Assembly (NCBI GenBank): GCA_964016885.1 | Contig: OZ024740.1 | Span: 307,024,001 to 307,088,000, forward strand | Origin: Eledone cirrhosa | Lineage: Eukaryota | Direction: 5' to 3' | DNA: 64,000 nucleotides | Shown: piece by piece, positions 1-64,000 of the stretch | How positions within the stretch are numbered: position 1 is the stretch's first letter | Layout: each line of letters opens with the position of its first letter | The notes under the pieces: model-generated | What the model was told of the DNA's origin: nothing | Databases searched by the model: none | Seen by the model: only the letters and a program-made list of their open reading frames with translations | Program-made: the position numbers and the translations under genes

Positions 1-159
1 TATTCAAAGCTGAGAATCATATTCAGCAGCAGCAGCAGTTTTATGATCAACATCACTAATATTATCACATCCACCACCTCCACCACCATCGTAGTCATCA
101 CCATTAGCATCATCCTCATCATCATCATCTTCCTCGAGATCATTATTATTATCACCAAA

Positions 160-356
160 GGCGGTGGATTGGCAGTATCGGTAGAGGGTCGGACGCCATG
201 CTTTGAAGCATAGAGTTACCTCCCTGTATGATCTGAGTTCAAATCCCGCCGAGGTTAACTTTGCCTTTCATCCTTACGGGGTCGATAAAATAAAGTACCA
301 GTAATGCACTGGGTAATTGCTGGCCTTGTGCCTAAAGTAGAAACAATTATTATTAT
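160..356 (+). mobile_element. tRNA-derived SINE, family 1 (Nin-like central domain, (ATT)n tail)
   Basis: GGCGGTGGATTGGCAGTATCGG A-box-like head, GAGTTCAAATCC B box, GCCTTTCATCCTTACGGGGTCGATAAAATAAAGTACC central block, ends AGTAGAAACAATTATTATT; about 10 copies in the window. Confidence 0.85.
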
Positions 357-566
357 CACCATCATCATCGCCATCATCATCGGTATTGTCATCATCTTCA
401 TCATTATCATCATCATCATTTCCATCATCATCATCTTCATCTTCATCCTCATCATCTCCATCCTCATCATCTTCATCATTATCTTCATCACCATAATCAT
501 CATCATCATCATCATCATTATTGATATCATCATCATCCCCATCATCATCATCATCGATATCACCAC

Positions 567-597
<31 letters not shown>

Positions 598-710
598 TTT
601 ATCATCATTAATATCATCACCATCCTCACCATCTTAATCATCATCACCATCACCACCACCATCATCATCACCACCATCGCCATCACCATCACCATCACTC
701 TCACCATTCA
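357..710. repeat. Degenerate (CAT)n/(CAC)n microsatellite
   Basis: Direct reading; explains the poly-Ile and poly-Met ORFs. Confidence 0.95.
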
Positions 711-904
711 TTTATTCGTTCATTCCTATATTCCTTCAGTTTTACTGAGTTGACCACTTACTGTCTCTTCAGTAGTATCTTCTCTATACAGTTGTTGAAT
801 TGCCTTCTGTCAGATTTAATTCACTGGAGTAGTGAGTATTTAACCAACATATAAGTGTTCTACATGGTCATATTTTATCCTAGATCCAATTAGCTATATA
901 TATA

Positions 905-1004
905 CAGGATGTCCCCAAAAATGTATTCACAATTCAACAGCATTCTAATAAATAATTGCCTGTATAGATAATCAAAGTGTGTATACAGTTTTTGGGACAC
1001 CCTG
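905..1004. mobile_element. 100-bp Tc1/mariner-type MITE
   Basis: TIRs CAGGATGTCCCCAAAAATGTATTCACA / TGTGTATACAGTTTTTGGGACACCCTG, TA on both flanks. Confidence 0.75.
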
Positions 1005-1183
1005 TATATATATAATTCGTATCCATACAACCAACTTTACCACATTTGGCCATATTTAACCCTGCCCTCTCTAATTTCTTGTAACAAATCTCTCTCCTTG
1101 CTTCTCTTTCTTCCAATTACTCTATTCTTTCTCTTGTTAAACAAGGTCATTGTCATCCTTAGCCAATGATTCCAAAGCATCGT

Positions 1184-1470
1184 AGGCACATGGCCTAGTG
1201 GTAAGAGTGTTGGACTTACGATCATAATGTTGTGGGTTCGATTCCTGGGCTGGGTTGTGTGTTGAGTTCTTGAGTAAAACACTTCATTTCATGCTGCTCC
1301 AGTATACTCATCTGAAAAAGTGTACCGGCAATAGTTGGGGGTTTAACCCTGCTATGGACTGGCGTCCTGTCCAGGGGTAAGTCATGTACTCTCAGTCACT
1401 TCATGCCATGAAACTGGGATAAGCACCGGCCTAACAAGCCTTAAAATGGTTTAAGACAGACTTTAGACTT
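1184..1470 (+). mobile_element. tRNA-derived SINE, family 2 (CORE-like)
   Basis: GGCACATGGCCTAGTGG A box, GGTTCGATTCC B box, TTCTTGAGTAAAACACTT CORE-like block; relatives at 30235 and 55938. Confidence 0.7.
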
Positions 1471-1553
1471 AGAATTACTCTAATAAATCCTAAAATTCAA
1501 CAAGGAAGCCTCTAGGTAGTTGCTTGATCAACTAAAATTAGCAGGCTGATCTC

Positions 1554-1650
1554 ATTCAAAATGTACACTACCACTCAAAATGGATGTTACCACACAAAAT
1601 GTACACTACCACTCAAAATGGATGCTACCACACAAAATGTACACTACCAT
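1554..1650. repeat. Short ~38-bp tandem repeat (about 2.5 copies)
   Basis: CAAAATGTACACTACCACTCAAAATGGATG(T/C)TACCACA repeated. Confidence 0.8.
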
Positions 1651-2014
1651 CTTAAACAGAGTCCCATATATAATGTAGTTCTACAAACACTGTACTTAGA
1701 AAAGAAATTGAATGGTCATGACATAAATCTAGCCCATCTATGATAAAAAAAAAAATCATAAATGTGCTGGATCAAGGCAGACCTGGTGTTAAATTTCTAT
1801 TGATCTTATTTTTCATCCTCCATCCAACTTAAAGCTAACAAGAACACATCTATGCAGTTCTTTTAACTTGCTACAAATAGCAGCCAAATATCCTGTCAAA
1901 ACTATCCTCCTATGGTCTTCATCCATCTGTGATCTGTCAGATTGCCTCATCACAGCATGTACTAATCGACTACTCTCACTGACTCACACTATCAACTTTG
2001 GTGTGACCTAGGGT

Positions 2015-2200
2015 TTGGTTTCATTCCCTACCTATACTTTTCATCTTATGCCACCCCATACTTTTCCTCCTGTGCCCCAGGGTTTGATTTTGTCCCTCAT
2101 ACATTTCCTCTTATATATCAATAAGCTTGTTGCCATCACTTCCAGCAAAGCCCACCCCTATGTCGATGATACCATGCTTCATTCTCCCCTAACCTTCTGA
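2015..2200 (+). mobile_element. Degenerate CR1/L2/Jockey-group RT fragment
   Basis: VPQGLILSLIHFLLYINKL...PYVDDT resembles the VPQGSVLxPxLFxxYINDL...YADD motif. Confidence 0.6.
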
Positions 2201-2549
2201 ACATCAGTGACATGTACATGACCCCTAGATACTTCATACCAAATCTGCATTGATCAAGTTGAGAGAGACCTTGAAAACACCTATCATGGTCATGTTAATC
2301 TTGTCTCCTTCAACAGCTCTCCCACCCCACAAAAATATTCACAAACTATGTACATATTAAGAAATAATTATTGCACCTCATCCTTCTGAAATATATACAG
2401 GACTTTCATGAGACCTCACTATTACTGGGTGAATGGACATCCTCAAAATAACAAAAGCTGCATCTTAAATATTGTCTTTCCTCTTCAAAGCCCACCCCTC
2501 AAAAATTTCATCCCTCAAAAACTACCTTTGAAGAGCTCAGTTGAGACAA

Positions 2550-2712
2550 ATAATTGTTTCTACTTTTGGCACAAGGCCAGCAATTATCCCAGTGTATTAC
2601 TGGTACTTTATTTTGTCGACCCTGTAAGGATGAAAGGCAAAGTTAACCGCGGCGGGATTTGAACTCAGACCATAAAGGGACGTAACTCTTTGCTGCAAAG
2701 CATGGTGTCCTA
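2550..2712 (-). mobile_element. SINE family 1 copy
   Basis: Reverse complement of the 160-356 consensus, 5' part degraded. Confidence 0.8.
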
Positions 2713-3180
2713 CCCTGGGACTATGGTGTAGATGAAAGGCCACTCAACAGATTGGCATGAAGTCCTTCATAGCTCCTCTTTCCTCTCTTTGTCTTTATTA
2801 TAGCTGCTACAGAGAAATCTGTTCCTTAGAGCTGACAGGTAAATTCCCATCTCTAATTAGACACTCTTGATTCACTTGACTCTCCTCCAACCTCCTCTCA
2901 TTACCAATAATGATGTGTACATCTCAACTCAAGCACTAACCATTACATCAATTCTTTTGTTCTCTGAATATCAACCCTCTGAATTCCCTCCTTGGTCCTG
3001 TTTTTCCTGCAGGTATTGACTGACAACTCTTTAAGTGGAACATTAATGGTATCTATCTCCCCAGTTTCAGTGGTTCTGTGGTGGCCATGGGAACAGCCAC
3101 TTTCTTCAGACAAAACCAATAAACAAAATCTCTCTCTCTATATATATATATATGTATATATATATAATAATAATAATAAT

Positions 3181-5130
3181 AAACACAATATGTCATTATG
3201 GAACACAAATCTTCAATTGTCTCATTCCACTGGGGTACTGTGGTATATTCCAGGGTGACTCACTTTCACCCTTGCTTTTCTGCATAGCTTTAATACCCCT
3301 TACATCTGAACTTAATAGAATAGGGTACGGTTATAGAATTGACAACAAAAAAATAAGCCACCTATTTTATATGGATGATTTGAAGCTATATTACAAAGAT
3401 AATGACGAACTGGAAGGCCTTTTGTGGACAGTAAAAACGTTTAGCGATGACATCAGGATGGAGTTTGGACTTGACAAGTGTGCAAAAGCCACTTTCAAGA
3501 AGGGGAAGCTTGTCAACGCAGACTCAGTTTAATTGGATGCTGAAACAATCATAAAGGAACTTCAGCAGGAACAAGCCTATAAATACTTAGGGATTAATGA
3601 GGGCTCTGGCATACAGCATGCAAGTATGAAAGAGAGGATAAGGAAAGAATGTTACAGGAGAGTACGTGCAGTTCTGAGATCAGAACTAAACGCTCGTAAC
3701 AAGGTGCTAGCCATAAATTCCTTGGCAGTCCCAGTTGTCACTTATAGCTTCGGTGCGTTGAACTGGAATATGAGTGAAATCAAAAGAATCGACACCAAAG
3801 CTACTGACCTGTAACAGGATACACCACCCAAAAGCAGATGTGGATCGTCTTTACCTTCCTAGAACTCAAGGAGGCCGTGGCCTGTTCCAATTTGAACTTG
3901 CTTACAAGACCACCATCATTGGACTGGCCAAATACCTTGAAACAACTAACGACTGTATGCTGAAACTTGTTGAAAAGCATGAGAGAATTAAGATGCTTCA
4001 TTCTATCTTGAAGGAGAGCAAAACATATGCTACTGATCTCATGCTTGATACCCAGGCTGGACAGACTAAAGAAACTGTTGCAACTGATGCTGCTAGGCAC
4101 ATAAAATCACTGGCAAAGGCAAAAGGGCAAGGACAATTAGCATCAAATTGGGAGCAGAAACCTCTTCATGGCAAATATGTGGCCTGTAGCAAACAAGCTG
4201 ATGTTGACCAAAAGCACACCGATCAGTGGCTACGTAGTTCAGCACTAAAGGCGGAGAGTGAAGGCTTCATCTTAGCTGCCCAAGATCAAAGCTTATTGAC
4301 TCGTAATTACCAGGCCAATGTGATGAGAAACGGAATAAACCCAAAGTGCCGATTCTGCAATGCTGAGGTTGAAACAGTGGATCACTTTGTCTCTGGATGT
4401 AAAGTTTTAGCACCAGTAGAATACAAATATAGACATGACAGAGTTGGCCAATATCTACACTGGGTAATATGTCGGCATTACAAAATCAAAGCTTAAGACA
4501 AGTGGTACAATCATCACCCTGAGACTGTAACTGAAGGAGAAAAAGTAACAATTCTCTGGGACTTTCCTGTACATACTGACAGGACCATAAAAGCAAATAG
4601 ACCTGACATCATTGGAAAAAATCAACATAACAAGGTCTGTTTATTGATAGATATGAGCATCCCATGTGATCACAATATCGTGGCAAAAGAATTTGACAAG
4701 CTACAAAAATATAAAGATCTGCTTATTGAAATTGAGAAAATGTGGCACCTCAAGGCCGTTACAATACCAGTGATTGTGGGAGGACTGGGAATGATCAAGA
4801 AAGGAACAGAACAATATTTGCAAATGATTCCTGGTTTACCCTCTCTGCACGAGGTGCAAATAATTGTTTTGACTGGTACTGCACACGTATTGAGAAGAGC
4901 ACTATCTCTGTAAGATTGATATCCCTCCTTGTATTTACATATGCATATGCACATGTCTATATATGTATACTGTTTTTTTGTTTTTTTTAAATTATAATCA
5001 ATGTGCTGTATTAACTGGCTTACCAATGCACACTGTGAATTTATTTGCCCTAGGTGTCAGGAAGACACTCGGCATATATCTCAGAAACAATAATGAAAGA
5101 AAATAAAAATAATAATAATAATAATAATAA
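3181..5130 (+). mobile_element. 5'-truncated R4/Dong-type non-LTR retrotransposon (RT, CCHC, REL endonuclease) in a (TAA)n tract
   Basis: GIFQGDSLSPLLF, HLFYMDDLKLY, CRFC...ETVDHFVSGC, RHD, WDF...ANRPDI, IDMSIP...KLQKY; stops and frameshifts; 3' hairpin GCCCTAGGTGTC...GACACTCGGC; (TAA)n on both sides. Confidence 0.9.
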
Positions 5131-5259
5131 TAACACACGTGTTTCACTATTGATCAGCTCAAGGTTTGATCTGTATCGATCTGGCCCGACTCTGGAATCA
5201 AAATCTTGGACTTCTGTTGTGCCAATGGCAGAATGGTGAACCTACAGTAATTGGACGTT

Positions 5260-5309
<50 letters not shown>

Positions 5310-5810
5310 TATTTGATGTCTTGATGAGCTCATACAGCAGTGCAGATGTATGTGATTTGGTTGGCTTATATATCCTGGATCTACTGAAATTCAGGTTCTC
5401 TAATCACAATGTTGTTCTATACCAGGATCAGGGTCTGAATATTCCCCAGCATTATGATGGCCATACATTAGATCTTTCCATAAGGAACTAATATCTATGT
5501 TCTATAACCTAGGAATTAATGTAACAGTAGACACTAACCTAATCAAGGCAGATTTCCTCGTGTAACACTTGACTTCAACACACCTATGAGCTCTTCCACA
5601 AATGAAATGAGAAATTTGAATATATAAATATAAATCTTGCCAGCCCCTCTTAGTCTATAAAACCCTCATCCCTAATATCAGTTGCAGAATCTTTAATATG
5701 TCCCCTAAAGATATATTCAATAAAGCAGCCCTATACTATGCCTTACTCAAAAGATCCAAGAATAGACCAAGAAAAATCACTTAGTTTGCACACCTTTTCA
5801 CATTAAATAT
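5310..5810 (+). mobile_element. Degenerate Penelope-like element RT fragment
   Basis: Manual translation FDVLMSSYSSADVCDLVGLYIL, LYQDQGL, NLIKADFL-VTLD, RKIT*F resembles PLE RT motifs (MGSYDGAEVCELVGLYIL, YRDDGL, FLDVTLD, RKIxWFNPP); starts at (TA)n. Confidence 0.7.
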
Positions 5811-5863
5811 GATATTCTATGAAGATCAGCAACTCCCTAACACAAAATCCTTTATTTCTATAG

Positions 5864-6020
5864 GTGGCGAATTGGCAGAGTTGTTAGAAAGTCAGATAGA
5901 ATGCTTTGAGGTATTCCTTCTGGTTCTCTGCTCTCGGACTTCAAATCCTGCCAAAGTCAACTTCGCCTTTCATTCTTTCAAGGTCAATAAAAAGAAGTAC
6001 CAGTCGAGTACTGAGGTCGA
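5864..6020 (+). mobile_element. Diverged SINE family 1 copy
   Basis: GGTGGCGAATTGGCAG head, TTCAAATCCTGCC, GCCTTTCATTCTTTCAAGGTC. Confidence 0.65.
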
Positions 6021-8180
6021 GTCTTCCTCAATATCTCTTTCTCACGTTTTATCCTTCTCTGGAAGAAATATGCTGTGTTCAGATCTGGGGAGGGATGGGT
6101 TCTGCCAGGCTTAAAATGCTGTATGCAACTACGACACCAATAGGAGTTATGGGTCCATACCATACAATATCTAAATCCAAATCCTATAAAATACCAGTAT
6201 GTTCATGCAGAAAGAGGCTCAAATGCCTGTTTGACCAGTTATATAAAGTTATGGGTTTCAGACAATGAAACAGAGGAACCAAACACCATATGCCTCAAAG
6301 GATCCTATCAAAGACAGGAAAAATGGCCAGTCACCCCTTTGTATAATGGTAACGCATGTGTATAGTATTCAAGAGATACTGGTTTTGATTCCATGTAGGT
6401 GTTTCTGATCACTTTTTTTCATCTCTAAGAGTAATTTACTTAATTTTCTCAACTATTATATCTAGTGATTGACTGGTATTACAGATATTTTCTGCATTTG
6501 GGACGATCACATTTTCAAATGATTAAATTTCAAATTCTCTCAGTGCTCTGATAATTCATAAGATTTAGATATATTGTTTCTGTCCCCATTGGCCTACCAT
6601 AACTCTATTTAAAGTCTGTTTATTAGATAACGTTATTCAACTGATAGTTGAATATTTCATTTTTTTCCAGATATATTTTTATAGTGATATATTTAAATTA
6701 GGGGATTTTGATTACTTAAACCATAGCTAATTTTGTATGGACTTATTATGTATATTATTTACTTTCAATATTAATTAATTTAATAGGGTTTTCTAGTCAT
6801 TTATCCGGGTTTGTTTCCTAAATTTTTTACTTAACTGCATGCGACACCTAAGTAAATACTTTTGTTTTTGTTTTTTGATTTCCGGTTGATTGTATTTATT
6901 TATATATACTACCGTACGTAGTCTGTCTGTCTGGCTCTCATTCTCTTATTCACAAATGGCTCTCCACCAACCATGTAATTATGTATTATACTATGTTCAA
7001 TATTTTATATTGAAATTTTATATCATTCCACTCTTTGTAAACATACTACTGATCATTATTATTTACCAATTATTATATGTACCATTATGTTATGTTAAAT
7101 TCTGTAAATCCTGTAATATGTTGATATTTTTATAATTCATGTAATGTTTGGATAATATTTATTTATTTAAACCAAATGTATAGAAATTTGATCTATTTTC
7201 TTGCAATGGTTTTGATATATTTCCAACATAATTTTTTCCAATATAATTTAGTTCTGTATAATATTTTTTCTCACCCTGACTGTAAATCTATATGATTTGT
7301 TAGGTTATATGCCATTATATTATAATATTGTGATTTTAGTTGTTATTGTAACATTTATATTGTTTGTGCAAATTAACCGGAGATTATCTATTATGTTATT
7401 ATATAATTATATAGTTTATTATATATTTTATGCTTACTTTTAATCATTTATTCTTCATTGTATACTGTAAATATTATATGCATTATATTTTAATTTTATT
7501 TTCATTTGTATTTTTCATTCTTCATTTGTATTTTTATTTTTATTTTTATTTTTATTATTATTATTCTTATTTATATTTAAACTCTTGATAAGGGTTAGTT
7601 TGTGCTTCTATTGATGGAAATGTGTATTGATATATATGTATGTGTGTGTACATATGTATATATATATGTAATAAAATGGGGAGAAAAATACTGCTGGTAG
7701 CACATGGATAACATGTAATAAAATAAGTCCCTCATCAGTGATTTGCCGACGATCATAGATATTTCATTGCATTAAAAATCATATACCTCACGTCGGTGCA
7801 ATAATAACTAAATTAAGTTATTAGGACAATTAAAACACGTAAAGCGAGTGAGACAAGAAAACAACAAAGAGTAGAGCTAACCGATGTATATTGGGCCTTT
7901 TAACATTATTATTATTATCATTATTAATTATATTATATTATATTATATTATGTATAGTACAATAATTCCTGCTCTATATCATCACCTCTGTTTTAGCTCT
8001 AGTTTTTGCATTGGACTATATTTGTAATATGGTTCAAAATGTTACTTACTTCCTTAGCAATTAGCACTTAATAATTTTTTACTTGATGATTTTTACCCGA
8101 TTATTTTCCTATGATTTAATCTATGTACACTCCATATTCTTCTGAATTTTCGGCTTGTATTGGCTGATAGTGCTTCTTAT

Positions 8181-8239
8181 AGCTTTAATTGCCCTGATGA
8201 GTCCTTAATAGAACGAAACATTGTTGGCTAATAAAGACT
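8181..8239 (+). ncRNA. Type I hammerhead ribozyme motif (Penelope pLTR type)
   Basis: GCC-CTGATGA-GTCC ttaata GAAC-GAAA-C att G-TT-GGC; stem I extends (AGCTTTAATTGCC / GGCTAATAAAGACT); AATAAA in the 3' arm. Confidence 0.65.
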
Positions 8240-8520
8240 TTTGATGTATTGAAGGCTTCTTTGGTTTATTTTCATAATATATATATATATATATATATAT
8301 ATTTATTTGTTTGACCCGAATTACTTGATCGTTTTTTGGGGGCTGTGCGAATGATTGTTTAACCATCGTCTCAGTGTGTTTGGTATTAAACGTTAGTTAT
8401 AGCTCTGGTTCTTCCGAACCATTGAGCACTTTGCCACACATCTCGGAGATTGTTTTTCGTTATTTCGTGGGCTGAAGTTGCGATTCTCGATCATTTTATT
8501 TCTATATATATATATATATA

Positions 8521-8556
<36 letters not shown>

Positions 8557-8562
<6 letters not shown>

Positions 8563-10200
8563 CCCTCTACTTAGCTTTTGTCGACTTGGAGAAAGCCTCC
8601 GACAGAGTCCCCCGCTCCATTATCTGGTGGGCTCTTAGAAAACTAGGCGTTGACGAATGGCTTGTGAGGGCTATACAAGCCATGTATAAAGAAACAGTCA
8701 GCAAGGTTAGAATTAACAACGAATATAGTGAAGAGTTTAGCGTAAAAGTTGGCGTCCATCAGGGCTCTGTTCTCAGCCCACTACTATTTATTATTGCCCT
8801 TCAGGCTATAACAGAGGAGTTCAAGACAGGCTGCCCATGGGAACTCCTATACGCAGACGACCTGACACTCATAGCGGAATCAATGGCCGAGCTAGAGAAG
8901 AAATTCCAAACATGGAAGCACGGCCTAGAGTCAAAAGGACTTAAAATTAACCTGGCTAAGACCAAAGTACTAGTTTGTAGGAAAGAAAACAAGGCAGCGG
9001 TCCCTTCTGGGAAATGGTCGTGCTCGGTGTGTAGGAAAGGCGTAGGTAGAAACTCCATTTTATGTCCTAAATGCAAAGTATGGGTGCATAAAAGATGTAG
9101 TGGGATCACAGGTAAGCTAACTAAGAACATAGATTTTACATGTGGCCAGTGCTCTGGTGCAATAAGTAGCAGCAAGTGCCCACAAAATACTAGCTCTTTC
9201 AATTGCGCAGAGGGTTCTATAGAAATAGTGGACAGCTTCCGTTACCTGGGCGATAAAATCAGCAGTGGGGGAGGGTGCTCTGAAAGTACTGTAGCTAGAG
9301 TCAGAACTGGTTGGAAAAAGTTCAGAGAGCTTTTACCACTATTAGCTGCTAAAGGGTTCTCACTAAAAATAAAAGGCAGGTTGTACGATGCCTGCATACG
9401 AACAGCAATGGCAGTGAGACCTGGGCATTGTGTGCAGAGGATAAACGCAGACTAGAGAGGAACGAAGCTTGCATGCTCCGCTGGATGTGTAACAGTAATA
9501 TACGTGAACGGCAAAGCATAAACGAACTAAGGAAAAAATTAGAGATAAGAGGGATCAGATGTTGTTTACTCGAGAGAAGGCTACGTTGGTATGGACACGT
9601 GATGCGCATGAAAGTCGATAGCTGTATAACAAAGTGCAGGGCAATAAAGATAGACGGTAGCCACGGAATAGGCAGACCTAGAAAAACCTGGGACGAGCTG
9701 ATAAACTCCGACATCACACACTTACACCTCTCCAAGACAATGTCACTGGACCGAGACCTTTGGCGGTACTCAGTAACAGAGAAGACCAGCCTTACCTAAA
9801 TATATAGTAAAACCTACTCCAGCCAGTAGGCATCTCTAACAAAATACACCCCATCCCACCACCACCACCCCCACCCCATCCACACCACCCCGTTCTATGT
9901 AAAGTTATGTTGGTGCCGCGCCATCGAGGCCGAAACAAATGAGATCGTGTAGGTGTCACGACAAAAAAAACACACAGTCCACGCTGTAATGTGGCCGTGT
10001 AGGCAACACGGTAAAAACCTCCCAGACCCACACTGTAAATGTGGTTGGTGTTAGGAAGGGCATCCAACTGTAGAAAACCTGCCAGACAGTCCTATGCGAG
10101 CAAGACAATCACTCTTGCCTCAAGTGGGACTACCCCCGTCCAAACCCATGCAAGCGTGGAACACGGACGTTAAACGTTGATGATGATGATGATGATGATG
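8557..10200 (+). mobile_element. RTE LINE subfamily A, 5'-truncated (RT with PHD-like insert, long 3' UTR, (GAT)n tail)
   Basis: FVDLEKA, GVHQGSVLSPLLF, LLYADD, FRYLG, RRLRWYGHVMRM, GRPRKTW; frameshift near 9410; (TA)n on both flanks. Confidence 0.92.
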
Positions 10201-10397
10201 ATATATATATACATACTGTATATATATATATATATATATACATACTGTATATATATATATACTGTATATATATATATATATATATACTGTATATATATAT
10301 ATATACATATATAGGTAAGTTATTCCGGGTTGAATTGGAGGTAATGACAATAAGGAAGGTACTCAATACATAGCAGAGTATAAAAGTTTTAATATAG

Positions 10398-10497
10398 ATG
10401 AGATTCTACAGGACTAGAACTGTTTCATTCTTGAGAAATCATCAGATTCCTGATGATTTCTCAAGAATGAAACAGTTCTAGTCCTGTAGAATCTCAT
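10398..10497. repeat. Perfect 48-bp-arm palindrome (4-nt spacer) in a Penelope pLTR-like remnant
   Basis: Arms 10398-10445 and 10450-10497 are reverse complements. Confidence 0.92.
10444..10494 (+). ncRNA. Type I hammerhead ribozyme motif
   Basis: AGATTC-CTGATGA-tTTC tcaa GAAt-GAAA-CAG ttctagtc CTG-TA-GAATCT: stems I, II and III all pair. Confidence 0.75.
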
Positions 10498-10645
10498 ATA
10501 TATATATATATAACCCAAAGAGGACAGAGAGAAAGAAAAAGATAAACGAAAATATGAACTCTTTTAAAAGTGTGTAAACCTTGTTCTCTTATACCATCTT
10601 GTTATATATACCTTAACTTTATTATACACTTTTTAATCATATTTC

Positions 10646-10696
10646 TTGTAGCATGAAGAAGCCTAAACAAGTTTTGGCTGAAACCGGTATGATCAA
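10646..10696 (+). ncRNA. Degenerate type I hammerhead motif
   Basis: aTGAAGA-AGCC taaacaagtttt GGCT-GAAA-CCGG-TA-TGATCAA; palindromic CCGG stem III; first core C mutated. Confidence 0.5.
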
Positions 10697-10804
10697 TTGC
10701 CCTTTTTTTAAAATAAATGTTTTGCTCTTATTCTATGAGAACATCCCATTACCATTTTCTACTGTTTTTCTTATTTTCCTAATATATATACATATATATA
10801 TATA

Positions 10805-11089
10805 GCTGTAGAAATGAAATGATTCGACAGGGTCCCTATCATTCCACTGCAAAGTGGTCGTGGAGGTGCCACGGCAAAAAAGTACCCAGCCCACACTGTA
10901 GAGTGGACGTGTAGGCACCACAGAAAAAAACCACCCAGCCCACACTGTAAAGTGGACGTGTAGGTGCCACGGAAAAAAAGCACCCAGCACTCACTGTAAA
11001 TGAGGTTGGTGTTAGGAAGGACATCTAGCTGTAGAAATCAAGCGAGAATCAGTTCCCGTCCCACCTTTGCAAGCAGGGAAAAGCGGACG

Positions 11090-11098
<9 letters not shown>
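10805..11098 (+). mobile_element. SINE 3' body with ~47-bp internal tandem repeats and an RTE-B-like tail
   Basis: Three to four CCCAGCCCACACTGTA..GTGG..GTG..GG units, GTTAGGAAGGACATC, TTGCAAGCAGGGAAAAGCGGACGTAAAA. Confidence 0.7.
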
Positions 11099-11120
<22 letters not shown>

Positions 11121-11201
11121 GTAGAAATTATATTTAATTTGTTGGAATTCCGACAAACATAAACTGATATAGAGCACTCAACAGTTACTGGAGTAAATAT
11201 T

Positions 11202-11441
11202 CCAAGATATTAATAAATGGAAACTATATTTATAAAACCAGATTTATTTTATTATATATATTTCGCTGGATAGTGAATTTCCAACCGCTAAGGTTGATTT
11301 CCATGGGTATGTCGTTATTTATAAAACAAATTTTGTATTTTATCTGATGAAAGAGCACCAAGATTGACTTGGTCGCCCTTGAAATATATATAATAAAATA
11401 AATCTGGTTTTATAAATATAGTTTCCATTTATTAATATCTT

Positions 11442-11443
<2 letters not shown>
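11202..11443. repeat. 63-bp perfect inverted repeat overlapping a hammerhead motif
   Basis: 11202-11264 is the reverse complement of 11381-11443; (TA)n follows. Confidence 0.9.
11336..11400 (+). ncRNA. Type I hammerhead ribozyme motif
   Basis: TATTTTAT-CTGATGA-AAGAGC ACCAAG attga CTTGGT c GCCCTT-GAAA-TATATA-TA-ATAAAATA; 8-bp stem I, long stem II, palindromic stem III. Confidence 0.8.
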
Positions 11444-11504
<61 letters not shown>

Positions 11505-11629
11505 TGTGGAAAAATGGATATGTGATGATGATGATATATATATATGTATAAAGAAACTCATTATTTGTAGGACTTTATTTCAGTTTACACTTTAGGATAA
11601 TGAACTTTGTCCATCAAAACATATAATAC

Positions 11630-12971
11630 TGTGTGTATGTGGGGTGTATATATATATATATATACATTTGTGTTTCTGTGTATGTGTGGTGTATATATAC
11701 ATTTGTGCTTTTGTGTATGTGGGGTGTATATATATATATACATTTGTGTTTCTGTGTATGTGGGGTCATCATCATCATCATCATCATCATCGTTTAACGT
11801 CCATTTCCCACGCTAGCATGGGTATGGATGGGAATTGTCCCACTTAAGGCAAGATTGGTTGTCTTGCTCAGGACTGTCTGGCAGGTTTTCTACGGCTGGA
11901 TGCCCTTCCTAACACCAACCACGTTTACAGTATGGACTGGGAGGTTTTTACCGTGTTACCTAGACAGCCACATTACAGCGTGGACTGTGTGTTTTTTTTG
12001 TCGTGACACCTACACGACCTCATTTATTTAGGACTGGATGTTGTGGTACCAACATAGCTTTACATCGAAAGGGGTGGTGTAGATGGCGGTGGGGGTACGG
12101 TTAGTGGGACGGGGGTGTATTTTGGTTAAGAGGTGCCTACTGACTGTAGGTTTCGCTTTGTACTTAGGCAAGGCGGGTCTTCTGTATTACTACGTAGCGC
12201 CAAAGATCTCGGTCCAGTGACATTGTCTTGGAGAGGTGTAAGTGTGTGAGGTCGGATTTTATCAAGTCGTCCCAGGTTTTTCTGGGTCTACCTACTCTGT
12301 AGCTATTGTCTATTTTGATCGCCCTGCACTTTTTTATACAGCTGTCATCTTTCATGTGCATCACGTGACCATACCAACGTAGTCTACTCTCGAGTAAACA
12401 GCATCTGATCCCTCTTATTCCTAATTTCTCACTTAGTTCATTTATGCTTTGCCGTTCGCGTATATTACTATTACACATCCAACGGAGCATGCAAGCTTCG
12501 TTCCTCTCCAGTCTGCGTAGATCCTCTGCACACAAGGCCCAAGTCTCACTGCAATGTAACATCGCTGTTTGTATGCAGGCTTCATACAGTCTGCCTTTCA
12601 TTTTTAGAAAGAAACCTTTAGTGGCCAATAGTGGTATAAGCTCTCTTAACTTTTTCCATCTCGTTCGGGCTCTAGCTACAGTACTTTCGGAGCACCCTCC
12701 ACCACTGCTGATTTTGTCACCCAGGTAACGGAAGCTGTCCACTATTTCTATAGAACCATCTGGGCAATGGAATGAGCTAGTATTCTGTGGGCATTTGTGT
12801 ATATATATATTTATGCTGTGTATGTGGGATGTAAATATACATTTGTGCTTCTGTATATGTGGGGTGTATATATATATATTTGTGCTTCTGTATATGTGGG
12901 GTGTATATATACATTTGTGCTTCTGTATATGTGGAGTGTATATATACATTTGTGCTTCTGTATGTGGGGTG

Positions 12972-12975
<4 letters not shown>
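11630..12975. repeat. ~35-bp minisatellite split by an RTE insertion
   Basis: TGTATGTGGGGTGTATATATACATTTGTGCTTC units at 11630-11765 and 12796-12975. Confidence 0.75.
11766..12795 (-). mobile_element. RTE subfamily A, 3' fragment
   Basis: ORF 12164-12795 (FRYLG...RLRWYGHV...GRPRKTW), shared 3' UTR and (GAT)n tail. Confidence 0.9.
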
Positions 12976-13016
<41 letters not shown>

Positions 13017-13019
<3 letters not shown>

Positions 13020-13387
13020 GGGCGAAGGGTCTGTGCATGCAACGCATGCAGTGCATGCGTTAATGCGTTATAGAATCTTGAGTTGATCAATTGCTTACTA
13101 AAACATATAGACACAAAAAAAGATAACACACACACACATACACACACACAAACACATACACACAAACACATGACAGCTTTGGGGCAAGCAGAATTTTGAC
13201 TGCTTACTAAATTGTAGACACATAAAAAGATAACATACACACACACACTAGATAACACTACATGCGGCTTTGACCGGGAGGGTCATTTAGAGGGAATTGG
13301 GGGGGGGGGGGGAAGGCTGCACAGCCCCACTTTCCGCCATAGCTATTGGACTGCATGCTCTGCTTTCCAGGTTACACTTTGCCACTG
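13017..13387. mobile_element. MITE with short hAT-like TIRs
   Basis: CAGGGGCGAAG at left and CTTTGCCACTG at right (9/11 match), inserted in (TA)n. Confidence 0.5.
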
Positions 13388-13390
13388 ATA

Positions 13391-13707
13391 TCATCATCAT
13401 CATCATCATCATCATCACCGTTTAACGTTCATGTTCCACGCTTGCATGGGTTTGGACGGGGGTAGTCCCACTTGAGGCAAGAGTGATTGTCTTGCTCGCA
13501 TAGGACTGTCTGGCAGGTTTTCTACAGTTGGATGCCCTTCCTAACACCAACCACATTTACAGTGTGGGTCTGGGAGGTTTTTACCGTGTTGCCTACACGG
13601 CCACATTACAGCGTGGACTGTGTGTTTTTGTCGTGACACCTACACGATCTCATTTGTTTCGGCCTGGATGGCGCGGCACCAACATAACTTTACATAGAAC
13701 GGGGTAG
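13391..13707 (-). mobile_element. RTE-A 3' UTR fragment
   Basis: Near-identical reverse complement of 9890-10200. Confidence 0.88.
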
Positions 13708-15525
13708 CGTAGTGTATATACAGAGAGTGTATATACAGGTAGTGTATATACAGGTAGTGTATATACAGGTAGTGTATATGCAGGTAGTGTATATACAGGT
13801 AGTGTATATGCAGAGAGTGTATATACAGGTAGTGTATATACAGGTAGTGTATATACAGGTAGTGTATATACAGGTAGTGTATATGCAGGTAGTGTATATA
13901 CAGGTAGTGTATATACAGATAGTGTATATACAGGTAATGTATATGCAGAGAGTGTATATGCAGGTAGTGTATATACAGGTAGTGTATATGCAGATAGTGT
14001 ATATACAGGTAGTGTATATACAGATAGTGTATATACAGGTAGTGTATATACAGATAGTGTATATACAGGTAGTGTATATACAGGTAGTGTATATACAGGT
14101 AGTGTATATACAGGTAGTGTATATGCAGGTAGTGTATATACAGGTAGTGTATATGCAGAGAGTGTATATACAGGTAGTGTATATACAGGTAGTGTATATA
14201 CAGGTAGTGTATATACAGGTAGTGTATATGCAGGTAGTGTATATACAGGTAGTGTATATACAGATAGTGTATATACAGGTAATGTATATGCAGAGAGTGT
14301 ATATGCAGGTAGTGTATATACAGGTAGTGTATATGCAGATAGTGTATATACAGGTAGTGTATATACAGATAGTGTATATACAGGTAGTGTATATACAGAT
14401 AGTGTATATACAGGTAGTGTATATACAGGTAGTGTATATACAGATAGTGTATATACAGATAGTGTATATACAGATAGTGTATATACAGGTAGTGTATATA
14501 CAGGTAGTGTATATACAGATAGTGTATATACAGGTAGTGTATATACAGGTAGTGTATATACAGGTAGTGTATATACAGGTAGTGTATATACAGATAGTGT
14601 ATATACAGATAGTGTATATACAGGTAGTGTATATGCAGAGAGTGTATATGCAGGTAGTGTATATACAGGTAGTGTATATGCAGATAGTGTATATACAGGT
14701 AGTGTATATACAGATAGTGTATATACAGGTAGTGTATATACAGATAGTGTACATACAGGTAGTGTATATACAGGTAGTGTATATACAGGTAGTGTATATA
14801 CAGGTAGTGTATATACAGATAGTGTATATACAGGTAGTGTATATACAGGTAGTGTATATACAGATAGTGTATATACAGGTAGTGTATATACAGGTAGTGT
14901 ATATGCAGGTAGTGTATATACAGAGAGTGTATATGCAGGTAGTGTATATACAGGTAGTGTATATGCAGGTAGTGTATATACAGGTAGTGTATATGCAGGT
15001 AGTGTATATACAGGTAGTGTATATGCAGGTAGTGTATATACAGGTAGTGTATATACAGGTAGTGTATATGCAGATAGTGTATATACATGTAGTGTATATG
15101 CAGGTAGTGTATATACAGGTAGTGTATATGCAGGTAGTGTATATGCAGGTAGTGTATATGCAGGTAGTGTATATACAGGTAGTGTATATACAGGTAGTGT
15201 ATATACAGGTAGTGTATATACAGATAGTGTATATACAGGTAGTGTATATGCAGGTAGTGTATATACAGGTAGTGTATATACAGGTAGTGTATATGCAGAT
15301 AGTGTATATACATGTAGTGTATATGCAGGTAGTGTATATACAGGTAGTGTATATACAGATAGTGTATATACAGGTAGTGTATATACAGGTAGTGTATATG
15401 CAGGTAGTGTATATACATGTAGTGTATATGCAGGTAGTGTATATACAGGTAGTGTATATACAGGTAGTGTATATACAGGTAGTGTATATACAGGTAGTGT
15501 ATATGCAGGTAGTGTATATGCAGAT
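13708..15525. repeat. 15-bp minisatellite (AGTGTATATACAGGT)n, about 120 units
   Basis: Direct reading; variants ATGCAGGT, CAGAT, CAGAG. Confidence 0.97.
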
Positions 15526-15646
15526 ATGTGGCCCTATGTGTGTATGTACGTTTGTTGATATGGGTGGATGAGTGAGCAGGCTTGTAGGGGAATGCTTTTG
15601 TGTGTGTGTGCATGTTTTGCTCTTTGTTATTATTTTATATACATAG

Positions 15647-15800
15647 GGCGGTGGATTGGCAGTATCGGTAGAGCGTCGGACACCATGGTTTGACGCATGA
15701 AGTTAACTTTGCCTTTCATCCTTACGGGGTCGATAAAATAAAGTACCAGTAATACACTGTATTATTGCTGGCCTTGTGCCAAAAGTAGAAACAATTATTT
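15647..15800 (+). mobile_element. SINE family 1 copy with internal deletion
   Basis: Head and Nin-like block present, B-box segment missing. Confidence 0.8.
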
Positions 15801-18189
15801 TATATACATAGGTAGTGTATTTAGGTATGTAAGTGCAGATTTGTGTTTGTGTGTATGTGTATACACGTGTGTGTGTGTATGAGTATGTGTGTTAGACTAT
15901 GTACTAGTTTGCATTTGTATGTATTTTTATTGTTTTATGTAGTAACTTGTGTGAGTGTGTGTGTGTTCTCAGTCCTCTGCACTCACTCCTCCATCAACCA
16001 AGCAACTATTCTAGCTCTCCTGTCCCCACCCTAATCTACCCCCCAATCCCACCATAAGTCACTCTTCTATGCACCCTGAATAAGTATACAAAAATATACA
16101 AAAAAAAAAAATCAACAATCATAAAAGCAAAAAGGAAACTGCTAAATAACCCTTTTGAAACCAGGCCACATACCAGAATATATCAAGCAGCTGACAAGTT
16201 ATCCATTGCTCACCTCTCACCTCTGACCCCACAGAGGAGGAGGAGGAGGGTGGGGAAAGAGAAGGAGATAAAAAAAAGATTTGCTTCTCTCACTTTACTA
16301 TTGCTACTGCTTTCCTACATACAAACACACATTGACAACACAAACACACACACTGACATACACACATAAAGAAGCATCGGTGTGGTTGGTCCCCACCCAA
16401 GCTATAGTACTTTTATTGCTTCCTTTTGCAAGTAGTAGTGTTGGTGGATAAGGACTGGTGATAGTGGTAGAAATTGTGGTTGAAATGGTGATAATGGAAA
16501 TGGGGATGTGGTAGGTGGTGGTGATGAGAGGAGCAGTATGGATTGGAAATGAGAAGGGAAACATAGCACTATTGGAGGTAATTGCTTTTGTTTAGCCCTT
16601 GGTCATCTCTGCTTAACCCTTTTCTGACCATATTTCTAATGAAGAATTCGGAATGATTTTATAAAATTATTATTTCATTCTTAAGACAGTAAAATAACAA
16701 ATGGTTCTGTATTGAATTATATTGGGAGATATTAATCTAAATAGTAACCCTTTAAATGGTTGGTTTTGTTTCATAAAACCCGAGGCAGTTGTAACTATCC
16801 CATTTTTCTATAATGTACAAGGAACCTATAAGTCAACTCGCATTAAGTTGACTTATGATCAAAAGCATTCTAACAATAACCATCTAATCTTTTTTCCTGG
16901 ATAGTATATGATAGGGCTACATCATCCTCTGTTTTCATCCATCTTTAGGGTGTGATTTGAATGCTATTTCTAACAAGTTGAGTGACCTCATAGAGGTTCC
17001 TTTGATGGCTTGTGTTTTCATATGTTGGTGGCAATGATGTGGTGATATTGGTATAGGTGTAGTACTGTTAGTGGTTGTATGGAGATAGTGGTTTGAGTGT
17101 GAAAGACTTTGTGGTCACTACAGTATAATAATTGTTGTTTAACCCCAAGTCAGCCTGGCAGACCTATAATCAGATTCTAGCCTTGGCTATCCAGTTTTTC
17201 TTTTTTCAGATATAGTGTTCTTAGCACTATCAAAGGTATATTTCTTTTTTATGATTGTAGGGTATAATTTGAGGTACATTTGACTGCTATTTCTAGCAGG
17301 TGAAACGACCATGCAGATGATTCCTTGTTTAGCACAAAACGTTTTACAGCCATGACTGACCCATCTTTTCCCTATGTGGAGGTGACTCAGAACCATTTTC
17401 TCTCAAATGATTAGTGTAGCTGTTATGTAACACAAGAGGAGCTCTGATCAAGCTGTCTTATTGCATGTAAGAAGTTGATCCACAGATCCATCTGTCCAGT
17501 TATACCAGCTCTTCATCTAGCTGAAGACCATCCTGTGGTTGTGGTAAGCTAGCTGTATGTAACAGAAAGATATATTAGAGCAGTTGCAAGTGGCTTAGTG
17601 AGCGCATCACCATTTAACATCCATTATCCATGCTAGCATGAGTTAGACGAGCTGTCCTGTTGTAAGACAATGACCATGTCTTGCTCATACAGAACTGATT
17701 TATACTTGGTTTCTACAGCTGGATGCCCTTCCTAACGCCAACCAAATTTACAGTGTGTACTGGGTGCTTTATGTGTGTGTATATTTATAGGGGTTGTTTA
17801 GGATTTAAAGAGAGATTAATTGTGATGCTTATTATGTTACCTCATTTATTATCTGTATTATTTCACTGTCAGAATGTTCTAACTCTTTACGTTCTGAGTT
17901 CAAATCCTGCTTTTGTGTGTCAGGATATTCTGGGGTTGTATGTGGGATGTCCACCAAATGTGGTTACCTTCACCTCCATTTTAGGTATTCTTTCTAGTTC
18001 TTATTTTGTTGTTTTGTACTGTTATTTCTACTTACTTATGACAGTGTCTTTCTTATTATTGCTTTACTTTAACTAGATGTGAATCTTCCATTGTCTTTTG
18101 TTTGTTGTTGTCATGTATTACATGTTTGTTGTTGTCTTGACAGCCATATATCGCATCTGGCAGAATTTTTAGTAACTTGGGAAGGAGTG

Positions 18190-18480
18190 ACACTGATAAG
18201 AAAGGACCCAACCAAGTGGAACATGAGAGAGAACCTCAGGCCTTTACCTCTAATGAACACAGCTGAAGATTTTGGCAAAGGTTCTCACCAAGAGGTTGGC
18301 ACTTGTCATTGGTAGTGTAACTGGAGATATGCAGACCTGTGCAATCATTGGCAGATCTATCCATGACAACCCCTATCTCATAAGATATGTTGTAGACAGA
18401 GTTTGGAGTAGACCTAGCTTTGGTTAAGCAGTGGTCAATCTAGATCAGACCAAAACTTTTGACAGGGTCTACCATTATTC
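18190..18480 (+). mobile_element. Degenerate Tx1/L1-type RT fragment
   Basis: LIRKDP..NLRPLPLMN and LDQTKTFDRVYH resemble the RPITLLN and DQxKAFDRVDH motifs. Confidence 0.5.
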
Positions 18481-18489
18481 ATAAGGTTG

Positions 18490-18590
18490 TTCTCCATCTT
18501 TGATGAAGCCCACTTTCACTTAGAAGAGAAGATCAAGTCTAAGAACAATGGGTTCTGGGAGTCAGAGAAACCCAATGAAGTGGTAAGAAA
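18490..18590 (+). mobile_element. Tc1/mariner-superfamily transposase fragment
   Basis: FDEAHFHLEEKIKSKNNGFWESEKP resembles SDEAHFHLxGxVNKQNxRxWGSENP. Confidence 0.5.
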
Positions 18591-18689
18591 TAGGGATTGA
18601 AATTGGTAGAGTAGGAGAAGAGTCAGTAAATCAATTAGAAGAGATGTATAGAAGAGTCATTGCAAATGATATGCTAGCATTGACCTGGC

Positions 18690-20450
18690 TCTCAACCATT
18701 ATCATCTGCAATTCCACATTATCCTTTTATAAATTAGCACCTGATCTTTTGTTCCCCTTGTCTGCTTTCTTCATCCTTTCTGCTCTATAGGCAGTAAATT
18801 CTTGGTTTCCAAGTGTTCATAAGCTTCTGCTAACATGCCAGCCAATAACTTTCAACACACTTTCATCTCCAATTTTGTCATACCAGGTGTTAGCTAATCA
18901 GGAATGTTCCCCGTTTGCAAGAATTTATTCAGAAGTGCAGCCATTTTTGGTTGAATTGGTGTGATGTATTTCAACCAATATCCTTGTAGCCCATCAATTT
19001 GGCAGTTTCTTTACTTCTCTGGTAACCACACTGGTTGTTATGGTCCCATTTAATTGTTTACTGTTTTTGTTTCAAATCTTCTCTTAACTCTCTGACCCAC
19101 TCTACTTGTTTATTGTGCTTTTCTCCATTACCCCATATGTCATTCCAAAATTGTTGGCTTTCCTCTGAATCAGAAATTTTGTCTTCAATTCTGTTCATCC
19201 CCTCCAACTTTTTAAATAATGTTTTTTTAATTGTTTTAGAACATTCTATTTTGATTGAATTCATTAATCTTATTACTGTATCTTCTCACATTTGCTGCAG
19301 CAGTTTTAATCCTTTATTTGATTTCTTTAATGATAATTCCTTTCTCTTTGGTACACACTTTATATTTCTTTTCCATATGTTTCTTTAGTTATGAGAATTG
19401 TATTTTATCTGCCTTTATACTTTCTAGTTTGCTCAAATCTACCCTAAATTGCTTTATTTCATTCTCAATTCACTGTTTCTACAATGGTTTCCCCCCCTTC
19501 TTTTGCTTTATTTTAGAACCAAATTCTTTTGCAATAACATTAGTGGTAGCCAAACGAATATTGTTTTGTTCTGTGATGGAGTTAAGAACAGAATATTTGA
19601 CATCATCATCAACAGCCTTTGTTTTTTCCCTCAGTTTTTTTTTCTGGTTGATTCCTCTTAAATTTGGAGGCTTTGCACTGTTAGTTTTTTTTCAACTTCA
19701 AAATTGACAAATCCATAATCAAAATGTTATCATCACTTTCCCCATCAATTCACATTCTATTCAAGATATTGTCTCTTACATTTATTCTGATTGCAGGCAA
19801 CATTTTCGTTACCTATCAATCTATATTAGTGTTTCTATGCTCATCAATTTCTTGTACCATTTGCTGTTCAACCTGTTCATTTCATTACTATTAAATCCTT
19901 TCATTACTATTAAATCCTTTGTCTTCTTCCACTTCCTTTTGTGCCAGCATTCTCCGTATTTCTTCCAACTCTAACTACCCATTCGTTTTTATTGTCAACA
20001 TTTTCCTTGCAAGTTTGTGTTCCAACATTTAAAACAATCCAATATCCTCCTACACATTCAACACCCTTCCTCTGAATCCTCTTCTGTTTGGTTCACTAAG
20101 AAAATAACATCTCATAACAAGCTTTTTCATTTCTTTTGTCCATTTTATTCTGCAGTTCCTTCTGTTGGCAGTTACTTGATGACAGTCAGGGCTTTGCAGC
20201 TTATTCCCAAAGCATGTGCTGGCCAAGAGAACTTCACGACTCAATCTACTCTCATTTACGTCATTATTCAAATCTGTTTGATGAGATATTACTCTCATGA
20301 ATGAGGTTTGTGTTCTAAGATTTCCACCAACTGGTTCTTTTTTTTTTTGTTTTTGAGACACCATTGACACCATCCCTAGGAAGATTGTCAGCCAAGATTG
20401 AAGAGCTCTTTCTACACAAGAGGGAAGAATATCCCCTGCCAAATACCAGC
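18690..20450 (-). mobile_element. Degenerate R4/Dong-type element, N-terminal part
   Basis: RIKWTKEMKKLVMRCYFLSEP..RGFRGRV and SQQFWNDIWG..EWVREL segments; same family as 22883-23251. Confidence 0.6.
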
Positions 20451-20599
20451 CTGGTATTTTTCATCTTGGGGCATTTATCATTATTATTAGGGTTCTTGTT
20501 TGTAAATCTCAGACACTTAGATGTTAAACGATCTAAATATTTTAGTTAGCGACAAAGCAACAAGTTGACAAAGGTCTCTCACTGCATTCTCTCATATGT

Positions 20600-23420
20600 T
20601 TTACATAGATAAGACTTTCCTTAAAATTCATCCTTGCCGTACCAAGAAGTCTTGTCTTCTGCATGACCTGTAACCTTGTATCAATTCAGATTCTATTTAC
20701 ACTGTACTCAAAACTATCCAATATGCATCCCAATGATCTGATCACCACTGGAATCATTAAACCTACCTTCATCATCCACAACTTTCCAGCCTCACTCTCC
20801 AGTAGCTCATACTTCTCCATCTTTTCATGCTCTTTATCCTTCACTCTACTATCTCCTGGAACAGATATATCAGTAATTTGAGCCTCATTTTTCTTCTTGT
20901 TTACAACTAAAATGTCTGGCCTTCTTGCCTCAATCATTTTAGCACATTGAAGGGTAAAGTCACACAAAAGTTTAAATTCGTCATTCTCTAGCACCCCTTC
21001 TGGTCTCTGTTCATACCATTTAGTTGCTCTAACAAACCTACATTTCTCAGATAACATCCAATTGATATATCTGACAACATTGGTGAATTGGCAGTATTGG
21101 TAGAGGGTCAGACATGCTTTCCAGCGTAGTTACGTCCCTTTACGATCTGAGTTCAAATCCCGCCGAGGTTAACTTTGCCTTTCATCCTTACGGGGTCGAT
21201 AAAATAAAGTACCAGTAATACACTGGGTAATTGCTGGCCTTGTGCCAAAAGTAGAAACAATTATCATGTATTTTGTACTCTCGTTGTGCCAACTTAACAC
21301 ATTCGCTTATAATATGACTGACCGTTTCTACATTAGTTCTACACATTCTACATTATGGAGATTTTATCATTTTGTCAACATGATGTTAAATATAGTTAGT
21401 TTAAAGAGCCTACTCCTGGGCGCTGCACATCAGAGCTTGAGAGCATCCTTTCAGATCACCATTTTTAAGCTACAACCAGGTCTTTTCTCAATCAATGCCT
21501 ACTTTATCTCTAGTCTACTGTCCATGAATAAGTTTATCCTTCCATTCTTTTTTAAGTACTTTTTTCACTCTCTTTTTACATTCATTAGGTGCTACTGCAT
21601 CAGCAGATTTCAGTGTGTCGAGGTCTCTTACTTTTGACATGATGTCACCCCTTACATTTTAAAGGTACCAAACTAGGTTGTTTTCTTCGCTTTTGACACA
21701 ATTTTAATAACTTATTAGTCCTCTACTGCCTTTCTTCCAACACAATGTCTTGTGACATCACTCTTCAGGTGGAGTTCTTTCTTTATGCACTGTCATCAAT
21801 TTCCTAGTTTTCCTATCAATACTTTCCAAATCATCTTTTCTCTATTTAATAACTCCTGCCCAATAGTGCATGAGAGACACAGCCCATGTATTTGTTGCTT
21901 TGATCTTATTCCTTCCATTCAATTTAGACGACATTACAAGTCTCACCCACTTGAGGCATTCTGTTTCCTCTTTTATTCATTTCTTTCTCTTCGATCTTAT
22001 CCAACTCCCATGTACTTGTATCCTTTCTTCCCCACTTCTTTAATAGTCTGGCCATTTGCAATCTCAACCCCTCTACTCTTTGTTAGTTTTCCATGTTTCA
22101 GGGTTACAACGCCATATTTGTTTTTGTCAAACTCCATCTCAATATCCTGACTAACCAGGTTTACAGTAGATGTTAAGCCGTCAATTTTGTCATCTTTTTT
22201 TGTAAATAACTTTAAATCATCCAGGAGTAAGAGATGGTTAATCTCAATACCATCTAGCACATATCCCATTTTCACTTTTCTCAGGATTTTGGTCAGGGGC
22301 ATCATGCAGATGACCAATAAGAGTGGTGATAAACTGTCTCCCTGAAATATACCCCTTTGTATTTCAACAGATCCTAACTGTTCCTTCACAGGAAATTAAC
22401 TCCGTTTCCCAGCTTGTCATCGATCTTTCTGTAAACCTAAGTACATTGTCTGACACTTGAGTAAATTTCAGAGTCTAATATCCAACTGTGGGGGACTATG
22501 TCGTAGGGCCTATGACATAGTCTCCCAAACGTAGGCTTTCTTATAGTCCATCCATGCCATAGCTAAGTTCTTGTGTCACATTTTACAATCTGCAAGGATT
22601 GTTTTATCAATCAGCAGTTGAACTTTTGTCCTCCTGCTGTTCTTTATGCAACCTTTCTGCTTTTCTGGTAGAATTTCATTATCCCCAAGGAACTTATACA
22701 CAATCTCCGAGATGATTCCAGTCATAAGTTTCCATGTTAGTGGTAAGCAAGATATGGTTCTAAAAGAAATCTACTACATTGCCTTTAGAAGGTTTCTTCT
22801 GACAGAGCACAGTCCTACCTGTTGTCATCCATATATCTATATCTGTATGGTTGTTTAACATGGTATTCATTTGAGCTGTGATTCACTCATATAAAGATGT
22901 CACCTTCTTCAACCAAAAGCCCTGGACCCCATCAGGTCCAAGAGCTTTCCAATTAGGAATTCTTTTTACTTGCATGTATAATGTTCCTGTTATTTCAATA
23001 TAACTTTCCTTTATATTTGTTTTATTTTCCTTCAAATCCTTCAACCATTCACCTTTCTTATTATGCTGTACCTCATTATCCCAGATGTTTAACCAAAACC
23101 ATTTGCTTTCTTTTGCATCCAGTGTCACTCTTTCTTTCTTAACCTTGAGGTATTGATACATTAATTTCTGATCATACTTGAACATTCTATTGATTCTATA
23201 TTGTTGTGTTCTTTGTTCAAATCTTCTCAGTTTGGATGCCATGGCCTGCACCCTTTATTTCACCTACTCAATAACAATATTTATACCTTTCTCCTGTACT
23301 TTCAAGATGTTTCTTTTCATATTCCAATATGTTAATATACCTCCTGAATTTGTTAATTGATTCTCAAATTCTTGTCTTCCACCAGGGTTCCTTCTCTTTT
23401 TTCTCATTGTTTTGGGCCCG
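20600..23420 (-). mobile_element. Degenerate R4/Dong-type element (RT plus REL), interrupted by a SINE
   Basis: NWKALGPDGVQGFWLKK, RGIFQGDSLSPLL, NHLLLLDDLKLF, DF..ARRPDILVV..DISVP..EKMEKY. Confidence 0.8.
21083..21263 (+). mobile_element. SINE family 1 copy
   Basis: Close match to 160-356. Confidence 0.85.
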
Positions 23421-23851
23421 TTATTTTAGAGAATCCTAGGCTATGACTAGTAGCCTAGGATAACTCCAACCTTTTCATGTCCTTTCTTGTCATTTCATTA
23501 CTGCTGGTAGTACAGAACCTTTTTCAATGTTTGAGCTGTTCCCAGTAGGCATGACATCTGGTGTGGTTCAATGGCTGGTGCAAAGTCTATCTTCAACAGG
23601 TAGTTCTGAGGGTTCTTTGTCCCCATGCCAAGAACACCAATCCTCTCTAGGACAATGGTGACTATCTATATTTCATTACTCCAGAATTTCAAGATTTGTA
23701 TAAACTCCTATTTTCCCCTTCTGTTATTGTTTAATTCTGGTATCAAAAGGACACACTAGATCTATGTCACACTCTACTTAGAAAACTTTCCATGGTTAAA
23801 CTATGCAGTCTTTATACTCTCTGTACACATACACTACACTATCATTCTTAA

Positions 23852-24074
23852 CCCTTTAGCATTTAAACTGGCTGTATCTGACCAGAACTCTCTCATCTCT
23901 TTCTGTTGAAACTGGCCATAACCAGCCATTCATACTGATGTTAAGGTATTGTTCTCAAAATAAATAATATCAAAATCTCGTAGATTCGATATCAAAGTGA
24001 GATAATTATGTGAGATAAGCTTTTACTCTGAAAATGTAATAGTATATATATAGAATAATGTAAATGCTAAAGGG
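23852..24074. mobile_element. piggyBac-type MITE
   Basis: TTAA-CCCTTTAGCATTTA...TAAATGCTAAAGGG; same family at 39045, 45783 and 46351. Confidence 0.75.
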
Positions 24075-24879
24075 TTCAATACAATAAAAGATGAGATTTT
24101 TTCTAGCATGTTTCAATATTACATTTGTTATAAGAAACAAATGCTTAAAAATAGAACTAGAATTGACATGCTGCCAAGAATTATTTACTACATATATCAA
24201 TAAAAGTATGAACGAAAAAATACTAGTTAGTTTTTCATTAGATTAATCACGTGGACAATGTTAAGATAGAGAGGAGGGGGGGGGGGTTAGAGAGATGTGA
24301 CCTTTGCTTCTCAAAATAATTTTTCATTTCATATTGCTTTACAGTTAATATCCAGTAGTGACAGCTGAAAATGTTTTTGTTAATTCAAATGTTTATAGTA
24401 TACTTACTGGTGGAAAGATCATTATGAAAATTTGCAGCACACTAAAGCAAAGACTTTAATTTTTAATGTGATGCAGATGTGGTGCTGCTTTCTACTTTTG
24501 AACAATGTCTTGCAAATGTGGTTTCATGTGGTATAGGATGTTAAGGTTTTAGATATTTCTTCATGATATTGCTATGTTCATTTTTGTTTCATTTGTGGTA
24601 GTAATGGTGGTAGTGTTAGGTGTTCTCAGTAAACTTAATGTTCAAATTGCTTAAGTGTTGTTCTTACCGTCACCTGCCAGGTTTTGATAAAATTAATTAC
24701 ATTCACATTTACAGTGTTAGTAGCAGGATTTGAATTAACCATTTTGATATCAACCTGACCAAAACTGGCTCTGGTTCTTTTAAACAAAACCAACCATTCT
24801 TAAGGGTTCCTGTTTAAATTAAAATCTAACTAAATTTTATATAAGAACCAAATGTTAAGTTACTACCTTAGAAATGAAA

Positions 24880-25068
24880 TAATTGTTTCTACTTTTGGCA
24901 CAAGGCCAGTAATTACCCAATACATTACTGGTACTTTATTTTATCAACCCCATAAGGATGAAAGGCAAAGTTGACCTCGGCGGGATTTGAACTCAGACCG
25001 TAAAGGGACATAACTATACTGGAAAGCATGGCCCCCGACTCTCTCCCGATGCTGTCAATCCACCGCCC
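24880..25068 (-). mobile_element. SINE family 1 copy
   Basis: Reverse-complement match to the consensus. Confidence 0.85.
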
Positions 25069-25573
25069 TTAGTAATGAAATAATGAATAATTTTAGTAAA
25101 ACCCTTGAAATTCTTCATTGATTAATTGAAATGGTGTGTTTTTCATTTGAAATATGGTCATAAAAGGGCTAAACTCTTTAAATGTGTGTAACAGTATATA
25201 ATCCAACATTTTAATCAGTGAGCCTCTAACACAAGTTCATCTTTTACACCACCACTCTGAAAAAGAAAAACACACTGTCCACAGCATGCTTCACTACATT
25301 GCACTTTATAAACTCACCCTATGTAGCTTTATTTATTACACTTTTTCTTATCATATGTCACATGAAATACACTACCTATGATTTTCAAATAATTTTGAAA
25401 ATATCAAAAATATAGAAAGATTTAGCAAAATAACTAATTTCCTCATTATTAAACTGGTGTTTGAAATATAACTTAACAAAGGTATTTACATAAAAGGGAC
25501 CTTTTCAGATTAAGTAATCTGATGTAACTAACACTGTGATCTAAACACTTAAGAAAAAACAAAACAAAACACA

Positions 25574-25604
<31 letters not shown>

Positions 25605-26148
25605 TTCATAGAACCAAGGGCAGTTTGGTATATAAAAAAGTGAAGTTAAGCTAATTTGGGAACCTCAATTTAGTTGTTCTACCTACAAGATATAGCAGTC
25701 AAATGCTCCTTAAATTACACCCTATTATATCAAAAAGAAAGGGACTCATCATGATATAGTCATATATATGCAATATTCAAGAGAGAAACAGGTCAAGTGG
25801 TCATGGCTGGAATGCTTTTGATCATAGTTCTTCTTAATCAGGGCTAAATGAGTACTAAACAACAACTTCAACTGCCAATTAAGGTAACATCTTTTACACA
25901 TGTTTCATATAGTGTTTGCTGACAATAATGAAAACAGTTCTCTTGCTGCCATTTGCATAATACCGCCTATATTTTCCACAATTACCTACAGAAAACATGG
26001 AGTAGATTGTGCTGTAAATATATTACACATATGAATTACAGAAGCTATGTTTTGTTCTTGTAGGTCAATATTTTCTGCATTATTAACCAACATTCAGTTG
26101 CTCACTGGAAGGGGTATATTTTCAGCTAGAATTTAATGAAACAAATAC

Positions 26149-26320
26149 TTGTTTCTACTTTAGGCACAAGGCCAGCAATTACCCAGTGCATTACTGGTAC
26201 TTTATTTTATCGACCCTGTAAGGATGAAAGCAAAGTCAACCTCGGCGGGATTTGAACTCAGATCGTAAAGGGACGTAACTATGCTTGAAAGCATGGCGTC
26301 CGACCCTCTACCGATACTGA
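26149..26320 (-). mobile_element. SINE family 1 copy
   Basis: Reverse-complement match to the consensus. Confidence 0.85.
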
Positions 26321-26734
26321 ATGTAATTACATTTGCTCCTGGGATCAATTTTCAATTGTTGGCAGCAAAATTTGAACATTAAAAACTCTATAAGACTAAT
26401 CCAACACTTTAACCACTGAATATTTCATTTCAGAATTAATAAGGAAAACTAATCCTCCTCATCATCATCACCATCATTTTAATGTCTGCTTTCCCTGCTA
26501 GCAAGGGTTGGATAGGTCTACATAAACCGAGTCAGTATTGAAGAGGAGCTACTGATCTCCCAGGCTTTATGTATGGTCAACGCTCAATCAAGCGCACAGG
26601 TGAGGTTGTCATGTCTTTGATACAACTGAGGGTCCTCCTGATCCTTTTGTTTGGCAACATTTCTAAGGATGGATGCCCGTTCTATCAACAATCATAAATA
26701 TATATATTGTTTCAAATGAGCAAGATAATTAATA

Positions 26735-29700
26735 AAATAATTTGACTGTCTGTAATGAGAAACATCTAATAATATTGGCGTTCATGCCTTTCCAAAGAAC
26801 AATTGCAATATAAATGAAGTGAAATAGTCATAAACAAGAATGGAAATGTGGTTGCTCAGTCTATATCACTATACCAAACCTACATATATTATCATACCAA
26901 ACACACATACCATTACATCAAACATCCATACCACTATACTGAATAACCATGCTACTGTATCAACCACACATACCACTATACCAACCACATATACCATTAA
27001 ATCAAACACATATATTATTATGTCAAAGACACAAACCATTATACCAAACCTACATATATTACTATACCAAACATACGTACCATTAAACCAAACATCCATA
27101 CCACTATACCAATCATCCATACCACTATACCAATCATCCATACCACTATACCAATCATCCATACCATTATACCAATCATCCATACCACTATACCAATCAT
27201 CCATACCACTATGTCAACCAGATATACCACTATACCAATCATCCATACCACTATACCAATCATCCATACCACTATACCAATCATCCATACCACTATACCA
27301 ATCATCCATACCACTATACCAATCATCCATACCACTATACCAATCATCCATACCACTATACCAATCATCCATACCACTATACCAATCATCCATACCACTA
27401 TACCAATCATCCATACCACTATACCAATCATCCATACCACTATACCAATCATCCAAACCACTATACCAATTATCCATACCACTATACCAATCATCCATAC
27501 CACTATACCAATCATCCATACCACTATACCAATCATCCAAACCACTATACCAATCATCCATACCACTATACCAATCATCCATACCACTATACCAATCATC
27601 CATACCACTATGTCAACCAGATATACCACTATACCAATCATCCATACCACTATACCAATCATCCAAACCACTATACCAATCATCCATACCACTATGTCAA
27701 CCAGATATACCACTATACCAATCATCCATACCACTATACCAATCATCCAAACCACTATACCAATCATCCATACCACTATACCAATCATCCAAACCACTAT
27801 ACCAATTATCCATACCACTATACCAATCATCCATACCACTATACCAATCATCCATACCACTATACCAATCATCCAAACCACTATACCAATTATCCATACC
27901 ACTATACCAATCATCCATACCACTATACCAATCATCCATACCACTATACCAATCATCCATACCACTATACCAATCATCCATACCACTATACCAATCATCC
28001 ATACCACTATACCAATCATCCATACCACTATACCAATCATCCATACCACTATACCAATCATCCAAACCACTATACCAATTATCCATACCACTATACCAAT
28101 CATCCATACCACTATACCAATCATCCAAACCACTATACCAATCATCCATACCACTATACCAATCATCCAAACCACTATACCAATCATCCATACCACTATA
28201 CCAATCATCCAAACCACTATACCAATCATCCATACCACTATACCAATCATCCATACCACTATACCAATCATCCAAACCACTATACCAAGCACACATACCA
28301 CTATACCAATCATCCATACCACTATACCAATCATCCATACCACTATACCAATCATCCATACCACTATACCAATCATCCATACCACTATACCAATCATCCA
28401 TACCACTATACCAATCATCCAAACCACTATACCAATTATCCATACCACTATACCAATCATCCATACCACTATACCAATCATCCATACCACTATACCAATC
28501 ATCCATACCACTATACCAATCATCCATACCACTATACCAATCATCCATACCACTGTACCAATCACCAAACCACTATACCAATCATCCATACCACTATACC
28601 AATCATCCATACCACTATACCAATCATCCAAACCACTATACCAATCATCCATACCACTATACCAATCATCCATACCGCTATACCAATCATCCATACCACT
28701 ATACCAATCATCCAAACCACTATACCAATCATCCATACCACTATACCAATTATCCATACCACTATACCAAGCACACATACCACTATACCAATCATCCATA
28801 CCACTATGTCAACCAGATATACCACTATACCAAAACAGATATACCACTATACTGAATAACCATGCTACTGTATCAACAAGAAATACCACATTACCAACCA
28901 CACATACGACAATACCAACCAAATATACCACTATATCAACTATACATACCATCATACCAATAACAGATACCACCATACCAAAACAGACACTACTATACCA
29001 ATTATTCATACCACTATACCAAGACAGACATACCACAATACCAAGACAGACATATCACTATACCAAGACAGCTATACCCCTATATCAACCAGTAATACCA
29101 CTATACCAACCAGACATACCACTACACAACCATCCATATCACTACATCAACCAGATATACCACTATACCAATTACTCATACCACTATACCAAAACAGACA
29201 TACCACTATACAACCACCCAAACCACTACACCAACCAGATATACCACTATATCAACCAACAATACCACTATAGCAATCACCTATACCACTATACTAAAAC
29301 AGACAACCTGCTATTTCTTCTTCTCTTGGTAATATGTTTATTAACATCAAAAAAGATAAAAAGAATAAAATGAAATAATAGAAATATAATTCAAAAACGT
29401 TTAAATTCTCCAAAACACTGCAACCATTTGTCGTTGTATATATATATATATATATATTATAGCTAGATAGATGAGTTGTAGAATAGTAAGAAGAGCAAGG
29501 TGTGTTGTAGTTAAAGTCAACTAAACATGATTACTACACTTGCAGCTTTAATGTCAGGTGTTTCTCTTTTAATTGTCTAACCTCTTTAAATATGTTGCAT
29601 GTAAGTGCAGAATTGATTTTGTCACATGTAACAGCAATAGAAAGCATTACAGTGTTCTATTACTGAGAGTAGAGAGAAAATCTATCAACAGCAATGATAT

Positions 29701-29836
29701 ATAGTTGCTATACATATACAGATGTTCTTATTTTGGGTGTTGTTTTTTTTGTTTTAGCTATCCTATAGAGTTGCCTCCTGAGGTTATTTCAATCTCAAGT
29801 AGTCACATGATTAATATGCATATCTGGATACATTAA
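26735..29836 (+). repeat. Inverted segmental duplication, copy 1
   Basis: Unique flanks 26735-27100 and 29300-29836 are near-identical reverse complements of 61210-61574 and 56574-57150. Confidence 0.92.
27090..29300. repeat. 21-bp minisatellite (ATACCACTATACCAATCATCC)n with degenerate right end
   Basis: Direct reading; source of the SSIPLYQ / IHTTIPI ORFs. Confidence 0.97.
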
Positions 29837-29944
29837 ATATATATATATATCATCCTCATCATTTTCATCATGTATATATATATCATCACCACCATTTCCA
29901 TCATATATATATATAATTAGAATTGGTGCTCTGAAATAGCAATA

Positions 29945-30191
29945 TATATATGAATGTATATATAGTGTATTTTGCAATACACTGTATGCTTAATTAAAAG
30001 CATTTCGAAGACCTTACGCTATTGTTTTAGAGTAGTGACAGTCTCACTTACTTTAAATTTTCCTCCGTTTGCTGAAAATTTAAAGTAAGTGAGACCGTCA
30101 ATACTCTAAAACAATAGCGTAAGGTCTTCGAAATGCTTTTAATTAAGCATACAGTGTATTGCAAAATACACTATATATACATTCATATATA
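29945..30191. repeat. ~117-bp-arm foldback palindrome (13-nt spacer) with a hammerhead-like remnant
   Basis: 29945-30061 vs 30075-30191 with about 2 mismatches; CTGAAAA at the apex; GAAA-TGCTT ttaatt AAGCA-TA downstream. Confidence 0.88.
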
Positions 30192-30234
30192 CATATATAT
30201 ATAATCATTTTCATCATATATGTATTTTTTTTTA

Positions 30235-30566
30235 GGTCCCCACCGGTCACTATAAACCATTGTTTTACACCTAGAAAGTTTTCCTCCAAGGCACAAGCCT
30301 GAGCAAGGTTTGTTTGTGGAAGACCAACAATTGCCCATGCATACCAGTCTCCCTTCTCCATGCCACCGATGTTGTCCAAGGGAAAGGCAATGGGCAATAC
30401 AGCTTGGTACCAGTAATGCTGCAACTCATTTCAACAGCTGAGTAAACTGGAGCAACATGAAATAAAGTATCTTGCTCAAGGACATAATGCATCATTTGGT
30501 CCGAGAATCGAACACAACTTCTCAATTGCAAGCCCAATGCTCTAACCACGAAGCTATGCGCCTTCA
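30235..30566 (-). mobile_element. SINE family 2 (CORE-like) copy
   Basis: GGCGCATAGCTTCGTGG head, GTTCGATTCTC B box, GTCCTTGAGCAAGATACTT. Confidence 0.7.
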
Positions 30567-30911
30567 TGTATATATATATTGTATATATATATCAATGATC
30601 ATTATCATCATTTGACATCCTTACTATATATAAATATCTATGCATATATAATTATATCTATATATAAATATTTATAAATATATAATGTAGGTAATATTAA
30701 ATATTATCCAATTATCAAAGTGTAATATATGCATATATATCTATTTCAAAATGTGTGCATCCCAGTGCAAATCATCTTAATAATTGATCATTGTAAATTA
30801 TCATAGAGAATATTGGATAAATTTCCCCAGGAGATGGAAAAAGTGAGGAAATGAAGCGAGCATCTCTCTATCTATCTATCTATACATGTACAGACACAAA
30901 CAGACATATAT

Positions 30912-31026
30912 ATAATTCAAATTTGAAAGATATATTTAGAGAGAGAGCAAGAGTCATATATCATTTGAGAAACATTATATGATTCGTTCTCTCACTCTCT
31001 AAATATATCTTTTAAATCTGAATTAT
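30912..31026. repeat. Imperfect ~50-bp-arm inverted repeat
   Basis: AATTCAAATTTGAAAGATATATTTAGAGAG...CATATA vs TATATG...CTCTCTAAATATATCTTTTAAATCTGAATT. Confidence 0.7.
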
Positions 31027-31115
31027 TGATATGCTGAAGCAAGGTCCATTGAGCTTATATTTTGAGAAACATAATCATCATACATATTAAATAAGTATTG
31101 ATATCTTAACATAGG

Positions 31116-31208
<93 letters not shown>

Positions 31209-31209
31209 C

Positions 31210-31784
31210 CATCAACATTATTCTTTTCCTCAACCTGAGTTCATCACTGATGACCTCTGCCTTGGTGCCAACGGCTATGTGAGGCTCCTGAATGAGCACG
31301 TCAAGCCCTGGATGGACAGGAGAGCTAATGGGTGGCCCTACATCTTTCAACAGGACTCTGCCCTACCCACAAAGCCAGGATCACCCAGGCTTGGCTCTTT
31401 ACCGACGTACTGTATCATTGGCCATCCAACTTTGCCACCCCTTATTGCCAGACTGTAATCCACACGATTATTTTGTGTGGGGTATTTTGGATTTTGGAGA
31501 GGGAGGTGAACAGCAAGCCCTGCAACACCAAGGAGGCTCTGAAGGCAACCACCAGGGACAACATGACCAACATGGACAGTGGCACCATTGCCAAGGTCTG
31601 CTCCAGCTTCCAGTCTCACCTGGAGGAAGTGGTGGCCACTTATGGTGACCACATCGAGTGATTTTTGTACCTTATATATGTGCCTAACTATATAAAATTT
31701 CATAGAAATATATTAATTTGTTATATAAAAATTACTGTGTTTATTATCCATTAATTTTTTCAAGATTTATCTGCACCACACAGT
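31210..31784 (+). mobile_element. Tc1/mariner-superfamily (DDxD-type) transposase 3' fragment
   Basis: YIFQQDSA-PTHKARITQAWL ... PDCNPHDYFVWG-LEREVN ... RLEEVV-like end ...GDHIE*; frameshifted. Confidence 0.8.
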
Positions 31785-32987
31785 ATGTTATATATATATA
31801 TCATCATCATCATCATCATCATTGTTTAACGTCCATTTTCCTTGCTAGCATGGGTTAGACAGGTTGTCCCATTAGAGGCAAGTTGGGCCAGATGATTGTG
31901 TCTATATGTATATCATGCTAGCATGGAAAAGTGGATGATGATGACGTATTTTTTTTTCAATATTTTGACAATAAATATTTTTATAATTGTTATATTAAAT
32001 GGATTTAAGTTTTGTCAAATATTACTGATTTCGATTAGTATGTCAATCTTATCAAATATTAAAAAGTTTGTTCTCATATTCTATGGACAGTTAGAACATA
32101 TGATAATTTTCTCTCAAAATCTCTTCTTATATGTTCTATATGAAGGTAGAGTGGTAATGGTGAAAGTGATGTTCAACAGATCAGGATTCATTGATTCACT
32201 AGAAAATTATTCTCTTGATTAAAATTAAAAGTTCTTTTTCTATTCTGAATAAAGGTAAACATCACATGATTAGAAGATAGCAGTGGAATTTGAAAATTGA
32301 ATTTAAAAATTGAATTTGTAAAATGAATTTGTAAGTTTTACTGTATTTTTTTGACAAGAGGGTGTATAATTCCCAGAATGGAAACAAATGGGCTCCACCA
32401 CACCTGGGAAAGATATGGCATTTAATTATATATCACTACCAACTTGTAGCTTCTAAATTTAACACAAAAAAAAGCTACTCTTGAATCTCGAATAATAACC
32501 CCCTCTCACATTAATTTTCCAGATTTTTTTCCACCCCAGCTCTTATTCCGAAACCCTGGCTTATTAAATTTTGGTGAAATTTTATTTTAAGTGGTAGCAT
32601 TCCTGTGACAATTTATGTTCTTTATACATTAAAACACATTATACATGACAAAAGAAGTACATTACAAGAAATCCCATATGTTATAAAATAAATAGGATGG
32701 GTTCGGGTCCTAGTATGTAAACTAAACGACTAATTCTGGTTTTAAAAAAAAATGTTTAAGAGGTGATTAAATAGAGCAGTTGGTGGTCCAGCAAAAATTA
32801 GGAATTAGTATTGGTCCTCTGAAATAGCGATGTATATATGAATGTATGTATAGTATATTTGATAACATACTTGTCGATTATTCCCCTTTGTCAAGAATAA
32901 GTAAGTGACATAGTCATTAATTTAAAATTCCTAGTGAATGGTCTTCAAAATGTTTTTAATTAAACATACAGCATATTATCAAATATA

Positions 32988-33021
<34 letters not shown>

Positions 33022-33669
33022 GAGTATAACCGAAGTTGCAACTGCACTATAGCAGATGAACAATCTGAATCATAAGAGGCAGTCACAAAGAACTCAATAA
33101 GTGAGGAATTGATAAATTTCTACTCAGAGCAAACACAAAAAGTTAAGGAATAGTGAAACCAAGAATAAATCGCCATAGTAATACAACATCGATATATACA
33201 AACAGGTAAAAAAAACTAACCAGATCCTTCTCGATTGGATATGAATTGGTAAAAATCGATAAGTATCTTTGATAGGTCTCTGGGATTCCGGAGAGTATAC
33301 GCAAGTCAGTGATGCATCATTTGATGGAATGGGGATATCCCTTTGTCAAAGGTTTTACGTTCCATATTCTTAGGCGTTCCATATTCTTAGGGTTGTACGA
33401 CAGCACCGCCAGTCGACTGTAATAGCAATTTTGGCAGTGAGGTCATATGATCTTTCTCAAAAGAGGAAGGTCAGTTAGCCGAAGTTTTGGCAGGAATATT
33501 CAAAGAGTGAACAAAGGATTTTTTGACAGCCTCAAAATAAGCTCTCAACTAGGTTTATAAACAATCAATTAAACATTAATTATAAAGACAAGGAGAAAAA
33601 TAAAATAATGAGTATAACTGAAGTTGCAGCTGCACTATAACAGATGAACAATCAATATCTGTATATATA

Positions 33670-33846
33670 TAATTGTTTCTACTTTAGGCACAAGGCCAGC
33701 AATTACCCAGTGCATTACTGGTACTTTATTTTATCGACTCCGTAAGGATGAAAGGCAAAGTCAACCTCGGCGGGATTTGAACTCAGATCGTAAAGAGACG
33801 TAACTATGCTTGAAAGCATGGCGTCTGACCCTCTACCGATACTACC
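33670..33846 (-). mobile_element. SINE family 1 copy
   Basis: Reverse-complement match to the consensus. Confidence 0.85.
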
Positions 33847-34590
33847 ATATAATGAAGTTTTCTGTGTGTGTGGACAATTTTTAATGAGGGCTCATATATT
33901 CTAAACCATTCAAGCGATTTCTTTGAAAATTTCTACAGAGCTTCTCCTTGCACAAAACTTGTACATGATCTACAAAGGCTTTCAAAAATCGATATTGGGG
34001 CCTTTGGAGACATTAAAAAAGTTGCGGTTATTTGTGTCAATTTTCGGGATTAAGTAAGACAAGAATTATCTTTCGTCAAAACAATAGGAATTCATTTTTG
34101 ATGACGTTGGCTGTTCACGAGTTGGTAATCCTGACAACCTATTTATGCTCCTGACGGGAAAACCCAAAAAGTTGTGTATAAATCTGCTCTTCAATAATCC
34201 AAAAGACAATGAGTGCTCCCACCCAACATCAACCTCTTTTTATAACGATTTGCTCATCCATCAGCCCCCCCCCACCCCTGTTATGTCCAATCTGTGTTGT
34301 TATTCCAACCTATGTACATAATAATGTCTATTATTCACTTCACTTCTCTATTTCATGATGCGCTTTTACTGTTATCAAAAAAATGTATACTTAGACTGGA
34401 TTTCTGAGGTTACATGGGATAACGGAAGACACCGAGCTCTCATATTAATTATTTCACTGGAATAGTGTCTAAGGTTTTCATATTTACATAAAGTACGTTT
34501 TTCTTCTATGTATTCAAATTTACTTTGTTTAGTTTAATGAGCTACATCGAAAGCTACTTGAACCATCCAAAGAACGGGTACTTTAGCTAG
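33847..34590 (+). mobile_element. Non-autonomous Helitron retaining the helicase C-terminus
   Basis: 34110-34197 translates CSRVGNPDNLF-YAPDGKTQKVVYKSALQ* (typical Helitron helicase end); element ends GGGTACTTTAGCTAG. Confidence 0.6.
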
Positions 34591-35203
34591 TATATATATA
34601 AAACTGAAAATGTCTGTCTGTGTGTGTGTGTGTGTGTCTGAATCCCTAAAACTCGAAAAGTACTCAACCGATTTTTTTCAAACTTTACATGTGTATTACT
34701 TATGTTTCAGGGAGTGTTGTGCAAAATTCAACTTTTTGATCCCCTAGGGCCCGCATTAGGTGAACAACTTCGTTTTTTCAGCTGTTTAGGTTTTTTTTAA
34801 GCGTTACATCAGACCGATTTCCTTGAAATTGTAACTATGTATTAGTCAGTCTCTTCTTCATACCGTAAGCAAAGAAAATCCAACTTTTTTATGGCCTAGG
34901 GCCGGCATTAGGTGAAAAACTTCATCTTTTCAGCTTTTTTGAGGCATTACGTCTAGCCGATTTTCCCGAAATTTCAAGGCATATTATGCACATAAAAAAA
35001 TTCACCCCCAGGGCCCGCATTAGGTGAAAACCTGCATTTTTCCTGCTTCATCGAGGAAAATCTTAAAGATTATCCAGCCATCAGAGTATTCGGTTTATTT
35101 TCTTTACATATTGTCCAGGCATGCAGTTTTTCCACGATTAGGTCTGTTGGCGGCCTGCGTTCCAAAATACCTTATCCCGTGCAACGCCGGGTACCACTGC
35201 TAG
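34591..35203 (+). mobile_element. Non-autonomous Helitron
   Basis: 5' TATATATATAAAACTGAA..(TG)n; 3' hairpin CCCGTGCAACGCCGGG followed by CTAG|T; three internal AGGGCC(C/G)GCATTAGGTGAA repeats. Confidence 0.8.
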
Positions 35204-35212
35204 TATATATAT

Positions 35213-35497
35213 ATATGAAACACAAATGAACATTTTGAAGACCAACACAATGTGTATGGAGAATGTTAAATTGCCAAGATAACAAACAAATCTTACCTTA
35301 GCAAATTTAATGATCCAAAATATTTTGGGGTTTAAAAACCCATTATCAAGGGAGAGACTTAAAAATCGATCAGAGAGACTTGCTTGTTTGGGAGCAGATT
35401 TAAATTTGCTAAGGTAAGATTCTTTTGTTATCTTAGCAATTTAACATTCTCCATACGCATTGGGTTGGTCTTCAAAATTTAAATTTGTGTTTCATAT
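35213..35497. repeat. ~98-bp-arm imperfect inverted repeat, ~90-nt spacer
   Basis: 35213-35310 vs 35400-35497, bounded by (TA)n. Confidence 0.85.
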
Positions 35498-35544
35498 TAA
35501 ACAATGCTTCAAGCAAGCTACAAAACTTTGTTATATATATATAT

Positions 35545-36810
35545 CATCATCATCACCATTTTATGTCCATTCTTCCAAGCTAGCATGGGTTAGACAAGTT
35601 GTCCTGTTGGGGGCAATGCTAGGTCAGGTGACCATGTCTTGCTCATACAGAACTGATTCTGGCTTGGTTTCTACAGCTAGATGCACTTCCTAATGCCAAC
35701 CTCATTTACAGTGTGGGCCGGGTGCTTTTTGTCATGACACCTACACGACCACATTACAGTGTGGGTTGAGCACTTTTTGCCGTGTCACCATTACGACCAC
35801 TTTACAGTGTGCGCGGGGGGCTTCACTGGATGCGTTTGCTTTGGCATTTCCTCATGGGGGGGGGGTGTATGAGGGTGGGTCGGGGCATATTGTATATATG
35901 CTTCAGCTTCGGCCTGTGCCCATGGGAAGTTGGGTCTTCTGTATTAATGCGTAACGCCAGAGATCTTGGTCCTGCGTCATCATCTCCATCGACTTTGAGC
36001 GCTCTGCATCTTTTTATGCAGCTGTCATCCTTCATATGTATCACATGTCCATACCAATGTAATCTCTCTTGCACGCAATATTTGGTTTCTCTTATGCCTA
36101 ATTTCTCTCTCAGTTCGTTTATGCTTTGCTGTTCATGTATATTACTATTACACATCCACCGGAGCATGTAAGCTTAATTTTTTCCAATCTATGCAAGTCT
36201 TCTACTCACAGTGCCCAGGTTTCACTGCCATGCAATATTGCTATTCGTATGCACGCATAATACAGTCTGCCTTTCATTTTGAGGGAAAAGCCTGTGGTTC
36301 CTGTGGTTGTTTGCTGCTTACTGTCCCGGTGCAGCTGTTACATGTAAAGCCTACATTTTCAGCTAAACTTACTGAGATCCCACTACATCTTTAGTGTACC
36401 CCCATAATTTGCATTTAGGGCAGAGGATGGAATTTCTACCTACACCTTTCCTACATACTGAGCTAGGCTATTTCCCTGAAGGGATTTAGTTCTGCTTTCT
36501 CTTCTACTTACTAGGACCTTAGTCTTTGTCAGGTTGACTTTAAGACCACGTCTTTCTAGGCCCTGCTTCCATGTTTAGAATTTCTTCTCTAGTTCCACCA
36601 TGGATTCAACTATGAGTGGAAGATCATCTACGTACAGGAGTTCCCATGGGCAGCCGGTCTTAAACTCCTCTGTTATAGCCTGCAATATGATAATAAACAA
36701 GAGAGGGCTAAGAACAGAGTCCTGGTGGACGCCTACCTTTACACTAAATTCCTTGCTATAGTCATTGTTAATCCTAACTTTGTTGACTGCTCCCCTACAC
36801 ATGGCTTGTA
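35545..36810 (-). mobile_element. Degenerate RTE copy (A-related subfamily) with SINE-like 3' UTR
   Basis: GVHQDSVLSPLLF, LLYVDD, ERLHWYGHV; (GAT)n tail. Confidence 0.8.
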
Positions 36811-37591
36811 TGTTTGTATGTATGTATGAATGTATGTATGAATGTATGTATGCATGTATGCATGCATGCATGTATGTATATCATATCAGGCTGCTCTTCG
36901 GCATAACTGGTAACATGTAACGCAGTACAACCATTGCATGGTTGTGTCATCAGTGACTAAATTGGCAACCCAGCAAGCTTGCTTGGTGAGGAGGGTGATT
37001 TTGGACACCTTGCGGCATGAAAAACAAAACCCTTCAATGGGTGGAGGAACTTAAGAGAGTCAACGACTATCCAATAAAGTTTTTTATTTTTATTTATTTA
37101 TATACATATTTTTTTAGAGCGAGAGACTCCTAGTCTTAATTAAGACATCTCACTAGGAGATGGTCACTCTGATATGAAACCTGCGACTTCGTTTGCATCC
37201 AATGATATAACTAGTTCTACTTTTTGGGCAAATGTATTCGATGTTTTCGATGTTCAATGAGTGTGATTGGCCTCGTTTAAAGCCTTTCCTTACTTAAAAA
37301 GCTTCAAGCACAGGCATCACTTAATAAGTGACATCTTTTGTGATGCATGGCATTGTTGGCCATAGGCAAGTCCCTAGAGGACTAAAAAGCCACACTCATG
37401 ATGCATATGCTTAAGTAACAACCAATGGCATTAATGAAAATTGAGTTGCAGCCATCATGCATGCATGTATGTATAACTTCATGTTTGCATAAAATATGTA
37501 CAGTAGCTATGTTAGTATAGTGTGAACATATGTCTCTGTAATATATACTTGTGACTGTATGTCTGTATATATATCTCATTATAGTGTATTG

Positions 37592-37798
37592 CAGTGGATT
37601 GACACATTGGTAAGGTATTGGAGAACATACTTTGCAGCATAGAGTTATGGCCCTTTGTGTTCTGAATTAAATCCCGCCATGGTTAACTTTGCCTTTCACC
37701 CTCACGAGGTCAATAAAATAAAGTACCAGTAATGTACTTGGGTCAATTTAATCGCCTTTGCCAAAAATTGTTGGCCTTGTGCCTAAATCAGAAACCAT
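37592..37798 (+). mobile_element. Diverged SINE family 1 copy
   Basis: GGTTAACTTTGCCTTTCA...AAAGTACC...GGCCTTGTGCCTAAA. Confidence 0.7.
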
Positions 37799-37823
37799 TG
37801 TAGTGTGTGGCATGTAGTTGTGA

Positions 37824-38611
37824 TTCATCATTATCATCGTTTAATGTCCATCTTTCACGCTAGCATGGGTTTAGACGGGAATTGTCCCACCTGAGGCAAG
37901 ATTGGTCGTCTCGTTCGTATGGGACTGTCTGGCGGGTTTTCCATGGCTGGATGCCCTTCCTAACACCAACCGCGTTTACAGTGTGGACTGGGAGGTTTTT
38001 ACCGCGTTACCTATACGGCCACATTACAGAGTGGACTGTGTGTTTTTTGTCGTGAGTCCTACACGACCTCATTTATTTAGGACTGGATGTTGTGGTACCA
38101 ACATAACTTTACAGAGAAAGGGGTGGTGTTGATGGGAGTGGGGGTGGGGGAGTTGGGGGAGTGGGATGGGGGTGTATATTTGATTAAGAGGTGCCTACTG
38201 ATTGTAGGTTTCGCTTTGTACTTAGGCAAGGCAGGTTTTCTGTATTACTGTGTAGCGCCAAAGATTTCGGTCCAGTGACATTGTCTTGGAGAGGTGTAAG
38301 TCTGTAAGGTCAGAATTTATCAAATCGTCCCAGGATTTTCTGGGTCTGCCTACTCCGTAACTTCCGTCAATTTTGATCGCCCTGCACTTTTTTATACAGC
38401 TGTTGTCTTTCATGCGCATCATGTGACCATACCAACATAGTCTTCTCTCGAGTAAACAGCATCTGATCCCTCTTATACCTAATTTCTCACTTAGTTCATT
38501 TATAGTTCCAGCGGAGAATGCATGCTTCGTTCCTCTCCAGTCTGCGCAGATCCTCTGCACACAATGCCCATGTCTCACTGCAATGTAACATAGTTGTTCG
38601 TATGCAGGCAT
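37824..38611 (-). mobile_element. RTE-A 3' fragment
   Basis: Similar to 11766-12600. Confidence 0.85.
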
Positions 38612-38749
38612 TATAATACCTATACTAAATGTGATTAACGTTATGTATGTGGGATCTCAGGCAGGCTAGCAAAGAACAAGGGTTTTACATGTTATCAATG
38701 CACAGGACCAGTAAGCTGCATGTGCTCGCAGGAACCAAGCCCTATCAGA

Positions 38750-39340
38750 TGCTCAGAAAACCTATGTAGATTGGAAAGAAATGAAGCTTGCATGCTCCAG
38801 TGGATGTGTAATAATAATATACATGAATGACAAAATGTCAATGAACTGAGAGAGAAATTGGGCATAAGAGGTATCAGATGCAATGTGCAGGAGAGGAAAT
38901 TGCAGTGATATAGACATGTGATGCATATGAAGGATGACAACTGCATAAAAAGATGCATGGTACTTGAAGTTGAAGGCAGCTGTGGCAGCGGAAGACCTAG
39001 GAAAGTATGGGATGAAATGATAAAAGCTGACCTCACACAGTTAACCCTTTAGCATTTAAACCGGCTGTATATGGCCAGAATTCTCTCACTTCTTTCTGTT
39101 CAAATTGGCTGTAACTGGCCACTCATACTGATGTTAAGGTATTGTTCTCAAAATAAATAACATCAAAATCTCATAGATTCCCTATTATGTGAGATAATTA
39201 TATGAGGTAAAGCGTTTACCCTGAAAATATAACAATATATATAGAGTAATGTAAATGCTAATGGGTTAAACCTCTCAATGGTGATGAAACAGGATGATGG
39301 TCTCTGGTGATAATGCAGTATTGCAGAAGACACCTCTCCA
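38750..39340 (+). mobile_element. Degenerate RTE 3' fragment interrupted by a piggyBac MITE
   Basis: LERNEACML.WMC, GRPRKVWDEMIKADLT, then the TTAA-flanked MITE. Confidence 0.7.
39045..39265. mobile_element. piggyBac-type MITE
   Basis: TTAA TSD on both sides, CCCTTTAGCATTTA TIR. Confidence 0.8.
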
Positions 39341-39569
39341 TGTGCACAGGATGAAGTAAACATCTTGAGGACATTAGTCTGCACCAAATCTTCTCCTCTC
39401 CCCTCGCCTATATACCTGCCATATCTTAACACTCTCTCATCATCCTTCACCAGCCAAGCTCCCCTCCTTAGACCTACCACTCCACTCTCCATCCTGCATA
39501 CACTCATCATACCCTCCCGCTAATCCTCCATCAAGATTTGGTCCTCAGCCCACACCTGTTTATTACAGT

Positions 39570-40250
39570 TTTCCATGCCATAAGAGAGGAGTTTAAGACC
39601 GGCTGTCCATAGGAACTTCTGTATGCTGATGATCTGGTTCTTGTAGATTCTTATTATTGTGTCCACACTTATAACTATTGCTTGTGGTGGTGATAGGGCT
39701 GCAGCATGGACACTCCTATCTTGACCCCAGTTCTTGAAGATGAATCTGTGGAAGAACTAGAGAATAAATTCTGGCTGTAGAAACAGAATCAAAACCAAAT
39801 TTGCTGAGAGTAAACTTGGCAAAAAAACCAATGTGTTAGTAAGTAGGAAAGAAGACAGGATCTTAATATTATTAGGGATGTGGCATTTCTCAATATGTAG
39901 AAAAGGAGTAAGCAGAAACTCTTAAATGATGTAAGCATAGATGAACTGAGAGAAAGAAAAACAGGGTATAAGAGGAATCAGATGTAATGTGCAAAAGAGA
40001 AAACTCTACTAGTAATAGACATGGGATGTGCATAAATGTTGATTGCCAAGAAATCCCAGTGAAAGGAAGCTACAGTAGAGGAAGACCTGCATGGAGGTGG
40101 TGAGAGCATATCTCAAATTGCTGAAGCTTACAAATAAGATTTCAAAGGAATGCAATGAGTGGAGGAATGTTTTGCTGAAAAAAGACCCATCCAACCCATG
40201 CAAGCATGGAAAAGTGAACTTAAAATGGTGATGATGAAGATGATGATGAT
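39570..40250 (+). mobile_element. Highly degenerate RTE-B-like fragments
   Basis: EEFKTGCP*ELLYADDLVL, VEELENKFWL; (GAT)n tail. Confidence 0.6.
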
Positions 40251-40689
40251 ATGATGTGAGTGTAGAATATGTTTATATATGTGTGATTTTGTATCTATAT
40301 ATATGCCTATTCATGGTGTTATAATAAGTATAAACACACATACACTGTATATATAGAGACCTTATTCTTGATATTTCAAGCATTAAACTAATATATTCCT
40401 TCCATATACTGTACCATTTGTTTTGTTATTTCTGTTTACCTTTTACTCACACACATATACAATATATATATGTATGTATTATATAAATGTATACATTATA
40501 TAAATGTATATATTATATAAATGTTCTTCAAAATATGAACACGGCAAACCTTAACTGAATAAGGGACTAAATGCAAGGTTTGGGTCAAATACTTATTATA
40601 ATTCAAAGTCTTAAGTGGGGCTTATCGAAAAGTTGGAGGCTCATTATAAAAAATCTATCTATATCTATCTATCTATCTATCTCTATCTA

Positions 40690-42100
40690 GACGCGTGGAA
40701 CATCACTGGTAAGCTTTTTTGTAAATTTCTATACAAAAAAACTAGACTAATTGTTTGAAAAAACATATCATTTTGTAGATTAACCCCCAAGCTGAATTGT
40801 CAACTGGGTGGTAATCCCATTTTTCGCCCCTAAAAGGGCGATAATTTAATTTAAAATTTGTTTAAAAAAATCAAATTTTGCCGACTATAAAAAATGAGTG
40901 ATTCAGAAAGAACGGTGAAGAATGTTAACAGAGAGAAGAGAGGTAGAAAGGCAGATATTAACGTTATATCTGCTTCTGCCACTATGGACGTCATCATGGA
41001 TACGACTGTCAACAAAGAAAAAATATTGCCACTTGAACATTTTAAAATTTCTACCGTCGAAGCGAGAAAAATAACACACAACATACACAGAAAAACACAG
41101 AAAACACAGAAATTAAACCTATTAATATACATACACATGGAAAAGCCAACAACAACAACTCCATGGACACATGTATAGATAAAGTTTCACCTCGTCAAGA
41201 AATTGCGATTTCTAAACACCGAGGCTGACAATGACAACAACAGCAACACCACAAAAGAAATGTCTTTCGCTGAAACAGTGAACAAGAAACAAGATTTTAT
41301 AAATCTCAAATGCAAGGGATATGCTCCAGCAAGGGAGAAAATTTGTAACTTTCGAAGATCAAGGGTGGGTTTAGAATCAACTCACCCCTCGAAATAAAAG
41401 AAGAGACGGTTCGAAGGACAGTGACCTTCAGGACTGTCTCAAGCACAACGAGAAAGCCAGTATTTGTGAGTCAAGGAGACATAGAATCTACCTTGAAGGA
41501 GACTCTAGAAAATATTGACTTTCTTCAACGAGGAAGACAGTACGGAAGTATTTCCATACTGTTTAAAAGTGAGGAACTCGCCCAAAACTGCCAACTTCTT
41601 TCAAAAACGAAAGAGAGGCGGTTTTCCTCTGTATAGTGGCTCTGGTGAAAGAGGTTATATGGTGGACGAGATTGAGAGGACTGAGGACAGATGCCTTTCT
41701 CTCCGGACAACAACTCATTCCCTTCTTTAGATACCACTTTAGAAGGAGAATCAGAAAGGAGAGAGAGGCAGTGCACCCCAGTAAATTTACTGAAAGGTGG
41801 GTGAATGTGGCAAAAATGGCCCGAGTGATTGGGCCTTCTCTGTATATAAATCTGTAGGTTGAAGAAGAGAGCAAAAGGAAGAAAGGAGCACTTGCACAAC
41901 ACGCTCTTGAAGTTGAGGGTTGTTATATCGATGGGGTATTAAACAACCCATTTGTGGCGCCCCCCCCCCCCCCTATTGGGGATTTCAATTGTTATAATTG
42001 TTTGTTTTATATTTTTTACACGATTGTATGTAAAATCCCTGGCATGTCTTTGTTTTGTCCCCTTTTCTTGTGCGCCCTTGTGGCTAATAAAGAAATATAT
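40690..42100 (+). mobile_element. Probable internally deleted Tx1/L1-type retrotransposon
   Basis: Broken ORF1-like frames (SFAETV, IDFLQRGRQYGSISILFK), ORF2-like C-terminus RRRIRKERE..KFTERWVNVA, 3' UTR ending AATAAAGAAA; flanked by (TCTA)n and (TA)n. Confidence 0.5.
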
Positions 42101-42319
42101 CTAATATATATATATATCAGTCTTTGTGTGTGAGTGTGTGTGTGTGTGTAAGTATATATGCAGTATACATTTAAAAAATATATTTATTGCTCTTTTCCTT
42201 TCATAATTACATGGATACCTTCAGTTAGATTGTTTTATCTAAAATTTCTTTCACAGCTGGAAATTTCCTGAAAGACTAGTCATTTACACCTCTCTCTTAC
42301 ACTGTTAAACATGGTAAAA

Positions 42320-42620
42320 CATACACATGCATACATATATACACATATATAAATCAATCCATCCACCCACGCACACATCCATCCATACACACACACACAT
42401 ATATACATCAATCTGTCCACCCACACATCCATCCATCCATACACACACATATATACACCCCCCACACACACAATCCATCCATACATCCATACACACACAC
42501 ACATTCATCCATCCATACATATATACATACATACATACATACATTCATATACACACATACATACACACACATACATACATACATACATACACACACATAT
42601 ACACACATACATATATGCAT
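42320..42620. repeat. Compound (CA)n/(TCCA)n/(TACA)n microsatellite
   Basis: Direct reading. Confidence 0.85.
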
Positions 42621-43233
42621 GCAGCAGCCTGCTAGGTGGATGCTCTCTGACTCACACTTTCACTGCACTCACCCTTCTTCCTGTATTATTCTAACCCCCT
42701 TTAACTACACCTAACTACCTCTACCATGACCACCATGGCCATCAATATCACCTCCAACCCACACTCACCACCATCACTACCACCACCTCCACAAACACCA
42801 CCAGCTAATTCAACCATACCCGGATGTGATGGCTATTAAACCTGAAGAGCCAATGAAAGCTTCATCGGAAAGTAACATCTCACCAACCAACAGCTGCTGC
42901 AGTTTTATACTGCAGCAGTTGCACAGCAGCCAATCATGTCGCATGTTATTGATTATAGTGTGAGTGCATATTATAAATGGCTATATGGTTTGGGGTTGGG
43001 TAGTAAGATATAATCAGTTCACTACAACTGTCTTATCAACATGGAGTGGGGTTATTAGTTGATGAGAGTGAGGATATTTCAGTTGGTCAGTTGGCTGGTT
43101 GGGCTGGTTGGTTCGTTGTTGTTTTAATTCATGCACCAACAATCAGCTGGTGGTTGTAAAATGAACCATTTGAGAGGTGGCTAGCTAGTAGCTGCATGCT
43201 TTTCACCTTTAGACTTCATCCATCAGTCATCAG

Positions 43234-43453
43234 TCAGGTCGCACCACAAACTAGCACTGCTGCGTGCATCTTTATTGGTAAGGTGAGCTGAGTGCATAAC
43301 TCTCTCCTGCCTGTACATAGCCCCTCCACATCACAGTCCAGGACAATGTGCATTAACTCAATGTCTATACAAGCCAATGATGTAACATTTACATGATTAG
43401 TCAACATGCTAGACATAGCAGCAACATTCCCAACAAATCCTAATCTGCCATCT
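43234..43453 (-). CDS. Candidate terminal coding exon of an unidentified host gene
   Basis: Acceptor GTTTTTCCTTTTTAG, then 72 complex open codons (DGRLGFVGNV...MHAAVLVCGAT) and TGA; non-repetitive. Confidence 0.5.
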
Positions 43454-44159
43454 CTAAAAAGGAAAAACACAATGGATAATGTAGTCTAAGATACACTATA
43501 ACTGGAAAAAAGATGACATGGTCAAGCCAGGTGCACCTTTGAACTTATATGTACTCAATGAAGATTGATGTTAGGATAAACTGCAACAACTGTGTGATTA
43601 TAAGCTTACCTTACTGAGATTTTATTGCTGTTATTTAGTCCTCATGTGTGTGGTTTAGTTCTCATATGTGTGTAATATATACATATATTTATATATTCAC
43701 ATTGAAAAAGTACCCAGTCCAATCTGTCGGTCATTTTGGTGCCCTGATAAAAACACCATGTCTAGGCTGTAAATGTGGTTGGCATTAGAAAGGGCATCCA
43801 GGTGTAGAAACCAAGCCAGAAACAGTTCTACATGAAAAAGACATGGTCATCTGATCTGACTTGCCTCATAACAAGACAACTCAACTAACCCATGCTAGCT
43901 TGGAAAATAGACATTAAATGGTGGTGATGGTGATGATGATGATTGAAGGCACTGATCTTTGTTTGTTCTATGTAAAAAGAGATCATACTGCTCAGTAGTT
44001 AGATGTGTGATGATCTTTAACACCTTATTTTAAAAACAAGTGAGGGTTAGTATCAGGAAGAGCATCCAGTCACAGAATTCTGCTTCAGAAAGTCTTGTCT
44101 AACCCATGCCAACATGGAAAAATGGACATATAATTCATGTTGAGGATGATGACTTATAT

Positions 44160-44570
44160 ATCATCATCATCATCATTTTACATCCACTTTCCCCTGCTTG
44201 CAAGGGTGAGACGGGTTCTATTCAGCACAGCATCCCTCCACTTGTCATGGTCCTTCGTCATCTCCACCATGAGCTTCAGCGATCTGAGGTCTGCTCTCAC
44301 CACCTCCGCCCATGTTTTTCATGGTCTACCTCTACTATGTCTTCCTTCAACTGGAATTTCTTGGCACTTCTTCACCCATCGGTCATCCTCCATGCGCATC
44401 ACATGTCCATACCATCGCAGTCTCCTCTCCCACACACTACAATTTATCTCTCTCTAACACAGTTTCTCTCTCAACACATCCATGCTCGGTTGTTCACGCA
44501 CATTGACATTGCACATCCAACGGAGCATGCTTGCCTCATTTCTCTCCAGCCGTCACATATCCTCTGCAGT
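44160..44570 (-). mobile_element. RTE subfamily B, 3' fragment
   Basis: Matches 50533-50950. Confidence 0.85.
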
Positions 44571-44876
44571 AGTTTTGTGACTTAGATATATTTTCCTATA
44601 AAATGTCTATGAAAACCATCCTGTGTCCTATAAATTGAAGGTCAGTGACAGGAGCTATGGGTGTGGGGTGATGTGTAGCTCTTCTAGTTATGTCTGATGC
44701 TGAACCTTTGAAAGTAAAACGTGTGTAGTATTTCAAAGTTAAATATTTTGAGACATGCTATTGGTATACTGGCATATTTGAAGAAGTAAAATTCCTCATT
44801 AAGTAACACCTTTATTCCTTATTTCTTAAACTACCGACGTCACAAACTAGCATCATTTATGGTAGACATTTTAAAA

Positions 44877-45067
44877 TAATTGTTTCTACTTTTGGCACAA
44901 GGCCAGCAATTACCCAGTACATTACTGGTACTTTTATTTTACCGACCCCCGTAAGCATGAAAGGCAAAGTTAACCTCGGCGGGATTTGAACTCAGACCGT
45001 AAAGGGACGTAACTATGCTGGAAAGCATGGCGTCCGATTCTCTACCGATACTGCCAATCCTCCACCT
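44877..45067 (-). mobile_element. SINE family 1 copy
   Basis: Reverse-complement match to the consensus. Confidence 0.85.
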
Positions 45068-45312
45068 CTTTAAAATAATGTTGCTGTATACTACATTTTT
45101 GTAAGCACATGCTGGGTATTTTTACTTCATTTTCATACTACCATAGGTATATAATCATCATCATCATTTAATGTCAGCTTTCCCTGCTAGCAAGAGCTGG
45201 ACAGGTCTTGATAGACTAAGTCAGTACTGAAGCAAGGCTACTGATCTCCCAGACAGGCCAATGATCTGCATTTCACTATCAGGGAGAAACGAATGGTACA
45301 AGATTATCCATA

Positions 45313-45502
45313 CCATATTGAAGTAAATTTTGACATTTTTTGTGCTGAGAAAAAAGATATGCATGCACCATAAGTATTTGTGGCAGTTGATTATACCAAA
45401 ATACATGGCAACAGACATGTAGAGAATACATGCATGGTTACATAACTTCTGATGGAGTTGTTGGGGTGTTATAATGGCATACAGTGTCTCTAGAGCATTT
45501 TC
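45313..45502 (-). CDS. Weak candidate internal exon
   Basis: Acceptor TTTATTTTATTCTCTACATAG, open frame ENALETLYAIITPQQLHQKLCNHACILY...; donor position uncertain. Confidence 0.25.
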
Positions 45503-45782
45503 CTATGTAGAGAATAAAATAAATGTATCAGTAGTAACTACATATAATTGTTTCTACTTTAGGCACAAGGCCAGAAATTACCCAGTACATTACTAACTAC
45601 ATATAATGTTCTGAAGTTACAACTGAAAGAACAAGTTAAGACAGGATTTTACTAGCAGTGTTATAGAAACACGCCTCTCATAACCAAAACAATATTTTCA
45701 TCACGTATTGAGTGGTGTTTGTTGCTGTTGTGTTTTAACCAACACATAAATCATATATAACCACATTTACTATCAGAATTAA

Positions 45783-45959
45783 CCCTTTAGCATTTACATT
45801 ACTATATTTTCATGGTAAAATTTATGAAATTTTAATGATGTTATTATTTATTTTGAGAACAATACCTTAATGTCAGTATGAGTGTTCAGTTATGGCCACT
45901 TTAAACATAAAGAGGTGAAAACACTCTGGCCAGATATGGTTGGTTTAAATACTAAAGGG
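45783..45959. mobile_element. piggyBac-type MITE
   Basis: TTAA-CCCTTTAGCATTTA...TAAATACTAAAGGG-TTAA. Confidence 0.75.
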
Positions 45960-46350
45960 TTAACACACTGCTAAATTTTACTAAATGTAAATTTAGTGCT
46001 TGAGATGAATTTGTCAAGATTGGTGAGAATCTCAAGTTAAAATAAAGTGTTCAGCATATGAGTACTAGGCCTATTGTATATTTTCACCTACCAGTAAATC
46101 ATATCAAATCTTATTTTTGTATCTAAATATTACATGTATTAAATTTAAATTTAGTACTCCAACAGGAATTGTAATGAATTTGTCATGATTAGTGAGGATT
46201 TCAGTAGAATAAATATTACTTGATTAGACACTTGTAACTTGTTTGTCGATTATTACCTTCAAAATGAGGAGTGTTTAATGCACTAAAGTATCTTATAAAC
46301 TGTGAAATATGGTATATCAATAGCTATCCATCACTCTCTCTCTCTCTTAA

Positions 46351-46900
46351 CCCTTTAGCATTTACATTACTCTGTATTTACTACTGTATTTTCATGGTAA
46401 AGGCTTTATCTTATATAATCATCATCACTGTTTTACATCCATTCTTCCATGCTAGAATGGGTTAGATGGGTTGTCCTGTTGTGGGCAATGCCAGGTCAGG
46501 TGACCTTGCTCATACAAAACTGATTTTGGCTTGATTTCAACAGCTGGATGCCCTTCCTAACACCAACCTCATTTACAGTGAGTGCTGGGTGCTTTTGCAC
46601 CATGGGGCCTCTACGACCACTTTACAGTGGGAGGGGTGTTGATGATGATAATGAGATATATATATATACATTTTTTTATTTTATGTCTTTCGATCCTGCA
46701 ATGGTCTTTGGTAAGGATTGAAGTTGTGACTCCATAATTTGTTTTCTTTATCTCACATAATAGTGAATCTATGAGATTTTGATATTGTTTATTTTGAGAA
46801 CAATACATTAACATCAGTATGAGCAGCCGGTTACAGCTGTTTTAAAAGGAAAAAGGTGAGAGAATTCTGGCCGGATACGGCTGGTTTAAATGCTTAAGGG
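46351..46900. mobile_element. piggyBac-type MITE with a nested SINE/RTE tail (46420-46630)
   Basis: TTAA TSDs and TIRs; internal GGATGCCCTTCCTAACACC module. Confidence 0.7.
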
Positions 46901-46919
46901 TTAAGGAAACTAGGCAATG

Positions 46920-47468
46920 AAAAGTGGATTTTTAGAGCAGTGTAAGCCATGTACAGAGTCATTGTAAATAAAGTGCGAGTAGGAAGTGAGTTTAATGAAG
47001 AATTCAAGGTACAGATAGAAATGCATCAGAGTTCAGTCGTCAGTTCAAGCTACATATATATATATATATGGGATGAGGTGATAAAAGCCGACCTTACCCC
47101 AACTGCACCTCTCAAAGGCGATGACACAGGACCTTGACCTCTGGCGTCATGCAGTAATACAGAAGACCCGACGTCCCACGGGTACAAGCCGAAGGTGAAG
47201 CATATAGATAATATGCCCCCACCCCCTCCCACTGAAAAGTGGTCGTGGAGGTGCCACAGCAAAAAAGCACTCAGCCCAGACTGTAAAGTGGTGTGTAGGC
47301 ACCACAGAAAAAAAGCACCCAGCACTCACTGTAAATGAGGTTGGTGTTAGGAAGGGCATCCAGCTATAGAAATCAAGCCAGAATCAGTTCCCGTATGAGC
47401 AAGACAAGGTCAGTCGACTGGTCACTGCCCACAACAGGACAACCTGTCTAACCCATGCCAGCGTGGAA
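46920..47468 (+). mobile_element. RTE fragments plus SINE-like 3' UTR
   Basis: KVRVGSEFNEEFKVQ, WDEVIKADLT, GTTAGGAAGGGCATCC module. Confidence 0.65.
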
Positions 47469-47469
47469 T

Positions 47470-49795
47470 ATCATCATCATCATCATCATCATTTTACGTC
47501 CGCTTTTCCTTGCTTGCAAGGGTGGGATGGATCTTATTCAGCACAGCATCTCTCCACTTGTCACGGTCCTTCGTCATCGACACCGTGAGCTTCAGAGATC
47601 TGAGGTCTGTTCTCACCACCTCCGCCCATGTTTTTTGTGGTCTACCTCTACCACGTCTTCCTTCAACTGGCATTTCCTGGCACTTCTTCCCTCATCGGTC
47701 ATCCTCCATACGCATCACATGTCCATACCACTGCAGTCTCCTCTCTCGCACACTACATTCTATCCCTCTCAGACACAGTTTCTCTCTCAACACATCCATG
47801 CTGGGTTGTTCACGCACATTGACATTGCATATCCAATGCTTCATTTCTCTCCAGTCATCATATATCCTCTGCAGTTGCTGCCCAAGTTTCACTACCATGC
47901 AGCATCGCGCTCCTCACACAGGCATCATATAACCAGCCTTTCGTACGCAGGGAGAAACCCTTCTTTGTCAGCAGAGGAAGCAGCTCCCTAAGCTTCTTCC
48001 AACCCGTCCTTATTCTAGATACTATGGCCTCGGAACACACCCCTCCCATTTTAATCTGATCTCCTAGGTACCGGAAGCCATCCACCACTTCTATAGCACC
48101 CACCTGCATTTGGAAAATGTGTCTATCAATGCGACTTCTACTGTCTAATTTCCCTGTACATCTACTGCATACGTATTTCTCCCTACCTGTTAGTTTGCCT
48201 GCTAGCCCACTACATCTCTTGTGTACCCAGGATCTGCATTGTGTGCATTTTATAGAATTTATGCCAGTTCATTTTCTGCATATTGAACATAGCCATTTCC
48301 CTGACGGAATCAGAGTTTTGTCCTCTTTTCTACTTATCAACACTTTTGTTTTAGCTAGGTTCACTCTTAGTCCTCTTGCTTCCAACTGCTGTTTCCATAG
48401 CCAGAATTTATTCTCTAGCTCCTCTACTGATTCTGCTATAAGAACCAGATCGTCAGCATAGAGAAGTTCCCATGGACAGCCAGTCTTAAACTCCTCTGTT
48501 ATGGCTTGGAGGACTATAATGAACAAGAACAGGCTGAAGACTGAACCTTGATGTACTCCTACTTGTATCTGAAATTCCTCACTAAACTCCATTCCAACCC
48601 TGACTTTACTGACAGCACCTCTGTACAAAGTTTGCACTATCCTCACAAGCCATTCCTTAACACCTAGTTTGTTTAGGGACCATCAGATGACAGATCGGGG
48701 TACCCTATCAAAGGCCTTCTCTAGGTCAACAAAGGCTAAGTATAGTGGCTTATTCTTCTCTAAGAACCTCTCTTGTAATTGTCTGACCAAGAAGAGGGCA
48801 TCTGTTGTACTTTTCCCAGGCACAAAACCAAACTGCATCTCATCTAGTTTGACCCTTTCTCTAATTAGTTGTGCTTATATCCTTTCTGCCACTTTCATAA
48901 CCTGATCCATCAGTTTTATACCCCTATAATTGCTCCTAATCAGAGCATCCCCTTTACCTTTGTAGCAATTTATGAGAATACTGCTGCACCAGTCTTTGAG
49001 TATGACACCACCATATATAGCCTGATTGATGATGCGTGCAACCAGTTTAGTGCCTATGTCCCCTGATGCCTTCAGCATCTCAGCAACTATCCCCGACAGT
49101 CCAGCAGCCTTACCATTTTTCATTTCCTTAATCGTCTCTTGGACCCTATATTCGTCAATCTCAATAGCTGGTTCCTCTGTCGGGTCTACTGAGGGTAATT
49201 TCTCTCTCTCCCATTCGTTCTCCACATTCATCAGTCCCTCGTAATGACATTTCCAGGCCTCCTTTTTCTGATAATTCGTGACACTAAGTACGCCGGCATC
49301 ATTCCGGACACATTTATCTCCAACAATATTCCGATTTGCATTGACACACTGCCTTGCAATGCGGAACACCACACGCCACTGATCTTCCCGTCGCAGAACA
49401 TTGGCAAACCTCCTACTCTCAGCCTCCCTGCGTACTAAGTACACCTGATGTTTAGTTTCTCTCTTAGTGGCTGTATATCCTTCTCTACTCCCACCCTTTT
49501 TCCAAGCCTTCCATACTAGTCTTTTGTCTCTAATGGCCCTATCTACTGTGCTGTTCCACCACCAGGTCACTCTCTGTCTGGTTGGAGCTCTGCTCCAGCC
49601 ACAAGTTTCATCAGTAGCCTGCAGCAAGTTGTCACGTAAGAAATTCTAGTTATTATCTATGTCATACGTCTCTAAATCGTCTTCTTTTTCGTCATATACA
49701 TCTTGAAGGGCTTTCCTAAATTTGTATTTTAGTGAAAGGTCTTTTAGCTTCCAGACCTTTTTTCTCCACACCTTCCTGACCTTCCTGTATGTCTC
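47470..49795 (-). mobile_element. RTE subfamily B, 5'-truncated, with stops and frameshifts
   Basis: TWWWNS, GKAAGLSG, NYRGIKL, LLYADD, PHD-like insert, (GAT)n tail. Confidence 0.92.
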
Positions 49796-50249
49796 ATACA
49801 GAATAATGGACGTAAAATGGTGATGATGATGATGATATATACTTGGAATTTGTAGTTTACTCGAACCATTGTATATGATATAACGAATTTGTAGTTTGAA
49901 AGCCATGAGAATGCAAATAGGACCAATAAACAATTAAGTCGTAAGAAACGGGGAGTGTTTTTTTTACCTTAATTTATTCATATTTTTCCTTAAAAGAAGT
50001 GATATTAATCTCAGAATATCAGGACATGAATAAATTAAGGTAAAAAAACACTCCTCGTTTCTTATAACTTAATTGTTTATTGGTCCTATTTGCAATTTTG
50101 TGGCTTTCAAACTACAAATTCGTTATACAATGGTTCGAGTAAACTACAAATTCCAAGTATATATCATCATCATCATTATCACCATTTTACGTCCATTATT
50201 CTGTATGAGACATACAGGAAGGTCAGGAAGGTGTGGAGAAAAAAGGTCT
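49753..50249. repeat. ~225-bp-arm inverted duplication, 44-nt spacer
   Basis: 49753-49981 vs 50026-50249 with a few mismatches and indels. Confidence 0.92.
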
Positions 50250-50446
50250 TACGATTTGATTATTTCTTTCTTCAATTCGCATTGTCATGGCTTTCAAACT
50301 TCAAATTCTTTATAAATAAATATATATACTGACCACATCATCTTCACTCTTTAAATATGACACTGTTAATGACAACACTAATATCTATGTATCTTTATGA
50401 TTGTTCTGTTGAATAGGAGGTTAATTATATGTCTAAACTTTGCTAG

Positions 50447-50485
50447 TGCTCCGATGATTCCAAACGAAAGAAATGATTGTCAGCA
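50447..50485 (+). ncRNA. Degenerate type I hammerhead motif followed by AATAAA
   Basis: TGCT-CCGATGA-TTCC aaac GAAA-GAAA-TGATTG-TC-AGCA; one core U-to-C change. Confidence 0.45.
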
Positions 50486-50532
50486 ATAAAATGTTTTGAA
50501 CATAGTTTTGATTATTCTGTAATTTATATATA

Positions 50533-51950
50533 TCATCATCATCATCATCATCATCATTTTACGTCCGCTTTTCCCTGCTTGCAAGGGTGGGATGGGTCTT
50601 ATTCAGCACAGCATCTCTCCACTCGTCACGGTCCCTCGTCATCTCCACCGTGAGCTTCAATGATCTGAGGTCTGTTCTCACCACCTCCGCCCATGTTTTT
50701 TGTGGTCTACCTCTACCACGTCTTCCTTCAACTGGCAATTCCTGGCACTTCTTCACCCATCGGTCATCCTCCATGCGCATCACATGTCCATACCACCTCA
50801 GTCTCCTCTCCCGTACACTACATTCTATCCCTCTCAGACACAGTTTCTCTCTCAACACATTTATGCTGGGTCGTTCATGCACATTTACACTGCACATCCA
50901 ACGGAGCATGCTTGCCTCATTTCTCTCCAGCCGTCGCATATCCTCTGCAGTTGCTGCCCATGTCTCACTACCATGCAGCATCGCGTTCCTCACACAGGCA
51001 TCATACAACCGGCCTTTCGTACGCAGGGAGAAACCTTTCTTCGTCAACAGAGGAAGCAGCTCCCTAAACTTCTTCCAACCCGTCCTTATTCTAGATACTA
51101 TGGCCTCGGAACACCCTCCTCCCATGCTAATCTGATCTCCTAGGTACCGGAAGCTATCCACCACTTCTATAGCGCCCTCTTGCATTTGAAAAATGTGTCT
51201 ATTAGTGCGACTTCTACTGTCTAATTTCCCTGTACATCTACTGCATACATATTTCTCCCTACCTGTTAGTTTGCCTACTATCCCGCTACATCTCTTGTGT
51301 ACCCAGGATCTGCATTGTGTGCATTTTATAGAATTTATGCCAGTTCCTTTTCTGCATATCGAACATGGCCATTTCACTGACGGAATCAGGGTTTTGTCCT
51401 CTTTTCTACTCATCAACACTTTTGTCTTAGCTAGATTCACTCTCAGTCCTCTTGCTTCCAACTGCTGTTTCCATAGCCAGAATTTATTCTCTAGCTCCTC
51501 TACTGATTCTGCTATAAGAACCAGATCGTCAGCATAGAGAAGTTCCCATGGACAGCCAGTCTTAAACTCCTCTGTTATGGCTTGGAGGACTATAATGAAC
51601 AAGAGCGGGCTGAGGACCGAACCCTGATGTACTCCTACTTGTATCTGGAATTCCTCACTAAACTCCATTCCTACCCTGACTTTACTGAGAGTACCTCTGT
51701 ACAAAGTTAGCACTGTCCTCACAAGCCATTCCTCAACACCTAGCTTCCTTAGGGACCACCAGATAACAGATAGGGGTACCCTATCAAAGGCCTTCTCTAG
51801 GTCAACTAAGGCTAAGTAGAGTGGCTTATTCTTCTCTAAGAACCTCTCTTGCAATTGTCTCACCAAGAAGAGGGCATCTGTTGTACTCTTCCCAGGCACA
51901 AAACCAAACTGCATCTCATCTAGTTTGACCCTTTCTCTAATTAGTTGTGC

Positions 51951-51951
<1 letters not shown>
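50533..51951 (-). mobile_element. RTE subfamily B, 5'-truncated, uninterrupted 451-aa RT/PHD-like/C-terminal frame
   Basis: QFGFVPGKST, DLEKAFD, GVHQGSVLSP, YADD, FRYLG; stop directly before the (GAT)n tail; 5' end at (TA)n. Confidence 0.95.
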
Positions 51952-51987
<36 letters not shown>

Positions 51988-52745
51988 TCATCATCATCAT
52001 CATCATCATCATCTTTGTTTAACGTCCACTTTCCATGCTAGCATGGGTTATATATAATATATAAAAATTAAATGGAAAAAAACTCAGTCTGCGAGTATAA
52101 ACAAGATAGGCAAAAAACATTTTTTTATCTAACTTTGTATATATATAGATCTCCCTACCATGGTTTCATTTGGGGAAGAATTAATATTGGAACCACCAAT
52201 GATTGAAGAATTTAATTCTTCAAGTCTAAGAGAAATCGAACAACTTATGATACATACTGTTTCCTTAGCATAGCAAAATGGTAAAATAAAAATGTTATCA
52301 AATGTCCTAGGGTTAATACTCTAGGAGATTTGAGACTACTTGACAGGCTTATAATGTCGCTAGAAATAGCAGCTTAAAGACCGTCTGGTACAGCTCGACA
52401 AATTAAGGAGCAGTTTAATATTAATTAAAGGTTAATTAATCTCTAATACTTAAACATTTCAATGAAAGAACTCTCTCAGAGAAGCAATATTATATATTAA
52501 AATTAAATGACAAAAAAGTTCTCCTTGTCCTCCTTCTTTTTCAATCTTTTCTATATTTCATCTACATGTCACCCACCTTATTGATTGTATCTATGTTGAC
52601 CACTGGTCTCTGTCCTCAGAGGCATTTTTGACCATCGCTGTCTTTGACACCATTTAGCTGTTTTAACAGCTAGTGATGAGTTTTCTTATTTTTATATGTA
52701 TTCATTCAAATACACTCTCATTTTGTCTCGATCAGCGACAACATT

Positions 52746-52813
52746 GTTATATATATATATATATATATATATATGTAATATATATATATATATATGTAAT
52801 ATATATATATATG

Positions 52814-52860
<47 letters not shown>

Positions 52861-52951
52861 ATATATATATATATATATGTAATATATATATATATATATG
52901 TAATATATATATATATATATATATATGTAATATATATATATATATATATAT
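52746..52951. repeat. (TA)n microsatellite punctuated by TGTAA
   Basis: Direct reading. Confidence 0.9.
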
Positions 52952-53338
52952 ATATTGTTATACTTTGGGAGGGTCATGTTGCCAATAAGAAACACACGCA
53001 CCAGTTGCTTTCACTTCAATTTATTATAATAAATTTATAATAAATTTATAAATTTATAAATTTCTGGTTGGTTGGTTGGTTCCACAACCAGATAGTTGTT
53101 TATATATAGTCATAGTTCTTTCGTCACACACTCTGTGACCTCTTCAGTCACTGAAGAGGTCACAGAGTGTGTGACGAAAGAACTATGACTATATATAAAC
53201 AACTATCTGGTTGTGGAACCAACCAACCAACCAGAAATTTATAAATTTATTATAAATTTATTATAATAAATTGAAGTGAAAGCAACTGGTGCGTGTGTTT
53301 CTTATTGGCAACATGACCCTCCCAAAGTATAACAATAT
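52952..53338. repeat. ~190-bp-arm palindrome (3-nt spacer), Penelope pLTR-like
   Basis: 52952-53147 vs 53151-53338, identical except a short AT-rich indel. Confidence 0.95.
53146..53190 (+). ncRNA. Type I hammerhead ribozyme motif
   Basis: AGTCA-CTGAAGA-G GTCACA gagtg TGTGAC-GAAA-GAAC-TA-TGACT. Confidence 0.75.
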
Positions 53339-53417
53339 CGGTTTCAACAAACGATTTCAGATAAAGAATCTTGCTAAACAAATTCAGAAACGAAATATAT
53401 ATATATATATATATATA

Positions 53418-53518
53418 TATAAAGAAAAAGAGATGAAATCGAAAATGCAACTGGAGTCTTATTTTTTTTAAAAATAAGACTCCAGTTGCATTTTCGATTT
53501 CATCTCTTTTTCTTTATA
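53418..53518. repeat. Perfect 49-bp-arm palindrome
   Basis: 53418-53466 vs 53470-53518. Confidence 0.92.
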
Positions 53519-53573
53519 CTTTCACTCGTGTAGGACACCTCGGTTATTTTTCATTTTGTAAAAAAAACCTCAC

Positions 53574-53604
<31 letters not shown>

Positions 53605-53605
<1 letters not shown>

Positions 53606-55670
53606 CATCATCATCATCATCATCATCAACGTTTAACGTCCGTGTTCCACGCCTGCATGGGTTTGGACGGGGGTAGTCTCACTTGAGGCAAGAGTGATTG
53701 TCTTGCTCGCATAGGACTGTCTGGCGGGTTTTCTACAGTTGGATGCCCTTCCTAACACAAACCACATTTACAGTGTGGGTCTGGGAGGTTTTTACCGTGT
53801 TGCCTACACGGCCACATTACAGTGTGGACTGTGTGTTTTTTTGTCGTGACACCTACACGATCTCATTTGTTTCGGCCTGGATGGTGTGGCACCAACATAA
53901 CTTTACATAGAAGGGGGTGGTGTGGATGGGGTGGGGGTGGTGGGACGGGGGTGTATTTTGTTAATGCCTACTGACTGTAGTAGGTTTTACTATGTATTTA
54001 GGTAAGGCGGGTCTTCTCTATTACTGAGTACCGGCAAAGGTCTCGGTCCAGTGACATTGTCTTGGAGAGGTGTAAGTGTGTGAGGTCGGAGTTTATCAGG
54101 TCGTCCCAGGTTTTTCTAGGTCTGCCTATTCCGTGGCTACCGTCTATCTTTATTGCCCTGCACTTTGTTATACAGCTATCGACTTTCATGCGCATCACGT
54201 GTCCATACCAACGTAGCCTTCTCTCGAGTAAACAACATCTGATCCCTCTTATTTCTAATTTTTTCCTTAGTTCATTTATGCTTTGCCGTTCACGTATATT
54301 ACTATTACACATCCAGCGGAGCATGCAAGCTTCGTTCCTCTCTAGTCTGCGTATATCCTCTGCACACAATGCCCTGGTCTCACTGCCATGCAACATTGCT
54401 GTTCGTATGCAGGCATCATACAACCTGCCTTTCATTTTTAGGGAGAACCCTTTAGCGGCTAATAGTGGTATAAGCTCTCTGAACTTTTTCCAACCAGTTC
54501 TGACTCTAGCTACTGTACTTTCAGAGCACCCTCCCCCACTGCTGATTTTGTCACCCAGGTAACGGAAGCTGTCCACTATTTCTATAGAGCCCTCTGCGCA
54601 GTTGTAAGAGCTAGTATTTTGTGGGCACTTGCTGCTACTTATTGCACCAGAGCACCGGCGGCCACATGTAAAATCTATGTTCTTAGTTAGCTTACCTGTG
54701 ATCCCACTACATCTTTTATGCACCCATACTTTGCATTTGGGACATAAAATGGAGTTTCTACCTACGCCTTTCCTACACACTGAGCATGGCCATTTCCCGG
54801 AAGGGACCGCCGCCTTATTTTCTTTCCTACAAACTAGAACTTTAGTCTTAGCCAGGTTAATTTTAAGGCCTTTTGATTCTAGGCCGTGCTTCCGTGTTTG
54901 GAATTTCTTCTCTAGCTCGGCCATTGATTCAGCTATGAGTGTCAGGTAGTCTGCGTATAGGAGTTCCCATGGGCAGCCAGTCTTGAATTCCTCTGTTATG
55001 GCCTGAAGGGCAATAATAAATAGTAGGGGGCTGAGAACAGAGCCCTGATGGACGCCAACTTTTACGCTAAACTCTTCACTATATTCGTTGTTAATTCTAA
55101 CCTTGCTGACTGTTTCTTTATACATGGCTTGTATAGCTCTCACAAGCCATTCGTCGACACCTAGTTTTCTAAGGGCCCACCAGATAATGGAACGGGGGAC
55201 TCTGTCGAAGGCTTTCTCCAAGTCGACAAAAGCTAAGTATAAGGGTTTACTTTTAGCTAGGTACTTCTCCTGTAGTTGTCGTACAATGAAAAGAGCGTCT
55301 GTGGTACTTTTGCCTGACACAAACCCAAACTGCATTTCATCTAGGTCAATTCTCTCTCTGATTAGCTGCGCTATTACTTTTCCCGTGACCTTCATGACCT
55401 GGTCGATTAATTTAATGCCTCTATAGTTACTCCTATCTAGGGCATCTCCTTTACCCTTATAACAGTTAACGATGATGCTGCTATGCCAGTATTTCGGAAC
55501 AAACCCATTCTGTACGACTTGGTTAACTATCCGGGTGACCATGGTGTGTCCCACCGTGCCAGATGCCTTCAGCATCTCAGCAACTATTTCTGAAGGCCCA
55601 GCCGCCTTACCTGTCTTCATATCCTTGATTGCCTTACTTATTATGCTGCCCTCGCCTCGACTAACACTGC
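53605..55670 (-). mobile_element. RTE subfamily A, 5'-truncated; frame open but catalytic YADD changed to YADY
   Basis: ORF 53998-55670: GKAAGPS, NYRGIKL, QFGF, DLEKAFD, YADY, PHD-like insert; long 3' UTR; (TA)n flanks. Confidence 0.95.
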
Positions 55671-55700
55671 TATATATATATATATGTGTATATATATATA

Positions 55701-55775
<75 letters not shown>

Positions 55776-55779
55776 TCAC

Positions 55780-55854
<75 letters not shown>

Positions 55855-55885
55855 GATGATGATGATATATATATATATATATAAT

Positions 55886-55937
<52 letters not shown>
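55671..55937. repeat. Compound (TA)n-(CAT)n-(GAT)n-(TA)n microsatellite
   Basis: Direct reading. Confidence 0.95.
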
Positions 55938-55940
<3 letters not shown>

Positions 55941-56253
55941 AGGCACATGGCTTAGTGGTTAGAGCATTGGCCTTGCAATCGAAAGGTTGTGAGTTCAATT
56001 CTCAGACTGGGTGATGTGTTGTTTCCTTGAGCAAGTCACTTTATTTCCCATTGCTCCAGTTTACTCAGATGTAGAAATGAGATGGAAAGTGGTCGTGGAG
56101 GTGCCAAGGCAAAAAAGCACCCAGCACTCACTGTAAATGAGGTTGGTGTTAGGAAAGGCATCCAGCTGTAGAAATCAAGCCAGAATCAATTCCCGTCCCA
56201 GCCTTGCAAGCAGGGAAAAGTGGACATAAAATAATGATGATGAATGATGATGA
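55938..56253 (+). mobile_element. Composite SINE: tRNA head, CORE-like block, GGAAGGGCATCC module, RTE-B 3' tail
   Basis: GGCACATGGCTTAGTGG, GAGTTCAATTC, TCCTTGAGCAAGTCACTT, GTTAGGAAAGGCATCCAGC, CCTTGCAAGCAGGGAAAAGTGGAC, (GAT)n. Confidence 0.8.
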
Positions 56254-56947
56254 TATATATATATATATATATATATATCATACTGAGTTCTTTCTGTTTT
56301 TTTAAAAACTTTTTACTCTTTTTGAATTTGCATTACACACACACACACACACACACATACACATATATATATAGCAGCAGCACTAAGACAATGTTTAAGC
56401 ATAATAGTGGTGTATATGAAGTACAATTTAAAATACATGCCTATTATACATACATACATACAAACATACATGTACACGTACATATATTCACCCCAGCCAC
56501 ACACAAATACATGAATGAAGAGCATACCCACACATACCAAGCACGCATACTCATAGAGAGAAAAGCCAAATACTTAATGTATCCAGATATGCATATTAAT
56601 CATGTGACTACTTGAGATTGAAATAACCTCAGGAGGCAACTCTATAGGATAGCTAAAACAAAAAAAACAACACCCCAAATAAGAACATCTGTATATGTAT
56701 AGCAACTATATATCATTGCTGTTGATAGATTTTCTCTCTACTCTCAGTAATAGAACACTGTAATGCTTTCTATTGCTGTTACATGTGACAAAATCAATTC
56801 TGCACTTACATGCAACATATTTAAAGAGGTTAGACAATTAAAAGAGAAACACCTGACATTAAAGCTGCAAGTGTAGTAATCATGTTTAGTTGACTTTAAC
56901 TACAACACACCTTGCTCTTCTTACTATTCTACAACTCATCTATCTAG

Positions 56948-57016
<69 letters not shown>

Positions 57017-57484
57017 ACGACAAATGGTTGCAGTGTTTTGGAGAATTTAAACGTTTTTGAATTATATTTCTATTATTTCATTTTATTCTTTTTATCTTTT
57101 TGATGTTAATAAACATATTACCAAGAGAAGAAGAAACAGCAGGTTGTCTGTTTTAGTATAGTGGTATAGGTGATTGCTATAGTGGTATTGTTGGTTGATA
57201 TAGTGGTATATCTGGTTGGTGTAGTGGTTTGGGTGGTTGTATAGTGGTATGTCTGTTTTGGTATAGTGGTATGGGTGATTGTTATAGTGGTATATCTGGT
57301 TGATGTAGTGGTATATCTGGTTGGTGTAGTGGTTTGGGTGGTTGTATAGTGGTATGTCTGTTTTGGTATAGTGGTATGGGTGATTGTTATAGTGGTATAT
57401 CTGGTTGATGTAGTGATATGAGTAGTTGGTGTAGTGGTATATCTGGTTGATGTAGTGATATGGATGGTCGTGTAGTGGTATGTC

Positions 57485-59760
57485 TGGTTGGAATAGTGGT
57501 ATTACTGGTTGATATAGGGGTATTACTGGTTGATATAGTGGTATTACTGGTTGGTATAGTGGTATTACTGGTTGATATAGGGGTATTACTGGTTGATATA
57601 GTGGTATTACTGGTTGGTATAGTGGTATTACTGGTTGATATAGTAGTATTACTGGTTGGTATAGTGGTATTACTGGTTGGTATAGTGGTATTACTGGTTG
57701 ATATAGTGCTATTACTGGTTGGTATAGTGGTATTACTGGTTGATATAGTGCTATTACTGGTTGGTATAGTGGTATTACTGGTTGGTATAGTGGTATTACT
57801 GGTTGGTATAGTGGTATTACTGGTTGATATAGTGGTATTACTGGTTGGTATAGTGGTATTACTGGTTGATATAGTGCTATTACTGGTTGGTATAGTGGTA
57901 TTACTGGTTGATATAGTGGTATTACTGGTTGGTATAGTGGTATTACTGGTTGGTATAGTGGTATTACTGGTTGGTATAGTGGTATTACTGGTTGGTATAG
58001 TGGTATATCTCGTTGATATACGTGTATTACTGGTTGGTATAATGGTATTACTGGTTGATATAGGGGTATTACTGGTTGGTATAGTGGTATTACTGGTTGG
58101 TATAGTGGTATATCTGGTTGATATAGTGGTATTACTGGTTGGTATAGTAGTATTACTGGTTGATATAGGGGTATTACTGGTTGGTATAGTGGTATTACTG
58201 GTTGATATAGTGGTATTACTGGTTGGTATAGTGGTATTACTGGTTGGTATAGTGGTATTACTGGTTGATATAGTGGTATATCTCGTTGATATACGTGTAT
58301 TACTGGTTGGTATAATGGTATTACTGGTTGATATAGGGGTATTACTGGTTGGTATAGTGGTATTACTGGTTGATATAGTGGTATTACTGGTTGGTATAGT
58401 GGTATTACTGGTTGATATAGTGGTATATCTCGTTGATATACGTGTATTACTGGTTGGTATAATGGTATTACTGGTTGATATAGGGGTATTACTGGTTGGT
58501 ATAGTGGTATTACTGGTTGGTATAGTGGTATATCTGGTTGATATAGTGGTATTACTGGTTGGTATAGTAGTATTACTGGTTGATATAGGGGTATTACTGG
58601 TTGGTATAGTGGTATTACTGGTTGGTATAGTGGTATTACTGGTTGGTATAGTGGTATTACTGGTTGATATAGTAGTATTACTGGTTGGTATAGTGGTATT
58701 ACTGGTTGATATAGTGGTATATCTGGTTGATATACGTGTATTACTGGTTGGTATAATGGTATTACTGGTTGATATAGTAGTATTACTGGTTGGTATAGTA
58801 GTATTACTGGTTGGTATAGTGGTATATCTGGTTGGTATAGTAGTATTACTGGTTGATATAGTGGTATTACCGGTTGGTATAGTGGTATTACTGGTTGATA
58901 TAGGGGTATTACTGGTTGGTATAGTGGTATTACTGGTTGGTATAGTGGTATTACTGGTTGATATAGTAGTATTACTGGTTGGTATAGTGGTATTACTGGT
59001 TGATATAGTGGTATTACTGGTTGGTATAGTGGTATTACTGGTTGGTATAATGGTATTACTGGTTGGTATAGGGATATTACTGGTTGATATAGTAGTATTA
59101 CTGGTTGGTATAGTAGTATTACTGGTTGGTATAGTGGTATTACTGGTTGATATAGTGGTATTACTGGTTGGTATAATGGTATTACTGGTTGGTATAGTGG
59201 TATTACTGGTTGGTATAGTGGTATTACTGGTTGATATAGGGGTATTACTGGTTGATATAGTAGTATTACTGGTTGGTATAGTGGTATTACTGGTTGGTAT
59301 AGTGGTATTACTGGTTGATATAGTGGTATTACTGGTTGGTATAGTGGTATTACTGGTTGGTATAGGGGTATTACTGGTTGATATAGTAGTATTACTGGTT
59401 GGTATAGTAGTATTACTGGTTTGTATAGTGGTATTACTGGTTGGTATAGTGGTATTACTGGTTGGTATAGTGGTATATCTGGTTGATATAGTAGTATTAC
59501 TGGTTGGTATAGTGGTATTACTGGTTGGTATAGTGGTATTACTGGTTGATATAGTAGTATTACTGGTTGGTATAGTGGTATTACTGGTTGGTATAGGGGT
59601 ATTACTGGTTGATATAGTAGTATTACTGGTTGGTATAGTAGTATTACTGGTTTGTATAGTGGTATTACTGGTTGGTATAGTGGTATATCTGGTTGATATA
59701 GTAGTATTACTGGTTGGTATAGGGGTAATACTGGTTGGTATAGTAGCATTACTGGTTGGT
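57485..59760. repeat. 21-bp minisatellite (GGTATAGTGGTATTACTGGTT)n
   Basis: Direct reading; source of the 885-aa and 781-aa pseudo-ORFs. Confidence 0.97.
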
Positions 59761-59904
59761 ATAGTAGTGTCTGTTTTGGTATGGTGGTATCTGTTATTGG
59801 TATGATGGTATGTATAGTTGATATAGTGGTATATTTGGTTGGTATTGTCGTATGTGTAGTTGGTAATGTGGTATTTCTTGTTGATACAGTAGCATGGTTA
59901 TTCA

Positions 59905-61250
59905 GTATAGTGGTATGGATGATTGGTATAGTGGTATGGATGATTGGTATAGTGGTATGGATGATTGGTATAGTGGTATGGATGATTGGTATAGTGGTAT
60001 GGATGATTTGTATAGTGATATGTGTGCTTGGTATAATGGTATGGATGATTGGTATAGTGGTATGGATGATTGGTATAGTGGTATGGATGATTGGTATAGT
60101 GGTATGGATGATTGGTATAGTGTTATGATTGATTGATATAGTGGTATGGAGGATCGGTATAGTGGTATGGATGATTGGTATAGTGGTATGGATGATTGGT
60201 ATAGTGGTATGGATGATTGGTATAGTGGTTTGGATGATTGGTATAGTGGTATGGATGATTGGTATAGTGGTATGGATGATTGGTATAGTGGTATGGATGA
60301 TTGGTATAGTGGTTTGGTGATTGGTATAGTGGTATGGATGATTGGTATAGTGGTATATCTGGTTGACATAGTGGTATGGATGATTGGTATAGTTGTATGG
60401 ATGATTGGTAATATATGTAGGTTTGGTATAATGGTTTGTGTCTTTGACATAATAATATATGTGTTTGATTTAATGGTATAGTGGTATGGATGATTGGTAT
60501 AGTGGTATGGATGTTTGGTTTAATGGTACGTATGTTTGGTATAGTGGTTTGGATGATTGGTATAGTGGTATGGATGATTGGTATAGTGGTATGGATGATT
60601 GGTATAGTGGTATGGATGATTGGTATAGTGGTATGGATGATTGGTATAGTGGTATGGATGTTTGGTTTAATGGTACGTATGTTTGGTATAGTGGTTTGGA
60701 TGATTGGTATAGTGGTATGGATGATTGACATAGTGGTATGGATGATTGGTATAGTGGTATGGATGTTTGGTTTAATGGTACGTATGTTTGGTATAGTAAT
60801 ATATGTAGGTTTGGTATAATGGTTTGTGTCTTTGACATAATAATATATGTGTTTGATTTAATGGTATAGTGGTATGGATGATTGGTATAGTGGTATGGAT
60901 GTTTGGTTTAATGGTACGTATGTTTGGTATAGTGGTTTGGATGATTGGTATAGTGGTATGGATGATTGGTATAGTGGTATGGATGATTGGTATAGTGGTA
61001 TGGATGTTTGGTTTAATGGTACGTATGTTTGGTATAGTGGTTTGGATGATTGGTATAGTGGTATGGATGATTGGTATAGTGGTATGGATGATTGGTATAG
61101 TGGTATGGATGTTTGGTTTAATGGTACGTATGTTTGGTATAGTGGTTTGGATGATTGGTATAGTGGTATGGATGATTGACATAGTGGTATGGATGATTGG
61201 TATAGTGGTATGGATGTTTGGTTTAATGGTACGTATGTTTGGTATAGTAA
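59905..61250. repeat. 21-bp minisatellite (GGTATAGTGGTATGGATGATT)n with higher-order duplications
   Basis: Same unit as 27090-28830; flank block repeated near 60411, 60799 and 61250. Confidence 0.92.
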
Positions 61251-61879
61251 TATATGTAGGTTTGGTATAATGGTTTGTGTCTTTGACATAATAATATATG
61301 TGTTTGATTTAATGGTATATGTGGTTGCTATAGTGGTATGTGTGGTTGATACAGTAGCATGGTTATTCAGTATAGTGGTATGGATCTTTGATGTAATGGT
61401 ATGTGTGTTTGGTATGATAATATATGTAGGTTTGGTATAGTGATATAGACTGAGCAACCACATTTCCATTCTTGTTTATGACTATTTCACTTCATTTATA
61501 TTGCAATTGTTCTTTGGAAAGGCATGAACGCCAATATTATTAGATGTCTCTCATTACAGACAGTCAAATTATTTGGCCCCAATGGAATAACTGTTACCCT
61601 TACTGTCAACACTATATGATGTACTTGTAAGAAGTGTAATGCAATAAAGGTTGTATAACATTAGAAGTAGTTTTGTAAAATATGGCCAAACCTTCAAAAG
61701 ACAGAAATTTAGTATATTTTATTGGAAGTGTAACATTCATTTACAAAGATGTAGAGGGATTTTGGATAGATTGACCTCTAGGTGTATTTAGAAGTTGTTC
61801 TCAGCAGGAGCACCAATGACAATTTCAAAAAATTGTTTATATAACTCAATTAAAGTTCTAGGCAGCTCTTGTTACTTAC

Positions 61880-61995
61880 CTGAGCTGGGTAGTGGGGTGA
61901 GCTCCTGCTGGACTACAACATGGCTCAAATAGGTTGCATTTATCAGTTGTTTAAGCTGATCTTTGACTGCAGCAGTCTCATCAGTCCCAGAGAGT
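61880..61995 (-). CDS. Candidate 116-nt internal coding exon of an unidentified host gene
   Basis: TGCAG acceptor, consensus CAG|GTAAGT donor, open frame LSGTDETAAVKDQLKQLINATYLSHVVVQQELTPLPSS. Confidence 0.55.
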
Positions 61996-62818
61996 CTGCA
62001 TATATTATTGTTAAAACACCCTTCTCATCTAACTGTCTTATAAGACAGAAACATTATAAGTCAGAATAACCTGACACAATAGCTCTGATGAAGCATGTGA
62101 CAAAAAGCATTTCTATATTCAATATTAACATTTTACTGTCCAACTTATGATTCTAACTGCATCTTCCTGAAGATTGTTCCAGACTCTGGTAAAGGAGGTT
62201 TCTAAACAAAATGTAAATCTTGACATAATCCATTGTACAGGGCCAGATTAAGACATTTAGAGGCCCTAAGCACGAACAGATTAAGGTTAATCCAGAGCTG
62301 TCATTGCAAATGCATTTTCAGGTATGAAGGTGATTGATCTCTTGCAGTGTTCTGTTAAGCTTGTGACAGAGTAAATCTGTAGTCTTATAGTCTTTGGTTC
62401 ACAGATAACATGTTTCCATTGAGGTTTCCACAAATATTTATGATCTATCATGAATTGCAATGACTTTGAGAAGTTTCTTTGATAGAAACATCTTGAATTA
62501 CCACACACACATACATACATACACACATGTATATTTATACATATATAAATATATATATCTCTATGTATGTGTGTGTTTGTATATGTGTGTGTGCATGTTT
62601 GTGTGTTTGTGTGTGTGAGTATATATGTATATATACATCTGTTATCTTTATAAACATCCACAAATATGTATGACACTTTTTCTCTAGTATTATGTATAAT
62701 TTGTTTGGTAGCAATGTGCAAACACTGGTGAATTTAGATTAACAGACAATTGGGTACACAAAGAATGATTGATGCATTATGTATATGGTGTGCAGTATGT
62801 GAGTGACTGTATAATAAA

Positions 62819-62885
<67 letters not shown>

Positions 62886-62930
62886 TAATATATATATATA
62901 TATATTATACTATATATATATATTATACTA

Positions 62931-63403
62931 TCATCATCATCATTATCATCATCGTTTAACGTCCCTGTTCCACGCTTGCATGGGTTTGGACGGGGGTTTT
63001 CCCACTTGAGGCAAGAGTGGTTGTCTTGCTCGCATAGGACTGTCTGGCGGGTTTTCTACAGCTGGATGCCCTTCCTAACACCAACCACATTTACAGTGTG
63101 AGACTGGGAGGTTTTTACCGTGTTGCCAACGCGGCCACATTACAGCGTGGACTGTGTGTTTTTTTGTCGTGACACCTACACGATCTCATTTGTTTCGGCC
63201 TGAATGTTGTGGCACCAACATAACTTTGCATTGAAGGGGGCGGTGTGGATGGGGTGGGACGGGGGTGTATTTTGTTAGAGATGCCTACTGACTAGTAGGT
63301 TTTACTTTGTATTTAGGTAAGGCGCGTCTTCTCTGTTACTGAGTACCGCCAAAGGTCTCGGTCCAGTGACATTGTCTTGGAGAGGTGTAAGTGTGTGAGG
63401 TCG
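62931..63403 (-). mobile_element. RTE-A 3' end
   Basis: Matches 53605-54090; (TA)n on both sides. Confidence 0.9.
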
Positions 63404-63465
63404 ATATATTATATATATGATATATTATACTATATATATATATATTAATATATATATATATATTA

Positions 63466-63714
63466 AAAGTGACACAGAGGAGACTGAGGTTAGCTGGACA
63501 TGCTCACCGACATCCAGAGTTGACATTGCACTCAGTGCTCCTGTGAGAGCCCCTACAGAGGAAGATCAAGGTTAACGTATGTTGATGCCCTAAGGGCAGA
63601 CACTGGTCTGTTGGAGACGCAGGACATGGCAGCAATAATGAGGGACAGAGACCGTTGGAGAGAACTCGTCCATGGATCTCGGGAATTTTACCCGCCTTAG
63701 ATAGATAGATAGAT
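63466..63714 (+). mobile_element. 3' end of a third RTE family with (TAGA)n tail
   Basis: KVTQRRLRLAGHAHRHPE...RGRSRLTYVDALRADTGL...MRDRDRWRELV; inserted in (TA)n. Confidence 0.75.
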
Positions 63715-64000
63715 ATATATATTATACTATATATATATATATTATATATATATATATAATATATATATTATACTATATATATATTATAATTTTTTGCATG
63801 ATTTACACTTACTGAATTACTTTGCCAAAATCTGGGGATATTCCCCTTGTGATTTCCACACGTGGTTTAACTTACCACCGTGTCATTCACTTATTTGGTA
63901 CAGAGCGAAATACCTGTTGATAACGTGATATTCCTTGTTCGATCATTATACCCAAAGCTTATATTTTTAAGCAGACTGTATTTTGATTTAGGTGTCACAG

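Follow-up and report, generated by a model that had tools for sequence, protein, structure and literature searches.

A probable Penelope-like insertion in Eledone cirrhosa: a palindrome whose apex may favour the edge of a predicted self-cutting hammerhead RNA

INTRODUCTION

Insertions of Penelope-like elements (PLEs) as head-to-head palindromes with a one-sided tail are already known, being covered in parts of two studies (PMC3846280, PMC8557442). The inverted 5′-truncated copy and the one-sided tail (30–40 nt) of PLE insertions are described in PMC8557442, where the role of the hammerheads carried by PLEs is called unclear. File S1 of that study gives (TA)n targets for nearly all elements of the Hydra clade. 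Its File S2 contains Hydra-clade hammerheads of the form CUGAUGA-U...U-GAA with a short, U-flanked stem II (the U.U flank is listed for many Hydra-clade motifs) and, in several families, with ACAG/CUGU as stem III; the protein motifs RWK, DKT-like and CxCX5C are given as marks of the clade. A PLE protein was shown in vitro to cleave the two strands of its target and to extend both, using two RT start sites, and ribozyme cleavage is dispensable for the reaction (sections of PMC11167929).

In the partial text of PMC3846280 hammerheads have no occurrence, so that study does not place the inversion junction at a ribozyme. A search of the openly accessible literature found no paper that places inversion junctions at a hammerhead.

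We analysed a window of 64,000 nt of the Eledone cirrhosa genome (contig OZ024740.1, positions 307,024,001 to 307,088,000 of the forward strand); coordinates below refer to this window. It contains an inverted insert, probably of a PLE family, and the apex of such palindromes may favour the edge of a predicted self-cutting hammerhead RNA.

RESULTS AND DISCUSSION

Layout of the 10.4-kb locus

Positions 10398–10445 and 10450–10497 are perfect reverse complements separated by the loop ATTC; the perfect 48-bp arms reported in the initial annotation are thus borne out, and with one mismatch allowed they reach 54 bp (10392–10503). The minus-strand copy continues as an unpaired extension. Its length had been given as ∼90 nt, up to a (TA)n run near 10310; the tail is indeed present, at a corrected length of ∼80–86 nt (the family end is at 10316–10319 and the TA run ends at 10305). 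The 4-nt loop is a part of the right (short) copy, and the loose ends leading into native upstream sequence start before 10443 and behind 10445. The features are collected in Table 1.

Table 1. Features of the inverted insert at 10.4 kb
Feature	Position	Strand	Remark
Left (TA)n-rich microsatellite target	10201–10313		Loose ends at 10319 enter TA repeats (301 + 368 reads)
One-sided tail of the long copy	10314–10391	−	Recurrent family end at 10316–10319; TTGAGYAC-like motif at 10367
Left arm, inverted 5′-truncated copy	10392–10445	−	Begins with core base C3; 5′ strand of stem I missing
Junction CAG-ATTC-CTG	10443–10452	+	3-bp microhomology common to both copies
Type I hammerhead motif of Hydra-clade build	10444–10494	+	Predicted cleavage after A10488
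Right arm, short copy	10450–10503	+	Ends at the mirror of the recurrent short family end 10392
Right (TA)n target	10497–10512		X1 record 5 covers 10483–10772 with 1 difference

It is likely that 10314–10503 is one insertion, made of two very short 3′-end copies placed head to head in (TA)n. The locus has no ORF frame, and for a read-through RNA the predicted fold is the 48-bp hairpin and not the ribozyme; the copy is therefore an inert retrotransposon stub. The TTGAGYAC-like tail motif also occurs at 11182 and in two metagenome loci, L044 and L100; it was defined post hoc from these sequences and gives soft support.

Hammerhead motif and predicted folding

On the + strand, stem I has six Watson–Crick pairs (10444–10449/10489–10494). 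The core CUGAUGA is at 10450–10456, GAAA is at 10469–10472, and stem III (10472–10475/10484–10487) has four pairs and an 8-nt loop. In the GUA triplet H17, the predicted cleavage site, is A10488. Letters and stems match the + strand fold and the cleavage position proposed earlier. The parts of a type I hammerhead (core CUGANGA, GAAA, UH and three helices) are all found, with a stem II of just 3 bp (10458–10460/10465–10467, UCAA loop). The presence of all three stems, also claimed in the initial annotation, holds for the + strand copy and fails for the minus-strand copy, where the 5′ strand of stem I is missing. The G10.1–C11.1 pair next to the core is present in most hammerheads; here U10457.U10468 takes its place.

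A hammerhead descriptor identified three loci in the window (10450, 11344 and 53151), and the same descriptor had no matches in 100 block-wise dinucleotide shuffles. Rfam gave no hammerhead match at the gathering score. Among the 31 Rfam matches with E up to 10 in 10250–11500 there was no hammerhead either; hairpin and miRNA models appeared there below threshold only, which is a consequence of the palindrome.

The 48-bp hairpin is predicted at −82.8 kcal/mol, and all hammerhead pairs within the palindrome have a predicted P of about 1e-48. In these folding models, the long hairpin would replace the ribozyme fold in read-through RNA; that is, the palindrome is predicted to switch that fold off. 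For the isolated 51-mer, P for all hammerhead pairs is about 1e-3 (∼0.1%, tertiary contacts ignored), and the monomer is predicted by folding to be a weak ribozyme. Folding of the 51-mer dimer did not yield the hammerhead fold; stem III alone is predicted to dimerise (−12.8 kcal/mol).

In the consensuses of loose ends, stem I occurs in a variant that has two double changes (AGAUUC/GAAUCU versus GGCUUC/GAAGCC), the 5′ and 3′ changes being taken from separate pooled consensuses and not from single reads. Among the differences listed, the variable sites close to the core lie in loop II.

Assignment of the family

Reads and contigs of four runs (X1, X4, X12 and X13) were aligned to 10312–10780 at 85% likeness. 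The alignments (6859 X1 contigs, 5271 of 12.47 M X12 reads and 5651 of 12.79 M X13 reads) are concentrated on 10312–10503. Copies end in TA repeats at 10316–10319 (read counts in Table 1) and at 10385 or 10392. As in EN+ PLEs, copies are dispersed, 5′-truncated, and tandem or inverted, and the two sets of recurrent ends, 10316–10319 and 10385/10392, correspond to an optional tail at one end; the preference for (TA)n targets is that of the Hydra clade. Judged from sequence, the family is very probably a high-copy Penelope-like element, likely of the Hydra clade. Four features support the earlier description of the tail as PLE pLTR-like: the abundance of copies, the (TA)n ends, the tail on one side and a hammerhead build that matches Hydra-clade PLEs.

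The link of the family to any ORF is indirect: no RT/GIY-YIG ORF was tied to it within the 30 letters that loose ends give. Among the 33 long frames of the window, 18 were scanned; five have RT-related domains (three of them RT plus PHD), and GIY-YIG was found in none of the 18. A decayed Hydra-type Penelope RT fragment is located at 5309–5811, right after a (TA)n run (tblastn E 4e-14), and has a by-eye likeness to Hydra-1_Obim; it is not joined to the 10.4-kb element. Altogether, 10314–10503 is likely an insertion stub of ordinary type, from a Hydra-type PLE family that is probably unlisted.

A pattern of the U-flanked hammerhead build was matched in 7 viral and 113 metagenome stretches. In the resulting 119 loci, 20 of 121 pattern matches passed the stem filter; the remaining matches are probably due to chance. 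In blastn none of the 119 loci resembles the window family, and the exact 26-nt family motif had no match in metagenomes. PLE-like protein matches occur in 7 of the 119 loci, in two of the seven by construction.

One metagenome contig, L044 (1–2936), holds an apparently complete Hydra-clade Penelope-like element, with the hammerhead motif at both ends of a 745-aa frame that contains RWK, DKS and CxCX5C. Its protein (P0001) is matched by L100 and L101; of 7999 candidates scored, 2917 are related to it at E ≤ 1e-50. Pfam recognised neither P0001 nor P0002, and their assignment thus rests on motifs read by eye against PMC8557442. A different RT-like frame is present in L038, L039, L087 and L072. 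In L038 (262–3048) and L072, a hammerhead of the same build lies a short way downstream of a 929-aa RT-like frame belonging to another PLE-like group, hence the U.U-flanked pattern is not exclusive to the Hydra clade. A similar motif also occurs in L027, L036 and L046.

Family reads at the apex

Reads that reach the apex are largely non-inverted and continue into native upstream sequence; loose ends of this kind were found at 10443 (540 and 541 reads), 10445 (650 and 802) and 10447 (390 and 374). It follows that the native element reads CAG-ATTC-CTG, which gives the junction 3 bp of microhomology. Position 10444 is crossed away from read ends by 205 X12 and 246 X13 reads, i.e. 11–13% of apex reads plus listed loose ends; in X1, ∼2% of depth crosses the apex. 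Roughly 2–12% of family copies would then cross it, a rough share since the RAD reads favour certain loci and the depth of contigs does not count copies. Scored on reads for inversion at the apex, the majority of family copies are not inverted at that base.

At least three variants of the junction exist at the apex. One, found in 9 contigs and in 39 and 50 reads (6 and 8 starts), has an additional G; another, with a loop of greater length, is represented by 81 and 96 reads, in each case from a single start. In X1, records 3 and 4 span the apex with 10 and 14 differences. Inversion joints elsewhere (in loop II and at other positions) have, among those listed, at most 67 reads in X12 and 110 in X13. 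One further apex-like junction in run X4 (6 contigs, depth 2–5) is too thin to count. Among the copy ends listed there is no pile-up at the cleavage site, and among the X1 pieces listed none crosses the apex of the 10.4-kb locus itself with exact identity.

These data bear on three alternatives to a PLE insertion event at this site. An assembly or library fold-back artefact would agree with the observation that none of the contigs listed spans the whole stretch. It is hardly credible, as the apex is crossed by contigs and reads in the independent runs X1, X12 and X13, both outer ends are recurrent family ends, and diverged inverted inserts of the same layout exist elsewhere in the window.

The palindromic stub might instead be a non-autonomous mobile unit, made once and then amplified; X1 records 3 and 4, crossing the same apex despite their differences, and the ∼2% of X1 depth would fit such a unit. 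We regard this as improbable: several different loop sequences are found at the apex, the outer ends are identical to those of the family at large, and a palindromic RNA is a poor template.

A head-to-tail joint from 10445 to 10382 (3 X1 contigs and tens of reads) defines a unit of ∼78 nt that includes a complete hammerhead and is as long as a minimal retrozyme-like repeat. This joint speaks for a non-LTR retrozyme, a short tandem hammerhead repeat that is not the end of an ORF-bearing element, and retrozymes have been proposed, in passages of 10.64898/2026.07.22.740005, to derive from PLE pLTRs. Against a retrozyme, which we consider very improbable here, the joint is rare, since in each RAD run more than 1500 reads have another, longer upstream sequence; the locus is inverted and not built of tandem units, the tandem joint making up a small share of family reads; TA-bounded ends and a tail are PLE traits; and stem III is long compared with 1–2 bp in canonical animal type I motifs.

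Other inverted inserts in the window

We examined nine inverted inserts. With 895–1014 set aside, six of eight have a one-sided extension of 34–86 nt between (TA)n runs. The hammerhead core is present in three of the nine. In two of them (10.4 kb and 53.1 kb) it lies at the apex, in the third (11.3 kb) inside the spacer. The 11.3-kb insert (11121–11451) is head to head between (TA)n runs, with a 73-nt tail on the left and a hammerhead at + 11344 (8-bp stem I); the core lies 80 nt inside a 116-nt spacer, and the junction is not at the apex.

The 10.4-kb and 53-kb elements have a local alignment score of 17 (shuffle mean 17.2; reached by 267 of 500 shuffles) and no blastn match. The initial annotation had seen no similarity between them beyond the core and had taken their shared geometry to be probably independent; both statements hold, the similarity being at chance level. 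Such independence is what the published pattern of PLE insertion predicts for any family.

Unpaired letters in the 10.4-kb loop and the 11.3-kb spacer belong to the short-tailed copy, which rules out a simple fold-back of one target-primed cDNA at these two inserts; self-priming on an antisense or extrachromosomal template is compatible with this arrangement. At 53.1 kb the loop base is a part of the long copy, and the geometry fits fold-back and two cDNAs equally.

Further repeats were noted. A separate TA-bounded repeat at 10513–10782 contains a decayed minimal hammerhead-like motif (∼10654–10695) with a palindromic stem III; it has a lower copy number, and reads differ from the window at several positions. 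The palindrome at 53418–53580 (49 bp, perfect) has a right tail of 61 nt, lacks a hammerhead core and has a (TA)n run in common with the 53-kb element. Diverged inverted inserts lie by (TA)n runs at 29916–30194, 30905–31119 and 35213–35531; two have clear one-sided tails, and no hammerhead core was found in the three. In the inverted insert at 49753–50314 the arms include ∼90 nt of a neighbouring repeat, followed by a further partial copy; it may be a trace of synthesis that continued backwards beyond the end of the element. The small element at 895–1014, with terminal inverted repeats between TA runs, presumably resembles a Tc1/mariner-type miniature transposon. Three fragments of one kind of LINE with RT plus PHD finger are found at 8403–9455, 50559–52037 and 53998–56001, and inverted copies of the 3′ end of this LINE at 9.6–10.2 kb and 53.6–54.2 kb. 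A tRNA-like match just above the Rfam gathering score (55946–56009) is probably a SINE head.

Origin of the palindrome

Two cDNAs from two start sites may have made the palindrome, a mechanism to which we give about an even chance. The element endonuclease would cut both strands of the TA target, and each DNA end would prime a cDNA. The long and the short start site would serve one cDNA each, which would account for the one-sided tail. The 5′ edge of the hammerhead would be the point where both cDNAs stop or are trimmed, and they would anneal via CAG/CTG; repair fill-in would then yield the perfect palindrome, with the hammerhead motif carried along as a part of the element's end.

Alternatively, the palindrome of the same element might arise by self-priming of antisense RNA (or extrachromosomal cDNA) folding back at its 3′ end, after which the endonuclease would resolve the arms at different points; head-to-head palindromic junctions are explained so in the passages of PMC3846280 on this model. 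We incline against this possibility. The loops of 1, 3, 4 and 11 nt in four window inserts agree with it, as do the weak fold of the antisense DNA end on CAG/CTG (−0.8 kcal/mol) and the arms of 49753–50249, which hold flanking repeat, as expected of synthesis that went backwards beyond the end of the element. However, self-priming depends on a putative antisense template; the 11.3-kb insert has its 116-nt spacer, and sense RNA extends both target strands in the in vitro experiments of PMC11167929.

There are 27 inverted repeats of at least 3 bp in 127 nt of the element, so microhomology alone does not select the apex, which leaves room for a real preference for the hammerhead 5′ edge. That edge could be a preferred RT stop or turnaround, making apex palindromes recur in unrelated families; the cause would be a boundary of a structure or of protein binding, the start of a transcript, or a splice site. 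We find such a hotspot doubtful. In its favour, two of the three hammerhead-bearing inverted inserts have the apex at most 6 nt from C3; apex-crossing reads in X12 and X13 exceed every listed alternative joint; there are several junction variants at the apex; the head-to-tail joint also begins ∼8 nt upstream of stem I; and an intron of D. virilis ends at the 5′ end of helix I (a passage of PMC4209133). On the other side, detection favours reads that match the reference apex over split reads, and a joint upstream of the reference cannot be seen; the RAD data are biased towards certain loci, with 81 and 96 reads of one variant coming from one start; the three inserts (n = 3) were picked after the fact; and none of 20 well-formed hammerhead rows in metagenome and viral loci showed such an inversion.

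Taken one step further, the PLE hammerhead fold would act as a positional signal and not as a nuclease, marking the 5′ edge where reverse transcription stops or turns. We rate this as unlikely. If it were true, unrelated families should keep yielding palindromes centred on the stem I/core boundary, and the conserved, apparently dispensable PLE ribozyme would gain a role in integration. How junction positions are distributed, taken together with the side of the unpaired spacer and tail, can separate the two-cDNA from the self-priming model of Penelope integration and provides a test of the hammerhead as a stop site.

Comparison with known systems

Closest to the window element are the Hydra-clade PLEs (Craig et al. 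2021, PMC8557442). In the parts of that study on hammerheads and insertions, they share with it the type I motif with U after CUGAUGA and U before GAA, the short stem II, the 4-bp stem III (ACAG/CUGU in several families), the location of the hammerhead ∼100–200 nt from the 3′ end, (TA)n targets, the inverted 5′-truncated copy and the one-sided tail. The window family is neither Hydra-1_Obim nor another of the listed families: its hammerhead is different, and four of its motifs are absent from the supplement text of the study. Loop III of 8 nt and stem II of 3 bp are further differences. The tail is longer (66–86 nt at the 10.4-kb insert versus 30–40 nt), and no ORF was linked to the window family.

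Penelope insertions of Adineta vaga (Arkhipova et al. 2013, PMC3846280), as described in the passages on junctions, are similar in the palindrome at the inverted junction, the tail on one side and the microhomology at the 5′ junction; unlike in the head-to-head pLTRs there, both copies at 10.4 kb are <140 nt. The minimal hammerheads of metazoan PLEs (Cervera and De la Pena 2014, PMC4209133) have the same type I topology, occur in opposite-strand pairs and are dispersed as single motifs from truncated PLEs. According to the sections describing them, these motifs have little or no helix III, a long helix II and G10.1–C11.1, unlike the window motif, and their opposite-strand pairs are 100–700 bp apart, also unlike the window. 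The 53-kb motif is of this minimal kind; the 10.4-kb motif is not.

Animal non-LTR retrozymes also place a type I hammerhead in a short non-coding repeat; as presented in parts of 10.64898/2026.07.22.740005, they consist of tandem units each with a hammerhead, whereas the window locus is inverted. In the in vitro work on Poseidon of Anolis (Frangieh et al. 2024, PMC11167929), which concerns a different clade and is free of head-to-head joining in the passages covered, two RT start sites explain the tail, targets are AT-rich, both strands are extended and ribozyme cleavage is not needed, in likeness to the window element.

What the first reader, a model, noticed from the sequence alone, without database searches (positions are those of the whole stretch)
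52952..53338. Foldback palindromes that turn at a hammerhead ribozyme core
Seen: a ~390-bp palindrome with apex TCTTCAG|TCA|CTGAAGA. The few unpaired apex bases, plus a shared AG, form the stem I 5' strand (AGTCA) of a complete type I hammerhead (53146-53190). An unrelated element at 10398-10497 has the same geometry (TCATCAG|ATTC|CTGATGA), and 30061-30078 looks similar. Established: Penelope-like elements carry minimal type I HHRs in their pseudo-LTRs and often have inverted 5' pLTR segments. Inference: the inversion point is not random but tied to the ribozyme, for example RT stalling or template switching at stem I via AG microhomology. The product is an ORF-less, back-to-back double-ribozyme hairpin that might be a non-autonomous mobile RNA or a dsRNA source. 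I do not know of this apex rule being described, but cannot check.
Basis: partly seen in the sequence, partly recalled or inferred. Interest (0 to 1): 0.82.

Follow-up and report, generated by a model that had tools for sequence, protein, structure and literature searches.

The report
Penelope foldbacks turn at promoter starts
The palindrome is a head-to-head stub of a Penelope-like jumping gene; such stubs turn at a fixed, family-specific point that is likely the start of the element's RNA, and this point falls on the hammerhead ribozyme in only one of the five families examined, so the ribozyme is likely a passenger.

Summary
The palindrome (52956-53338, plus a one-sided 58-nt tail) and its hammerhead letters are real. 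It is a 5'-truncated, head-to-head insertion of an abundant Penelope-like element (PLE); an RT + GIY-YIG ORF was found in a longer copy. The proposed apex rule is not general. Genome-wide, the two cores lie 12 nt or less apart in 19 of 3,841 foldbacks sharing this core (0.5%), but in 1,217 of 2,142 (57%) for the second example's family. The third example has no hammerhead core at its apex. What recurs is a family-specific wall where arm 5' ends stop: -6 from the core (B), about -51 to -81 (A), -122 (D), and an initiator-like TCAGT/TTAGT in a core-less family (G). In B and G the wall lies 29-33 nt below a TATA-like box, and some junctions carry an extra G. Best reading (inferred; no RNA data): reverse transcriptase runs off the capped 5' end of sense RNA, and two cDNA ends are joined by microhomology. 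Junction variety shows stubs are rebuilt at each insertion, not a mobile RNA. Similar stubs were noted by this scan in other genomes. I did not find the wall-equals-start-site link in eight paper searches.

The parts
52956..53148 (-). Family A inverted arm without tail; outer end at ORF ATG+22 joined to (TA)n, inner end in stem I
   Evidence: same outer end in many copies
53145..53148 (.). CAGT, 4-nt microhomology shared by both arms (the junction); the same junction in 10 of the 19 close-apex loci, in both orientations
53146..53190 (+). Minimal type I hammerhead motif (core 53151-53157, GAAA 53176-53179, predicted cut after 53185); stem III loop not palindromic; activity untested
53146..53338 (+). 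Family A forward arm (3' part of the pseudo-LTR); first codons of the RT ORF start at 53313 (MTLPKY)
   Evidence: 1,246-codon open frame in L061; RVT_1 E 0.002, GIY-YIG E 0.0005, both below curated cut-offs
53339..53396 (+). One-sided 'tail' (continuation into the ORF), then (TA)n
10314..10445 (-). Family B arm with tail (tail about 10314-10390)
10444..10497 (+). Family B tail-less arm, starting at the family wall AGATTC = stem I 5' strand = predicted +1; hammerhead 10444-10494 (stem II weak, no G10.1-C11.1 pair; stem III 4 bp)
29945..30191 (.). Family C foldback; apex not at a hammerhead core (counter-example)
11225..11450 (+). Family H foldback with a hammerhead core at 11344; arms end at about -79 and +37 from the core (counter-example)
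53418..53580 (.). Neighbouring foldback with 49-nt arms and a one-sided extension; no core at the apex (counter-example; family not worked up)

Best explanation
These palindromes are head-to-head stubs of Penelope-like retrotransposons whose arms stop at a fixed family-specific wall, which is likely the transcription start of the element's own promoter, so the hammerhead sits at the apex only where the RNA likely begins with it. Steps: (1, shown) copies sit in (TA)n, have two fixed outer ends, one with a tail, and variable junctions; (2, shown) arm 5' ends pile up at one position per family, at -6, -51 to -81 and -122 from the core, or with no core at all; (3, inferred from motifs) that position is +1 of a capped sense transcript; (4, inferred, using Frangieh 2024) the enzyme primes on both nicked strands at its two internal start sites near the 5' end of that RNA, so each cDNA is short and runs off the cap; (5, inferred from junctions) the two cDNA 3' ends, or one end folding back, are joined through 1-4 nt microhomology, with trimming of one arm and templated inserts. 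The finding's own copy is one of a small minority in family A that joined early at CAGT, a mini-hairpin in stem I.
For: Core-to-core gap <=12: 19 of 3,841 (pooled over families sharing that core, 23 of the first 50 rows being family A) against 1,217 of 2,142 in B. A: 47 of 100 arm ends at -81 to -51, 7 further upstream. D: 17 of 46 at -124 to -121 after hand correction of 3 long copies, 5 beyond. G, no CUGANGA core: 83 of 90 arms met by chance in flanks reach no more than 4 nt above the A of TCAGT/TTAGT, with TATTTA 29-31 nt upstream in 3 of 3 long copies scored. B: TATAAATA 29-33 nt above the A in 22 of 24 upstream rows across four diverged spacer variants, with CCAAT and CACCC-like boxes further up and the tail running into an RT ORF. 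Either arm can be the longer at the apex (tail arm 20, tail-less arm 9, both at the wall 8, of 59), which one self-folding cDNA cannot give. Non-genomic base before +1: G 7, A 1 in G; G 5, T 1 in B, like the cap-derived G of full-length L1 (PMC11702581, passage). In public contigs laid on a B copy the commonest loose end is at -3 and strand-change joints lie at -6 to 0 (one sample).
Against: No RNA-level evidence; the start site is predicted from motifs only, and TATA, Inr, YY1, NRF1 and CCAAT assignments are recalled consensus matches. Families A and D have no clear TATA; D's wall is a palindromic TCATATGA that could itself favour joins. In B the wall and the outer end of stem I coincide, so B alone cannot separate the two ideas, and up to 7 B arms carry inserts matching the stem I 3' strand. 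The B subfamily with slightly longer TATA spacing shows no shift of the wall. Family A has a weak second pile-up of short-arm ends at -11 to +12 (19 of 44 ends in -50..+58, p 0.001, window chosen after looking). Several extra Gs can be read as templated from the opposite arm. Samples are the first rows in genome order, mostly contig C1, with gaps capped at 400; about 5 of 50 A loci had arms under-extended by T-tract expansions.
Confidence: 0.66

Rival explanations
1. Ribozyme-tied turn: after copying both strands of stem I, the cDNA end pairs back on itself, which stops RT and primes the fold-back at stem I.
For: Family B turns at the outer end of stem I in 57% of foldbacks. Inserts reading GAATCTCAT and L166, a pure stem I switch, show such pairing happens. 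Weak secondary enrichment near the core in A.
Against: Families A and D have 5-bp stems I yet turn there in 0.5% of cases. G has an equally sharp wall with no core. Most B junctions use 1-2 nt next to the core, not stem I pairing.
Confidence: 0.14
2. Self-priming on an antisense template from a bidirectional pseudo-LTR promoter makes the head-to-head palindrome (Arkhipova et al. 2013).
For: Proposed in PMC3846280 (Discussion read whole). Family B's tail reads as a perfect splice donor AGGTAAGT on the minus strand.
Against: The wall sits about 30 nt below a sense-strand TATA box in B and G. An antisense RNA would have to end exactly at the sense start site. Frangieh 2024 shows priming on sense RNA on both strands (parts 1-2 read).
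Confidence: 0.08
3. The short foldbacks are a non-autonomous mobile hairpin RNA that is copied as a unit.
For: Very high number (1,217 exact-match B loci; 62 foldbacks in 454 kb of unselected DNA) and a few common junction types.
Against: 31 oriented junction types in 59 copies. The same junction is not closer in tail-arm sequence (0.050 against 0.055; 372 of 2,000 shuffles as low). Arm mismatches seen in more than one copy never share a junction type. The same junction spectrum recurs in a second subfamily.
Confidence: 0.06
4. The wall is an RNA processing site, such as the splice acceptor AG before ATTC (in D. virilis an intron ends at helix I; PMC4209133, passage) or the ribozyme cut.
For: A pyrimidine-rich run and CAG precede ATTC in family B.
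Against: Arms usually keep the G or AG that splicing would remove, and no constant upstream exon follows. The ribozyme cut is about 39 nt downstream of the core start, not at the wall.
Confidence: 0.04
5. Assembly or library fold-back artefact.
For: Perfect long palindromes are a known artefact class (own knowledge).
Against: Tail on one arm only, fixed outer ends, arm mismatches in older copies, family-specific walls, and strand-change joints at the B wall in public contigs.
Confidence: 0.02

Closest known systems
Endonuclease-bearing PLE insertion unit with inverted 5'-truncated copy and tail (Craig et al. 2021, PMC8557442, passages; Arkhipova et al. 2013, PMC3846280, passages and Discussion)
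   Same: Head-to-head inverted truncated copy, one-sided tail, palindrome at the junction, microsatellite targets, pseudo-LTR holding the first codons, TATA plus Inr noted in a pseudo-LTR.
   Different: In the passages read, the truncation point is not mapped or tied to the start site. Tails here are 58-85 nt rather than 30-40. Arkhipova 2013 favours self-priming on an antisense template.
Minimal hammerheads of PLE pseudo-LTRs (Cervera and de la Pena 2014, PMC4209133, passages)
   Same: Type I fold, extra base between 9 and 10.1, very short stem III in family A.
   Different: Family A's stem III loop (GAAC/GGAC) is not palindromic; family B lacks G10.1-C11.1 and has a 4-bp stem III, and its motif is predicted to be the first 51 nt of the mRNA.
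Internal RT initiation in the Poseidon element of anole (Frangieh et al. 2024, PMC11167929, parts 1-2 of 4 read)
   Same: Two RT start sites explain the tail; both strands are cut and extended; hammerhead cleavage is not needed for insertion in vitro.
   Different: No account of the inverted junction in the parts read; the in vitro templates had designed 5' ends.
L1 twin priming and full-length insertions with a cap-derived extra G (PMC11702581, passages)
   Same: Two primed cDNAs joined by microhomology; extra G at complete 5' ends.
   Different: L1 inversions copy non-overlapping parts of one RNA; here both arms copy the same 5'-proximal stretch, giving a palindrome.
Non-LTR retrozymes (bioRxiv 10.64898/2026.07.22.740005, part 1 of 5 read)
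   Same: ORF-less, PLE-derived, type I hammerhead.
   Different: Retrozymes are head-to-tail tandem units; these are single head-to-head stubs rebuilt at each insertion.

Membership tests
Endonuclease-bearing Penelope-like element | Single ORF with RT followed by GIY-YIG endonuclease | tested here: met
   Family A: 1,246-codon open frame in L061 with YVDD and a Cys-rich linker; RVT_1 E 0.002 and GIY-YIG E 0.0005 on sub-regions, below curated cut-offs; whole protein gave 0 hits at E 0.01. Family B: broken frame in L353 with YRDD and GIY-YIG E 0.0045.
Endonuclease-bearing Penelope-like element | Pseudo-LTR with inverted 5'-truncated copy and one-sided tail | tested here: met
Endonuclease-bearing Penelope-like element | Clade by RT phylogeny (Neptune or Nematis type suggested by the Cys linker) | not tested
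   No tree with reference PLEs; linker motif compared with the text of PMC8557442 only.
Minimal type I hammerhead of PLEs | CUGANGA, GAAA and UH with stems I and II | tested here: met
   for 53146-53190 and 10444-10494; not met for 30061-30078
Minimal type I hammerhead of PLEs | Palindromic stem III for dimer folding and G10.1-C11.1 | tested here: not met
   A: GAAC or GGAC in nearly all copies tallied. B: U-U at 10.1-11.1.
Minimal type I hammerhead of PLEs | Self-cleavage | not testable with these tools
   Needs in vitro transcription.
Non-autonomous mobile RNA (retrozyme or MITE-like unit) | Copies share one junction by descent, or form head-to-tail arrays | tested here: not met
   met only in family B
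Start-site wall (this report) | Capped RNA 5' ends at the wall | not testable with these tools
   No RNA run was available to lay; motif spacing and extra G only.

The most novel reading that the evidence does not exclude
Penelope-like elements prime reverse transcription on both target strands from the 5'-proximal start sites of their own capped sense mRNA, so hundreds of thousands of fossil foldbacks record each family's transcription start at base resolution; in one family the mRNA begins with the hammerhead itself, placing a self-decapping switch at +1. This would settle the sense-versus-antisense template question from genome sequence alone.
Probability: 0.4. Interest if true: 0.72.

Novelty: new variant of a known kind. 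Interest (0 to 1): 0.5.

Why it matters
How Penelope-like elements make their inverted copies, and from which RNA strand, is stated as open in the papers read. A sharp, family-specific wall at a predicted start site, reached by either arm and sometimes followed by an extra G, turns that into a direct test with CAGE data or the existing in vitro system, and offers a way to read PLE promoters off a genome. It also removes the need for a ribozyme-driven inversion or a new mobile RNA. The single palindrome in the finding is ordinary.

Tried and rejected
Rfam scan: no hammerhead match at either apex; one at 8188-8232 below the gathering score; miRNA hits are generic hairpins. First search for family B used too long a query and returned a neighbouring element; redone with 60 nt, whose ranking favours two-armed loci, so counts come from pattern searches instead. 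A tail-anchored pattern with wide gaps could not be run, so foldbacks with gaps over 400 nt were not counted. RNA runs: no RNA holder listed. Depth drops upstream of the wall, but upstream variants diverge, so this was not used as evidence. PDB search of the RT-EN half gave only a weak GIY-YIG hit (E 0.24). Imposing the family A monomer fold fails because stem III closes a 2-nt loop. Subfamily test for a TATA-dependent shift of the wall showed no shift. Paper searches found no mapping of PLE inversion points to start sites or ribozymes; Arkhipova 2006, Evgen'ev and Arkhipova 2005 and all supplements were not read and may bear on this. 'Octopus' was my guess at the host from repeat make-up and is untested.

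Full report
Observation. The window palindrome is real. Its arms match exactly from the core outward except for one 8-nt tandem-unit indel, and the right arm continues 58 nt further before (TA)n. A descriptor scan finds type I hammerheads at 53151, 10450 and 11344; Rfam adds a weak one at 8188. The first two sit at foldback apexes. The third example of the finding does not: in 20 family copies CTGAAAA is ordinary sequence and the degenerate motif lies upstream. On the opposite strand stem I is broken in both real examples, and the full hairpin dominates folding, so these are not working double ribozymes.

What it is. The arm is the 3' end of an abundant element: a 16-mer at its ORF start has 34,371 exact matches. 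[quoted passage not shown] The inverted arm stops at ATG+22 and lacks the tail, the layout described for PLE insertions (PMC8557442 and PMC3846280, passages). Family B (10444) is also a PLE: in L334/L353 its tail runs into an RT frame, broken in that copy, with a GIY-YIG end.

Testing the apex rule. Self-complementary patterns count foldbacks over the whole assembly. With the family A-type core, 19 of 3,841 foldbacks have a gap of 12 or less; a flat distribution would give 125. This denominator pools families A, D, E and others (23 of the first 50 rows are A); 11 of the 19 are A, 10 with the window's CAGT junction, in both orientations. With the family B core the figure is 1,217 of 2,142. In 454 kb of unselected DNA, about 7 of 62 foldbacks have a core within 10 nt of the apex, 5 of them B-like (read by eye). 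So the coincidence is a property of one family.

What recurs instead. Mapping both arms of the first 50 of 2,491 family A foldbacks puts 47 of 100 ends at -81 to -51 from the core and 7 further upstream; about five loci were under-extended by T-tract expansions. The pile-up lies just above a YY1-like AAAATGGCG/AAGATGGCG and below an NRF1-like GCGCATGCGC (motifs recalled). In 23 family D foldbacks 17 of 46 ends fall at -124 to -121, after correcting three long copies by hand, with CCAAT about 45 nt upstream. In family B the longer arm reaches -4 to -6 in 46 of 59 short foldbacks, of 68 loci examined, and TATAAATA lies 29-33 nt above the A at -6 in 22 of 24 upstream rows while the spacer varies. 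Family G, met by chance in flanks, has no CUGANGA core, yet 83 of 90 arms stop within 4 nt above the A of TCAGT/TTAGT, with TATTTA 29-31 nt upstream in the 3 long copies scored. Family H looks similar at about -78 but was not counted. PLE promoters and start sites lie in the pseudo-LTR (PMC2377424, PMC8557442, passages), which fits.

Junction anatomy. In B either arm may be the longer: tail arm 20, tail-less arm 9, both at the wall 8, the other 22 carrying inserts, variants or symmetric joins. A single tail-bearing cDNA folding on itself cannot give the last two classes, so two cDNAs are inferred. Where a non-genomic base precedes +1 it is mostly G (7 G to 1 A in family G, 5 G to 1 T in B), as for capped L1 ends (PMC11702581, passage), but several can be templated and I rate this suggestive only. 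Junction type does not follow arm relatedness (372 of 2,000 shuffles as low) and repeated arm mismatches never share a junction type, so stubs are rebuilt each time. Earlier scan notes on other genomes said the same; I tested it here.

Mechanism. Frangieh 2024 (parts 1-2 read) shows a PLE enzyme cutting and extending both strands, starting at two internal sites near the ORF start, without need of ribozyme cleavage. On an mRNA that starts in the pseudo-LTR these sites are only 55-290 nt from the 5' end. Priming there on both strands gives two short cDNAs that run off the cap; joining them by microhomology gives a head-to-head stub with one tail. This step is inferred, not shown.

Against. There is no RNA evidence. 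In B, start site and stem I end coincide, and the subfamily comparison showed no shift. A and D lack a clear TATA, and D's wall is itself a palindrome. Family A shows a weak second enrichment near the core (19 of 44, p 0.001, chosen after looking). Gaps over 400 nt were not sampled. Public contigs support the B wall (commonest loose end at -3, strand-change joints at -6 to 0) but come from one sample that may be the assembly's source.

Verdict. The locus is an ordinary PLE stub and the ribozyme rule fails as a general rule. The non-random wall is real, and its likely identity with the start site was not found in eight searches; older PLE papers and supplements were not read. New variant of a known kind; interest 0.5.

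Noticed in passing
L078:2370-2440, L331, L374, L380 (family G): A very common mini-foldback family related to B in its tail keeps GAAAC, a 6-bp stem III and GUC but has CCAGAAW in place of CUGANGA: a decayed or altered ribozyme right at the predicted +1.
   Followed up: partly
L115-L132 (family C; window 29945-30191): About 330-bp units in head-to-tail repeats with a hammerhead-like motif whose 5' core reads TTTGATAA; retrozyme-like but degenerate.
   Followed up: partly
L061:1789-5529 (-): Open PLE frame with a long Asn/Thr/His-rich insert before the RT, recalling the N-rich inserts of Adineta Penelope ORFs (PMC3846280).
   Followed up: no
L353:600-800; window 10314-10330: Family B tail ends at ACTTACCTTTTAG, a possible splice acceptor before the ATG; the same bases read AGGTAAGT, a perfect donor, on the other strand.
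   Followed up: no
window 8188-8232: Type I hammerhead match (Rfam RF00163, 26.4 bits, below gathering) about 80 nt before a (TA)n run; not at an apex.
   Followed up: partly
window 27056-28665 and 57363-59700: Two long arrays of about 21-nt period with strong opposite GC skew, about 75% complementary to each other.
   Followed up: no
window 49764-50238, 35216-35494, 53418-53580: Further foldbacks of families not worked up; none has a core at the apex. (TA)n runs here collect stacked insertions of several PLE families.
   Followed up: partly
window 55946-56009: tRNA-like match (RF00005, 29.9 bits, just above gathering), possibly a SINE head.
   Followed up: no
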